The position numbers were made by a program, and so were the translations under genes. Of a stretch of 50,180 nucleotides of DNA, positions 1 to 50,180 are shown one piece after another (the first letter of the stretch is position 1; every line of letters starts with the position of its first letter). Origin of the DNA: a virus. Taxonomy: Duplodnaviria; Caudoviricetes. The notes under the pieces are model-generated. The model was not told the DNA's origin. It did not search any database and was given only the letters and a program-made list of their open reading frames with translations. The stretch lies in the IMG/VR virus record IMGVR_UViG_3300033141_001359, positions 1-50,180 of that record; one strand, 5' to 3'.

Positions 1-114
1 CGAAGTGTACGATGATGCGCCATCGGTCGTCGAACTTGATGTTGACCAAGCCAAGTTCCGTCAATTGCCTCAGCACCCAGTCACGCCAGATGCAGGCCGC
101 CTCGTGGTGTGTCA
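1..114. repeat. Terminal direct repeat, copy 1 (identical to 50067-50180); circular assembly overlap
   Basis: Exact 114-bp match CGAAGTGTAC...TGGTGTGTCA at both ends; an ORF runs in frame through the join. Confidence 0.97.
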
Positions 115-298
115 GCAGATGCCCCGCATATCCGCGATCCCCGCTTCCGTTGACGCGGTATGTGTACCAAACGCTCCAACCTTGTTTTCGGTCTAAATTC
201 AAGTGAGCCTTTTCTCCCCAGCAGCGCCCATCCCATTCCGGCCATCCGCAGACGGCCACCACCGCTTTAGCATTCTCCGCCCATACGTCCTTATCCAT
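1..298 (-). CDS. Hypothetical protein, 5' part; continues across the circular junction to a stop at 49975 (129 aa in total); paralog of 46943-47236
   Basis: ATG at 298 after GAGGAGGG; MDKDVWAENAKAVVAVCGWPEW...HHEAACIWRDWV; 298+92 nt = 130 codons. Confidence 0.8.
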   Translation of the reverse strand, partial: MDKDVWAENAKAVVAVCGWPEWDGRCWGEKAHLNLDRKQGWSVWYTYRVNGSGDRGYAGHLLTHHEAACIWRDWVLRQLTELGLVNIKFDDRWRIIVHF

Positions 299-379
299 AG
301 CATCCCTCCTCGTCTTGCCGTCGGCAAACAACGCGCTCGCTGGGCCTTCACCCTTCAACCGCTCAATCTCGCATGTCTA

Positions 380-547
380 TCAACGGCGCTCTTCAACCTC
401 ATCTCGGTCGATCACACGACCGTCGGGCCCGGGTTGGTTGATGTAGTAGTGATTCCCGATCACTCGTTCCGTCCGCACAGTGATCCATCGACGCAGACGC
501 CGGTCATATAGATCTCCGGTCTCTTCGTCTCGCAAATAACGCTGCAT
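380..547 (-). CDS. Hypothetical protein
   Basis: MQRYLRDEETGDLYD...; tightly packed with neighbours. Confidence 0.5.
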   Translation of the reverse strand: MQRYLRDEETGDLYDRRLRRWITVRTERVIGNHYYINQPGPDGRVIDRDEVEERR

Positions 548-548
548 C

Positions 549-752
549 TCACCTCTCCTTCTTGAGTTCGGCAAGCTCGGCCTTCAACCGCTCATTCTCG
601 GCCTCAAGCTCCGCGATGCGGCAGGTCAAGGTCTGGTATGGTTCCGGCCCGCGCTTGTACGAGCCGCATTTCCATTCGCCAATCCAAGGACGGCGACGGA
701 TGACGTTGTGAACCGGCGCGCCACACCAGGGACACGTATCGTATTTGCTCAT
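549..752 (-). CDS. Hypothetical protein, CxxC plus C-terminal coiled coil
   Basis: CPWC; IAELEAENERLKAELAEL; GAGGAG RBS. Confidence 0.7.
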   Translation of the reverse strand: MSKYDTCPWCGAPVHNVIRRRPWIGEWKCGSYKRGPEPYQTLTCRIAELEAENERLKAELAELKKER

Positions 753-764
753 GGCCTTCTCCTC

Positions 765-1127
765 TCACTTGCTCTTTTGATCAGGAGCACCGGCTGGTCC
801 CTTAAGTCGAAAGGTATAGTGGGGCGGATGGCACAACATATAATTCAGCCAAGCACGCGCCGTTCTACTCGCGTTGTAACCTGATATGTGACGCGATATG
901 GAGAATCCAAACCACTGCTCCGGCTCTGACGGCCACCGATGTTGCACAAAGAAACTCGCGTGTGCTGTGTGAGGCCCCCACACCCTTGTCTCAATTGTAC
1001 CCCACATAACCGTCTTCCCATATTCTGGGCTACCGGGTTCTATGTTCTTGTGCACATCGGTTGTGTAGAAAGTCGGGGCATTCCGTCCGTAATTCATGCT
1101 CTGTCGAAACCTGAATTTTTTCCTCAT
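765..1127 (-). CDS. Hypothetical protein
   Basis: 120-aa ORF, ATGA overlap with upstream gene. Confidence 0.65.
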   Translation of the reverse strand: MRKKFRFRQSMNYGRNAPTFYTTDVHKNIEPGSPEYGKTVMWGTIETRVWGPHTAHASFFVQHRWPSEPEQWFGFSISRHISGYNASRTARAWLNYMLCHPPHYTFRLKGPAGAPDQKSK

Positions 1128-1315
1128 GGCTCGATTTTCTCCACAAACTCGACGACGCGGGTATGCGCAGACATATGTTCTTCCGCCGCTTCCCTTGTCA
1201 ATTTAGGATAAGCATTGGAGAGTTTATTGCCCCAGGCGTCCCATTGGCGTTTCTTGTAGGGCTTACCGTCCAGTCTGAGAATTTCAACTACGAAAATGCT
1301 CAGCGGTTTACTCAT
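1124..1315 (-). CDS. Hypothetical protein, paralog of 1521-1718
   Basis: Shared KPYK.R.W..WG and RVVEF motifs; ATGA overlaps. Confidence 0.7.
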   Translation of the reverse strand: MSKPLSIFVVEILRLDGKPYKKRQWDAWGNKLSNAYPKLTREAAEEHMSAHTRVVEFVEKIEP

Positions 1316-1524
1316 GGCTTGACCCCCAGTTTTATCATGCCCGCAACCAAGTTCAGTCCGGCAGCAACCGCCTGTGCGCGTTCTGCGAGTGTCAGCTCAT
1401 CAGCAACCTCATCATAGACGATAGCTGCGCGTCCGTTACCTTCGCCGTCTGGCCCCCATATCACAATGCACTCGACGCCAGCATCGTCTTTCATGGGGCC
1501 GTTTTCATCAACCGTGTAACTCAT
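1312..1524 (-). CDS. Hypothetical protein
   Basis: ATGA overlaps on both sides. Confidence 0.65.
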   Translation of the reverse strand: MSYTVDENGPMKDDAGVECIVIWGPDGEGNGRAAIVYDEVADELTLAERAQAVAAGLNLVAGMIKLGVKP

Positions 1525-1718
1525 GGCTTCACCTCTCGAAATTCTACAACACGGTCAGTTGGCCTGCATTCCTCTTCTGCGCATTGCCGGTCTTCATATA
1601 CAATAACGTCCCTGATTTGCCCTCCCCAAGAGGCCCATCGCCGTCTCTTGTACGGCTTCCTCCTCGAATTGAGCACCTCGTGTATATAGATCGTTTTTGG
1701 CGCATCACTTTTGCTCAT
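1521..1718 (-). CDS. Hypothetical protein, paralog of 1124-1315
   Basis: MSKSDAPKTIYIHEVL...KPYKRRRWASWG...RVVEF. Confidence 0.7.
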   Translation of the reverse strand: MSKSDAPKTIYIHEVLNSRRKPYKRRRWASWGGQIRDVIVYEDRQCAEEECRPTDRVVEFREVKP

Positions 1719-1930
1719 GGCTTCCCCTCCAGAATCTTCCACGCCAATGTCTTGATATAGATGAGTGCTGACCGCGACCACCGTTCCATGATTGCCTTGT
1801 TCACCACTCCCCAGTCAGTCATCTCATCGCTTCGTATCGCTTTCGGCTCGGCAATCTCGTCAAGCAGCGTTTGTGTCGTACCTTCAAGCTCAAATGTCAT
1901 GTGTGTCGTACCTTCAAACGCAAATGTCAT
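1715..1930 (-). CDS. Hypothetical protein with duplicated first 10 codons
   Basis: MTFAFEGTTH/MTFELEGTTQ; ATGA overlaps. Confidence 0.6.
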   Translation of the reverse strand: MTFAFEGTTHMTFELEGTTQTLLDEIAEPKAIRSDEMTDWGVVNKAIMERWSRSALIYIKTLAWKILEGKP

Positions 1931-2103
1931 GGCTTGACCCTCCGTATAGCCCTGCGGCTCGTCGTTACACGCTCGCCGGTGTCCAAGAACTCTAAGAGCA
2001 CAGTATCCATTTTGCCAATCTTGAGCACGCGACATGTGCGCCCCTTGAGCTTCTTGCGCACGGGGTTGTTAGCCCAATGGTAGGTGTAAAGGTTTTCTTT
2101 CAT
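1927..2103 (-). CDS. Small basic hypothetical protein
   Basis: MKENLYTYHWANNPVRKKLKGRTCRVL...; ATGA overlaps. Confidence 0.65.
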   Translation of the reverse strand: MKENLYTYHWANNPVRKKLKGRTCRVLKIGKMDTVLLEFLDTGERVTTSRRAIRRVKP

Positions 2104-2609
2104 ATTGAGTTGCACCGCAAGGTATGAAAAAGAGGCAATTCTAACTGTTTCCGAAAGACTATGATTTTGCGTCCAGATTGTGCTATGGCTGATTCCCCCT
2201 TCCCGGCTAACCAGATACCAACGTTTTCACCCACTACATCAAAACCGAGCGCCTTCCAAAAGCCTACCGACTCCAAGTCCGCAGCACAGCGACATCCAAG
2301 CTGCGTCACAGAACGCCGCAAACCGTCTTGGCGAATAGCATCTACCAATAACCGACCCCGCTCTAGCAAGCGGGCATCGCGCTGAATGGCTATCTGTTGA
2401 ATCTTACTGCATCCGCCGCCATGCGTGGCGTATATAAATCCCACTCGGTCGTCGTTCTCCACCGCAACGAACAGTGAACCGAGACGCTCTCTGCGTATTT
2501 CCATTTCGTATCGCTGTTTAGGGATAAATCCGACAGCATGACCTTCCTTTTTTCGTAGGTCATCAATATAGGCAATATCGGCAAGTGTAGCTCGCTCAAT
2601 CCGTGTCAT
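2100..2609 (-). CDS. GNAT-family acetyltransferase
   Basis: IERATLADI...VGFIYA...IQQIAIQRDARLLERGRLLV...SVGFWKALGF (GNAT motif A/B pattern). Confidence 0.75.
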   Translation of the reverse strand: MTRIERATLADIAYIDDLRKKEGHAVGFIPKQRYEMEIRRERLGSLFVAVENDDRVGFIYATHGGGCSKIQQIAIQRDARLLERGRLLVDAIRQDGLRRSVTQLGCRCAADLESVGFWKALGFDVVGENVGIWLAGKGESAIAQSGRKIIVFRKQLELPLFHTLRCNSI

Positions 2610-2830
2610 ACCGGCCACCATGTTAGAACCATGCGTCCTGAGATGCGGCATTTGCGCTTGTCGCCGTTTTCAACGACGCCCGCCGTCCGAAGCTCCGAGC
2701 CGCGCCGCATGATGGCATAGTAGTCTGTAATGGCGTATCCATTGAGAGCGCCCAATGCCGCAAGCTCATGTCCTGTAGCCCCAGGCCACTGCCGAATCAT
2801 CCAGAGTACCCGTGTCTGCTGGTCGCTCAT
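2606..2830 (-). CDS. Putative winged-helix DNA-binding protein
   Basis: VLWMIRQWPGATGHELA...RRGSELRTAGVV...RKCRISGR. Confidence 0.6.
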   Translation of the reverse strand: MSDQQTRVLWMIRQWPGATGHELAALGALNGYAITDYYAIMRRGSELRTAGVVENGDKRKCRISGRMVLTWWPV

Positions 2831-3168
2831 TCCGCAAAATCCTCAACGGCCCGCCTCATGGCGCGGCACACAACCGGTGGCGCGTCCGTGTGCAATTTCC
2901 GCAGATGCCCCGCCGTTGACCAGTTCGACGTAAGCCGATATTCCCACACGTTCTTCCTACGCCGACATTCAATCCGATAGCCATTGACGGGGTGACGTAA
3001 CTCCGCGATGCACGAATTGACCGCACAGATTCCCGCAGTCAGTATGAAGTCCAGCGTGCTATGCCACTGATAATCTTTCAGCACTTGCAACGTCCGCTGG
3101 AGTCGCGGTGAATTCTCGATCCTCGCAGCGTGAATCTTGCCTACATCAGGACTTTGTGGCTGTGTCAT
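2827..3168 (-). CDS. Putative winged-helix protein
   Basis: SPRLQRTLQVLKDYQWHSTLD...AVNSCIAELR...GYRIEC. Confidence 0.55.
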   Translation of the reverse strand: MTQPQSPDVGKIHAARIENSPRLQRTLQVLKDYQWHSTLDFILTAGICAVNSCIAELRHPVNGYRIECRRRKNVWEYRLTSNWSTAGHLRKLHTDAPPVVCRAMRRAVEDFAE

Positions 3169-3177
3169 CTTGCCCTC

Positions 3178-3408
3178 TCAATCCTGCTTTTTAGCCAGAA
3201 GCGCATCCAATTCCTTCGCAATCGCTGAGTCTGAAAGATAAATTTCCACAACTTCCAAAAGCCCTGCCAGGTTTTCCTTTCCAGCCAGCCATCCGCGTAG
3301 CCAATCAAGATAAAGCAAACCCTCGTCTGTCTCGGCAATCTCATCAAGACGTTGCCGGGAATACTTGCCAAACGGCATCGTAAATTCACTGGCTGTTTTC
3401 CAATCCAT
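3178..3408 (-). CDS. Small MPFGKY-motif protein (DUF3820/ExoX C-terminal-like)
   Basis: FTMPFGKYSRQRLDEI...YLDWL; GGAGGAG RBS. Confidence 0.7.
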   Translation of the reverse strand: MDWKTASEFTMPFGKYSRQRLDEIAETDEGLLYLDWLRGWLAGKENLAGLLEVVEIYLSDSAIAKELDALLAKKQD

Positions 3409-3427
3409 CACATTCTCCTCCAAATTC

Positions 3428-3506
3428 TGCGCGGCTGGCCGGACTCCCAACCGGCGGACGTTCTGACTTTTTAGTGGATTGCTCCAGCTAACGCCGCAGC
3501 CGCGCA
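3428..3506 (-). ncRNA. tRNA-like element E1
   Basis: Minus strand UGC-GCGGCUG...GCCGG-UUGGGAGU-CCGGC-CAGCCGC-GCA. Confidence 0.6.
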
Positions 3507-3509
3507 TTA

Positions 3510-3662
3510 TTACTTACACATCTCCTTCATCCCTGCGTCAGTCCATTCGTGAGCGACGGGGTTCCAATACCCCTCAGCAACCATACGTTGCCAATACTGT
3601 TCGCACTGGTCACATGGCTCGTTTGGGTCGCAGGGTTGCCCACAATCATCAATATTCTCCAT
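3510..3662 (-). CDS. 50-aa Cys-rich protein between E2 and E1 (below the ORF-track cutoff)
   Basis: MENIDDCGQPCDPNEPCDQCEQYWQRMVAEGYWNPVAHEWTDAGMKEMCK*; stop 3 nt before E1. Confidence 0.6.
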   Translation of the reverse strand: MENIDDCGQPCDPNEPCDQCEQYWQRMVAEGYWNPVAHEWTDAGMKEMCK

Positions 3663-3681
3663 CCTGGTTCCCTGTCAATTC

Positions 3682-3822
3682 TGCGCGGCTGGCCGAGATT
3701 ATGGCCAGGGGCTTCGGCTATCTTGCAGGATAAGTGCGAGACGTAAGCGAATGTGCTTGCGTGCATCGCTCCCACAAGTAGCCGCCTCGGAACGCCCGCG
3801 TGAGTCTTTCCGCAGCCGCGCA
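3682..3822 (-). ncRNA. tRNA-like element E2
   Basis: Same 10-bp terminal stem; T-arm-like GCCGA...UCGGC. Confidence 0.55.
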
Positions 3823-3824
3823 TT

Positions 3825-4013
3825 TCAATCAACGTTCTTCCCTCTGCGACATTCCTCGCAATGTAGCAAATGAAACATTCGCGCAATCCTTGCCGTGATG
3901 CGGTACTGTGCCTTGTCAAGTGTTGCTCGCCATTCATGCTTGCGTACAATACCCCACTGGCCTCCGAGCTTTCGATAGAACAAACCATCAAGCCATTTCC
4001 AAAGCAAATTCAT
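3825..4013 (-). CDS. Hypothetical protein
   Basis: MNLLWKWLDG...CEECRRGKNVD; bounded by E3 and E2. Confidence 0.6.
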   Translation of the reverse strand: MNLLWKWLDGLFYRKLGGQWGIVRKHEWRATLDKAQYRITARIARMFHLLHCEECRRGKNVD

Positions 4014-4033
4014 GGCGTGCACTCTTCCAATTC

Positions 4034-4121
4034 TGCGCGGCTGGCCGGATTTCCCGATATTCACGAGCGCTTCGGGCCGTGCCCGGCAGCCAGTACACTC
4101 GGCTCACGCCGCAGCCGCGCA
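4034..4121 (-). ncRNA. tRNA-like element E3
   Basis: Same terminal stem; UCGG-GAAAU-CCGGC before CAGCCGCGCA. Confidence 0.55.
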
Positions 4122-4124
4122 TTT

Positions 4125-5255
4125 CTATTCCTTCTCAGGTTCAAGCCCAGTACGACTCCAAATTGCACCGTTGCACCACTCCCCATTTACTTGGTTGGTG
4201 CAGTAGTATGGAGGTCGTGCCTTCTTTTCACGCTTCCCCGCTTCGTAGTCGAACTTTTCCTGTGTGCTCTCGACTACACGCTGACGCATCTGCTGCCCAC
4301 ACTCAGGGCAAGTTGGCGGCTCCGCCATCTTCTCAAGCCAAGAGTGCAGCCGCTCCGCCTGTGCTCGCGTCAGATGCTTGTCTGGTACACAGCCCACCCC
4401 CTGTTTCAGCAGCAGGAAGTCTGGGCTGGACAACCCAATTGCCCGAATCAACGCCGCCATCTTTTCCTTCTGCTCAGGTGTGATTTCCTCTTCGCCCGCC
4501 GCTTCTGCATCTGCGGCCTGTGCTTCGCCATTGAGTACGCCGTCATCCAACGGTTCGACCTCGTGATACCCAGGCGGTGGCTCGTCCTTGTCGAATGCGT
4601 TGGCAAGCTCATCCTGGAGTTCCGCCCCTTCCGCCTTCACTGCTTTGCGTTCCTCCTGCTGCACTATCGCCTTGCTGTCGAGCACAATGTCATCCCCCTG
4701 AACCCTCACAGGCAATTGCATTTCTTCATGTGTGTAAAGACCCGCCAGTGCATCAGGAATGAGCACACGCAGTATCTTGGCCGTGCATCGCCATAGCAAC
4801 ATGACCGCGGGTTGGCTCTTGTATTGCCTGCCCTTGCCGGGTGCTTTGGGTGTCGGTTTTGTCACCCCAAGCTGATGTGCGTCGGCCATTGTGAATGACA
4901 TCTCAAGCGGGCGTGGTGTGCCGACCCGTTGGGCACGAATAACGCACTTGTCGTTCGTCATCTCAAGTATCTCGAATGATTGGAGCCGTCCGCTTTTCCA
5001 TGCAAGCGCGAGCATTGTCTTGCTATCACACGTCACTTTCCCGTGCACAACGTACAGCGATGAGAGAGCTTCCATTGCAGGCATCCCAAGCTCGCGTCCC
5101 CGTTGCACAATCACTACCGCAGTGGCGGGGGTCTTGATGTGCGCGGGCAATAGCCCGCTGTCTATCCAGACTTTCGCTCGCTTCAATTCTTGCTCAACGG
5201 GTTCAAGCGCAAGCGGTACATCCTCGCGTATCGCTACTTCCTTGCTTTCGCTCAT
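4125..5255 (-). CDS. RecT/Redbeta-like single-strand annealing protein
   Basis: SGLLP...GRELGMPAMEALSSLYVVHGK...P..ML..R...ALAGLYTHEEM; acidic linker; C-terminal Zn ribbon; near a Gp157-family gene. Confidence 0.75.
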   Translation of the reverse strand: MSESKEVAIREDVPLALEPVEQELKRAKVWIDSGLLPAHIKTPATAVVIVQRGRELGMPAMEALSSLYVVHGKVTCDSKTMLALAWKSGRLQSFEILEMTNDKCVIRAQRVGTPRPLEMSFTMADAHQLGVTKPTPKAPGKGRQYKSQPAVMLLWRCTAKILRVLIPDALAGLYTHEEMQLPVRVQGDDIVLDSKAIVQQEERKAVKAEGAELQDELANAFDKDEPPPGYHEVEPLDDGVLNGEAQAADAEAAGEEEITPEQKEKMAALIRAIGLSSPDFLLLKQGVGCVPDKHLTRAQAERLHSWLEKMAEPPTCPECGQQMRQRVVESTQEKFDYEAGKREKKARPPYYCTNQVNGEWCNGAIWSRTGLEPEKE

Positions 5256-5473
5256 GGTTTCTCCTTCACGAACTCCAATGAGCACTGAACTTCACGCCGT
5301 TCTCCAAGTGCCATTTTCTTAGCTTCGGCTTCTATGCGCTCGCCGAAGAGGTCATGGATGCAATCAGAGTATAGTCGTGCTAGCTCACAATACTTACCAG
5401 GGCCGTAACCCTCTGGAGTGCAGACCGAAAACCACCTACCGTCATTTGCATCACGAATCAGGTAGTATTTCAT
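5252..5473 (-). CDS. Hypothetical protein
   Basis: ATGA overlaps on both sides. Confidence 0.6.
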   Translation of the reverse strand: MKYYLIRDANDGRWFSVCTPEGYGPGKYCELARLYSDCIHDLFGERIEAEAKKMALGERREVQCSLEFVKEKP

Positions 5474-5715
5474 GACATCTCCTTTTCGTTCTGTGCAGCT
5501 TCAAGCTGCCGAATTCTTTCTTGTAACTGTTCATAGGTTGGACGCAGTGCTCGTTCCACGGCCTTCTTTGAGGCCGCTGCCATTTCCTGATGCCGTGCTT
5601 TCCTAGCCTCTTCACGTGTTTTGCCCGTCGCTAAGTCATAGGCGCAGGGATAGCACAAAGTCTTGTTCACAGTGGCAATACCACATACTTCACATTCTAA
5701 AACCTTTACCATCAC
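5470..5715 (-). CDS. Hypothetical protein, CxxC...CxxC plus coiled coil
   Basis: CEVC, CYPC; GGAGG RBS directly after E4. Confidence 0.65.
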   Translation of the reverse strand: MMVKVLECEVCGIATVNKTLCYPCAYDLATGKTREEARKARHQEMAAASKKAVERALRPTYEQLQERIRQLEAAQNEKEMS

Positions 5716-5728
5716 ATCCTCCCAATTC

Positions 5729-5832
5729 TGCGCGGCTGGCCGGATTCCCTAACATCCCGGCCCAGGGGCTTCAAGACCCCTACGCTGGCACTCCCCACGT
5801 GCCATCGCTCACCGCCACACCACAGCCGCGCA
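5729..5832 (-). ncRNA. tRNA-like element E4 (most cloverleaf-like)
   Basis: GCGGCUG/CAGCCGC; UGGCAC-GUGGGGA-GUGCCA arm with 7-nt loop; AGGGG...CCCCU arm; GCCGG...CCGGC arm. Confidence 0.6.
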
Positions 5833-5876
5833 TTTCAATCAACATTCTTCCCTCTGCGCTTATACGCTCTCATTTC

Positions 5877-5964
5877 TGCGCGGCTGCTTGGTTCTTCGCA
5901 CGGGGTGCGACCCCGCTCTTGTCCGAAGCCCTTATGCGATCCCCGCAGCCAAGCGAGCCGCGCA
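5877..5964 (-). ncRNA. Divergent element E5 (same outer stem, no T-arm)
   Basis: UGCGCGGCU-c-GCUUGG...CCAAGC-AGCCGCGCA. Confidence 0.5.
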
Positions 5965-5988
5965 TTATTTCCTCAGCTTGTCAATCGG

Positions 5989-6477
5989 CTACCGAATCCG
6001 TACATGCTCACTGGCAACGAGCACGGCGCCGGGGACGTGTTCGCCGTTCTTGAGCGCATCGCGCACCCGTGCTTTATCAATCGTGGGTGCGGGCTGATGC
6101 CAATATTCTCGAGGCACAAGCCCTTCGTCATTGATACTCACGCTCGCCGGAGACTTCTGCACGGCCACGCTCAGAACCTTCCCCTTGATCTTCGTAACGC
6201 CCGCTACCCGCATGTTATCGAGCAAGTATAGTTTGAGGCGGGCACTTGTATTTTTCCGCGTTCGCGCCTTCCGTGCAAGCCGTTCCGCTTCCGCCCTGAA
6301 GACCTCAGCTTCACCTTCTATGTTGCGGATATACTTGGCAACGTTCTCAGCCTTGGCTTCAAACTTGCCTTCAAGGCGCTGCAAGGCGGTGACCTGCTCT
6401 TCCGTCATCTCGCCCGTCTCAACGTCCACATCCTCTAGTATCGCCAGCATTTCCTCGCTAATTTCGTAGAGCTTCAT
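5989..6477 (-). CDS. Siphovirus Gp157-family protein
   Basis: MKLYEISEE...KAENVAKYIRNIE...AERLARK...LKLYL...IDKARVRDALKNGEHVPGAVL. Confidence 0.9.
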   Translation of the reverse strand: MKLYEISEEMLAILEDVDVETGEMTEEQVTALQRLEGKFEAKAENVAKYIRNIEGEAEVFRAEAERLARKARTRKNTSARLKLYLLDNMRVAGVTKIKGKVLSVAVQKSPASVSINDEGLVPREYWHQPAPTIDKARVRDALKNGEHVPGAVLVASEHVRIR

Positions 6478-6721
6478 GAACTTTCTCCTTGTTTGCCGCC
6501 GCGAATGCCTTCCGCAACGGCCCATCCGGTAGTTCCTTCCAGTTGCCATCTGCCCCTTGAGATAGCTTCTTTACCACTTCGGTGCACTTATTATGCGCGA
6601 ATAGCGTTGCCTCAAAGCCATCCAAGCTGAAACTCTGCACCTTTTTGCCCAGCAGAATCTCGGCCATAAACGAGTTTCCACATACCGCACATTGGCCCGT
6701 GTTGCCCCCGGGTCCTGGCAT
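6458..6721 (-). CDS. Hypothetical protein
   Basis: CAVCG...HNKC...LPDGPLRKAF. Confidence 0.6.
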   Translation of the reverse strand: MPGPGGNTGQCAVCGNSFMAEILLGKKVQSFSLDGFEATLFAHNKCTEVVKKLSQGADGNWKELPDGPLRKAFAAANKEKVHEALRN

Positions 6722-6735
6722 ACCCTGTGGATTAT

Positions 6736-7044
6736 TTATTTTGCGCCCTCCAAATGCTGCTCCTTAAACGGCTCTGGTGCGAGGTACTTGTCTTGCCAAC
6801 GCAATGTGGCGTAATTCTTGCGGCATGTTGGACAATTATGCCCGACAACGACAACATCCGCGTCATCATACATGCCTCCCAAGCCGTCCCCAAGCTGCTG
6901 GCCGCAGCGGCCACAATGGTAATAGCCAAAGCACACTGTCTGGATGCGGCTATGCCCGATAAGTGAGCACACCACTTGGCGCTTGGTCGCCCCATCCATC
7001 TTGCCCAACGCCCTAAGCTTGGTCATAAGTTCCTGTTTCGTCAT
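6736..7044 (-). CDS. Hypothetical Cys-rich protein
   Basis: CSLIGH, CGRCG, HNCPTC. Confidence 0.7.
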   Translation of the reverse strand: MTKQELMTKLRALGKMDGATKRQVVCSLIGHSRIQTVCFGYYHCGRCGQQLGDGLGGMYDDADVVVVGHNCPTCRKNYATLRWQDKYLAPEPFKEQHLEGAK

Positions 7045-7166
7045 CTTCCTTCATCCCTTTCTCCAGAGCGCGTTGGTATGACGCACCGACGTGCTCAATT
7101 TCGTTGAGCGGGCGTTCAGGCTCGCCGATTTCCTCACCGTCGTAGCCCGTCATCACGTCTCCAATG

Positions 7167-7244
7167 TGCGCGGCTGGCCGGAATTGCAGGAGCCGCCAGC
7201 ATTGGCGTCCGGTCGCCGCTGGTATGGACTGCCGCAGCCGCGCA
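7167..7244 (-). ncRNA. tRNA-like element E6
   Basis: Same terminal stem; CCGGA...UCCGG arm with inserted hairpin. Confidence 0.55.
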
Positions 7245-7247
7245 TCT

Positions 7248-7538
7248 TCACTGCCTTATCAGGAGCGTAGCAATCGGGGCCAGCCACCTGTGAATCCCTA
7301 TACCGGTGATAATTAGTCCTGCAACGCAACCCAAGCAGCAGCTAATATACACGAATATACGGATGTCAGAGTTCCACTTGTACCGCCGCCCGATGCGGCT
7401 CACGAATGGGAGCATCGCCAGCGATATGATGAACACGCCTGCGCCGACGGCGACCGTAAATATCGCGCCGGTGATTACCTGTGCGACGGCCTCACGCCCA
7501 ATGGCGGAAAGGCGTTTAGCAATTTCTACTTGTTCCAT
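7248..7538 (-). CDS. Membrane protein (2 TM segments)
   Basis: Two hydrophobic stretches; AGGAGG RBS after E7. Confidence 0.7.
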   Translation of the reverse strand: MEQVEIAKRLSAIGREAVAQVITGAIFTVAVGAGVFIISLAMLPFVSRIGRRYKWNSDIRIFVYISCCLGCVAGLIITGIGIHRWLAPIATLLIRQ

Positions 7539-7557
7539 CACACATCCTCCTTTTAAA

Positions 7558-7669
7558 CCGTGGCGGCTGGCCGATTCACATATCGGCAGCCAGGCTCGGT
7601 ATCCTCCTTCTGGCCGAATCTTGGCGGGCGGTGCACACGAGAGACCCACCAAGCCGCAGCCGCACACGG
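7558..7669 (-). ncRNA. tRNA-like element E7
   Basis: GCGGCUG...GCCGAU-AUGUGA-AUCGGC-CAGCCGC. Confidence 0.55.
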
Positions 7670-7690
7670 TTCAGTACTTTGTGACATTTC

Positions 7691-13640: not shown

Positions 13641-16249
13641 TATGCACCGTCCCTTCCTGGTAGTTTGATGACCCCGATTCCGAGATGGCTGACGCGGATG
13701 CGTGCCGGGTCGCCTGGCGCGGAGATCGTCCATACCTGATTGTCTCTGTTCGCACGGAGAGAGTCAAGCAATATGCCGGGCGACTTGTGGCCGGGACTGA
13801 AGATGTCGTGTAGAATTACGAATCCACCCGACCTGACAAGTGGTACGTAGTTTGTATAGTCCGTAAGCGGCTGCAACCCATCATGGTCGCCATCAATGTG
13901 GAGCACGTCAGCCAGTCCGCCTTCGGCCCACTTTCGGGCATCAAGCAGAGCATCATCAGACCGCTTGTTGACAAATCTCACAATATGGCCTCTGGCTGTC
14001 AACTCGTTTACGGCCCGCTCGAATACCGCTTTCTCCCGACTCATATAGGCGGCCTTGTCAGGCCGGGCGACATACCACTGGGGGGCCGGATGGGGGTCAA
14101 TCAGCAGTATTTCCATGCGTCTGTTTAGCGCGCCTGCCAGCGTCAGAATCCACGTCCCGTTGGCGCAACCGATTTCTATGACCCTACGTACCTGCTTGTC
14201 ACGCAGCAAGCCGACGAGTTGCGCGAATTCGGCGTGAAACTGTTGGAATTCGCCGCCGATATTTTCCGTTTGCTGCTTGCGCGATAGATACAGCGAGACC
14301 GCATCGCCGCTTTCCCACGCCGGAGAATTGAGGAGCGACAGGAGCTGGTCGGCTACGTATTCGGGCGAAAGCGCGACCATGCAGGGCCGTTGGTCCTGCT
14401 TCTCGTATCGGCATTTGTCGGCGCGCGGGTGATCCCAGCAAGGCGCACAATCGTATTCGTCCGCGCGGAGGATGCGGCAGTCTGTCGTCCAGGGCCGATT
14501 CTTGCGCTCGCTAGACGGCCCATATAGGGCGAGTACCGGCGTCCGCACCGCCGCCGCGAGATGTGAGAGCCCGTTGTCAATGCCGATGTAATACCGCGCC
14601 GCCCAGAGGATTCCAGCGGCCTGCGCGATGGTCGTCTTGCCGCACAGGTTCTCACCATACAAACTCATCCAGGGCTGGTCATCTTTCGCCGTGCCGAGGA
14701 AGACGAGCGGGACATCTGCCGCTTTCAACCGCTTGCAGCATTCCGCCCAGTGCGGCCAGCTCTTGGACACGAAGCCAGCACAGCCAATGCCGGCCACAAC
14801 ATAGCCTGTTGATAGGTTCGCGGATACCTGTGGCCATGTGGTCAGTTGACCGCTGGGCATCGGCCCCTTGTAGCCAACGGCTTTCGCTGCCCGGAAATTA
14901 CATTCAACCTCATGCTGCGTCCGCCACGCCCGGTCAACCTCAGCGACCCGTGATTCAATCGGCGTGAAGACCGGCCCCCGAGCCCAGTAGCTACCGGCGA
15001 CATAACGATAATAAGCCAAGTCGGGCTCATCCTTGACAACTTTGCGTACCCACGGCTGTAACTCCAACACTTCTTTCACGTCATCCGCCTGCTCCAGGCC
15101 GCGATCCCATACGTCAACCGGTTCGCCGCTGAGTTCAGAGAGAGCCTTGATAGTCGGTACACACATCAGCACGTTGCCCAGTCCGCCGCCGATGCAGTAG
15201 AGAGCGCGCTGCGCACCTTCGGCAACGTGCCAGTCTGCCGGGAACGGTCGCCTCAGAACCTCTGCGAAGAATTCTGCATCCGAACGCACCTTCCGTTCTG
15301 CAAACTCTCGATGCTGAGCCTCGGCTTCTGACTGGGCGAATATCTCCTCAGCCTTTCTGTCGCCATGCCAGCGTCGAAACCACGGTTGCCAGATGGCATT
15401 CCACGTCTTCTCATCGAACACGACTCGATGCGCATACATCCAGTTTGCCGTGCGATGCCCGTCGGGTATCTCATAGGGACTGAGGGCTTTGCCTTGCGGG
15501 TGATTCCACGAGCGGTATCGGTGGAGTACGCAGACATCCCGATAGACGTATATCGGCGTGTCGCTGAACCATGCCCTGAGCGAGATGCCGAGTTCCTGCG
15601 AACCCCACCAGCCGGGATAGCGGTTCCAGCCGCCGAGCCGGTCGAACGTCTCCCGCGAATAGGCGAAGCTCGAAGGGTTTACCGCCTGAGTCTGAGTCAA
15701 CGTTTCGCTCGGCCACTCGATTGTGTTATCGCAGAACAGGCCGACCTTGCGATGGTCGTGCCGGTCAAACGCGAGGATATGCCCTCCGCAGTATGAATTG
15801 TTCGGCACGCCCTCGGAATCGGCATAGTCGGGACATAATAGGTTGCAGGACTTTGTCCCGTGGCGTTTGCACTTGTCGCCGTGCTTGCAGCTCAGAGGGC
15901 CTACCGGCGGCGTAATGATGCAGGGCGAATGTTCAAGGCAGGCCCGTCCCCAGTCGGCCATAGTTCCCCGCGAAATGCGGTTGTGGGCGTCGAGATGCGC
16001 TATCACGTCCGCCCCGGGGTCAAGTGCGTGCTTCACGCCGACCGATTTCGCCTTCCCGATTCCTATTTTCTTTTCCGGCTTGAGCACGAGAACATCATCG
16101 CCGAGATTCTCGCAGCTTCCGTCGGTCGTGCCGTCGGCGACTACAACCACGTCGAGTTCGCAATCGCCCCTGTGCCTTCGGGCGGAGTCAATTGTCCACC
16201 CTACGTCCGGCCCCTCATTATAGGTATTCAGTACCAAGCACACCTTCAT
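13640..16249 (-). CDS. Triple fusion: GT2 glycosyltransferase, GT9 (heptosyltransferase-like), class I SAM methyltransferase
   Basis: NTYNE...VVVADGTTDGS...HLDAH; GGLGNVLM..P...IGIDNGLSHLAAA...ALYGPS; VIEIGCANG...LHIDGDH...GGFVILHD; GGAGGG RBS at 16249. Confidence 0.85.
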   Translation of the reverse strand: MKVCLVLNTYNEGPDVGWTIDSARRHRGDCELDVVVVADGTTDGSCENLGDDVLVLKPEKKIGIGKAKSVGVKHALDPGADVIAHLDAHNRISRGTMADWGRACLEHSPCIITPPVGPLSCKHGDKCKRHGTKSCNLLCPDYADSEGVPNNSYCGGHILAFDRHDHRKVGLFCDNTIEWPSETLTQTQAVNPSSFAYSRETFDRLGGWNRYPGWWGSQELGISLRAWFSDTPIYVYRDVCVLHRYRSWNHPQGKALSPYEIPDGHRTANWMYAHRVVFDEKTWNAIWQPWFRRWHGDRKAEEIFAQSEAEAQHREFAERKVRSDAEFFAEVLRRPFPADWHVAEGAQRALYCIGGGLGNVLMCVPTIKALSELSGEPVDVWDRGLEQADDVKEVLELQPWVRKVVKDEPDLAYYRYVAGSYWARGPVFTPIESRVAEVDRAWRTQHEVECNFRAAKAVGYKGPMPSGQLTTWPQVSANLSTGYVVAGIGCAGFVSKSWPHWAECCKRLKAADVPLVFLGTAKDDQPWMSLYGENLCGKTTIAQAAGILWAARYYIGIDNGLSHLAAAVRTPVLALYGPSSERKNRPWTTDCRILRADEYDCAPCWDHPRADKCRYEKQDQRPCMVALSPEYVADQLLSLLNSPAWESGDAVSLYLSRKQQTENIGGEFQQFHAEFAQLVGLLRDKQVRRVIEIGCANGTWILTLAGALNRRMEILLIDPHPAPQWYVARPDKAAYMSREKAVFERAVNELTARGHIVRFVNKRSDDALLDARKWAEGGLADVLHIDGDHDGLQPLTDYTNYVPLVRSGGFVILHDIFSPGHKSPGILLDSLRANRDNQVWTISAPGDPARIRVSHLGIGVIKLPGRDGA

Positions 16250-16272
16250 TTGCGTCACCCTCCGTCTCTGAG

Positions 16273-16488
16273 TTATCTCGGCGCATACCATTCGCAATTC
16301 CGACACCGCGTATGCCAGACCTCCTGTCCCCGCTTCGCGCAGTCGAAAATTCGTATCTCGCCACAACAGGGTTTGTGTTCGACGCGCTTGACCGGCCCCT
16401 GATGAATACAGTGGAGTTCCCCGCCTGTCAGCCCTTCGGCGGCTGCCGCCCTCGCCGCCGCGTCTATGCGCCCTAAGAGATTGGTCAT
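16273..16488 (-). CDS. Small Cys-rich protein
   Basis: CIHQG, PCCG, CRNC. Confidence 0.6.
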   Translation of the reverse strand: MTNLLGRIDAAARAAAAEGLTGGELHCIHQGPVKRVEHKPCCGEIRIFDCAKRGQEVWHTRCRNCEWYAPR

Positions 16489-16889
16489 TTCTCACCTCGT
16501 GTCTGTTCAGGCAAGACTCGCTGCGCGATCCCGCGTGCCCGCTTCCTGGGCATTCCCCGCCTGACTGCCTGAACGAGCGCATCCGCCGCAACATCCGTGC
16601 CTGCGCGGTTGCGTAGTATGCGCACTGAACCTTCAATATCGTCTCTCAGCCGCACCCGGCGTTCAGGCATGTCATCCCAATCCCAATGCAGCACGATGCG
16701 GTTTTTCAGCAGTTGGATTATGGACTCCGCAACTATGCGCGATTCGCCCGTCATCTTATGCCCCTGACACTGGCATTCCTCGCAGATACCGATATGCACC
16801 ACATGGACCCAGCCGACAACATCCGATATCAGGCGACATTTCACTAAATCATCACGGCCAATGAGGCTTTCGGCATACGGGCAGGTCAT
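16485..16889 (-). CDS. Hypothetical protein with Cys-rich N-terminus
   Basis: MTCPYA...C...CEECQC; ATGA overlaps. Confidence 0.65.
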   Translation of the reverse strand: MTCPYAESLIGRDDLVKCRLISDVVGWVHVVHIGICEECQCQGHKMTGESRIVAESIIQLLKNRIVLHWDWDDMPERRVRLRDDIEGSVRILRNRAGTDVAADALVQAVRRGMPRKRARGIAQRVLPEQTRGEK

Positions 16890-17644
16890 GTAGCTTCCTC
16901 GCAGTTGTCATAATCGTACTGAAAGGCACAAACGCCAGGTATGCCAATGCACGTATGCAGGGCATAGTAGTAACACTGACCTGACGCACCGGTACATCGG
17001 AACGAACACGGTAGTTCCAGCGTTTCAGCGGTACAGTCTTCGTCCTTCTCGCATTCTGCCCCATGCTCAGATTCGTTGCAGCACTTAAAAACGGTCTTCG
17101 TCACCGTCCTGTCACAGGTCGCCCAGTGTGTGAGAACGTCAGTGGCCGTGGCCACGTCCCGCGTGACGCACTTGCTCCCGCTCATCCGCTCATGGGTCAC
17201 GCACTTTTCGGTTGACACATAGCTATAATCCGTGACCGTCCCGTATTTGACTACCGTGGCCGTCGCCCTCGAGACGCATTCTGAAGCAATCGTGACCTCG
17301 TTCGTCGTCCAGTCCGTAACGACGATATAGCCCGCCGTGAGCGTCGCCATCGTCACCGTGATATGGCCGGGAACCGTCAGCGTTGGATGCTCAAGCGTCA
17401 CTGTCTGGTAGGGTCTGCGCGTGACCGTGCGCGCCCGCGTGATTTCCCTCGTAATGTCCCTATCGCGGCTCGCCGTTCGGTAGCGAGTGGCGGTGAGCCA
17501 TTTCGTGACCGTAGGAATTTTGGCTTCCGAGACAAACCCGCCGAGCCGCCAGACATTGTTCCCGCGATGCTGCAAGTTGAGCGCGGCTACCTCCAGGCAG
17601 CTTGTCGGTATCTCGTTGCCGTTCTCGTCCACGACGAGGATCAT
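16886..17644 (-). CDS. Thr/Val-rich putative tail-tip protein with Cys-rich C-terminus
   Basis: MILVVDENG...; TVT/VT repeats; terminal Cys cluster. Confidence 0.7.
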   Translation of the reverse strand: MILVVDENGNEIPTSCLEVAALNLQHRGNNVWRLGGFVSEAKIPTVTKWLTATRYRTASRDRDITREITRARTVTRRPYQTVTLEHPTLTVPGHITVTMATLTAGYIVVTDWTTNEVTIASECVSRATATVVKYGTVTDYSYVSTEKCVTHERMSGSKCVTRDVATATDVLTHWATCDRTVTKTVFKCCNESEHGAECEKDEDCTAETLELPCSFRCTGASGQCYYYALHTCIGIPGVCAFQYDYDNCEEAT

Positions 17645-18189
17645 GCCGTAACCTCTCGCGTGATGGTGTTGGTCACGATACATTCCGTAACGGTACGCTC
17701 AGCAGTAACCGGCTTGCTCTGGCAGGTCACCGGCTTCGTGACGACTTTGCTGTGGCACGTTAGTTCCCGCGTGATCGTCTCTTCCTTATCGCTCGTAGCA
17801 TACTCCCACCGTGTCGCGGGTTGCGCCTGCGTCTGACAAGTGACTGGACGGGTCACATACTTCCGCGTGCTCTTTTCAACGGTGACGGTCGCCGTGCCGA
17901 CATAGCGCGCCCGCGACATGGTGTACCACTCGGTCACGGTCACGGGTTGCAGCCGCGTCAGCGTGCGCCAGTTCGTCAGCGTGACAATCGGCTCCCGCGT
18001 CGCGGTATATGAGATGATTCGCGTGACCGTCAGGGGGATAACTCGCGTGCATGTCCGCTCCTTCATAGCGGTGGCAGATGCCCCGCCGATTATCGTCCGG
18101 CCCCAGGGCTGGCTGCGGACGTTGATTCCCTCGAAAATAACGGTATCCGCTGGGAGAACTTTACCATCATGGTCAACAATCAGAATCAT
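17641..18189 (-). CDS. Thr/Val-rich putative tail-tip protein, paralog of 16886-17644
   Basis: MILIVDHDG...; VT(R/K)PVTCQ repeats. Confidence 0.7.
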   Translation of the reverse strand: MILIVDHDGKVLPADTVIFEGINVRSQPWGRTIIGGASATAMKERTCTRVIPLTVTRIISYTATREPIVTLTNWRTLTRLQPVTVTEWYTMSRARYVGTATVTVEKSTRKYVTRPVTCQTQAQPATRWEYATSDKEETITRELTCHSKVVTKPVTCQSKPVTAERTVTECIVTNTITREVTA

Positions 18190-18935
18190 TTGAGCTTGAC
18201 CTTGACGATGCCTTGCCAATATCCACGCAAGGTCACGGAACTATCGAGTTGAATTACTTCGGCGACCCCGCCATCGTGCATGTGGCCTCGCCGGTGAACG
18301 GCCACCCCAGACGTCGGGCGCTTGCTGAAGCGTATCACGGCGAAATATGTCCCAGTGCTGAACCGCCCGATGCTGCCCGCCAGCACCTGTGCCGCGCCCA
18401 GCGGAGTCTTCCGAAGGTACGTCTGGTCAGCGACCGTATCCGCCCTGTCCGGTATTTCGCCTTCCATATATTGCGTGACACGGCGGCGTATGCGGGCGAG
18501 ACAAACGCCTGCGAGCCACACGCGCCCGAGCCGGTTTGCCGGAATGTTCTCGGCGCAAATACAGAATCGCCCGAAGCAATGCTCTGTCGGACGGCAAATC
18601 TCCAGGACGCGGTGAGTATAGAATTCCGGCGTACCGAGAAGTTGACCGCTTCCATAAATCGGATCGCCGTCCGCATTGCTGAATGGCGTAATTTGCGCGG
18701 CGTCGAAAATGTTCAGGTCGGTCTCCCCAGTGTTGACCGCCTCGGCAATTTGTGCGGGTTCGGGAAAGTGTTGAGTCCTGTCCGGCGTGGAAATCGTCAA
18801 ACCGCTGGGCGCGATGTTCACCTTCGCACCGTGCGCGCTAGTATTGAAGACCATGTTAGCGGCCTCGGCCAGCGCATTGTAGTCGCGGGCCGTGAATCGT
18901 TCGCCGCGTGTCCGCTGAGGTACGTGCTTCGCCAC
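18186..18935 (-). CDS. Putative tail/baseplate protein
   Basis: Second gene after tape measure; RGERFTARDYNALAEA N-terminus. Confidence 0.6.
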   Translation of the reverse strand: MAKHVPQRTRGERFTARDYNALAEAANMVFNTSAHGAKVNIAPSGLTISTPDRTQHFPEPAQIAEAVNTGETDLNIFDAAQITPFSNADGDPIYGSGQLLGTPEFYTHRVLEICRPTEHCFGRFCICAENIPANRLGRVWLAGVCLARIRRRVTQYMEGEIPDRADTVADQTYLRKTPLGAAQVLAGSIGRFSTGTYFAVIRFSKRPTSGVAVHRRGHMHDGGVAEVIQLDSSVTLRGYWQGIVKVKLK

Positions 18936-18937
18936 GG

Positions 18938-19762
18938 TCAGACTCCGATTCCGAGTTCTGAGAAGTCCTTTTCCACGTATAGACGGGCATAGTGCACGCC
19001 AATTATCCCATAGGTGAGGACTTTCGTCGTCTTATTCCAGTCGCCGGACGTCGTGAACCAGACGTAGTCCCAGCCCCGCTTGTCAACGCTCACGGAACTG
19101 CCGTCAAGCAGTTTGATCTGTTTTGTGACGCTCGCCTGGCCCGCGAAGCGATAAGTCACCTGCCAGCGCTCGTCATCATGCTGCCGCCCGCTTGCGCCGA
19201 GGAACAGCGCCTCCCGCTTGCCGAACTCCTTCCAGGGATACTTGTTGATGCACCCCGTAAAAGCGTATAGTTTGTGCCGGAACGAGTATGGGCAGTGCTC
19301 CCGCCAGTGCGTCTCCACGAGGTTATAGGTGGGCAGGTAGACGTCCGCGCCCTGCGGCGTGGTCTCACCTGGCACGACGCCTATCAACTGTCCGACCTTT
19401 TCCTGATAGCTGGCAGGCCAATGCTCCTGGGTTCCATATTCTTCAGGCATGGCCTTCAGGTTTTCCGTCTGTGCCGAGGTGTCGAATTCAACGGAACTTC
19501 CCCCCGGCTGCTGCCGGTTGCCAGGCTCCCGTGAAAATGTGATTTTCAGGATGCACGCGGAATCGTCGTCGGGGATGGTATCAGCGATCTTGCGCGAGAT
19601 GAACAGCCCCTCGGCGTCGAAGTCGCCGATCTCCCCGCCCCACTGTACGGCCAGACGGGGATTGTTCGTGCCATTGACCCGGTACGTCCGCTCGTAATAC
19701 CGGCGATTCCGCTCCAGCGTGTATCTCGATTCACGCAGCAGTTCGACTGAGCTTATTGCCAT
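18938..19762 (-). CDS. Putative tail hub/distal tail protein
   Basis: Directly after tape measure; EALFLGASG...WQVTYRF...KRGWDYVW. Confidence 0.6.
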   Translation of the reverse strand: MAISSVELLRESRYTLERNRRYYERTYRVNGTNNPRLAVQWGGEIGDFDAEGLFISRKIADTIPDDDSACILKITFSREPGNRQQPGGSSVEFDTSAQTENLKAMPEEYGTQEHWPASYQEKVGQLIGVVPGETTPQGADVYLPTYNLVETHWREHCPYSFRHKLYAFTGCINKYPWKEFGKREALFLGASGRQHDDERWQVTYRFAGQASVTKQIKLLDGSSVSVDKRGWDYVWFTTSGDWNKTTKVLTYGIIGVHYARLYVEKDFSELGIGV

Positions 19763-19768
19763 ATCCTC

Positions 19769-21505
19769 TTATCCTAAAGGTGCGCCAGCGCTGTCACGAA
19801 GCCCCGCTCGAATCTCTTCCTTCAATTGTCGAGTTACATCTACCAGGGTCATTATGCCGTGCAATTGCCTCCGTGGAATGTCCCCTCCGCCCGCGGCCGT
19901 TCCCATGAGCCTCAATAACGCGCCGCTGAAGGTTCCCATCGCCCCCATGCCGCGTCTCGGCTCCGTTACGACTTCGGTCGGCAGTGCCCGTGGGGCCTCC
20001 GAAATCCTGGCACGCTGCGGGATGGCAACCCCGAGCTTCTTCATCCATTCGGCAGGCGCCTTCCAGCCTGGAAAGTAGAATTTCATGGCCTTGAAAAACT
20101 CTTCATTTCTCTTTCGCTCACGCTCTAGAAAACTCGCATCCGCACGCAATGTTTTGCCCCAGTCTTTGATCTGAAGCTTCTCGTCAGTCGTAAGCTTTCT
20201 CCCCTCCACGGCTGCCTGTCTCTGAAGCGATAAGATATTTTCGCGCATTCGGGCTACCTTAGCTTGGGCCTTGACATATCCTGCCAGACGCGCTTGGTAG
20301 GCCGCCTCCGCCGTACCGAGAATGCCTAGCGGAAACTCCGGAGCTTCCTTCTCTTTCGCCTTCAGGCGGCGGCGCAGTTCCTCCATGCTGTCGGCGGCCC
20401 TCGCGCCCCCCTTTGCGACCGCATCCAATGCGTCCGCCTGCGCCTTTGCCGCCTTTGCGCCGGCCTCCATTTCTCTTCCCAGCCTGTGACCTTCCTCCCG
20501 GGCCCGCCTCAGAGGCCCAAGCACGCTCTCTATTTTCGTAATGAGATAACCCGTACCTACGGATATGATACCAATGGCCGCGCTGACAGGGCCTAAAGCC
20601 ACACCCAAGACGCTGGCCGCCTTGCTCGCTGCGGCCATTGCAAGCGCAGCAGCGCCGAGAGCGCCAGCGAGTATGCCCAATGTAAGGCTCGCATTTGCTA
20701 TGGTGCTCGATAGCTCGGAATATTTCTTGCTCGTCGCGAGTGCTTTGTTCGCGGCCTCTGACATTGTAGCGGCGAGCAGTTCAAATGCCGGAGCAAGTTT
20801 CGACCCGATGTGTATTGCCAAACCTTCCGCGCTAGCCTTCAACCGCGTAAATGCGTCCTGCAAGCCCTCTGCGGCAACTGCGGTCTCCGCATCAATTATC
20901 TTCCCCGCTCTCAATGCCTCATCAGCATATCTTCTGAGACCCTCTGCGCCCATGTCGAGAAGAGGAATTAATTCCGTACCCGCGCGCCCGAAGATTTCCT
21001 GGGCAAGGCCAGCCTTTAGGGAAGCATCCTCCACTTTCGATATGCCAGCCGCGAGCATGGCGAATTGTTCTTCGGGCTTTCTGCCGCGCAGCTCATCATA
21101 CGTGAGGCCCAGCATCTTGAACGCATCCAGCGTCGTGGCCATGCCGCGCTCGGCGTACATCATAGAGCGCGCCAGCCGGCGCATACCCTTTTCGACGGCA
21201 TCTAAACTGGCACCAGCGATTTCAGCGGCATAGCCGAGTGCGCTCAGGGCTTCAGTCCCGACGCCGGTGCGCCGTGAGAGTTTCGCAATCCGGTCGCCGT
21301 AGTCAGCGAACTTCTTGGCCGCCAGCGTAAGAGGTACAAGGATCGCGGCGCTCGCGGCCATGAGCTTCAAGCCGATAGCGCCGACCTCCTTGCCGAATTT
21401 CTCCAGCTTCCCCTTCGCCTGGCTCAGCCCCTTGTCGAGCTTGGTCAGGTCGGCGGGAATTTCCACGTAAGCCGAACCTGCCTTTATCGCACCTGCTGCT
21501 GGCAC
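19769..21505 (-). CDS. Tape measure protein
   Basis: Ala-rich helical; AGSAYVEI N-terminus; LSRRTGV..EALS.L.YAA...IFGRAG.ELIPLL; follows tail chaperones. Confidence 0.9.
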   Translation of the reverse strand: MPAAGAIKAGSAYVEIPADLTKLDKGLSQAKGKLEKFGKEVGAIGLKLMAASAAILVPLTLAAKKFADYGDRIAKLSRRTGVGTEALSALGYAAEIAGASLDAVEKGMRRLARSMMYAERGMATTLDAFKMLGLTYDELRGRKPEEQFAMLAAGISKVEDASLKAGLAQEIFGRAGTELIPLLDMGAEGLRRYADEALRAGKIIDAETAVAAEGLQDAFTRLKASAEGLAIHIGSKLAPAFELLAATMSEAANKALATSKKYSELSSTIANASLTLGILAGALGAAALAMAAASKAASVLGVALGPVSAAIGIISVGTGYLITKIESVLGPLRRAREEGHRLGREMEAGAKAAKAQADALDAVAKGGARAADSMEELRRRLKAKEKEAPEFPLGILGTAEAAYQARLAGYVKAQAKVARMRENILSLQRQAAVEGRKLTTDEKLQIKDWGKTLRADASFLERERKRNEEFFKAMKFYFPGWKAPAEWMKKLGVAIPQRARISEAPRALPTEVVTEPRRGMGAMGTFSGALLRLMGTAAGGGDIPRRQLHGIMTLVDVTRQLKEEIRAGLRDSAGAPLG

Positions 21506-21810
21506 CTCTTGAACTCCTCCCAACGTTCCTTGATTTCGTCCTCAGTCAGGGTCTTGGGCAACTTCTTCCTCTGTTCGCGCACCCAGTCATGGAGCCTTGC
21601 GACGCTCATCTGCCGCGATTTGCGGAGCGGATTGAAGTCGTCGGGCTTGACGTTCTTCGCGCCTTGCGACACTGCGAAGATATAACACTGCCAGGCCACC
21701 TGGGCCCATGTGAACTCGGTCACGGCGTCCGCGCGCCATTGTAGTTCGCGCAATGTATAGCCCCACGGCTCGACACCCGAAATAGCAGCTAGCTGGTGGA
21801 TGTCTTTCCA
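21484..21810 (-). CDS. Tail assembly chaperone extension, probably reached by -1 frameshift
   Basis: Frame open from the end of the chaperone: WKDIHQLAAISGVEPWGYTLRELQW...DDFNP. Confidence 0.6.
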   Translation of the reverse strand, partial: WKDIHQLAAISGVEPWGYTLRELQWRADAVTEFTWAQVAWQCYIFAVSQGAKNVKPDDFNPLRKSRQMSVARLHDWVREQRKKLPKTLTEDEIKERWEEFKRCQQQVR

Positions 21811-22136
21811 TGACCAGCCGCGGGAGGGCGGGCTTTCTCTTCGGCCTCTGCTTCCGGGAAGAACTCCGCAATCTCGGTCATCACCGCCGCTGTCATCTCC
21901 CCGACCGCCCGTTTCCCGATGCCGTCAAGCCACGCCTCATAAGTCTTGAGGCCGACCTTCTCCGCCTGCTCTCGCACGGCGAAATAGGCCAGCCGCCAGG
22001 CCAGCCGCACCGGAATCCGCCTCGCAGCCATTTCGGCGAAAAAGTTCTCCTGCGTCTGCGCTTCGCAGTCATCTACCATCCGAGCCGTGAGCCTGAACTC
22101 CCACACGCGGCCCTTTACGTCCTTGAACTGCGCCAT
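21789..22136 (-). CDS. Tail assembly chaperone
   Basis: Between tail tube and tape measure; MAQFKDVKGRVWEFRL...EFFP. Confidence 0.75.
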   Translation of the reverse strand: MAQFKDVKGRVWEFRLTARMVDDCEAQTQENFFAEMAARRIPVRLAWRLAYFAVREQAEKVGLKTYEAWLDGIGKRAVGEMTAAVMTEIAEFFPEAEAEEKARPPAAGHGKTSTS

Positions 22137-22165
22137 TATATCCCTCCTGTTCTGGTTAGCTACCG

Positions 22166-22567
22166 TTAGCTACTCCCCGCCAATGGCGTAAGTGCACCCT
22201 TACTGACGCACGTGATCGAGCACATGACCGCGTTATCGAGGTCTTGCGCGCCCGGGTGGAACTCAGTCACCAGGCAATTGCCCGACCACCCGTAGCCGTC
22301 ATCGTCGGTAATTACGAATGCCAATGTGCTGCGCGCCAGGAATGCCGTCTCGATGGCCTGCAATGCCGTATCCGTCGGCACCCAGAGCATCTCGGTCGTG
22401 AAGCTCATGTCGAGCAGGCCCACCTGCCTGTTCCGCCAGCCACCGTCGCCTCGCGTCGTCGTATCCTGCTCGGCACCCGTGAAAGTCGGGTCGACACTGC
22501 GCGCTATCCCGACCGTGTTGCCGCCGAATTGCAGGACACACTCGAAGCCTCTCTTTCCTTCCGCCAT
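22166..22567 (-). CDS. Major tail (tube) protein
   Basis: EQDTTTRGDGGWRN...GLLDMSF; position after tail terminator. Confidence 0.8.
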   Translation of the reverse strand: MAEGKRGFECVLQFGGNTVGIARSVDPTFTGAEQDTTTRGDGGWRNRQVGLLDMSFTTEMLWVPTDTALQAIETAFLARSTLAFVITDDDGYGWSGNCLVTEFHPGAQDLDNAVMCSITCVSKGALTPLAGSS

Positions 22568-22570
22568 CGT

Positions 22571-22993
22571 TTATTCCTCCAAAATCCGAACCATGATCCG
22601 TATGAGGTAACCCGGAAACCCATCCGGGTCGGTCAACTTTTGCGGGGGATACGCATAGCAGCCAACCTCACTGTATCCCGTCACCGTCAAGTGTGCACGG
22701 TCGAGGGTCGTCCAGACAACCTCCGCGAGGTCGCGGAGCAATTTCTGGCTCCGGCTCTTGTCGCCCCAGATATTCACGTCCGCGTCCATTTCCGCGCCGC
22801 GCTTCGCTCGCGTGCCGAACCTATCCCCGCCAGCTTCGGTCACGACTATCGCGGGAAGCTCGCAGTCATGCGGTATCGGCTCGATGGTAAAGACCGCCGG
22901 CCCCAGTACATCGCCCCCGAAATCGTATGTAGCAAGTTCGCTCGTTACTGCGAGCGTGTCTATTAGCTTGTCGCGTATCGCTTCGGCAATCAT
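22571..22993 (-). CDS. Tail terminator/completion protein (DUF3168-like)
   Basis: LPAIVV...DVNIW...LAEVV..LDRAHL; synteny. Confidence 0.75.
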   Translation of the reverse strand: MIAEAIRDKLIDTLAVTSELATYDFGGDVLGPAVFTIEPIPHDCELPAIVVTEAGGDRFGTRAKRGAEMDADVNIWGDKSRSQKLLRDLAEVVWTTLDRAHLTVTGYSEVGCYAYPPQKLTDPDGFPGYLIRIMVRILEE

Positions 22994-23409
22994 TTCACAC
23001 AACCCCCGAACTGTCGTGCAAACTTCGACTTTTCACGGTTCAATGCGGGCCGCATAAACGGTCGTTTGGGATGATACCGCCCCCCGAACTCATGTACCTT
23101 GCCATACCATGCCTCCCTCGTAGGGCCGACAATTGCCAGGGTCGGGCTGACCATAGCGTGCGTGATGCTCGCCCGAAGGTTGCCCGTCTGTACGTGCGGC
23201 GGGGTGCCGGGGGCGGAGGGCGTTCCCCTGGCACGGCCACCGCGCGGGCCGCGAGCTTTCGCAGGCCGCCCGCCCTTCTTCATACTCCGCTTCGCCTCGT
23301 TCTCGACAAGCAGGGCGCACTTCGTCAACGGCGACTTGACCGACGATTTCACTCGCCGCATGACCGCTGCTTTCTCTACCCTGATTTGCGATACGCGCAT
23401 TGAAATCAT
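22990..23409 (-). CDS. HK97 gp10-like neck protein
   Basis: SAPGTPPHVQTGNLRASI...YGKVHEFG...KRPFMRPAL. Confidence 0.85.
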   Translation of the reverse strand: MISMRVSQIRVEKAAVMRRVKSSVKSPLTKCALLVENEAKRSMKKGGRPAKARGPRGGRARGTPSAPGTPPHVQTGNLRASITHAMVSPTLAIVGPTREAWYGKVHEFGGRYHPKRPFMRPALNREKSKFARQFGGCVK

Positions 23410-23687
23410 CTTGGAACTATCGGCCTTTCCGTCCGCTCCAGCGGAGCTTGCAGGACCGGTGCCCCTTCCGGTCCCGTCGCCCCTGTTACCCGATAATAAG
23501 CACCCCCGGCAGCTACAATGTCCTCTGGTTTCACATCCTCCTCGTTGCGGAAAATAAGCACCGTCTCATTCTCGTGTACGGAGATGGCTCCGTAGAGCAC
23601 ATGGGCCTCGCCGTAAGTCGTGAGCCACCCGCCCTCGCCGTCGCTCGTGCGCGTCGGGCGGTAGCGTTCCAGCCGCGCAAACCTCAT
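23406..23687 (-). CDS. Head closure / head-tail adaptor
   Basis: PTRTSDGEGGW; synteny. Confidence 0.7.
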   Translation of the reverse strand: MRFARLERYRPTRTSDGEGGWLTTYGEAHVLYGAISVHENETVLIFRNEEDVKPEDIVAAGGAYYRVTGATGPEGAPVLQAPLERTERPIVPR

Positions 23688-24265
23688 GCCTTCATCCTCA
23701 TGTACGGCGACAGCAGAACCCCTACGTCGCCGCTCATAAGCCCATCCCAGTTCGCCGTCCAGCCGGATGCGCCCTCGGATTTGGTTCCGCCCCTTGCATC
23801 ATAGGCGCGCCTCACGAGGTGCATCAGGGCAACCTTCAGGCCGCTCGGAACTTCAATGCTGTCATCGCCCGTACCGCCATAACCTGCCGTGTATGATACA
23901 AGCCATCGTCCGCGTCCGTCTCCCCAGCGCGACTCGCCATCGTGTACGACCTGCGAGTTATACCTCAGATAGTAGTTGTCGGTGCTTTCCACTGTATCCG
24001 TCTCGCTATCAGTCACGGACGCAATGGATATTATGGGGCGGTATTCCGGCCAGAGCGAGACCCCGCCCCCGTCCATGTAGCCCGCATACCTGGATTCAGT
24101 GAGCTTGATTCCGCAGGTGGACTCAATCCATGATTGGCAGCCGTCTATCAGCGTACCAATCAGGTCGTCATGGCTGTCGTGCGAGACGCGGAGAAACTCT
24201 TTCATGTCCGCAACGGACACGATCCGCGCAACGTCTGTAACCGGAATGAGTTCCCAGTCGCTCAT
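23684..24265 (-). CDS. Head-tail connector (gp6-like)
   Basis: VSVADMKEFLRVSHDSHDDLIGTLI...VSYTAGYG...VPSGLKVA. Confidence 0.85.
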   Translation of the reverse strand: MSDWELIPVTDVARIVSVADMKEFLRVSHDSHDDLIGTLIDGCQSWIESTCGIKLTESRYAGYMDGGGVSLWPEYRPIISIASVTDSETDTVESTDNYYLRYNSQVVHDGESRWGDGRGRWLVSYTAGYGGTGDDSIEVPSGLKVALMHLVRRAYDARGGTKSEGASGWTANWDGLMSGDVGVLLSPYMRMKA

Positions 24266-26841
24266 ACTGTTACCCTCTTCACGCTAGACGCATAGCCGGA
24301 CGTGAATATCTTGACACGGTACGTCGCGCCCGCCACCACCTGCACGGCATATCCGCCATCACCGTCGGTACGCGAGTCATAGAGTACCGTCTTGCAATCG
24401 GTGTCGCTGTCGGCATAGACGGCGACGACCGCGCCTGTCACCGCGTTCCCGCTTACGACTGCCTTGCCGAGCGCCGCGCCGTTGACATCCAGCGTATCCT
24501 CCGTGATTGTCGCCGCATCGGAGATTGCGCCGGGGATGTTGGAGATTTTCGCATCCAGGTAGTCCACAATTAGTTTTCCGATACTGCCGTCTGTCGTCAG
24601 GGCCGAAGTCAGGCGATTCCATATGTCGGCAATCAACGTACCGAAGCTAGTCAGCGTCCGCGTTCCGACAGCCCAGACATCCGCCGCACTGTGGGTAGAC
24701 GCGTCATCCAAGTGCTTGTCAATAGAGCCTGCTGCCGGAGCACCGGCGCTGGGCGCGAGCTTCATCGCGTCTCGCGTCTCCTGTGCGCTCAAGCCGCCAG
24801 TGGGCGCTTCCCCAAGTGCATGTGCGGTCAAGCGCCGAACACCAGCATCGTCTTCCGTCATCTCCCACAGATGGTCGAGTTTGCTGCCGTTCGCTTCCAT
24901 CTCCGTGCGAATCTCACCAACAGTCGGGGGCGTTGTGGTGTTTGCGCCATAATCGGCCAGAGCCGTATCAACCTCTGCATTTATCTGGTCAACGTCTATC
25001 CGTCCATCGTCGTTCAGCGTACCAGAAAAACCACCAACTACATTATCCTCCAATGTTATGTGGCCGTGGATGCCAACCGTGCCGCCCGCGCAAGAGGCTG
25101 CAAGTATAACCTTACCTGTCCCCTGAATCGTGAACTTGTCAGTGCCAGTCGCGTTCAGATTGGATATCTCAATCCCACCACTCCAGCCAGCAAGCCGCAC
25201 TATTGAATCGCCAACCGCAGCGCCGAAATCAATCTCCGGCGTGGTTGCGCCACCACCCGAATAGCACTCGTCGAGAATGTATGTTTCCGCATCCGAAAGC
25301 GTCAGCTTGGTTATGAGGGATGACTTGACAATGTGCGCCTTCCCAAGCACGACAGTATCCAGATGACAATCCTTGAAATACACTGCGCCCGTGCCGGATG
25401 TGCCTGTACCAGTAACGTCAGCACCCTCAAAATGGGCGTCTTCCACTACCTGACCATTCAAGTCCAGTGTCCACGGATGCGAACCCAAAAGGGTATAGCC
25501 TGTGCTATCTCCGCTCAATGTAATGCTAGAACCGGCTGTAATACGGAATCGCTTGATGCCCAGAGATGCGCTCAACGCCAATGCCGCCGCCCAGGTTGAG
25601 ACTGGGTTGTCAGCCGTGCCGTCAACGAAGTCTTCAGTCTTCGTATTGCTCCCATTGGTGTTGACCCAAATCGCTCCGTTCTGGTATCCGGCAGTCCTGA
25701 CAACGACCGCCTTGCTCACAAATATCTGGTCAATATGCAAGGTGGCAGTACTCAGTGCGCCGTCATTCACGAACCGTATCCGAACCTTACCGATGTCTGC
25801 ACCGACAGTCCCAACATGACCTATCAATAGGTTGGGTATCCAGACTTGATTCTCGGAACCGTTGTAACCAGGCAGCCTCCCGACTTGATCCCATGTGCTT
25901 GTGCCCCAGTTATATGCTTGTATGAGCCATGCGTCGTTCTGGCCTGTCCCGTAACCCGTAATCGTACAGCTAACAGGGATGCCGTCGCCACCGACGTCGA
26001 ATTGGTAGTACAAGTCCATTGCGTTGCCAACGTCAGTGTGCTCATGGTAGGTTCCGTCAAGTGCGGCGGTGTCGGCATAGGTTCCAGAGGATTGTGTTCC
26101 GGTCGTTAGATTGTAGCTTTCCGCTGGTAGATTGATAGCTGCGCCAGTAACTGCAATAGCCCCCAGCTTGACCCCCAATGCCTCCAGTGTCGAAAGCGCA
26201 CGTATGAACGCACTGGTATCTCCCGCTTGGGTCAAGATGTTACTGAGCACTGTCCCGTCCGCGATCTCGGCGGTCATGTCATCACCATCAGCGACAGCAT
26301 CTTTCATCAGATGATTCAGATTCAACTCATCGAGTACCTTGCGGACGGCAAGCGCAATGATGTTAGAGGCGTAGGCCGTCGAGCCTACATCTGCTGCGAA
26401 TGTGGCATTATCAATTGCAGCATCAGCAATCTTATCCGCCGTAATCGCATCTGCACCAATCTTCGCAGCCGTAATAACCCCGTCAGCAATCTGCGTCACA
26501 TCCACTTGCAGTTTATCAGTGCCGTATTTGCTGTCCCAGTAGTTCTGCGTGACGACCATGAACTCCTTCCAGACGGGCAATGCGCCAGATTCCTGTACGT
26601 CGAGCCGCAACCGCCCAAGCGTATTTGTGTCCGTCGCGTCAAGTGGACAATCATAGACGCCGAGTTCGTCATGCGAGCAGGATGTGCTTTCATTCTTCTG
26701 CGCCATGTTCCCGCCGTTTTTCGACAGCCGGACATCAGCCTGTGCAATGGTCAGGGCCGTTTCGGGGTCTTTCCCCGTAGTGTCATCAAGAAACGGCCCT
26801 ATCTTCACCGTGACTGCCGTTGATTGTCGTAGTTCCTGCAT
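24262..26841 (-). CDS. Large putative virion fibre/decoration protein
   Basis: Gly/Thr/Asp-rich; ITAAKI.ADAITADKI repeats; DGTADNPVST; beta-helix-like middle. Confidence 0.6.
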   Translation of the reverse strand: MQELRQSTAVTVKIGPFLDDTTGKDPETALTIAQADVRLSKNGGNMAQKNESTSCSHDELGVYDCPLDATDTNTLGRLRLDVQESGALPVWKEFMVVTQNYWDSKYGTDKLQVDVTQIADGVITAAKIGADAITADKIADAAIDNATFAADVGSTAYASNIIALAVRKVLDELNLNHLMKDAVADGDDMTAEIADGTVLSNILTQAGDTSAFIRALSTLEALGVKLGAIAVTGAAINLPAESYNLTTGTQSSGTYADTAALDGTYHEHTDVGNAMDLYYQFDVGGDGIPVSCTITGYGTGQNDAWLIQAYNWGTSTWDQVGRLPGYNGSENQVWIPNLLIGHVGTVGADIGKVRIRFVNDGALSTATLHIDQIFVSKAVVVRTAGYQNGAIWVNTNGSNTKTEDFVDGTADNPVSTWAAALALSASLGIKRFRITAGSSITLSGDSTGYTLLGSHPWTLDLNGQVVEDAHFEGADVTGTGTSGTGAVYFKDCHLDTVVLGKAHIVKSSLITKLTLSDAETYILDECYSGGGATTPEIDFGAAVGDSIVRLAGWSGGIEISNLNATGTDKFTIQGTGKVILAASCAGGTVGIHGHITLEDNVVGGFSGTLNDDGRIDVDQINAEVDTALADYGANTTTPPTVGEIRTEMEANGSKLDHLWEMTEDDAGVRRLTAHALGEAPTGGLSAQETRDAMKLAPSAGAPAAGSIDKHLDDASTHSAADVWAVGTRTLTSFGTLIADIWNRLTSALTTDGSIGKLIVDYLDAKISNIPGAISDAATITEDTLDVNGAALGKAVVSGNAVTGAVVAVYADSDTDCKTVLYDSRTDGDGGYAVQVVAGATYRVKIFTSGYASSVKRVTV

Positions 26842-27006
26842 CTATGCTTCCCTCAGATTACGATATGCTCGCATTGCCACTGGAATTGAAAGTCCAGCCG
26901 CCGCAGGCGCCTCTGTATCGCCGCCGACAAAGTCAAAATCGAAAGGTAGTTCATCAGTTGTTTGCTCAATAGCTGGATGCGGAAAATCAAATATGGGTTC
27001 TGCCAT
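26842..27006 (-). CDS. 54-aa acidic protein (not in ORF track)
   Basis: MAEPIFDFPHP...VAMRAYRNLREA*; fills the gap exactly. Confidence 0.55.
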   Translation of the reverse strand: MAEPIFDFPHPAIEQTTDELPFDFDFVGGDTEAPAAAGLSIPVAMRAYRNLREA

Positions 27007-28550
27007 TATGTCACCGACAAATCACAAAGCCGGTCAACGTGAATGAATTTGTCCGCCTCATGTGCCACACTGAACACCGAAATTATCAGAGGCGCTGTCG
27101 AGGAATCTACCTCGATGCCGGATACTCGCACTTTCCTCCATACCCCCTCCGCCAGACCGTCTTGGCTTCCCTCGTCTCGACTATCGAACACCTTCCATTT
27201 CGAGGTCGCCGTATCCCATGCAAGCACTTGTACCCAGACCTCATCGGTGTTCGCGCCTGCTACGCTTGGCACGCTTGCCCATGTCCCGTCCGCTTGAATC
27301 CATACATCTACGACGCCCGTCCCTGTGCTCCCGGGAACCTTCAAGAGTTGAGCGATATTGACCGGCCATGCTGCGTGCAGTTCATCCCCGTTTGTGAACT
27401 TGATTACGGTAGTTGCTCCGCCTGACCTTGCGCCCGCCGTAGTAGAAGCAGACGCTATATTTTCAGCCACGCCGCCCTGGTCGAACTTTGCACACCAGTC
27501 TAAGATAGTGCCATCCTCATCCTGGATTATGCACTTCGATTGCATAGCAAAGTAATTTATAAGCGAAAATTCAGTTGGGCTATTGAACGCACAATTACGG
27601 AAGAACGCACGGCCCGTGGTTATATACATATCCGCTGTACCATGCGCGGTGGTTGCACCGAACGTGCAGTTCTCAAAGTAGCCAAAAGATACTCCGGCAA
27701 AAGCATAGACTCCACCGTCAAATGTCGTATTTCTAGCCCAGACACTAGAGACGTACTCAAAGTTGGAATTACTGTTGAATCCGGCAGCAATGTCGCAATC
27801 GCAACCATCCAAAATGAGGCTACTAATGCTCCCAGACACCCTCGAATGATGACAATTCTCCCATCGGCAGTTCACGAAGTGCACCCATGCAGCATTGTAG
27901 TGCCCTGTTGCCTTTTCATCATCGGTGCCCCGAAAATGGAGATTGGCGACGATACAGGCAAAGGACGAGTTCTGTTTCCACATCAGATAGTATGAGTCAC
28001 TCGTGTCCACATCCCAGATCGGTCTCACATTTCCACTATCCTCACTCCAGACATCATGCGTGTCATTATCGCCGATAACCCACGCGGGTTGATGCAAGCT
28101 GCCGGAAACGGGCATTGCCATACTTGCCGATGCCGTGAAGGTTTGCCCCCGTCGAAGCCAGACGACAATATTCGTACCACCTGCAATCTGGCTCAGATGA
28201 TAGTAGGCGGTATCTTTAGAGGTTCCATCGTTCGTCGTGTGTCTGCCATTTCCCGTCCCGCCGGTTCCAGTATAATTCGCCGCCAAGACAATGTTATCAT
28301 TGTCCGTTATGCTCGATACTTCGGCCCAATCTTCAGGGTTGTCAGCTTCCAATTTGATAAAATCACCAGCCGACACTTCGGCGGTTGCATTTCCGTTAGC
28401 ATCCGTGCAGCTTACAGCCGTACTTCCGTTCGTGAATTGCCAGTTTGTGCCCGTCAACTGCTTACAGTAGATACCATCGCAATACCTATGAGTAAGGCCG
28501 TCCCCAGGAGAGGGCCACTTCTTGACTTCGGGAAAGCATGCGCCTATCAT
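27006..28550 (-). CDS. Putative beta-helix virion/carbohydrate-binding protein
   Basis: NDGTSKDTAY; repeated F.NC.F; AT-richer than flanks. Confidence 0.55.
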   Translation of the reverse strand: MIGACFPEVKKWPSPGDGLTHRYCDGIYCKQLTGTNWQFTNGSTAVSCTDANGNATAEVSAGDFIKLEADNPEDWAEVSSITDNDNIVLAANYTGTGGTGNGRHTTNDGTSKDTAYYHLSQIAGGTNIVVWLRRGQTFTASASMAMPVSGSLHQPAWVIGDNDTHDVWSEDSGNVRPIWDVDTSDSYYLMWKQNSSFACIVANLHFRGTDDEKATGHYNAAWVHFVNCRWENCHHSRVSGSISSLILDGCDCDIAAGFNSNSNFEYVSSVWARNTTFDGGVYAFAGVSFGYFENCTFGATTAHGTADMYITTGRAFFRNCAFNSPTEFSLINYFAMQSKCIIQDEDGTILDWCAKFDQGGVAENIASASTTAGARSGGATTVIKFTNGDELHAAWPVNIAQLLKVPGSTGTGVVDVWIQADGTWASVPSVAGANTDEVWVQVLAWDTATSKWKVFDSRDEGSQDGLAEGVWRKVRVSGIEVDSSTAPLIISVFSVAHEADKFIHVDRLCDLSVT

Positions 28551-28891
28551 AGTGCTACCTCCCCCACGATATTCGACGGGTCAAACTCATGTTCTACGAC
28601 CTTTCGAGCGACCTCATCAGGTGTCATATCATACTTCTCAATGTATGCCTCCTCCTTGACTCGCTGTTCCTCTTCTGCAATCGCCGAATCAATGAGATTC
28701 TGTATGAAAGTTGCGAACACGGAGTCTATCTCTGCCTTGCTCGGAGGCTTCGTAACATCTCTTCCAAAGGACGCTTCATTCTGGACGAGCACAAGTCCAA
28801 GATGCCCTTTATCCTGACGAATCGCTCTCCAAGGGACTCGCCAGCGATTACGAACAAAAGCCGGAACCCCGCGCTCAATCTTATAATCCAT
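28547..28891 (-). CDS. Hypothetical protein
   Basis: GAGG RBS before MDYKIE. Confidence 0.6.
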   Translation of the reverse strand: MDYKIERGVPAFVRNRWRVPWRAIRQDKGHLGLVLVQNEASFGRDVTKPPSKAEIDSVFATFIQNLIDSAIAEEEQRVKEEAYIEKYDMTPDEVARKVVEHEFDPSNIVGEVAL

Positions 28892-28904
28892 CACGCAACC
28901 TCTT

Positions 28905-29078
28905 TCAGTTTGCTTCCTTTGCGCCAGCCGAATCCACAATCTCCACGACCTTGCATACGGCCAGGGCCTTCGCCTGCGCCGACGGCAGGAAGTCCTCGTC
29001 GCCCTTGTGCCGGGGCCGCACAGTCCCGTCAAACTGCCATGCCGTATCATGCCGCCAGCGAATAAGTATGCGCTTCAT
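28905..29078 (-). CDS. 57-aa protein (not in ORF track)
   Basis: MKRILIRWRHDTAWQFDGTVRPRHKGDEDFLPSAQAKALAVCKVVEIV; ATGA overlap. Confidence 0.55.
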   Translation of the reverse strand: MKRILIRWRHDTAWQFDGTVRPRHKGDEDFLPSAQAKALAVCKVVEIVDSAGAKEAN

Positions 29079-29695
29079 GGTTTCGGCCTCTTCGTGGAAT
29101 ACCCCAGTGCTGCCATGACGCGGAGGTCGAGGATGTCCCAGATGTATGCGAGCAATTTCGCGTCGTAGAATTTCATATATCGTTTCTTGACGTAGAATGT
29201 GCGATTGAACATGCGCCGCTTCTTTCTGCCACGGTCAACGTATCGCTCTATGTTGCGGAATTCTCCCGTCGGCGTGAGACTCAATCGCCTGGCAATCTTC
29301 TGGCACGTGCTTTCCGGTTCAGTTACGAGGCTCTCGAATCGGACAAATGCCCACTTGCCTGGACTCGTGTCTTGCATACGCAGCCAATGGTCGTGTGCGA
29401 AGTTCCATAGTTGCACCATCGTCCCGCGCTTCAGATGTGCCCGGAAGGGAGCTCGCATGTGTAGAAATGAGTTCAGATAGCGGTGCATAGATACCATCCA
29501 AGACAGCGGATGCTTGCTGACCACCAGATAATCGGATGCTTGCTCTCCCTGTTTATAATCCTGGTACGTCCCGTGTTTCCAGCCACCGCTATTGACGGCG
29601 ATGTCAACGTCATAGTTTTCGAGCAGCAGCAATCGCAGATAGTTCGTGCCCGAACGCTGGAGACCAAACTGCTTTATGCGCTTCGTCTCAGCCAC
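29075..29695 (-). CDS. Sulfotransferase-like protein
   Basis: FGLQRSGTNYL (PAPS-binding loop), GWKHG, KHPLSW..S, VRFESL. Confidence 0.8.
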   Translation of the reverse strand: MAETKRIKQFGLQRSGTNYLRLLLLENYDVDIAVNSGGWKHGTYQDYKQGEQASDYLVVSKHPLSWMVSMHRYLNSFLHMRAPFRAHLKRGTMVQLWNFAHDHWLRMQDTSPGKWAFVRFESLVTEPESTCQKIARRLSLTPTGEFRNIERYVDRGRKKRRMFNRTFYVKKRYMKFYDAKLLAYIWDILDLRVMAALGYSTKRPKP

Positions 29696-30947
29696 GGTTC
29701 ACTTGTCCCCTCTCTTCCAGCCAGTGCAGCATCTCGTAAAGTTGTGCCGTCAGTTCGTCGCGGCTCATGCCCCCGATGATGCTTATGTGTGCCCGCGCAC
29801 GCGAGCCGTCGCCGCGAAATGTATTGTTGTTCGGGTCGCCCATGTCCTCTATTCTGCAACCGAATGCTTCAGGCATCGCATAGATTGCCGTGCCAGGATA
29901 GGGGATAAACATCTTGAGACTGATGACGCACTCGCGGCCAGCGTCTTCAACCCATGTCTTGTTGCGTTCAAGCGTGTCAGGCGTCTCGCCCGGCGTGCCC
30001 ATCATCATCAGCGGCCTGACCGTCGGTATCCCAGCGGCGATAGCATTCCTTACCGCTCTGGTATTCTCCTCGACGCGCACTCCCTTGTGCAGTAGGTTCA
30101 ATACGCCTTGATCCCCGGATTCCACGCCGAATGAAACTTCCTCGCAGCCGCAATCATGTATGAGTTTATAGGTGTCAATGTCATTCGGCTTGGTTCGGAT
30201 GCTCGCACGCCAACGCATCTCGCGTCGCCGCAATGCGCCGGAAAGCCACCCCAGCCGCGCCGCATTGTGGATGAGATTGTCATCGCTGATACGAACCTGA
30301 CGGATGCCGAGCAACGCAATATCATCAAGCTCACGCTCTATTCGCTCGATGCTGTAGTCTTGAACAAAGCTCTCGTTGCCTGACGTGCAGAACGCGCACC
30401 GATACCGGCAACCCCGACTGGTCAACAGGGTCGTTGATTCTGTGGGTTCTATAGCATGGCGAAAAATCCGGCCTCCCTGATACGGCAAGAGGCGGCGGTC
30501 GGGATAAGGGTAGTCGTTCATGTCGCGTAGAAGCCGATCCGCCTTCACAAACCATTGCGGGCGCTTTGCCGGTCTCAGGAATGCGTCGGCCACCACATCC
30601 TCCCCGTATCCGTCCACCACGCAATCAACCGCATCGTCCAACATCTCCGGCGACTTCCCAATCGGGCCGCCGGCAATGATATAATTTGCCAGCCCATGTT
30701 CTTTCGCGTGTTCGGCAATGCCGTTGAGATATGGCGCATCCACCATGCACCCGCTGAGACACAGCATATCCGTTTTCTTCAACATCAGCTTTGCCGCGTG
30801 CATGGACGAACCCTGGGCGAACACCATTTCGACCTTCGCGCCGAGGTCGCGGCAGTAGGTCGCAATCAATAGCATCCCCAAACCGACCTGCGCGGTCGGG
30901 TTTGTGTGATACGGTTGCGGCGTGTAGAAGAACGTAATGTCTGGCAT
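29688..30947 (-). CDS. B12-binding-domain radical SAM enzyme
   Basis: IAGGP; TSRGCRYRCAFC (CX3CX2C); SDDN; FGVESG; GTPGET; PYPGT. Confidence 0.9.
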   Translation of the reverse strand: MPDITFFYTPQPYHTNPTAQVGLGMLLIATYCRDLGAKVEMVFAQGSSMHAAKLMLKKTDMLCLSGCMVDAPYLNGIAEHAKEHGLANYIIAGGPIGKSPEMLDDAVDCVVDGYGEDVVADAFLRPAKRPQWFVKADRLLRDMNDYPYPDRRLLPYQGGRIFRHAIEPTESTTLLTSRGCRYRCAFCTSGNESFVQDYSIERIERELDDIALLGIRQVRISDDNLIHNAARLGWLSGALRRREMRWRASIRTKPNDIDTYKLIHDCGCEEVSFGVESGDQGVLNLLHKGVRVEENTRAVRNAIAAGIPTVRPLMMMGTPGETPDTLERNKTWVEDAGRECVISLKMFIPYPGTAIYAMPEAFGCRIEDMGDPNNNTFRGDGSRARAHISIIGGMSRDELTAQLYEMLHWLEERGQVNRG

Positions 30948-31741
30948 CAGAACCATTGACCTCCGCCGCCAGGCCCCATGTGAAGCACATACGCATTGTC
31001 CGGTGCTGGATGCCCTTTGAACTTCTGGTTGATGCGCTGATACCAACAGGCATCTTCGCGCCGCACGAGCGGGAAGCTTGCAAACTCCCAGGCGGCAAGC
31101 GGGAATATCATATTGCAGCCGAGCATTGCCGCACTTCCGTCAGGCCGCCCACGGAAGCCCTTCCAACTATGTGTCGAAAGAGCGTCTAGCTCATTCCAGG
31201 TCATGTCCGGTCGCAGCTTGTCCGCTGTCGGAATCAGGCAGCGCGGGCCGACGTAGATTTCTTCCCACGGATTTGCGATGCGATAAAGCCCTTTCGGGCT
31301 TATCAACTTGGCGTCATTAAGCCCGCGCCCGGTTACTTGGGTAAACGACCATTCCGTCAACTTCCCCTCGAAGATATGCTTGGCTATTTTGATATGATGC
31401 GGTTGGAAGATGCAGTCGCCGTCCGTTTTGACCATGACGTTGCATCCCATCTTGAGGGCCCGTTCGCAAGCTCGGTTCTGCGCTAGTGCTTTTCCACCGG
31501 CCTCTTTCCGTGCCTTCCATTGCTTGTCGTACCCGCCCACCGTGTCGCTCCGACAGATATGCACAGGCAAATCAGCCGGCAATAGCGACAAATCGGGCGG
31601 AGGCATTTCCGTATCATCAATACACAGGAATACGGCCAAGGGTTTTGTGGTCTGATGACGCAGGCCCTTCACCACATACGGCCATTCGACATACTGATTG
31701 AACCATGAAATCATCACGGCTATTGTTGCGTCGGTTGGCAT
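30947..31741 (-). CDS. GT-A (GT2-like) glycosyltransferase
   Basis: ISWFNQ...IDD...KTDGDC...GCN...RREDA. Confidence 0.65.
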   Translation of the reverse strand: MPTDATIAVMISWFNQYVEWPYVVKGLRHQTTKPLAVFLCIDDTEMPPPDLSLLPADLPVHICRSDTVGGYDKQWKARKEAGGKALAQNRACERALKMGCNVMVKTDGDCIFQPHHIKIAKHIFEGKLTEWSFTQVTGRGLNDAKLISPKGLYRIANPWEEIYVGPRCLIPTADKLRPDMTWNELDALSTHSWKGFRGRPDGSAAMLGCNMIFPLAAWEFASFPLVRREDACWYQRINQKFKGHPAPDNAYVLHMGPGGGGQWF

Positions 31742-32385
31742 AGTTCCCTCCCAGGATTTACCATCTTGAGTACCGCCCAATACCGCTTGCTATCGAACCA
31801 GTTGACCCCCATCTGCGACTCCCTGATGATAGACCAGGGCAACTGCGGGTTGCAGATTAGCTTCCGAAACTCACCCAAAGCCCAGGCATGAAGATGGTAC
31901 GGATTCTTATCAATACCTTGCACTATCGGCCCCGCAATGAACAATGTCCCGTGCGGCAAAAGCCAAGTCGCAATCCTCGCCAGCAACTCCGACGGATTCC
32001 TGACGTGCTCTAGAATGTCGCAGCATACGACCAGGTCAAAGCGCTGCGTCGGGCGAAATTGCTCTACTGGTTTGTGCACGAATTCGACGCCCTCGGCCTT
32101 TAGCAGTGCGGCGGCTGCCGGATGCTTATCCACGGCCATGATATTTCGATAGCCCTTCGATTTCAGCACGAGACAACCCTGACCAGCACCACAGCCCAAC
32201 TCTAGTACGCGCGCCATGCGGGCCTTAGCCGGAGGCAGTGTCGGCACAAATAGATAACGGCGAATAGACGATGCGAAGGGGAAATATGCTCGATTCAACT
32301 TGCTATCCGTTATCGGCAGTGCGCCTGCTCCAATAATGCGCTTCACCGCCTTGCGAATGTCAGGATATATTGCGCGTTCAGCCAT
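31720..32385 (-). CDS. Class I SAM methyltransferase
   Basis: VLELGCGAG...FDLVVCCDILEHV...NPYH. Confidence 0.9.
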   Translation of the reverse strand: MAERAIYPDIRKAVKRIIGAGALPITDSKLNRAYFPFASSIRRYLFVPTLPPAKARMARVLELGCGAGQGCLVLKSKGYRNIMAVDKHPAAAALLKAEGVEFVHKPVEQFRPTQRFDLVVCCDILEHVRNPSELLARIATWLLPHGTLFIAGPIVQGIDKNPYHLHAWALGEFRKLICNPQLPWSIIRESQMGVNWFDSKRYWAVLKMVNPGRELCQPTQQ

Positions 32386-32960
32386 TACCTTTTCCCAAAC
32401 TCAATCATGCCGCAGATGTGGTCGTCATTTCCCGCCATGAAGGATACCTCGCCGAACTTTTCGAATGCCTTGCAGCAAGCTTTCTCATTATCCCAGCCCG
32501 CCAAATGCCCATCGTGAAAGCGGGCCGAATGCGTCGGTTGCCCGCGAGGTACACTGAACAGGCAGCGCCGTCGCGCGACTTTGCGAAGCTCAGCCACCAC
32601 GTCTGCGGGATTCTCAAAGTGTTCCAAGAACTGGAATGCCGCGACGGTCTCGAAGGCCCCATACCATACCGGGCTGAAGCTCGCCCCGTTTGCTACGAGG
32701 AAGATTCTCCGTGGGAAGCGGAGCCGTGCACGAGCCACCATGTATCGGCTGATGTCAACGCCCACATAGTGCATATCTTCGGGCAGGTATGGCGTGAACC
32801 CGCCAAAGGCCGAGCCGACCTCCAAGACCGGCCCAATGCAGTATTTGGCCGCTTCCTCGAATTCTGCTGCGCGGTCGCGCATGTCATTCCGTTCGGCATA
32901 TTTGCGGCCTCTCGCTTCCCAGAATTCGGGGCTATTCAGCATAGGCTTCTTATTATCCAT
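32385..32960 (-). CDS. Class I SAM methyltransferase
   Basis: VLEVGSAFG...GVDIS...FLEHFENP...SVP. Confidence 0.9.
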   Translation of the reverse strand: MDNKKPMLNSPEFWEARGRKYAERNDMRDRAAEFEEAAKYCIGPVLEVGSAFGGFTPYLPEDMHYVGVDISRYMVARARLRFPRRIFLVANGASFSPVWYGAFETVAAFQFLEHFENPADVVAELRKVARRRCLFSVPRGQPTHSARFHDGHLAGWDNEKACCKAFEKFGEVSFMAGNDDHICGMIEFGKR

Positions 32961-34986
32961 GTGCTCTCTCCGCACTCGCCATAGCCCGCCTGACGATGTC
33001 GGGCAGCTTCCAGTTCACCTTGCAGATAATGCCGTCGCCGCAGTTGCCAAGTTTGCCGTCCCATTCATGCCATGCCGCCTTGCGACCAATCCGGCCAGGG
33101 TCGCGCCCGTCACGCTTCAGGTAGAACTCGTGCTTGATGGCCATGGACTCCTTGCTCAGGACGTGGCCGAAATGGTAGATTGCACAGCCGGGCACCCGTT
33201 CCGCCGTCTGCTTGTGTGCGTCCAGACCAGGGTTCAATCGCTGCTTCGCTGCATCCGTAGGCGTGTGGTGTTTCCAATACAAGTAGCTGGGCCTCCACCA
33301 ACTCCACCGATAATGCGGGCATACCGAACCATACGGCTCTAGGCTGACACCCCAGCGCTGGCCACGCAACTCCGGGCTATCGTGCACCCAGTAGCGTCCG
33401 TCGTGCCAGAAGTTCACCCAACGCGGACAGCCCCAGGCGATGCCGGAATCAAGCCACTTGTCGAGGCCGACCCACACTTCGTCGGCGTCAAGCATGAGCA
33501 CATAGTTGCCTTGCGTATGCCGTGCCGTCCAGTTTCTCATCTCACACTTATCTCGCCATTCCCGTCTCACTTCAAGCCTGATTTTATGCTTCGGGTCTGG
33601 GAATTTCTTAATCCGCTCAAGACTGCCGTCCGGCGGTGTACCTAGCATGAGCTTTGTCGGCCCATGGGCAATCACAATCTGGTCAACATAGGGATAGACC
33701 GATTCCAGCGACTGCGTGACCGTCGGGCCCCACCAGCAGATCATCTGCGCCGTGACGCTCTTTTTGGATACCGCGTGGTACGGGAGCGCTTCGACGCGCT
33801 TTCGCATCGCATCCAGCCCATAAGACTTCGTCGCCCACGCTTGCGCCTTTGCAACATCAGGTTTTCCTTTGGCAGCAATGCAGGACACCGCTCGCTTGTA
33901 AGCATCCTTGTCCCCCCACGAAACGTAAATCAGCCGGTCGCCGTAGTTCTGACGGAGCACCGGCAGGTCATAGACGATGCACGGAGTCCCGCTCGCAAGG
34001 GCCTCAGCCGGCACCATGCCGAAGCCCTCGAACAGGCTCGGCGCAAGCACCATGTGGGCATCCCGCATCAAGCCGAATTTGCTCGCGTCATTTTGGTCGG
34101 TGCAGATATGGCACTTGTGCTTGCTCGTATCTGCGGGCAGGTTATTGATGCGCCCGAATACCACCAGGTCGAATGGCTGCTTCAGGCTCCAAATAGCTGC
34201 AATGGCCGTCGCCCCGCCCTTGTACGCCTGCGAACGGGCGCTCCATACCGCATAGGGCCTCGCTATTGGGCGCGGTATCTTGAACCGTTCCAGCGCATAG
34301 GTGTTGACGGCAGGCGGCAGGACATAGACCGGATGTTCCTTCCCCATCCAGCGTTTCAGCCATTTGGCCGATTCACCGCTGTTCGCAAGCCACAAATCCG
34401 CCGCGTCATAGAGTGGCTTCCAGCCGGAACTTCCCATGTGTTTGCCCGCATCGGGGAGCGTCTGCCCGAGCCACTTCGAGTTCTCGAAATGCAGTAGGGC
34501 CAAAACTTGCCTAGGATGCTTTCGCTTCCAGTCCAATGCCGTCTTCGCAATGGCACCCTTCCCGTCCGTGACCGCCACATCAAGGTCTGGAGGAACCCCG
34601 TCCTGCCCTACAATCGCAAGCCGCAATGTCTTGAGCACGGGATAATCGGCCATCCACTTTGGCCGAGTGTTCGTTATCAGCCACACCTCGGCCCCCAGAC
34701 TGGCAAGCGAGTGCGCGTACTGATAGAGATGTATGCGCCCGCCGGAATAGAATGTGCTCGCGTGCATAAAGAAGCCGAAGCGTCTTGTCTTGGCGAAGCG
34801 CGCCACCGGTGCCGACGTTTTCTCGCGGCTCTGGAAGCTGTATTCCTTCTCGCCGATGATGCCATCGCGCAGAAGCCGTTCGGCCTCGTGTCGGTTCAGG
34901 ATGTCAATCAGTTGGCCGGCCCGCTTGAAGACCTTTTGCCTCCGCTGGCCGGTGAATTCATGTTCTTTCAGGACTCGGAACCACAT
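32953..34986 (-). CDS. GT4 plus GT-A glycosyltransferase fusion with short N-terminal domain
   Basis: SGG.; PSLFEGFGMVPAEALASGTP (EX7E); MLDADEVW...HFGH. Confidence 0.85.
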   Translation of the reverse strand: MWFRVLKEHEFTGQRRQKVFKRAGQLIDILNRHEAERLLRDGIIGEKEYSFQSREKTSAPVARFAKTRRFGFFMHASTFYSGGRIHLYQYAHSLASLGAEVWLITNTRPKWMADYPVLKTLRLAIVGQDGVPPDLDVAVTDGKGAIAKTALDWKRKHPRQVLALLHFENSKWLGQTLPDAGKHMGSSGWKPLYDAADLWLANSGESAKWLKRWMGKEHPVYVLPPAVNTYALERFKIPRPIARPYAVWSARSQAYKGGATAIAAIWSLKQPFDLVVFGRINNLPADTSKHKCHICTDQNDASKFGLMRDAHMVLAPSLFEGFGMVPAEALASGTPCIVYDLPVLRQNYGDRLIYVSWGDKDAYKRAVSCIAAKGKPDVAKAQAWATKSYGLDAMRKRVEALPYHAVSKKSVTAQMICWWGPTVTQSLESVYPYVDQIVIAHGPTKLMLGTPPDGSLERIKKFPDPKHKIRLEVRREWRDKCEMRNWTARHTQGNYVLMLDADEVWVGLDKWLDSGIAWGCPRWVNFWHDGRYWVHDSPELRGQRWGVSLEPYGSVCPHYRWSWWRPSYLYWKHHTPTDAAKQRLNPGLDAHKQTAERVPGCAIYHFGHVLSKESMAIKHEFYLKRDGRDPGRIGRKAAWHEWDGKLGNCGDGIICKVNWKLPDIVRRAMASAERAHG

Positions 34987-35130
34987 TATTGCTTACCCCG
35001 AAGTCGCTTTTTTGTTCGGCCTTGTAATACTCCCAGCAGAACACCCCTCAGCATTCCGATGACAATGTATGCAATAATTCTTGAGACCTCGCCACAAAAA
35101 ACTGTACAATGCTGACCGGAATCAGCAGAC

Positions 35131-35409
35131 TCATACCGAGTAGGAAACTTTTCCACGATAGCTTTTCGATTTCCGCCATCTTGTCCTCCCCACATTCACT
35201 TGATAACTTGGCTCAACCCCGTGACCGCAACACGCCGATGCGACCCCGGGAAGCACTCCGAGGCAGGCATCATGACCGTTTGCATCCGGCCTCCGGTGAC
35301 ATCGGATACATGGGCGAGAGCCATCAGCAATCTGCCCACTATCAGCATATCGCCAATATCCAGCTTGAAAAACGATTTTGTGTCCGCGCTCGTGAGATGT
35401 GGCAGGCAC
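35131..35409 (-). CDS. Hypothetical Cys-containing protein
   Basis: RPCIRC...GHDACLGVLPGVASACCGHGV. Confidence 0.55.
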   Translation of the reverse strand: MPATSHERGHKIVFQAGYWRYADSGQIADGSRPCIRCHRRPDANGHDACLGVLPGVASACCGHGVEPSYQVNVGRTRWRKSKSYRGKVSYSV

Positions 35410-35439
35410 CCTTATTAGCCTCCCGTCATCATCCTCAAT

Positions 35440-35637
35440 TCATTTACGAGAAAAAGGGTCGTACAGTGGGTTGCCCATGCAAGGTGCCCATACTGCCCAA
35501 AGGAACAACGGGATCATAAACACCATTAGCAGTGATGGATGTTTATAAACCACACTCTCGTTGGCCCAATACTGCAAGATTCCGTAACCCATAATGCCCA
35601 TAGCGACCAGCCAAGTGCCTACTACGAGCCACTTCAT
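35440..35637 (-). CDS. Small membrane protein (2 TM)
   Basis: Hydrophobic; GAGGAAGG RBS. Confidence 0.6.
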   Translation of the reverse strand: MKWLVVGTWLVAMGIMGYGILQYWANESVVYKHPSLLMVFMIPLFLWAVWAPCMGNPLYDPFSRK

Positions 35638-35742
35638 TGTCGCACCTTCCTCTGAATCCTGTCGGCGGGGCGGCGAGTCATGTCGAACGCAAGCCGCCCC
35701 GCCCCTCGATTTGCCGGTTACCTACCTGTCCTTACCTACTCC

Positions 35743-37101
35743 TTACGAAGTCCCCGCTTGAAGAATGGCCATCGCACGCGGCTGTACCAACTGTCCGCCG
35801 ACCGCCGCGCTCACGGTGAACGCGGTGACGTTCTTACGGAAGTTGTAGTGCTCAGAACGCTTCACGACGACTTCCTGCTCTATCGGCACGATGTATTCCT
35901 TGAGGTCGCCGAAGATCACGTCACCATCAGCGTATGCCGTCAGCCGGTGTGTGCTGATGTACGGATAGCCGACCAGCTTCTGGAAGACCTGGCCCGCGAC
36001 GCTCTCGACGAACAACGGGCGACCCTGTGTGTCCTTGTCCTTCTTCAGGTTCTGCATACATCCGTCAGCAACGATGTACGTCGCTCGCGCCCGATGATAT
36101 GCACGAACCGCGAATTCCAGGTTCACCAGGTCGTCGTACTGGATGTCGTTCTGCGCCGTGCGGTTGACGGTGCGAATGCCGGTGGTGTTCACGATGCCCG
36201 TCGGCTGACCAGTGCCGGAGCCGCTTAGGAACGCGACGTCCAGCGCGTGGTTGAGCGCGCCCTTGAACAGCCGCGTGAGCAGCGGCTCAAGGGGAATCGC
36301 CGAGCGATTCAGCAGCCGGTTGCTGATTTCGGTGTAGGCCGCGACCTCGTGCGTCTCAATCGTGACCTGTTCGAACTCCGGCTCCGTCTCCGGCTTCTCG
36401 CCGCCTTCGTCGATCCACGACACCGTCACCCCACCGTATTCCTGCGCGTCCGTCTGCACGAGCCGCGGCCACACAATCGCTCCGGTATCCGACGGGACGA
36501 TGGTCGCCCTACCCAAGATGTGCGGTGCTTCAGCGTCAAGCTCAAGGAGTTCCCGGCGGTAGTCCTGGGGGATCAAGGCGCTACGCGCTGCATCCCCGGA
36601 GACCATCGGGATGGCCTTTCCTGCCGGCAGACCCGCGACCTTGGCGTATTCGTCGCCGAAAATTTGGACGACCATGTCTGGCGGCATCCGCACGCCGTCC
36701 AGCTTGTCCTTGAACTTCGGCAACTCGGGCCGCATCTCGACCATCAACCCGGGCTCGACGTCCTTGCCGTTGCAGTAGTCGAGGAACGCTCGCCGTTTCG
36801 CCTGTGCCTCCTTCTCGTGATCCTTCGGCTCCGCCGGAATCTTCGGCGTTAGCGTCTTCCCATCAACGTCAGTCTCGGCGGCCTTCTTGGCAGCCTGCAA
36901 CGCTACGCGCCGCGCTGCCTGCGACTTGGCCGTCTCAATCTTTTCCTTGAACGCCTTAAACTCAGCGTCCTTGCCCTTCAGGGCCTCCTCGACGGGCTTC
37001 CGCTTTTCAGCGTCCGGTTCCGCATCGAGTTGCGCCTGAAGGGTGTCCATCTCGGCAAGAACCGTCTCAGCCTTGCCGATGAGTTCTGCTAGTGTAATCA
37101 T
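35743..37101 (-). CDS. Major capsid protein, HK97 fold, with N-terminal delta-domain coiled coil
   Basis: LIPQD...WIDEGGEKPETEPEF...ISNRLL...GSGTGQPTGI...KDTQGRPL...FGDL. Confidence 0.95.
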   Translation of the reverse strand: MITLAELIGKAETVLAEMDTLQAQLDAEPDAEKRKPVEEALKGKDAEFKAFKEKIETAKSQAARRVALQAAKKAAETDVDGKTLTPKIPAEPKDHEKEAQAKRRAFLDYCNGKDVEPGLMVEMRPELPKFKDKLDGVRMPPDMVVQIFGDEYAKVAGLPAGKAIPMVSGDAARSALIPQDYRRELLELDAEAPHILGRATIVPSDTGAIVWPRLVQTDAQEYGGVTVSWIDEGGEKPETEPEFEQVTIETHEVAAYTEISNRLLNRSAIPLEPLLTRLFKGALNHALDVAFLSGSGTGQPTGIVNTTGIRTVNRTAQNDIQYDDLVNLEFAVRAYHRARATYIVADGCMQNLKKDKDTQGRPLFVESVAGQVFQKLVGYPYISTHRLTAYADGDVIFGDLKEYIVPIEQEVVVKRSEHYNFRKNVTAFTVSAAVGGQLVQPRAMAILQAGTS

Positions 37102-37102
37102 C

Positions 37103-38836
37103 TTACCCCTCTTCGAGGCCGAGGGCTTTCCGGTGCTTCTGGAGATGCCCCTTCACCGCTGCGCTCGCCTCCTCGCCAGAGCGTGCTCCCTGAGCCGCCG
37201 CCCAGGCCGCATTCAGTCCGCCCTTGTGGAGGTAGAGCGTGCCCGTCGTGAAGCGTCCACTGTCATCAGGGCTTCCTCCGCCCTTGACCCAGTGATGTGG
37301 ATACCGCCACGTACTCACGCTCTCCGGCTTTCCCATATCGGCGAAAGCCAGTCGCGGGAGCTTGGCCTTGTCCACCTTGCCCCAGGCCGGTTCCCCTTCG
37401 GCCACTTTGCTGTTGTGTGAAAATGATTTTGCATCCAGCGCCAGACGTTCCAGCGCCAGCCGATGCCTCTTGACCTGGATGCCCCATGAGTGAAGTGCGG
37501 TCCGCCCCTCGGCAGATGCCTTCGGCTCCGTCTCCTTCAAGAGGCTTTCGAGCTCGTCAGAGAGTTTGCGTAAGCTCTCCAATGTGCTCTGTACCCGGCT
37601 TCGGTTTCGCGCCGAGAGAACGCGGCCTTCCTTCCCCTCCGACTCGCAAGGTGCGTTCACGTCCCGTCGCAACGCCTCCGCCGCTTCCGTCGCGGCCTTC
37701 GCCGCCGTAATCGTTGCCAATTCGTTCGCCGGTATCGTCGTAACGGTCACCTCAAGCAGCATGATCTCCAGCAAGTCCCGCACACTCTTCCCGCCTTCCT
37801 CGGTGTCCGTCCATTTCTTGGGGATGTAGCCGATACTCAGGCCATTGACGTGCCCCTCCACGATCTTCTGTCGCGTCTCCTGGGCTATGGGCGTGGCCGA
37901 GAATTCCGCGTGAATCCAGAGGCCAAAATCATCTTCCTTCGCCTCGGTCACTGTGCCAATAACTTCAAGGGTGTCGCCCCCGTGCGCATAGTGCCGCACC
38001 ATTAATTTGACCTTGCCCGCCGGGACGCGCTCCTTGATCGTCTTTTTGAATGCGCCCGGCTTGATGCGTTCCCCCTGCCCGTCCACGTTACCGAAGGCCG
38101 CACCATGTCCCTCCATCCAGCCAGCATCCCCCTCGTCCTTCTTGCCCTCGGCTACGTCCGCCAACGGCGCAACTTTCAGGTCGGGCTTCGGCGACGGCTT
38201 CTCAAGTCGCACATGTGTGTCAAGCTCCTTTCCCGGCTGGCCTGGCCCCGGTCTCTCAGCCCGCCGCATCTGGCCGCCGCACTTCGGGCATTTGATATTT
38301 GCACAGTGCTCGTCAGTTTTGAGCTTATGCCCGCATTCAATGCACTCGCAGTTATACTTTCTTTCGCCTTCGGACTCATCATCAGCCTTGCCCTTTTTGG
38401 CCGCCTCAAACGTGCCGTCATGTGCCTTGCAATGTGACCGCGCCTCCTCTACATCCCACGTTCCCTTCGGATAGCGGTAAGCCTGTTCGCTCATGGTTGT
38501 TTCGCCCTTGAGCTTCCCGATGATCACGTCATATTCCTTGCCGTCGTGCTTGCGACTTACGCGCCGGAAGGTCTCTTTCTGGAAATCCCCGGGCGGGCGC
38601 AGACGACAGGCGTGCTCATTCGGGTAGGGCTTGCCCTGAATGACCTGGAGCGCCTTGTCCAGAACCTCTTGTTCGCCCTCTGAGAGGCTCTTGCCCATGA
38701 CCGTGCGCCACTGGATATAGCACGCAGCGGAGCGCGCCTCGCGGTCAACGTACTTGGCGGCCATTCCTTCGTCTTCCATGCAGCGGGCGATGAATTCCCT
38801 CTGCGTCTCGTCCTCGTTCGGTTTCAGCTTTGCCAT
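37103..38836 (-). CDS. HK97-type prohead protease with extra N- and C-terminal domains
   Basis: EGHGAAFGNVD...PGAF...GLSIGY...LLEVTVTTIPAN. Confidence 0.9.
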   Translation of the reverse strand: MAKLKPNEDETQREFIARCMEDEGMAAKYVDREARSAACYIQWRTVMGKSLSEGEQEVLDKALQVIQGKPYPNEHACRLRPPGDFQKETFRRVSRKHDGKEYDVIIGKLKGETTMSEQAYRYPKGTWDVEEARSHCKAHDGTFEAAKKGKADDESEGERKYNCECIECGHKLKTDEHCANIKCPKCGGQMRRAERPGPGQPGKELDTHVRLEKPSPKPDLKVAPLADVAEGKKDEGDAGWMEGHGAAFGNVDGQGERIKPGAFKKTIKERVPAGKVKLMVRHYAHGGDTLEVIGTVTEAKEDDFGLWIHAEFSATPIAQETRQKIVEGHVNGLSIGYIPKKWTDTEEGGKSVRDLLEIMLLEVTVTTIPANELATITAAKAATEAAEALRRDVNAPCESEGKEGRVLSARNRSRVQSTLESLRKLSDELESLLKETEPKASAEGRTALHSWGIQVKRHRLALERLALDAKSFSHNSKVAEGEPAWGKVDKAKLPRLAFADMGKPESVSTWRYPHHWVKGGGSPDDSGRFTTGTLYLHKGGLNAAWAAAQGARSGEEASAAVKGHLQKHRKALGLEEG

Positions 38837-38848
38837 TTCTCTGTCCCC

Positions 38849-41800
38849 TTAGATTGAAGCGAGCAATGTGCATCGGCAGTTGCTTGACACCACCCCGTTG
38901 GCAATGTATAATGATGGTATTGTTTGGAGGTCGTAAACATGACCACGAAAGTTTCGGCGTCTTGTGAACGTGACGTTTGTCGGCAGTATCTCTCCGGCAT
39001 ATCCGCTCAAAAGCTCGCGGAATTCACGGGCATCAACCTTGCGACTGTGTTTAGAATCCTTCACAGAAATGCCATCAAGCCCAATCAGAGAATACTGCTC
39101 TTGGACACGAGCGATATTGTCCGGCGCTATGTCGCCGGGGAATCTGAATTGGCGCTTTCCCGCTCGTTTCACGTTTCCAGAACAGCCATTCGCCGCCGAC
39201 TTCTTGCTGCTAATATCACTCCGCGAAGTGGAAGCGACGCCAACAAAATCAGAATGCAAAAGCTCTCTCCGGCTGAACGCCTCAGCCTCACGTCTGCCGC
39301 CCATGATGCTATCCGCAACCGCCCCCAATCTGAGGAGCATCGTTGCAAAATCGCGTTCACCAGGGAGAGGAAGCAACTCGGCATAGCTCCCGCTGAAACC
39401 CGTCTCGCCATTGCTCTTGCGGGTCGGGGTTTGACCGTGACTGCGCAAAAAGCTATCGGTCGCTATAACGTTGACCTTGCCATTGAGGAAGGTTCCGTCG
39501 CCGTGGAAATATTCGGGGGTCATTGGCACACGACCGGTCGTCATGCCCTTGGATGCCGCAAGCGCCTTGACTACATCATCAATGCGGGTTGGGTGCCCGT
39601 TATTATTTGGGTGACTCCCGATTATCCTCTCGAAGCTGGGGCAGTAAATTACTTGGTCTCCCTCTCGAAGGCTCTTAGCCTTGGCAAAGCCCCAAGGGGT
39701 CAAGAGCATGTGATTCGGGGTGACGGTAAGCCGACCGGAATCGGCAAAACCAAGCTCAATTACCGGGCCGTTGTAGGGGGCGACAAAACCGGCAAGCTTA
39801 CCAGGGGCCAGGATGGCCGTTTCACCAGCGACGCAGTTGGGATGTAACGGCGGATGTTCCACGTCAAACGGTATGTCCATGTGGCCGCCGGTCAATTCCG
39901 TGTATCCGTCCACTTCTGTCTCCCCCTCAAGCCGCGTCCCCGCCGCGACAAACCGGTCGTTTATCGGTATCTCCATTCCGTCAAACGCTGAGCAGTAGTC
40001 GCAGTTGTGAACGAGGATACCATTCGCATAGAAGCACGCCGCATCCTCAACTTTGATGTCAAATACGGTTGCTTTGCCTTGCCACAGATGATATAATGCC
40101 CGAAGTCCTGTCAGGAGTATAGAGCCATGTATCATCTTACCTGTGAGTATTGCGGCAAGGCATTTGAGCGCCCTTCGCATCCAGTTGGTGCACACACATA
40201 TTGTAGTACTCGCTGTTATCATGCCGCGACGAAGAAAGCTCCGACTTTGACTTGCCAGATATGCGGCGCGAAATTTATCGTACCTACATCCACCGCCAAT
40301 CGGGGACGACGCTTCTGTTCTCGTGCCTGTTATCTGCGAAGCACAGCCAACAAGGTACTGAAGGTCTGCGCCGTTTGTGGCAAGACTTTTGCTATCAACG
40401 CCAGCATTGCCGAGCGATATACCGTTTGTAGTTGGAAGTGCCGGGCACATGTTCGGCGAACTCAAATCTGTGTCCGCTGTGGTAAATCGTTTATTACCAA
40501 CAGACCAAAGGGGAAGTATTGTTCCGAAGCATGTTATCGGCCCCCCCACCTTTTTACCTGCCTCACATGCGGCAAGAAGTTTCGGAGGCAACCCACGAGT
40601 AATCGCCGATTTTGTTCTATTGCCTGTTACCGACGCTATCAGGGCGAAACTAGAATCGAAAAGATTGTCCGCAAAGCCCTGGAGGCTGCGCACATTTCGT
40701 TTAATCAAGAACGTCAGGTCGGACGTTACTCGATTGATTTTGCGCTTCCAAAAGGCAAGATTGCGCTGGAGGTAGATGGTAAATATTGGCACCAAGATAT
40801 GCGCCGCGACGCCCGCAAAACGCGCTATCTTCAGAAGCGGGGATGGACGGTCATTAGGATTACCGAAGACCAAATCAACAACAGTCACAACATGGTCGCC
40901 CTTGTTATCGGGATTTTGAATAACATCCCCGGTTTTCAGATTACCCGCCTTGACCCACCCGCGTGACTTCTCGTATATTCGATGATTCGCCGTGCATAGG
41001 AGCATCCCGTTCTCACAGCACACCAATGACAGCGGCCCATCTGTGGCTCGTTGGCTCTTCGCCATGACTCTTCGCAGACCTTCCGGCGTACACACGAGGT
41101 CGCCTGGTTCAATATCCTTGATTGCCACAGTTCCGTCAGCACTAAGTACCCTGCTATACCCATCCAAACACAACGCATCGTCGTCCGTTACCAGCCAACT
41201 TACCGTCCCAACGCCCTCATCGGCATAAAGCTGCTTCGCGCCCTCGTTGTAGCTCCATATCGTGGTTGTACGGGTTATCAGTTCCGCACGAGTCTTGCTT
41301 CGCGCAAGCCCCTGTGAGAGCAGTTGCTTTTGCATATCACGCGGCGTTAGGCCCTCTGCCGCCCCCCGCCTGACAATCCGCTCTATCTCGCGTGCGCTTG
41401 TCTCCGTCTCCCATTTCGAAGTCATCGCCACCCAATCACCGACCGGCGTATGGAGCCGCTGCGCGAGATACGCCTCATGCCCGAACGCCGTCTCAAGCTC
41501 GCCGATTGAAATCGGCGGGGTCGGCGGCTCAGCATCCAGTATGATTTCGTCCTTCGCCATCATCTCGCGTATCGCAGCCCCCTTGCCGAATTCCACCTCG
41601 GCCAGGTGGTAGCCGTCCATTGTCATGGCGAGCATCAGCGGCAGCTTCACCGCCGCCAGCGATTTCGCCCATTTCGGCGCGAGTTCGGCGGCCCACTTCT
41701 GCCGCCCCTCGCCCACGGCCTTTGCCGCTTCCTTGACGTGTGCAGCCAGCTCTCTCCGCATCGCCTGCCGCATCTTCGGCAGCCAGCCGTCGGATATTGC

Positions 41801-41860
41801 TGCCCGCCTTATGGCGACGGCGGGGTTACTTCTCCGTTTGGCCATCAGCGGCATATTCAA
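38849..41860 (-). CDS. MuF / SPP1 gp7-like head morphogenesis protein interrupted by two inteins (about 295 aa after splicing)
   Basis: RAELITRT...W....DDAL|CDYC...PPLHPN|CRC restored by removing both inteins. Confidence 0.9.
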   Translation of the reverse strand: MNMPLMAKRRSNPAVAIRRAAISDGWLPKMRQAMRRELAAHVKEAAKAVGEGRQKWAAELAPKWAKSLAAVKLPLMLAMTMDGYHLAEVEFGKGAAIREMMAKDEIILDAEPPTPPISIGELETAFGHEAYLAQRLHTPVGDWVAMTSKWETETSAREIERIVRRGAAEGLTPRDMQKQLLSQGLARSKTRAELITRTTTIWSYNEGAKQLYADEGVGTVSWLVTDDDALCLDGYSRVLSADGTVAIKDIEPGDLVCTPEGLRRVMAKSQRATDGPLSLVCCENGMLLCTANHRIYEKSRGWVKAGNLKTGDVIQNPDNKGDHVVTVVDLVFGNPNDRPSPLLKIARFAGVAAHILVPIFTIYLQRNLAFWKRKINRVTSDLTFLIKRNVRSLQGFADNLFDSSFALIASVTGNRTKSAITRGLPPKLLAACEAGKKVGGPITCFGTILPLWSVGNKRFTTADTDLSSPNMCPALPTTNGISLGNAGVDSKSLATNGADLQYLVGCASQITGTRTEASSPIGGGCRYDKFRAAYLASQSRSFLRRGMITASTTICVCTNWMRRALKCLAAILTGKMIHGSILLTGLRALYHLWQGKATVFDIKVEDAACFYANGILVHNCDYCSAFDGMEIPINDRFVAAGTRLEGETEVDGYTELTGGHMDIPFDVEHPPLHPNCVAGETAILAPGKLAGFVAPYNGPVIELGFADSGRLTVTPNHMLLTPWGFAKAKSLREGDQVIYCPSFERIIGSHPNNNGHPTRIDDVVKALAASKGMTTGRVPMTPEYFHGDGTFLNGKVNVIATDSFLRSHGQTPTRKSNGETGFSGSYAELLPLPGERDFATMLLRLGAVADSIMGGRREAEAFSRRELLHSDFVGVASTSRSDISSKKSAANGCSGNVKRAGKRQFRFPGDIAPDNIARVQEQYSLIGLDGISVKDSKHSRKVDAREFRELLSGYAGEILPTNVTFTRRRNFRGHVYDLQTIPSLYIANGVVSSNCRCTLLASI
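38879..39835 (-). mobile_element. Intein 2 (319 aa) in MuF HPN|CRC
   Basis: CVAGET (block A), LTVTPNH (block B), VYDLQT...YIANGVVSSN|C (blocks F/G; penultimate Ser). Confidence 0.88.
38884..38912 (+). promoter_or_regulatory. Perfect sigma70 promoter inside intein 2, antisense
   Basis: TTGACA (38884-89)-17 bp-TATAAT (38907-12); GGAGG at 38926-30; ATG at 38939. Confidence 0.9.
38939..39847 (+). CDS. Antisense-encoded putative homing endonuclease: two HTH, NUMOD3-like motif, Vsr/DUF559-like nuclease
   Basis: YLSGISAQKLA..TGINLATVFRIL; YVAGESELALSRSFHVSRTAIRRRL; QSEEHRCKIA; E...QKAIGRYNVDLA...VAVEIFGGHWH...GW. Confidence 0.85.
   Translation: MTTKVSASCERDVCRQYLSGISAQKLAEFTGINLATVFRILHRNAIKPNQRILLLDTSDIVRRYVAGESELALSRSFHVSRTAIRRRLLAANITPRSGSDANKIRMQKLSPAERLSLTSAAHDAIRNRPQSEEHRCKIAFTRERKQLGIAPAETRLAIALAGRGLTVTAQKAIGRYNVDLAIEEGSVAVEIFGGHWHTTGRHALGCRKRLDYIINAGWVPVIIWVTPDYPLEAGAVNYLVSLSKALSLGKAPRGQEHVIRGDGKPTGIGKTKLNYRAVVGGDKTGKLTRGQDGRFTSDAVGM
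40069..40097 (+). promoter_or_regulatory. sigma70 promoter inside intein 1, antisense
   Basis: TTGCTT (40069-74)-17 bp-TATAAT (40092-97) with TGn extension; AGGAG at 40113-17; ATG at 40127. Confidence 0.85.
40127..40966 (+). CDS. Antisense-encoded putative homing endonuclease: five Cys4 Zn-finger repeats plus DUF559/Vsr-like nuclease
   Basis: 5 x CxxCG..F...CS..C; ETRIE...QERQVGRYSIDFA...ALEVDGKYWH...D..K...L...GWTVIRI. Confidence 0.92.
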   Translation: MYHLTCEYCGKAFERPSHPVGAHTYCSTRCYHAATKKAPTLTCQICGAKFIVPTSTANRGRRFCSRACYLRSTANKVLKVCAVCGKTFAINASIAERYTVCSWKCRAHVRRTQICVRCGKSFITNRPKGKYCSEACYRPPHLFTCLTCGKKFRRQPTSNRRFCSIACYRRYQGETRIEKIVRKALEAAHISFNQERQVGRYSIDFALPKGKIALEVDGKYWHQDMRRDARKTRYLQKRGWTVIRITEDQINNSHNMVALVIGILNNIPGFQITRLDPPA

Positions 41861-41890
41861 CTTTTAGAGCCAATCCAATTAGCCAAATGC

Positions 41891-43159
41891 CTATTCTTCC
41901 GGCTCCTCTGCCGGCTTGCTCCGCACGGGCTGCTCCACAATATTGATTGGCAGCAGGTACACGTCCCCGTCATCCACAGCCTCCAGTCCGGCCATGTCAC
42001 GCGCCTCGTTGCGCGTTATCGCCCCGCCCCTGAGCAGTTCCGCCGCCCGCTTCGCCCGCTGGTTCACGTCCTCCTGAAGCTCCGGTATGTCATCCAGCTT
42101 GAAGCGTATCTCAAGGCGCTCCTCGCCCTCGTTACGGAACAGGCCCCGCGTCAGCGTCCCCGCCAACGCCGCCCATAGTGGCCTCAGCGTCTCGGTGTAG
42201 AACGATTTGCGGGCCGTGGCGTAGTTCGAATACGTCGCGCTTTCGATGCCCACACGGACGCCCACGAGGATCGGCGGCACGGCGAATGCCGCGCAGATAC
42301 GCGACTCCGACAAGGCCGCGAATCCAGGCCAGTCCATGTCTTTCAGGATGCCGGGGAATTCGATTGAGACGCCGGGTGGCAGGATCGGCGTTCCGCCCCG
42401 TTTCCCCTTGCCCGCGATGTCGTGCAACGACTGCCGCAAATCAGCCTTCTGCCGCTCGCTCAAGGGGGCATTCCCAGGCTCTCGCTTCAGCGTAAGGCCG
42501 GGCACCTTGAGGTTCGTGAGCATTTCAACGAGATAATTCTCCCGTTCACAGTCAAGCTGATAGTCATGCAATGCGGCCTGAAGCGGCCCCACGCCGTCAT
42601 AGACGCTGGATGGGTCTATGAACCGCGCATAGAACATGTCTTCCGTCTCGACCTTGCGGACTTGATGCCTATCCTGGATCACCTCGTAATAGTCAATCAG
42701 CTTGCCGCCCGTGCCGCCGGTCTTGACCGAGACCCAGCTTGTCGGAACCGGCCAAAGCTCTGCGAGTTCACCGGCCCGCGTCCGCCATTTCCAGATGAAC
42801 GATTTCCCGGCCAGCAGTAGCCGAGAGACCCATTCCTGCATCAGGCTGTTGTAGTCCCCGAATTCGTTAGGGCTATTCAGCAGGTCGGCTATCGGATGCG
42901 CCGGTGCGGCTTCCCAACCGTCCGGCGTCTGTAGCCCGACCTCGACACCCGCATCCGCGATTGATGTCGCAATCTCCTGCACGCAGGCGCGGATGACCGC
43001 GTGGTTCCTGTACGCCTTTTCCCTTTCGGCGGTCGAGTAGCTCTCCCAGATATTGTCGCTGACAATCCACGGGATGCCCGCGAGGACTTCCCAGCCGCTC
43101 GCATTGACGCCAGTGTCCTGCGCCTTGCCGCCCCATAGCCGCTTCAGCCAGCCCCTCAC
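41891..43159 (-). CDS. Portal protein (HK97-like)
   Basis: HPIADLLNSPN...LWPVP...GVGPL...ICAAFAVPPILVG...ATYSN...ITRNEAR; GTG overlapping the TerL stop. Confidence 0.95.
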   Translation of the reverse strand: MRGWLKRLWGGKAQDTGVNASGWEVLAGIPWIVSDNIWESYSTAEREKAYRNHAVIRACVQEIATSIADAGVEVGLQTPDGWEAAPAHPIADLLNSPNEFGDYNSLMQEWVSRLLLAGKSFIWKWRTRAGELAELWPVPTSWVSVKTGGTGGKLIDYYEVIQDRHQVRKVETEDMFYARFIDPSSVYDGVGPLQAALHDYQLDCERENYLVEMLTNLKVPGLTLKREPGNAPLSERQKADLRQSLHDIAGKGKRGGTPILPPGVSIEFPGILKDMDWPGFAALSESRICAAFAVPPILVGVRVGIESATYSNYATARKSFYTETLRPLWAALAGTLTRGLFRNEGEERLEIRFKLDDIPELQEDVNQRAKRAAELLRGGAITRNEARDMAGLEAVDDGDVYLLPINIVEQPVRSKPAEEPEE

Positions 43160-44382
43160 AGCAGTTCGATCCTCATGCTGTCCTCTGCTTTCGCCCCAGA
43201 CCACGCCAGCATCAACGCGGTCACGCAGTCATCGTGCATCCCCTCTGGCGCACTGTATCGCAGCATCCCTCCCGGCAGCCGCGTCATCCCGTATGCCTGC
43301 AACTCGCCGATCAGCACCGGATCGGGGATAATTTTCAGTTCGCCCCGCTGGAACGCCAACGCAAGCGCCTCCACGGCATTCTTCTTGCTCCCCGCCGTCG
43401 TCGTAAAAGGCTGCACGGGAAGCTCATCGCCTATCAACTGCTCTATCAGCGGCTCGCCCATGCTGTTGCGTTCGGCCACGATCAGGTCGGGCCTGAACCG
43501 GTCATAGACCGCCCTCAGCCGCTTCAACTGTAGCGTGTAGTCAATCTCGTTGAACCTGTCCTGGTACACGCAGGCCCTCTGGGTCGCGTCAATCACGGAG
43601 AGTACCGTGAAGTCCCGCAGCTTGCCCCAGTCAACGCCCATCACGTAACTGTGGCCATCAACGGCCCCTTCCTGCCATACGGCAGTCGCGGCGTCATTTA
43701 CGGCCCGGAACACCTCGCCCGCGTCGTCCATGAACTCTGCGAGGAACTCCTGCCGGAATATCCGGTCGGGCAGTGTCCGCCGGGCATCCTCTATCTCCGG
43801 TGCGGGGATAAACGGATTGTCCGAAGTCGGCAGTCGCCACGACGCCCACGCGGGCAGCTTGTCATCTATGCCCCGCTGGTATAGCCCGAATGCCCAGTTC
43901 CGCCCCTTTGGTACGCCTATAAACATCGCCCAGCCCCGATAGTCAGCCAATGTAGGCCGCACGAATTCCGACCACACCCGCTCCGGCATCATAGAGAATT
44001 CGTCCAGAACGACGCCCCGCACGCCCTCCCCGCTCAAGCTGTCAGGCCGCTCGGCGGTTCGGAGCCATATCTCGCTCCCGTTCGGAACCCGAATTTCCTT
44101 GTCCGCCTCTCTAATCTGTGCCCCAGCGGGCCGTAGCCGCCGCCCCAGTAGCCGCCAGGCGCGCTTCATAGACGCCGACCGCCAGGACAGCCCGACCCAC
44201 CAGTAGAGTCCCGGCGTCTGGCAGATTCCCCTGATGATCCGGTCAACCCCGAGCTCCGTCTTGCCCCAGCGCCTGCCTGCAAATACGACCTGAAACCGCG
44301 CACTGGAACTAAAGATTTGCCGCTGCGCGGGATGAGGCCGAGGCATCGCAATAGTGATTGTGCCGCCACCTTCACTCCGCAT
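43156..44382 (-). CDS. terL: Terminase large subunit
   Basis: AGRRWGKT (Walker A), VVLDE (Walker B), GVDWG, HDDCV. Confidence 0.95.
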   Translation of the reverse strand: MRSEGGGTITIAMPRPHPAQRQIFSSSARFQVVFAGRRWGKTELGVDRIIRGICQTPGLYWWVGLSWRSASMKRAWRLLGRRLRPAGAQIREADKEIRVPNGSEIWLRTAERPDSLSGEGVRGVVLDEFSMMPERVWSEFVRPTLADYRGWAMFIGVPKGRNWAFGLYQRGIDDKLPAWASWRLPTSDNPFIPAPEIEDARRTLPDRIFRQEFLAEFMDDAGEVFRAVNDAATAVWQEGAVDGHSYVMGVDWGKLRDFTVLSVIDATQRACVYQDRFNEIDYTLQLKRLRAVYDRFRPDLIVAERNSMGEPLIEQLIGDELPVQPFTTTAGSKKNAVEALALAFQRGELKIIPDPVLIGELQAYGMTRLPGGMLRYSAPEGMHDDCVTALMLAWSGAKAEDSMRIELL

Positions 44383-44773
44383 CCCCGTTATGGTTTTCCT
44401 CGTCCTCGAACACGAATTTCACCGCCATCGGCCCGCCGCCGGAGCCGGTCATCTCGATTTTCTGCGCCCTCAACTGCCGACAATGGTTCAACAGGCTGTG
44501 CGCCGCCGCCTGCTTAACGCGGTCATCATCTGAGCGCAGCAATGAACGCTGCGTCAGGAGTGCTTCGGCCTCTACCTCGTCAAGGTACTTCGCACGGGCG
44601 AGTTCGTATTCCGCGCGCCAAACGTCTGAATGCTTATGCGTCAAGGCGATTCGTGCGCTGTCATCATTGGTGTAGCCGAACTGCTTCGCAATCACGGCCC
44701 ACGTCACGCCGGTGACGCGCAGATGCGCCACGCGCTCTATTTTGTCCCGTAACTCAGGTGATAACTCACTCAT
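44372..44773 (-). CDS. Terminase small subunit (putative)
   Basis: N-terminal HTH; KIEMTGSGGGPM; directly upstream of TerL. Confidence 0.75.
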   Translation of the reverse strand: MSELSPELRDKIERVAHLRVTGVTWAVIAKQFGYTNDDSARIALTHKHSDVWRAEYELARAKYLDEVEAEALLTQRSLLRSDDDRVKQAAAHSLLNHCRQLRAQKIEMTGSGGGPMAVKFVFEDEENHNGDAE

Positions 44774-45239
44774 TTGGCATCACCTTGCCCGATTCGGTCT
44801 TTGCCTTTTTGCGCATCAGATTGATATTGTGCTTTCGGCCCATATTGCGCTCAATAACCTCGTATCCCAAATGCTCGTAAAATGCGGTTGGATCGCCAGT
44901 GCTTTGGTCTGCCTTACTGCGAATGTAGCTCGGTCGAAGATGTGCAACGAGATTACTGCCGATATGGCGTCCGCGATAATGAGGATGCACAAGCAGATTC
45001 CAGAGCCCGCGTCTCTTTTGATTTCCGAGCGTGGCCCACGCCACGAGGCGTTCAGCGTCAAACACCACCCAAGTTTCGTCATTCTGCATCTTGTCCACAA
45101 GATAAGCGCGTCTGACCAACCAATCCTTGCGGAGATAGATGTCCACGAACGCAAGAATCTTGGGAATATCATCTTGTGTCGCCCGACGAAATGTCAGTCC
45201 GTCTTTCTCAAAAGCCGAAGCAGACAAGTCTCCCTCCAA
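44766..45239 (-). CDS. GNAT-family acetyltransferase
   Basis: FRRATQDDI...LLVHPHYRGRHIGSNL...FYEHLGY; start uncertain. Confidence 0.85.
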   Translation of the reverse strand: MEGDLSASAFEKDGLTFRRATQDDIPKILAFVDIYLRKDWLVRRAYLVDKMQNDETWVVFDAERLVAWATLGNQKRRGLWNLLVHPHYRGRHIGSNLVAHLRPSYIRSKADQSTGDPTAFYEHLGYEVIERNMGRKHNINLMRKKAKTESGKVMPNE

Positions 45240-45805
45240 CCCAGATCAAGTGTTTCGCCTGCATCTTCGCGCTCTGTGTGCAGTCGCTCCTGAACATAGG
45301 CCGCATCGTCCTTGGTAAACTTGAACATGAGAGTGTAGGAATCCATCTCAATCTCACGCGAAGTCACATCCACAGAATCAAGCGTCATGCTCAATCTATC
45401 CAGTCTCAGATTTTGCGACAGGTCAGGAAGGTCGGTCTTGATCTCATCAAGCACCGTCTTGAGCTCGGGCGTGAACTCCCCGACAATCTCCGGGCTGTTG
45501 GCCGCTACGTTGGCCGCCTTCTCGGTTGCATCATCCCAGTCCACGACGCGAATCGGCCAGCGGTCGCCGTTCGGACAGACGACCGAATGGTTGTCTAGCT
45601 TCAGCCGGTCGCCCCATTGACTGCGCAGTGCCTTCATGCGCTGATGCCCGGTCACGAGATGGCCGCTGCGCGAATTCCAAGTCAGGCCCGAAATGTCCCC
45701 GAAATGCCCGACGGAATGCTTCAGGGCCGTGAACGCCTCCGGCGAAATCTCGCGCGGGTTGTACGGCGAGGGCTTCAAATCCTCTATGCTCGTAAGTTCA
45801 CTCAC
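45194..45805 (-). CDS. ParB/Srx-like N-terminal domain protein
   Basis: DLKPSPYNPREI...LKHSVGHFG...WN...LVTGHQR..AL...EKAANVAAN. Confidence 0.85.
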   Translation of the reverse strand: MSELTSIEDLKPSPYNPREISPEAFTALKHSVGHFGDISGLTWNSRSGHLVTGHQRMKALRSQWGDRLKLDNHSVVCPNGDRWPIRVVDWDDATEKAANVAANSPEIVGEFTPELKTVLDEIKTDLPDLSQNLRLDRLSMTLDSVDVTSREIEMDSYTLMFKFTKDDAAYVQERLHTEREDAGETLDLGWRETCLLRLLRKTD

Positions 45806-46009
45806 CCATCTTCCCCCGGCAGCCCGTCCCATTCGCTCCTTCTTCGACCCCTATGAAACTCCTTCGCCCTTAATCATATCACCGGACATGCTTCGGCGCA
45901 AGTCCTCTGAGAAAAATTTTTCAGGCAGGGCCTCGACGCCTGTCTACGTGCACCGTACAGGCAAGCCCGAATCGCTTTTGCCCTAACATGCAAGGTAGCC
46001 TGTCCGCCA

Positions 46010-46267
46010 TTATCTTTTCAGGGCAATGCCCACGCACCAGAAGAAGCAACCTTTAAGAACCCCGAGACCAGCCAATACCCCCGCAATCCCATATTCGACC
46101 GTGCCGAACTCGAAACTCCTGCCCAGCGTGACTACCAGGGCCCCGCCAAGCAAGGACAGAGTGAACACAAATAACCCTATAATCTTGCAGAATTCCGAAA
46201 GCGGGCCCAGGTCTCCGTCCCACTTTCCAGGCGCTTCCCGCCAACTACCCGGTCTTTCCGCTTTCAT
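46010..46267 (-). CDS. Membrane protein
   Basis: Two hydrophobic segments. Confidence 0.55.
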   Translation of the reverse strand: MKAERPGSWREAPGKWDGDLGPLSEFCKIIGLFVFTLSLLGGALVVTLGRSFEFGTVEYGIAGVLAGLGVLKGCFFWCVGIALKR

Positions 46268-46590
46268 TCTGGCCTCCTTGTCTCAAGCCCAAGATATTCT
46301 ATTACCGCATCTATGCCGCCCACAACGACCTTGCCACCCAATGCCTCCTCGCGTTCCTTGAACTCCCTCTGCGCAGACGAGAGCCTATCGCGGCCAGCCT
46401 TGATTTCGACCCAGAACCGCAGGCCGTTGGGAATCACGCCGTATCTCGCGGGAAGTTGAATCCATAGGTCTGGCAAACCCGCAGTACCATATAGGCGACC
46501 TACCTGCGAAAGCACATTAGCCGTTCCACCCATTGCCGCCACGAGCCTGCGCACAGCTTCAATCGCGGTCTTGTGTGGGCTTCGTGTCAT
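46264..46590 (-). CDS. VRR-NUC domain nuclease
   Basis: GLPDL...FWVEIKAGRDRLSSAQREF. Confidence 0.85.
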   Translation of the reverse strand: MTRSPHKTAIEAVRRLVAAMGGTANVLSQVGRLYGTAGLPDLWIQLPARYGVIPNGLRFWVEIKAGRDRLSSAQREFKEREEALGGKVVVGGIDAVIEYLGLETRRPE

Positions 46591-46946
46591 GGCTTCTCCT
46601 TGATTCCAAGCTGCCGAAACGTAATGCGGCGCATATCAGCAAGATGCCTTTCGGTAGCCTCAAGCTGTGCCCGTGTAGCCGTGTTCGGCATGTCAATGCC
46701 GCCTCGTCGGTCAAACTGTCGCGCTAGTTCTTTCATAAGCAAGCGGGCGATGTTCTTCTCCAGCGTAAGCGACGGCTCATCTCGGCGAACGCCAAAATTC
46801 ACAATCTCAGCCCATTCCAGCTTCACGGGTTTGACAACGAATTGATTGTCGCCGACGATTCTGAAAATATCTATGCCGATGGCATTGTGTTCCATCGGTA
46901 AATCATAGACCACAACCTCCAACGGCTTCTGAAGAATAATACTCAT
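46587..46946 (-). CDS. Hypothetical protein
   Basis: ATGA overlaps; ATERHLADMRRI. Confidence 0.65.
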   Translation of the reverse strand: MSIILQKPLEVVVYDLPMEHNAIGIDIFRIVGDNQFVVKPVKLEWAEIVNFGVRRDEPSLTLEKNIARLLMKELARQFDRRGGIDMPNTATRAQLEATERHLADMRRITFRQLGIKEKP

Positions 46947-47236
46947 GATTTTTCCTTCAGGGCGAATTCAATCATCTCCGCGTCCGGCGCGCCGTAGGCA
47001 AAACGTATATCTCGCTCAGCGAGTTTCCGCCCAACCCAATCCCGCCAGATGCAGGCCGCCTCGTGGTTGCTAACAACGTGGTCAAAATTCCATGTATTGG
47101 TTTCCTCCACGTGCCACCATACGAGCCAACCGGTAGGGCACACTTGGAGCCTCTTCATAAGGCCCTTGTATTCCCACTTCGGCCAGCCTACGACCTTCGC
47201 CAGTTCTTCGGCGTGCTGCACCCAAATATCCTTCAT
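46943..47236 (-). CDS. Hypothetical protein, paralog of the junction-spanning ORF
   Basis: KDIW..HA.....V.GWP.W...HEAACIWRDWV. Confidence 0.7.
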   Translation of the reverse strand: MKDIWVQHAEELAKVVGWPKWEYKGLMKRLQVCPTGWLVWWHVEETNTWNFDHVVSNHEAACIWRDWVGRKLAERDIRFAYGAPDAEMIEFALKEKS

Positions 47237-47284
47237 AACATCCCTCCTCAAAAGGTCAGAACGGAATCGGCGTCCTATTGGCCG

Positions 47285-47599
47285 TCAATCTGTTCCATTG
47301 CCATCGGTTACCTTACACGGCGTCTCGCCATACTCTACGGCAATCCAGTCCGACCATCGAGATTCTCCCTCCCGCAGCCACGCGATAAACGCTTTGCGTC
47401 TTTCGTTGCCAATGTCGCTATCTTCCCAGCCTTCCTTGCTCCCGTCTGGCGCAACAAGAAAACTGGCATAACCATTTATCGGGCTACGGACTATCTCTGA
47501 AACCGTCAGGCCAAGAGATATGGCCTTTTCGCGTATAGAATTCAAGCCTTCTTCGTCGCAACTCGTTACGATAATAGCGTCGTGTTTTATCCAGCCCAT
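47285..47599 (-). CDS. Hypothetical protein
   Basis: HDAIIVT...NGYASFLVAPDGSKEGWEDSD. Confidence 0.7.
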   Translation of the reverse strand: MGWIKHDAIIVTSCDEEGLNSIREKAISLGLTVSEIVRSPINGYASFLVAPDGSKEGWEDSDIGNERRKAFIAWLREGESRWSDWIAVEYGETPCKVTDGNGTD

Positions 47600-47617
47600 A
47601 GCATCCCTCCTCCGAAG

Positions 47618-48160
47618 TCAGAACGGAATTGCTGTCTTGCCGTCGGCAAACAACGCGCTCGCTGGGACTTCGCCCTGCTTGTGCGCGTAATATTCGCGGT
47701 GACTCGCGTATGGCCGCTCATCCACAGGCCACCCGATGCGCCTCGCCTCCGCCAGGAACGTATCAATCGCCTGCACGCGGTCTGCGTAGTTTGGCGATAG
47801 CATCCCCTTGCAACACGCGCTCGATATGCGATGCTGCTCGTCTGTGCCGATTCGGCCCCAGAACCTGCCGTTTTCCTCTTTCTCTGCGTATCGTTCATCC
47901 ACCTCAACCGAGTCGCCAGCTTTGTATGTGGCACGCCGCTTCTGGCCTGGCGTCGGCTCCATGTCCACGGAGGGCGGGCGAAAGCTCGACATCTTCGGCC
48001 TGAACTTCGTATCGGCAACGACCTGCGATACTATCCGCTCAAGCGGGGCCTGGGGCCGGTTGCGCCACCAGCCGCGCACCATCCGCGTCTCGAACTCCGT
48101 AATATTCGGCCAGCGTTCGAGCACCGGTTGCCAAGTCTCCGTGAACTCCGCGTCCGTCAT
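47618..48160 (-). CDS. Hypothetical protein, possible helicase loader/inhibitor
   Basis: ATGA-coupled directly downstream of the replication initiator; function inferred from position only. Confidence 0.5.
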   Translation of the reverse strand: MTDAEFTETWQPVLERWPNITEFETRMVRGWWRNRPQAPLERIVSQVVADTKFRPKMSSFRPPSVDMEPTPGQKRRATYKAGDSVEVDERYAEKEENGRFWGRIGTDEQHRISSACCKGMLSPNYADRVQAIDTFLAEARRIGWPVDERPYASHREYYAHKQGEVPASALFADGKTAIPF

Positions 48161-48891
48161 CGCTTTTCTCCAGGAAACATACGCTCAAGCCGTTCCTTCG
48201 CAGTCTCCTTGAACAAGACCTCTTCAAACTCCCAGGGCTTCATGCCGACCGTCGCCTTCTTCTCAATCGCATCTGATATGGCCGCCGTGTCCTTGCCCTG
48301 GTCAATCGCGGATTGCAGCCGTTTCCTTACACCCTCTGGATGACCGCCGTACTTCGTCTTGTTGATGAACTGCTTTACGAGCATATAGATTTCCATATCA
48401 GGTGAACCCGGTTGTTTCCTTTCTTCTGCTTCTGTATCTCCATCTGCATCTACTTCTGCATCTAGTGACCCGATTTTGTCCCGATTTTGTCCCAGTTCTG
48501 TCCCAGCTTCGGCGCTGCCAAGTCCGTCGCGCCGAGGTCGTAAAGGACTGCGGCGTTGATGCTTAGCGAAATTTGGAAAGCCCCAAGCACCATTTTTATC
48601 CTTATTCATTAGCCCCATTTTTGCAAACTTTTCAACGCATTTTTGCCCCGTTCTTGCGTCAATTCTCAAGAATCGCCACACATCTTCGAGCGATGCAGGT
48701 ACATTATGTTCGTAGAAATAGCCGCGACGGGAACTCGGCTGAGCTAAGCTCGCCAAGTCGTACATACGGCGATATACTCCCTCTTCCGTCACGCTAAGGG
48801 AAGCCCACCGGAGCGATGTGAGCGCCTTTGTTGGAAACCATTTGTACCAGACATATTCATTTGGTGCGGGCATTCCTTTTGCCTTTCCCAT
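48157..48891 (-). CDS. Phage replication initiator / replisome organiser-like protein
   Basis: WYKWFP...LS..EEGVYRRM N-terminal domain; low-complexity linker with DNA repeats. Confidence 0.7.
   Translation of the reverse strand: MGKAKGMPAPNEYVWYKWFPTKALTSLRWASLSVTEEGVYRRMYDLASLAQPSSRRGYFYEHNVPASLEDVWRFLRIDARTGQKCVEKFAKMGLMNKDKNGAWGFPNFAKHQRRSPLRPRRDGLGSAEAGTELGQNRDKIGSLDAEVDADGDTEAEERKQPGSPDMEIYMLVKQFINKTKYGGHPEGVRKRLQSAIDQGKDTAAISDAIEKKATVGMKPWEFEEVLFKETAKERLERMFPGEKR
48469..48510. repeat. 11-bp tandem iteron-like repeats (candidate origin)
   Basis: CCCGATTTTGT x2, CCCAGTTCTGT, CCCAGCTTC inside the initiator gene. Confidence 0.55.
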
Positions 48892-49023
48892 AACTGAGCT
48901 TTCCAAACAGAGCAAGCGCCGGAAGTGTGGACAGGCGATCCCACCAAAGGAGGGAAAGTCATCTTCCGACGCTCGCAAATTTGTGCTGTTGGGTTCATGG
49001 TGAAACCGCCTTCCACTACCCCT

Positions 49024-49051
49024 ATTGTACCACAATGCTACGTATTGTCAA
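49024..49051 (-). promoter_or_regulatory. sigma70-type promoter upstream of replication genes
   Basis: TTGACA-16 bp-TACAAT with TGn extension. Confidence 0.75.
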
Positions 49052-49138
49052 GCATATTTTCAGCGTCACGAGTTGGCGTGCACTAGCCAATGGCGGATGC
49101 AGTGGCCGCAGTATGCCCACCATTCCACCCTCTTAGCC

Positions 49139-49339
49139 TCAAAGAAATCCCTCAAAGAGCATTCGCGTCCGGCCACATTTTGAGCACGTCGCGTTGGGCT
49201 GGTCGCTCAAACCTTTGGCCTCACTGCTTTCAATGGTCAAGTCCGCCTTGACGAATCGCCCGCATGTCTCGCACACGGGCACAAACGTCGCGCCGTCCTC
49301 GTATTGGATGCGCCGTATGCTCTCGTACTCCCCGCTCAT
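49139..49339 (-). CDS. Zn-ribbon protein
   Basis: CETCGRFVK...CSKCG. Confidence 0.65.
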   Translation of the reverse strand: MSGEYESIRRIQYEDGATFVPVCETCGRFVKADLTIESSEAKGLSDQPNATCSKCGRTRMLFEGFL

Positions 49340-49343
49340 TCTT

Positions 49344-49547
49344 CTACAGTATCTTCCATTCGACAGGCGGCTCCTTCGGGAAACACACAGATTCCGCTTT
49401 GAGCACGTACACCCGCCGCTTTTCCTGCTTGCAGATGCGTTCGGCCTCAACCTGGGCCTGCCTGCATGTCCGATGCACCTTAGCCGGTGTGCGCCTACCG
49501 TCGCACCATACCATCCAGAATGTCTGCTCTATTTCCGTTTCCATCAC
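49344..49547 (-). CDS. Hypothetical protein
   Basis: FWMVW...P...H.....A..EAERI.......VYVL. Confidence 0.65.
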   Translation of the reverse strand: MMETEIEQTFWMVWCDGRRTPAKVHRTCRQAQVEAERICKQEKRRVYVLKAESVCFPKEPPVEWKIL

Positions 49548-49574
49548 TTCTCCTTTCTGTCATATGATTCAGCT

Positions 49575-49982
49575 TCACGGCTTGCCTTTCTCTGTCTGTG
49601 CTTCGGCAAGCTCGGCCTTCAACCGCTCGACCTCGGCCTTGAGCGCCTTGCGTTCGCCACGTACTTTGTCAAAGTTCACCTCTGGAATCATACCGTCGAG
49701 GGCATCTGTGAGAATGGTCTTGAGGCTTTTCGGGTCGTCGGGGCCTTCGAGCGTGTAGCGTATCATGCGTTCCAGCCGCCTAATCTCCGCATCCTTGCCT
49801 TTCTCACGCAGTCGTATCTGTGTAGCGAGCGCCTGCCACTTGTTGGCAGCTTTCTTCAAGCGCTCAATCTCTTCATTTGCAAGAGCCAAGTCCATTTCAA
49901 GCTGCGCGATTTCCTGGCACGCGAATATCGGGATAGTGAGTTCCGCCCCGTCTGGGCAGGTGATATGGAGTGTATCAATCAT
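49575..49982 (-). CDS. Coiled-coil protein
   Basis: MIDTLHITCPDG...; EEIERLK / AEVERLK heptads. Confidence 0.65.
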   Translation of the reverse strand: MIDTLHITCPDGAELTIPIFACQEIAQLEMDLALANEEIERLKKAANKWQALATQIRLREKGKDAEIRRLERMIRYTLEGPDDPKSLKTILTDALDGMIPEVNFDKVRGERKALKAEVERLKAELAEAQTEKGKP

Positions 49983-50066
49983 TGGGCTGCGCCTCAACAG
50001 CAAGCCTGAGCTTGATAAGTGCCGAATCGTAGGTCTCCTGGCTCCCACTATCAACGGACTCGTCTG

Positions 50067-50180: not shown

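Follow-up and report, generated by a model that had tools for sequence, protein, structure and literature searches.

A phage MuF-like gene with two predicted inteins, each carrying a putative Vsr-like homing nuclease gene on the opposite strand

Analysis of a phage genome fragment of 50,180 nucleotides (IMG/VR record IMGVR_UViG_3300033141_001359; this whole stretch is referred to as the window) revealed two inteins within a single MuF-like head-morphogenesis gene, and a predicted nuclease gene on the opposite strand of each. The explanation that we consider probable, from sequence comparison and structural models, is that MuF carries two independent mobile inteins, each with an opposite-strand Vsr-like homing nuclease. 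Their insertion points would be the two most conserved motifs of MuF, D-x-x-V/CxxC and HPN/CRC (the slash marks the intein junction). The sense strand of each intein would provide a Hint splicing domain alone, composed of N and C lobes, and the polypeptide between the lobes would be a largely unconstrained filler that leaves with the excised intein. The opposite strand would encode, in the codon-aligned frame, a complete homing endonuclease of the EDxHD/I-Bth0305I type, equipped with a DNA-binding module, a promoter-like site and a ribosome-binding site of its own. Host RNA polymerase would transcribe the nuclease from its own promoter and, in a mixed infection, the enzyme would cleave MuF alleles that lack the intein, close to the empty site; repair would then copy intein and nuclease as a single unit, and splicing would thereafter give back the 295-aa MuF protein. 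Such a two-stranded element, with splicing on one strand and homing on the other, had been proposed in a first-pass annotation of the window, and the evidence from selection and from comparison of related loci supports it. The features of the locus are listed in Table 1.

Table 1. Features of the MuF-like gene, its inteins and the opposite-strand genes, in window coordinates
Feature	Position	Strand	Description
MuF-like head-morphogenesis gene	38849..41860	-	1003 codons + stop, from the ORF list
Exteins of the MuF-like gene	41171-41860, 39836-40003, 38852-38878	-	left after intein excision
Intein 1	40004..41170	-	389 aa, class 1, aa 231-619, MuF site DDAL/CDYC
Intein 2	38879..39835	-	319 aa, class 1, aa 676-994, MuF site HPN/CRC
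ORF A, antisense nuclease gene (predicted)	38939..39847	+	302 aa from ATG; HTH modules + Vsr-like domain
Sigma-70 consensus promoter of ORF A	38884..38912	+	TTGACA-17-TATAAT, 12/12 match
Shine-Dalgarno of ORF A	38927..38931	+	GGAGG, 7 nt 5' of ATG at 38939, read from sequence
ORF B, antisense nuclease gene (predicted)	40127..40966	+	279 aa, five CxxC...CxxC zinc fingers + Vsr-like/EDxHD catalytic domain
Extended -10-like element	40089..40097	+	TGaTATAAT, 5' of ORF B, read from sequence
Shine-Dalgarno of ORF B	40113..40117	+	AGGAG, 9 nt 5' of ATG at 40127, read from sequence

The presence of two class-1 inteins with splicing blocks in the MuF-like ORF was confirmed by profile and model searches, and protein splicing is predicted for both. 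Intein 1 begins with CLDGYS and ends with GILVHN, followed by CDYC (C231...N619/C620). It matched the Pfam Intein_splicing profile with 46.4 bits (cut-off 35.8), the best stretch being aa 275-619. In the intein 1 family, which was obtained via the alignment of ORF B relatives, C1, T60, H63, H388 and N389 were kept in 38 of 38 members; T60 and H63 form the TxxH of block B. An exact-peptide scan of viral contigs with the intein 1 sense protein gave no pattern match. Intein 2 extends from CVAGET to GVVSSN, followed by CRC (C676...N994/C995), and across the 43 sequences of its family C1, H42 and N319 were invariant and T39 was found in at least 90%. A penultimate histidine in block G is usual in inteins, although not universal; intein 1 has it (H388) and intein 2 has serine at this position. 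The AlphaFold2 model of intein 2 exceeded a pLDDT of 90 over residues 1-65 and 280-319 and had a low-confidence middle, and Foldseek matched it to the Mtu RecA mini-intein chains with a probability of 1.00 over about 95 columns, corresponding to the Hint fold. High pLDDT was also obtained for sense residues 80-126 of this intein. The sense middles of both inteins matched no Pfam family, in agreement with the first-pass statement that they hold no nuclease motif. Constraint on the sense frame is not wholly absent there: intein 2 has a short sense motif, E-x-x-H-G-D with E108, H111 and D113, whose conservation is independent of the antisense frame. Since the motif is under selection of its own, the sense middle of intein 2 is not pure filler.

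Computed excision of both inteins left a predicted MuF product of 230 + 56 + 9 = 295 aa, in which the joined extein sequences read ...DDDAL-CDYC... and ...PPLHPN-CRC..., as had been anticipated from the restored motifs DDAL-CDYC and HPN-CRC. The MuF-like ORF matched head-morphogenesis families of PHROGs (best 9.8e-10). The Pfam Phage_Mu_F profile (PF04233) gave 15.4 bits with the window protein, below the cut-off of 29.6, because the domain is split by the two inteins. Sense ORFs of homologues scored 32.7-51.3 bits, above this cut-off, and the match in them stopped at profile position 107 of 112, which is the intein junction. A distant-mode DNA search with the whole MuF-like gene matched none of the deposited phages. 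The window derives from a metagenomic phage with a GC-rich genome and sigma-70-type signals; at 39-41 kb both GC skew and AT skew drop to about 0.

ORF A and ORF B are both located in the codon-aligned antisense frame of the MuF-like gene and are homologues (29-30% identity between them, E ~1e-10). ORF B matched Pfam DUF559 with an E-value of 2.4e-13, above the cut-off, and Vsr and zinc-finger matches were also detected. The profile of the ORF B family matched 3r3p, the catalytic domain of I-Bth0305I, at 5.7e-15. For ORF A, Pfam searches resulted in HTH matches and in a match to MTES_1575 at 5.2e-05, below the cut-off, and the family profile matched 3hrl (1.9e-05), 3r3p (0.017) and 1cw0 (0.039). 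The best Foldseek matches of the ORF A model were 1vsr, 3r3p and 3hrl, with probabilities of 0.99-1.00 and E-values of only 0.01-0.1. This AlphaFold2 model had a pLDDT of 83.7, with residues 269-302 below 50; the last ~35 residues of ORF A are an unselected tail over the Hint N-domain. Both nuclease families invariably have the Asp and His that carry mutations in crystal 3R3P (D196 and H213 of I-Bth0305I). In ORF B they align with D204 and H222 (invariant in 30 of 30), and in ORF A, where D179, W196 and H197 are invariant in 43 of 43, D179 and H197 were assigned to the catalytic pair by motif position, without an explicit alignment. These results support the prediction that ORF A and ORF B are Vsr-like (I-Bth0305I/EDxHD-type) homing nucleases, which would cleave their targets site-specifically. 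The first-pass annotation had described them as Vsr/DUF559-like genes with DNA-binding modules, promoter-like sites and Shine-Dalgarno sequences, and the Pfam, 3r3p and Foldseek matches bear out the Vsr-like assignment. Profile searches over the two strands agreed with it for Hint and for DUF559 (ORF B), both above cut-off, and stayed below it with the window protein for PF04233 and with ORF A for MTES_1575. Its view of the pair as the sole convincing plus-strand genes is consistent with, and not proven by, the result that 0 of 10 other long plus-strand ORFs of the window matched Pfam or PHROGs at E <= 0.001.

The promoter of ORF A is read from the antisense of the intein 2 block-G codons S-L-Y-I-A-N-G-V-V-S-S. 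A promoter at the same position, matching the consensus at 10 or more of 12 positions, was found in 29 of 46 non-redundant A-type members, while controls reached a maximum of 9. The intein ended in S/A-S-N in 31 of the 46 members, and in 28 of these 31 the -35 hexamer lay in the codons concerned; the hexamer was present in none of the 14 inteins ending in His-Asn. An alternative start of ORF A, TTG at 38924, would give a protein of 307 aa. For ORF B the -35 (TTGCTT) is weak, and it is the extended -10-like element alone that stands out: 14 of 38 members of the B family had a TGnTATAAT-like element (at least 7/8) at the homologous offset, against 0 of 38 controls, whereas full -35/-10 scoring of the B family did not rise above controls.

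The arrangement found in the window was not restricted to it. In 80 of 80 related viral loci of the A type, the frame antisense to the nuclease was open across the match, at the MuF site HPN/CRC and within ORFs of 279-1311 aa. Hint N blocks were detected in all 80 of these loci and C blocks in 76, and the nuclease frame was intact in 79, being broken in one (L072). The long host ORFs of this type are portal-MuF fusions; second inteins within them were considered and rejected, as none of 10 extra aligned antisense ORFs matched Pfam. An A-type gene antisense within MuF genes of Gordonia phages was also identified with tblastn. Among 131 distinct B-type loci the frame was open in 91, at the site DDRV/CxxC, with both Hint junctions matched in 52; these 91 are called embedded by openness of the frame, and 15 of them are short spans with no Hint junction match that may be free-standing. 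The remaining 40 loci are free-standing, and 11 of them adjoin a MuF-like gene. Two of these were inspected, and in each the nuclease gene runs towards an intein-less MuF gene in convergent orientation, extending 15-22 nt into its 3' end. Three diverged relatives carry two inteins (L107, L129 and L152). Since the DNA-binding modules differ and B-type relatives occur free-standing, some beside intein-less MuF, independent or repeated assembly of the nucleases, as suggested in the first pass, fits the data.

Presence/absence polymorphism was observed between closely related phages. Between Jerseyvirus and phage 5sent1 the difference at HPN/C is exactly 272 aa, with an extein identity of 338/347 (97%), and in Jersey-like Salmonella phages intein and nuclease are present or absent in an all-or-none manner. 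The intein-bearing gene was covered to at least 80% in 58 of 406 records, and many among the records listed match it in two pieces, spanning about 1,030-1,045 bp. As the WH histidines have been lost from the A nuclease of the Jersey type, this polymorphism may reflect old homing or precise loss and not current activity.

The free-standing B-type relatives, including those next to MuF-like genes and the two convergent with intein-less MuF, would also be expected if the antisense nucleases were free-standing homing genes lodged in the tolerant middle of a mini-intein and spreading alone, for example through nuclease-less mini-intein alleles or by cleavage of a neighbouring site, without driving the homing of the intein. 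We regard this as unlikely, since the Jersey-like polymorphism affects intein and nuclease together, and the placement of the ORF A promoter inside block-G codons argues for long co-evolution of the two. Less probable still is the recruitment of the nucleases for a non-homing phage function, such as excluding competing phages or degrading DNA, with inteins that are now vertically inherited. Three observations speak against recruitment: the nearest relative of known structure is a homing enzyme that cleaves site-specifically, both insertions sit at the best-conserved motifs of MuF, and presence differs between phages with 97% identical exteins. The diverged double-intein relatives favour it, as does the statement in the main text of a preprint that most VSR-like cases look vertically inherited (bioRxiv 10.1101/2025.01.02.630785; Gosselin, Arsenault & Gogarten).

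Selection on the two strands also bears on the explanation by two mobile inteins with opposite-strand nucleases. Within the Hint lobes codons varied most at sense position 3, and within the middles they did so at sense position 1, which is antisense position 3. Sense-frame wobble was restricted to residues 1-100 and 361-389 in intein 1 and to residues 1-60 and 281-319 in intein 2, and in both families the switch of wobble from the sense to the antisense frame coincided with the intein middles, as would be anticipated from the first-pass model. In the middles, conservation falls on columns for nuclease Cys, Asp, Glu, His and Trp residues, whose antisense wobble positions vary freely. The alignments indicate purifying selection on each frame within its own segment. 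In 62 A-type loci (GC 0.36-0.70) TTA, CTA and TCA codons were observed 0 times with 276 expected, and in the B type they numbered 265 in 9,853 for free-standing versus 7 in 23,481 for embedded genes; the loci share kinship, so that probabilities summed over them overstate significance. By avoiding these codons the nuclease gene keeps the host frame open, and as they are the sole codons read as stops on the opposite strand, this is probably why the codon-aligned register is seen. Within the window alone, open antisense frames were no more than moderately improbable, with P = 0.007 and 0.064 given the synonymous codon usage of the genome, and it is the comparative data across loci that make the case for antisense genes decisive. 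That the plus-strand ORFs are untranslated chance or relic frames and the sense middle an unrecognised in-frame domain is hardly tenable, even though aligned antisense frames of other window genes stay open for up to 283 codons in this GC-rich genome and part of the intein 2 sense middle is modelled with high pLDDT. It is the antisense frame that shows the wobble pattern, that contains the catalytic and zinc-binding residues found to be invariant and that gives the DUF559 and 3r3p matches; none of 10 further aligned antisense ORFs from related portal-MuF genes matches a Pfam family, and neither do the sense middles. The variant of this reading with an in-frame nuclease domain in the sense middle was rejected as already contradicted by the antisense-frame evidence.

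The first-pass annotation was wrong in taking the arrangement for an undescribed class. The layout had been reported in the 2025 preprint cited above, and therefore it is not a new class. Its main text describes antisense endonucleases in contiguous inteins, of the VSR-like kind in actinophages and also of the LAGLIDADG kind, with minor capsid proteins among the hosts, and credits antisense LAGLIDADG inteins (Synechocystis DnaX and others) to Gorbalenya 1998 and Gogarten et al. 2002. Judged by that text, the window resembles the reported inteins in that the intein ORF is uninterrupted and a Vsr-like ORF runs antisense to it within the span bounded by the splicing blocks, in its minor capsid (MuF) host and in a sense middle with no recognisable fold. 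It differs from them in being a metagenomic phage with sigma-70-type signals and two such inteins per gene, and in a second nuclease where zinc fingers take the place of helices. The main text mentions no promoter, Shine-Dalgarno sequence or pair of inteins, although the supplementary tables may list more, and neither the codon-aligned register nor a codon choice that avoids stops is discussed there; nor did we find in it double occupancy, the zinc-finger type or spread beyond actinophages. The antisense LAGLIDADG inteins that it lists share with the window an endonuclease opposite a contiguous intein, but here the nuclease is Vsr-like and the host genes are different.

Homing nucleases are known from other arrangements as well. 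In fractured genes, a free-standing Vsr-like or GIY-YIG endonuclease gene lies between the halves of a split intein (Dassa et al. 2009, PMC2677866). These share with the window the nuclease family, a separately expressed gene at the endonuclease-insertion point of the intein and the phage setting; their three coding regions are on the same strand and splicing occurs in trans, whereas in the window the nuclease is on the opposite strand, the intein is contiguous and the sense frame is unbroken. I-Bth0305I, the prototype of EDxHD homing endonucleases (PDB 3R3P; Taylor et al. 2011, PMC3239194), has the Vsr-like catalytic domain to which the ORF B family was matched, and it binds DNA through an N-terminal region whose HTH/NUMOD-like modules resemble those of ORF A. 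Unlike the window nucleases it is encoded in a recA group I intron, on the gene's own strand, and the zinc fingers of ORF B are a further difference. Hidden out-of-frame HNH endonuclease insertions of the ShiLan type in phage methylases, as outlined by Arsenault et al. 2025 (PMC11855218), likewise place a homing nuclease in another frame of a host gene that reads through without stops; in that account the frame is a shifted one on the same strand, the enzyme is HNH and there is no splicing domain, in contrast to the window inteins.

Taken jointly, the data may describe a deeply co-evolved two-strand element and not a recent insertion of a nuclease gene, a reading for which our confidence is evenly divided. 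The sigma-70 promoter in the block-G codons would then have reshaped the splicing motif, with Ser-Ser-Asn replacing His-Asn where the -35 hexamer is present, and the sense E-x-x-H-G-D would be co-encoded with the catalytic strand of the nuclease. The ancestral state would be free-standing nuclease genes convergent with intein-less MuF. The family would extend across phages of Proteobacteria and Actinobacteria, and both conserved MuF motifs could be occupied at once, with different DNA-binding modules.

Two selfish elements would be packed in one DNA stretch, with about 0.8 kb protein-coding both ways, twice per gene, and the cost of this two-way coding would be the avoidance of three codons. 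For intein biology the locus offers material for the model in which splicing comes first and the endonuclease invades later, and it presents compact, separately encoded predicted nucleases of the Vsr type with two kinds of DNA-binding module. There is also a consequence for annotation, as antisense nuclease genes are hidden beneath MuF genes in deposited phage records: in 121 of these records the gene was present, unannotated, under genes labelled 'MuF/head morphogenesis'.

The first-pass annotation had described two inteins in a MuF gene, each opposite a nuclease gene on the other strand, and our analysis confirmed this observation. The window is a complete virus record of 50,180 bp with terminal repeats, and its minus-strand MuF ORF matched Pfam Phage_Mu_F weakly because the domain is interrupted. 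Excision of both inteins restored the junctions DDDAL-CDYC and PPLHPN-CRC and left 295 aa, and the Pfam Intein_splicing match in the ORF was above the cut-off. As had been claimed, the sense middles (the stretches between the Hint N and C lobes) contained no recognisable nuclease, no Pfam family being matched in either. The model of the intein 2 sense product showed a confident Hint fold matching mini-inteins, with low confidence in the stretch 129-266. GC and AT skew were negative across the window except at 39-41 kb, where both rose or fell to about zero; GC content dropped to 0.50 at 40-41 kb.

Features of the window and of related contigs (slashes mark intein junctions)
Feature	Sequence	Position	Strand	Details
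MuF-type head-morphogenesis ORF	window	38849-41860	minus	1003 codons; PHROG head-morphogenesis matches
Intein 1	window	40004-41170	minus	aa 231-619; CLDGYS...GILVHN/CDYC
Intein 2	window	38879-39835	minus	aa 676-994; CVAGET...GVVSSN/CRC
Intein 2 sense motif E-x-x-H-G-D	window	~39497-39514	minus	residues 108-113; co-encoded with the nuclease's strand IAVEIF
ORF A promoter	window	38884-38912	plus	perfect TTGACA-17-TATAAT, then GGAGG, ATG 38939
ORF A	window	38924 (TTG) or 38939 (ATG) to 39847	plus	307 or 302 aa; HTH matches
ORF B upstream signals	window		plus	TGaTATAAT, AGGAG, ATG 40127
ORF B	window	40127-40966	plus	279 aa; DUF559 at 2.4e-13, Vsr and zinc-finger model matches
Gene directly downstream of MuF	window	37103-38836	minus	577 aa; CxxC...CxxC zinc-ribbon segment in N-terminal part
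A-type nuclease frame, broken	L072	~4001-4711		open for 16 codons at match start
Second, partial B-type match	L096	2283-2513	minus	other strand, ~1 kb from embedded copy
Free-standing nuclease	L005	3905-4729	plus	3'-end overlap with MuF 15 nt
Intein-less MuF	L005	4715-5761	minus
Free-standing nuclease	L144	3495-4361	plus	3'-end overlap with MuF 22 nt
Intein-less MuF	L144	4340-5254	minus
Antisense ORF, Jerseyvirus jersey	L255	1708-2517	plus	intact, 269 aa
B-type ORF, phage Fishburne	L094	2465-3262	plus	265 aa; zinc-finger/DUF559

The Vsr/DUF559-like nuclease genes with DNA-binding modules proposed for the plus strand are ORF A (HTH type) opposite intein 2 and ORF B (zinc-finger type) opposite intein 1. 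ORFs A and B are homologous and share a register in which every antisense codon lies exactly opposite one sense codon. The B-family profile matched PDB 3r3p, the I-Bth0305I catalytic domain with the mutations D196A/H213A, at 5.7e-15; D204 and H222 of ORF B align to the mutated positions and were invariant in 30/30 sequences. The REase match of ORF A was sub-threshold in Pfam. The A-family profile matched 3hrl (1.9e-05), 3r3p (0.017) and Vsr 1cw0 (0.039), with D179, W196 and H197 invariant in 43/43. The AlphaFold2 model of ORF A (pLDDT 83.7; below 50 at residues 269-302, over the Hint N-lobe) gave 1vsr, 3r3p and 3hrl as top Foldseek matches, at high probability but with E-values of only 0.01-0.1.

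Relatives of ORF A (A-type), 33-62% identical to it, were found in 80 viral contigs. The aligned opposite frame was open over the whole match in all 80 loci, inside ORFs of 279-1311 aa, which carried, flanking the nuclease, the N intein blocks in 80/80 and the C blocks in 76/80. Nearly all shared one insertion site (...PPLHPN/C...SSN/CRC). Seven of the eight long host ORFs scanned were portal fusions; a Phage_Mu_F match was also present in six, and it ended at or near the intein (for five of them at position 107 of the 112 in the profile). The nuclease frame was intact in 79/80 loci; the broken one, L072, whose sense intein frame is open for 494 aa, has the appearance of an intein that is maintained while its endonuclease decays. 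Retrieval with an alignment of ORF B and 29 database relatives (B-type) yielded 160 loci, 131 of them distinct, with the aligned frame open in 91 and not open in 40. Both junction matches were present in 52 of the 91, and 15 were short spans with none. The B-type site, ...DDRV/CFPA...LVHN/CxxC, is the other conserved MuF motif. Like the window, three contigs (L107, L129, L152) carried both types in one MuF ORF of 978-1000 aa, with nucleases 37-51% identical to those of the window. A second, partial B-type match was seen in L096.

On the window alone, the open antisense frames exceeded chance only to a moderate degree: TTA, CTA and TCA account for just 1.3% of codons, the aligned antisense frames of ordinary genes were open for up to 283 codons, and the probability of zero such codons was 0.007 (ORF A) and 0.064 (ORF B). 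The comparative data settle that the frames are not due to chance. In 62 distinct A-type loci (GC 0.36-0.70) the nuclease genes contained none of these codons versus 276 expected from local synonymous usage. Free-standing B-type relatives, a natural control, had 265 in 9,853 codons and at least one each; embedded B-type genes had 7 in 23,481, all within the 30-nt tolerance at match edges. Because these loci share ancestry, summing their probabilities overstates how independent they are. When 46 non-redundant A-type and 38 B-type inteins were aligned by codon, sense position 3 was the most variable at residues 1-60 and 281-319 of intein 2 and at 1-100 and 361-389 of intein 1, and sense position 1, the nuclease wobble, at 61-280 and 101-360, respectively. 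This shift in both families bears out the proposed selection on the antisense frame in the intein middles. Conserved columns there were nuclease Cys pairs and Asp, Glu, Trp and His, with free wobble and unconserved opposite sense residues. The exception was in intein 2, where sense E108, H111, G112 and D113 were 89-98% conserved (D113 98% versus 54% for the antisense residue) and the nuclease wobble base was fixed; a few intein 2 codons are therefore under selection on both strands. Sense residues 80-126 were of high confidence in the AlphaFold2 model. Nothing similar to this motif was found in the intein 1 middle.

The promoter hexamers of ORF A are the reverse complement of block-G codons of intein 2 (S-L-Y...V-S-S). 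A score of at least 10/12 was obtained at the same offset in 29/46 A-type members (15 perfect), whereas controls never exceeded 9. The promoter was present in 28/31 A-type inteins ending in S-S-N or A-S-N versus 0/14 ending in H-N or Q-N, a distribution which suggests that the embedded promoter may have shaped their unusual penultimate Ser. At the ORF B offset an extended -10-like element occurred in 14/38 B-type members versus 0/38 controls, and the full promoter score of this family was not above controls.

In the split inteins described by Dassa et al. 2009 (PMC2677866), a Vsr-like endonuclease gene separates the two intein halves and a single strand carries every coding region, whereas the nuclease genes of the window lie on the opposite strand. 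The suggestion that no such class had been described was not supported, as the layout appears in a preprint on antisense VSR-like endonucleases in contiguous actinophage inteins (Gosselin, Arsenault & Gogarten, bioRxiv 10.1101/2025.01.02.630785), and the window system belongs to this recently described kind. The preprint text includes minor capsid proteins among the hosts, proposes that the arrangement arose when free-standing endonucleases invaded, and credits earlier anti-sense LAGLIDADG inteins to Gorbalenya 1998 and Gogarten et al. 2002. Its main text nowhere contains 'promoter', 'Shine-Dalgarno' or 'two inteins'; its supplements may list zinc-finger types or double occupancy. Worth reporting here are two such inteins in one MuF gene, a zinc-finger EDxHD nuclease at a second MuF site, a distribution well outside actinophages, block G with an embedded promoter, and codon choice avoiding stops in the opposite frame. 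The sequence evidence supports the proposal that one strand would supply splicing and the other homing; splicing, expression and cleavage are inferred from that evidence.

A tblastn search placed the A-type gene in 121 deposited records of phages whose hosts include Salmonella, Gordonia, Pseudomonas and Klebsiella. Among the matches listed, it lay under a MuF, head morphogenesis or hypothetical protein annotation in almost all, and in all of those listed the nuclease gene itself was unannotated. For Jersey-like Salmonella phages, coverage of the intein-bearing gene reached 80% or more in 58/406 records, and among the matches listed many matched in two pieces spanning ~1,030-1,045 bp. The difference between Jerseyvirus and phage 5sent1 amounts to exactly 272 aa at HPN/C, with identical extein residues at 338/347 positions. 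The GGHWH motif reads GGGWA in Jerseyvirus jersey; since both histidines are lost, the presence/absence polymorphism may be old and the widespread Salmonella-phage copy may be inactive.

A MuF-like gene adjoins 11/40 free-standing B-type relatives. In the two neighbourhoods inspected (L005 and L144) the nuclease gene was convergent with an intein-less MuF gene. This arrangement is possibly the ancestral state of the embedded form, and would fit an origin by a neighbouring free-standing endonuclease gene invading a mini-intein. A B-type ORF was also seen antisense within the DNA methylase genes of Mycobacterium phage Fishburne and phage KilKor (L093). In both, the nuclease ORF lies between the N- and C-terminal parts of the methylase, with no intein; the stretch is unannotated in KilKor. 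The 'hypothetical protein' annotated as gene 58 of Fishburne (minus strand, 2417-3205) represents the nuclease ORF read on the other strand and is therefore probably mis-called.
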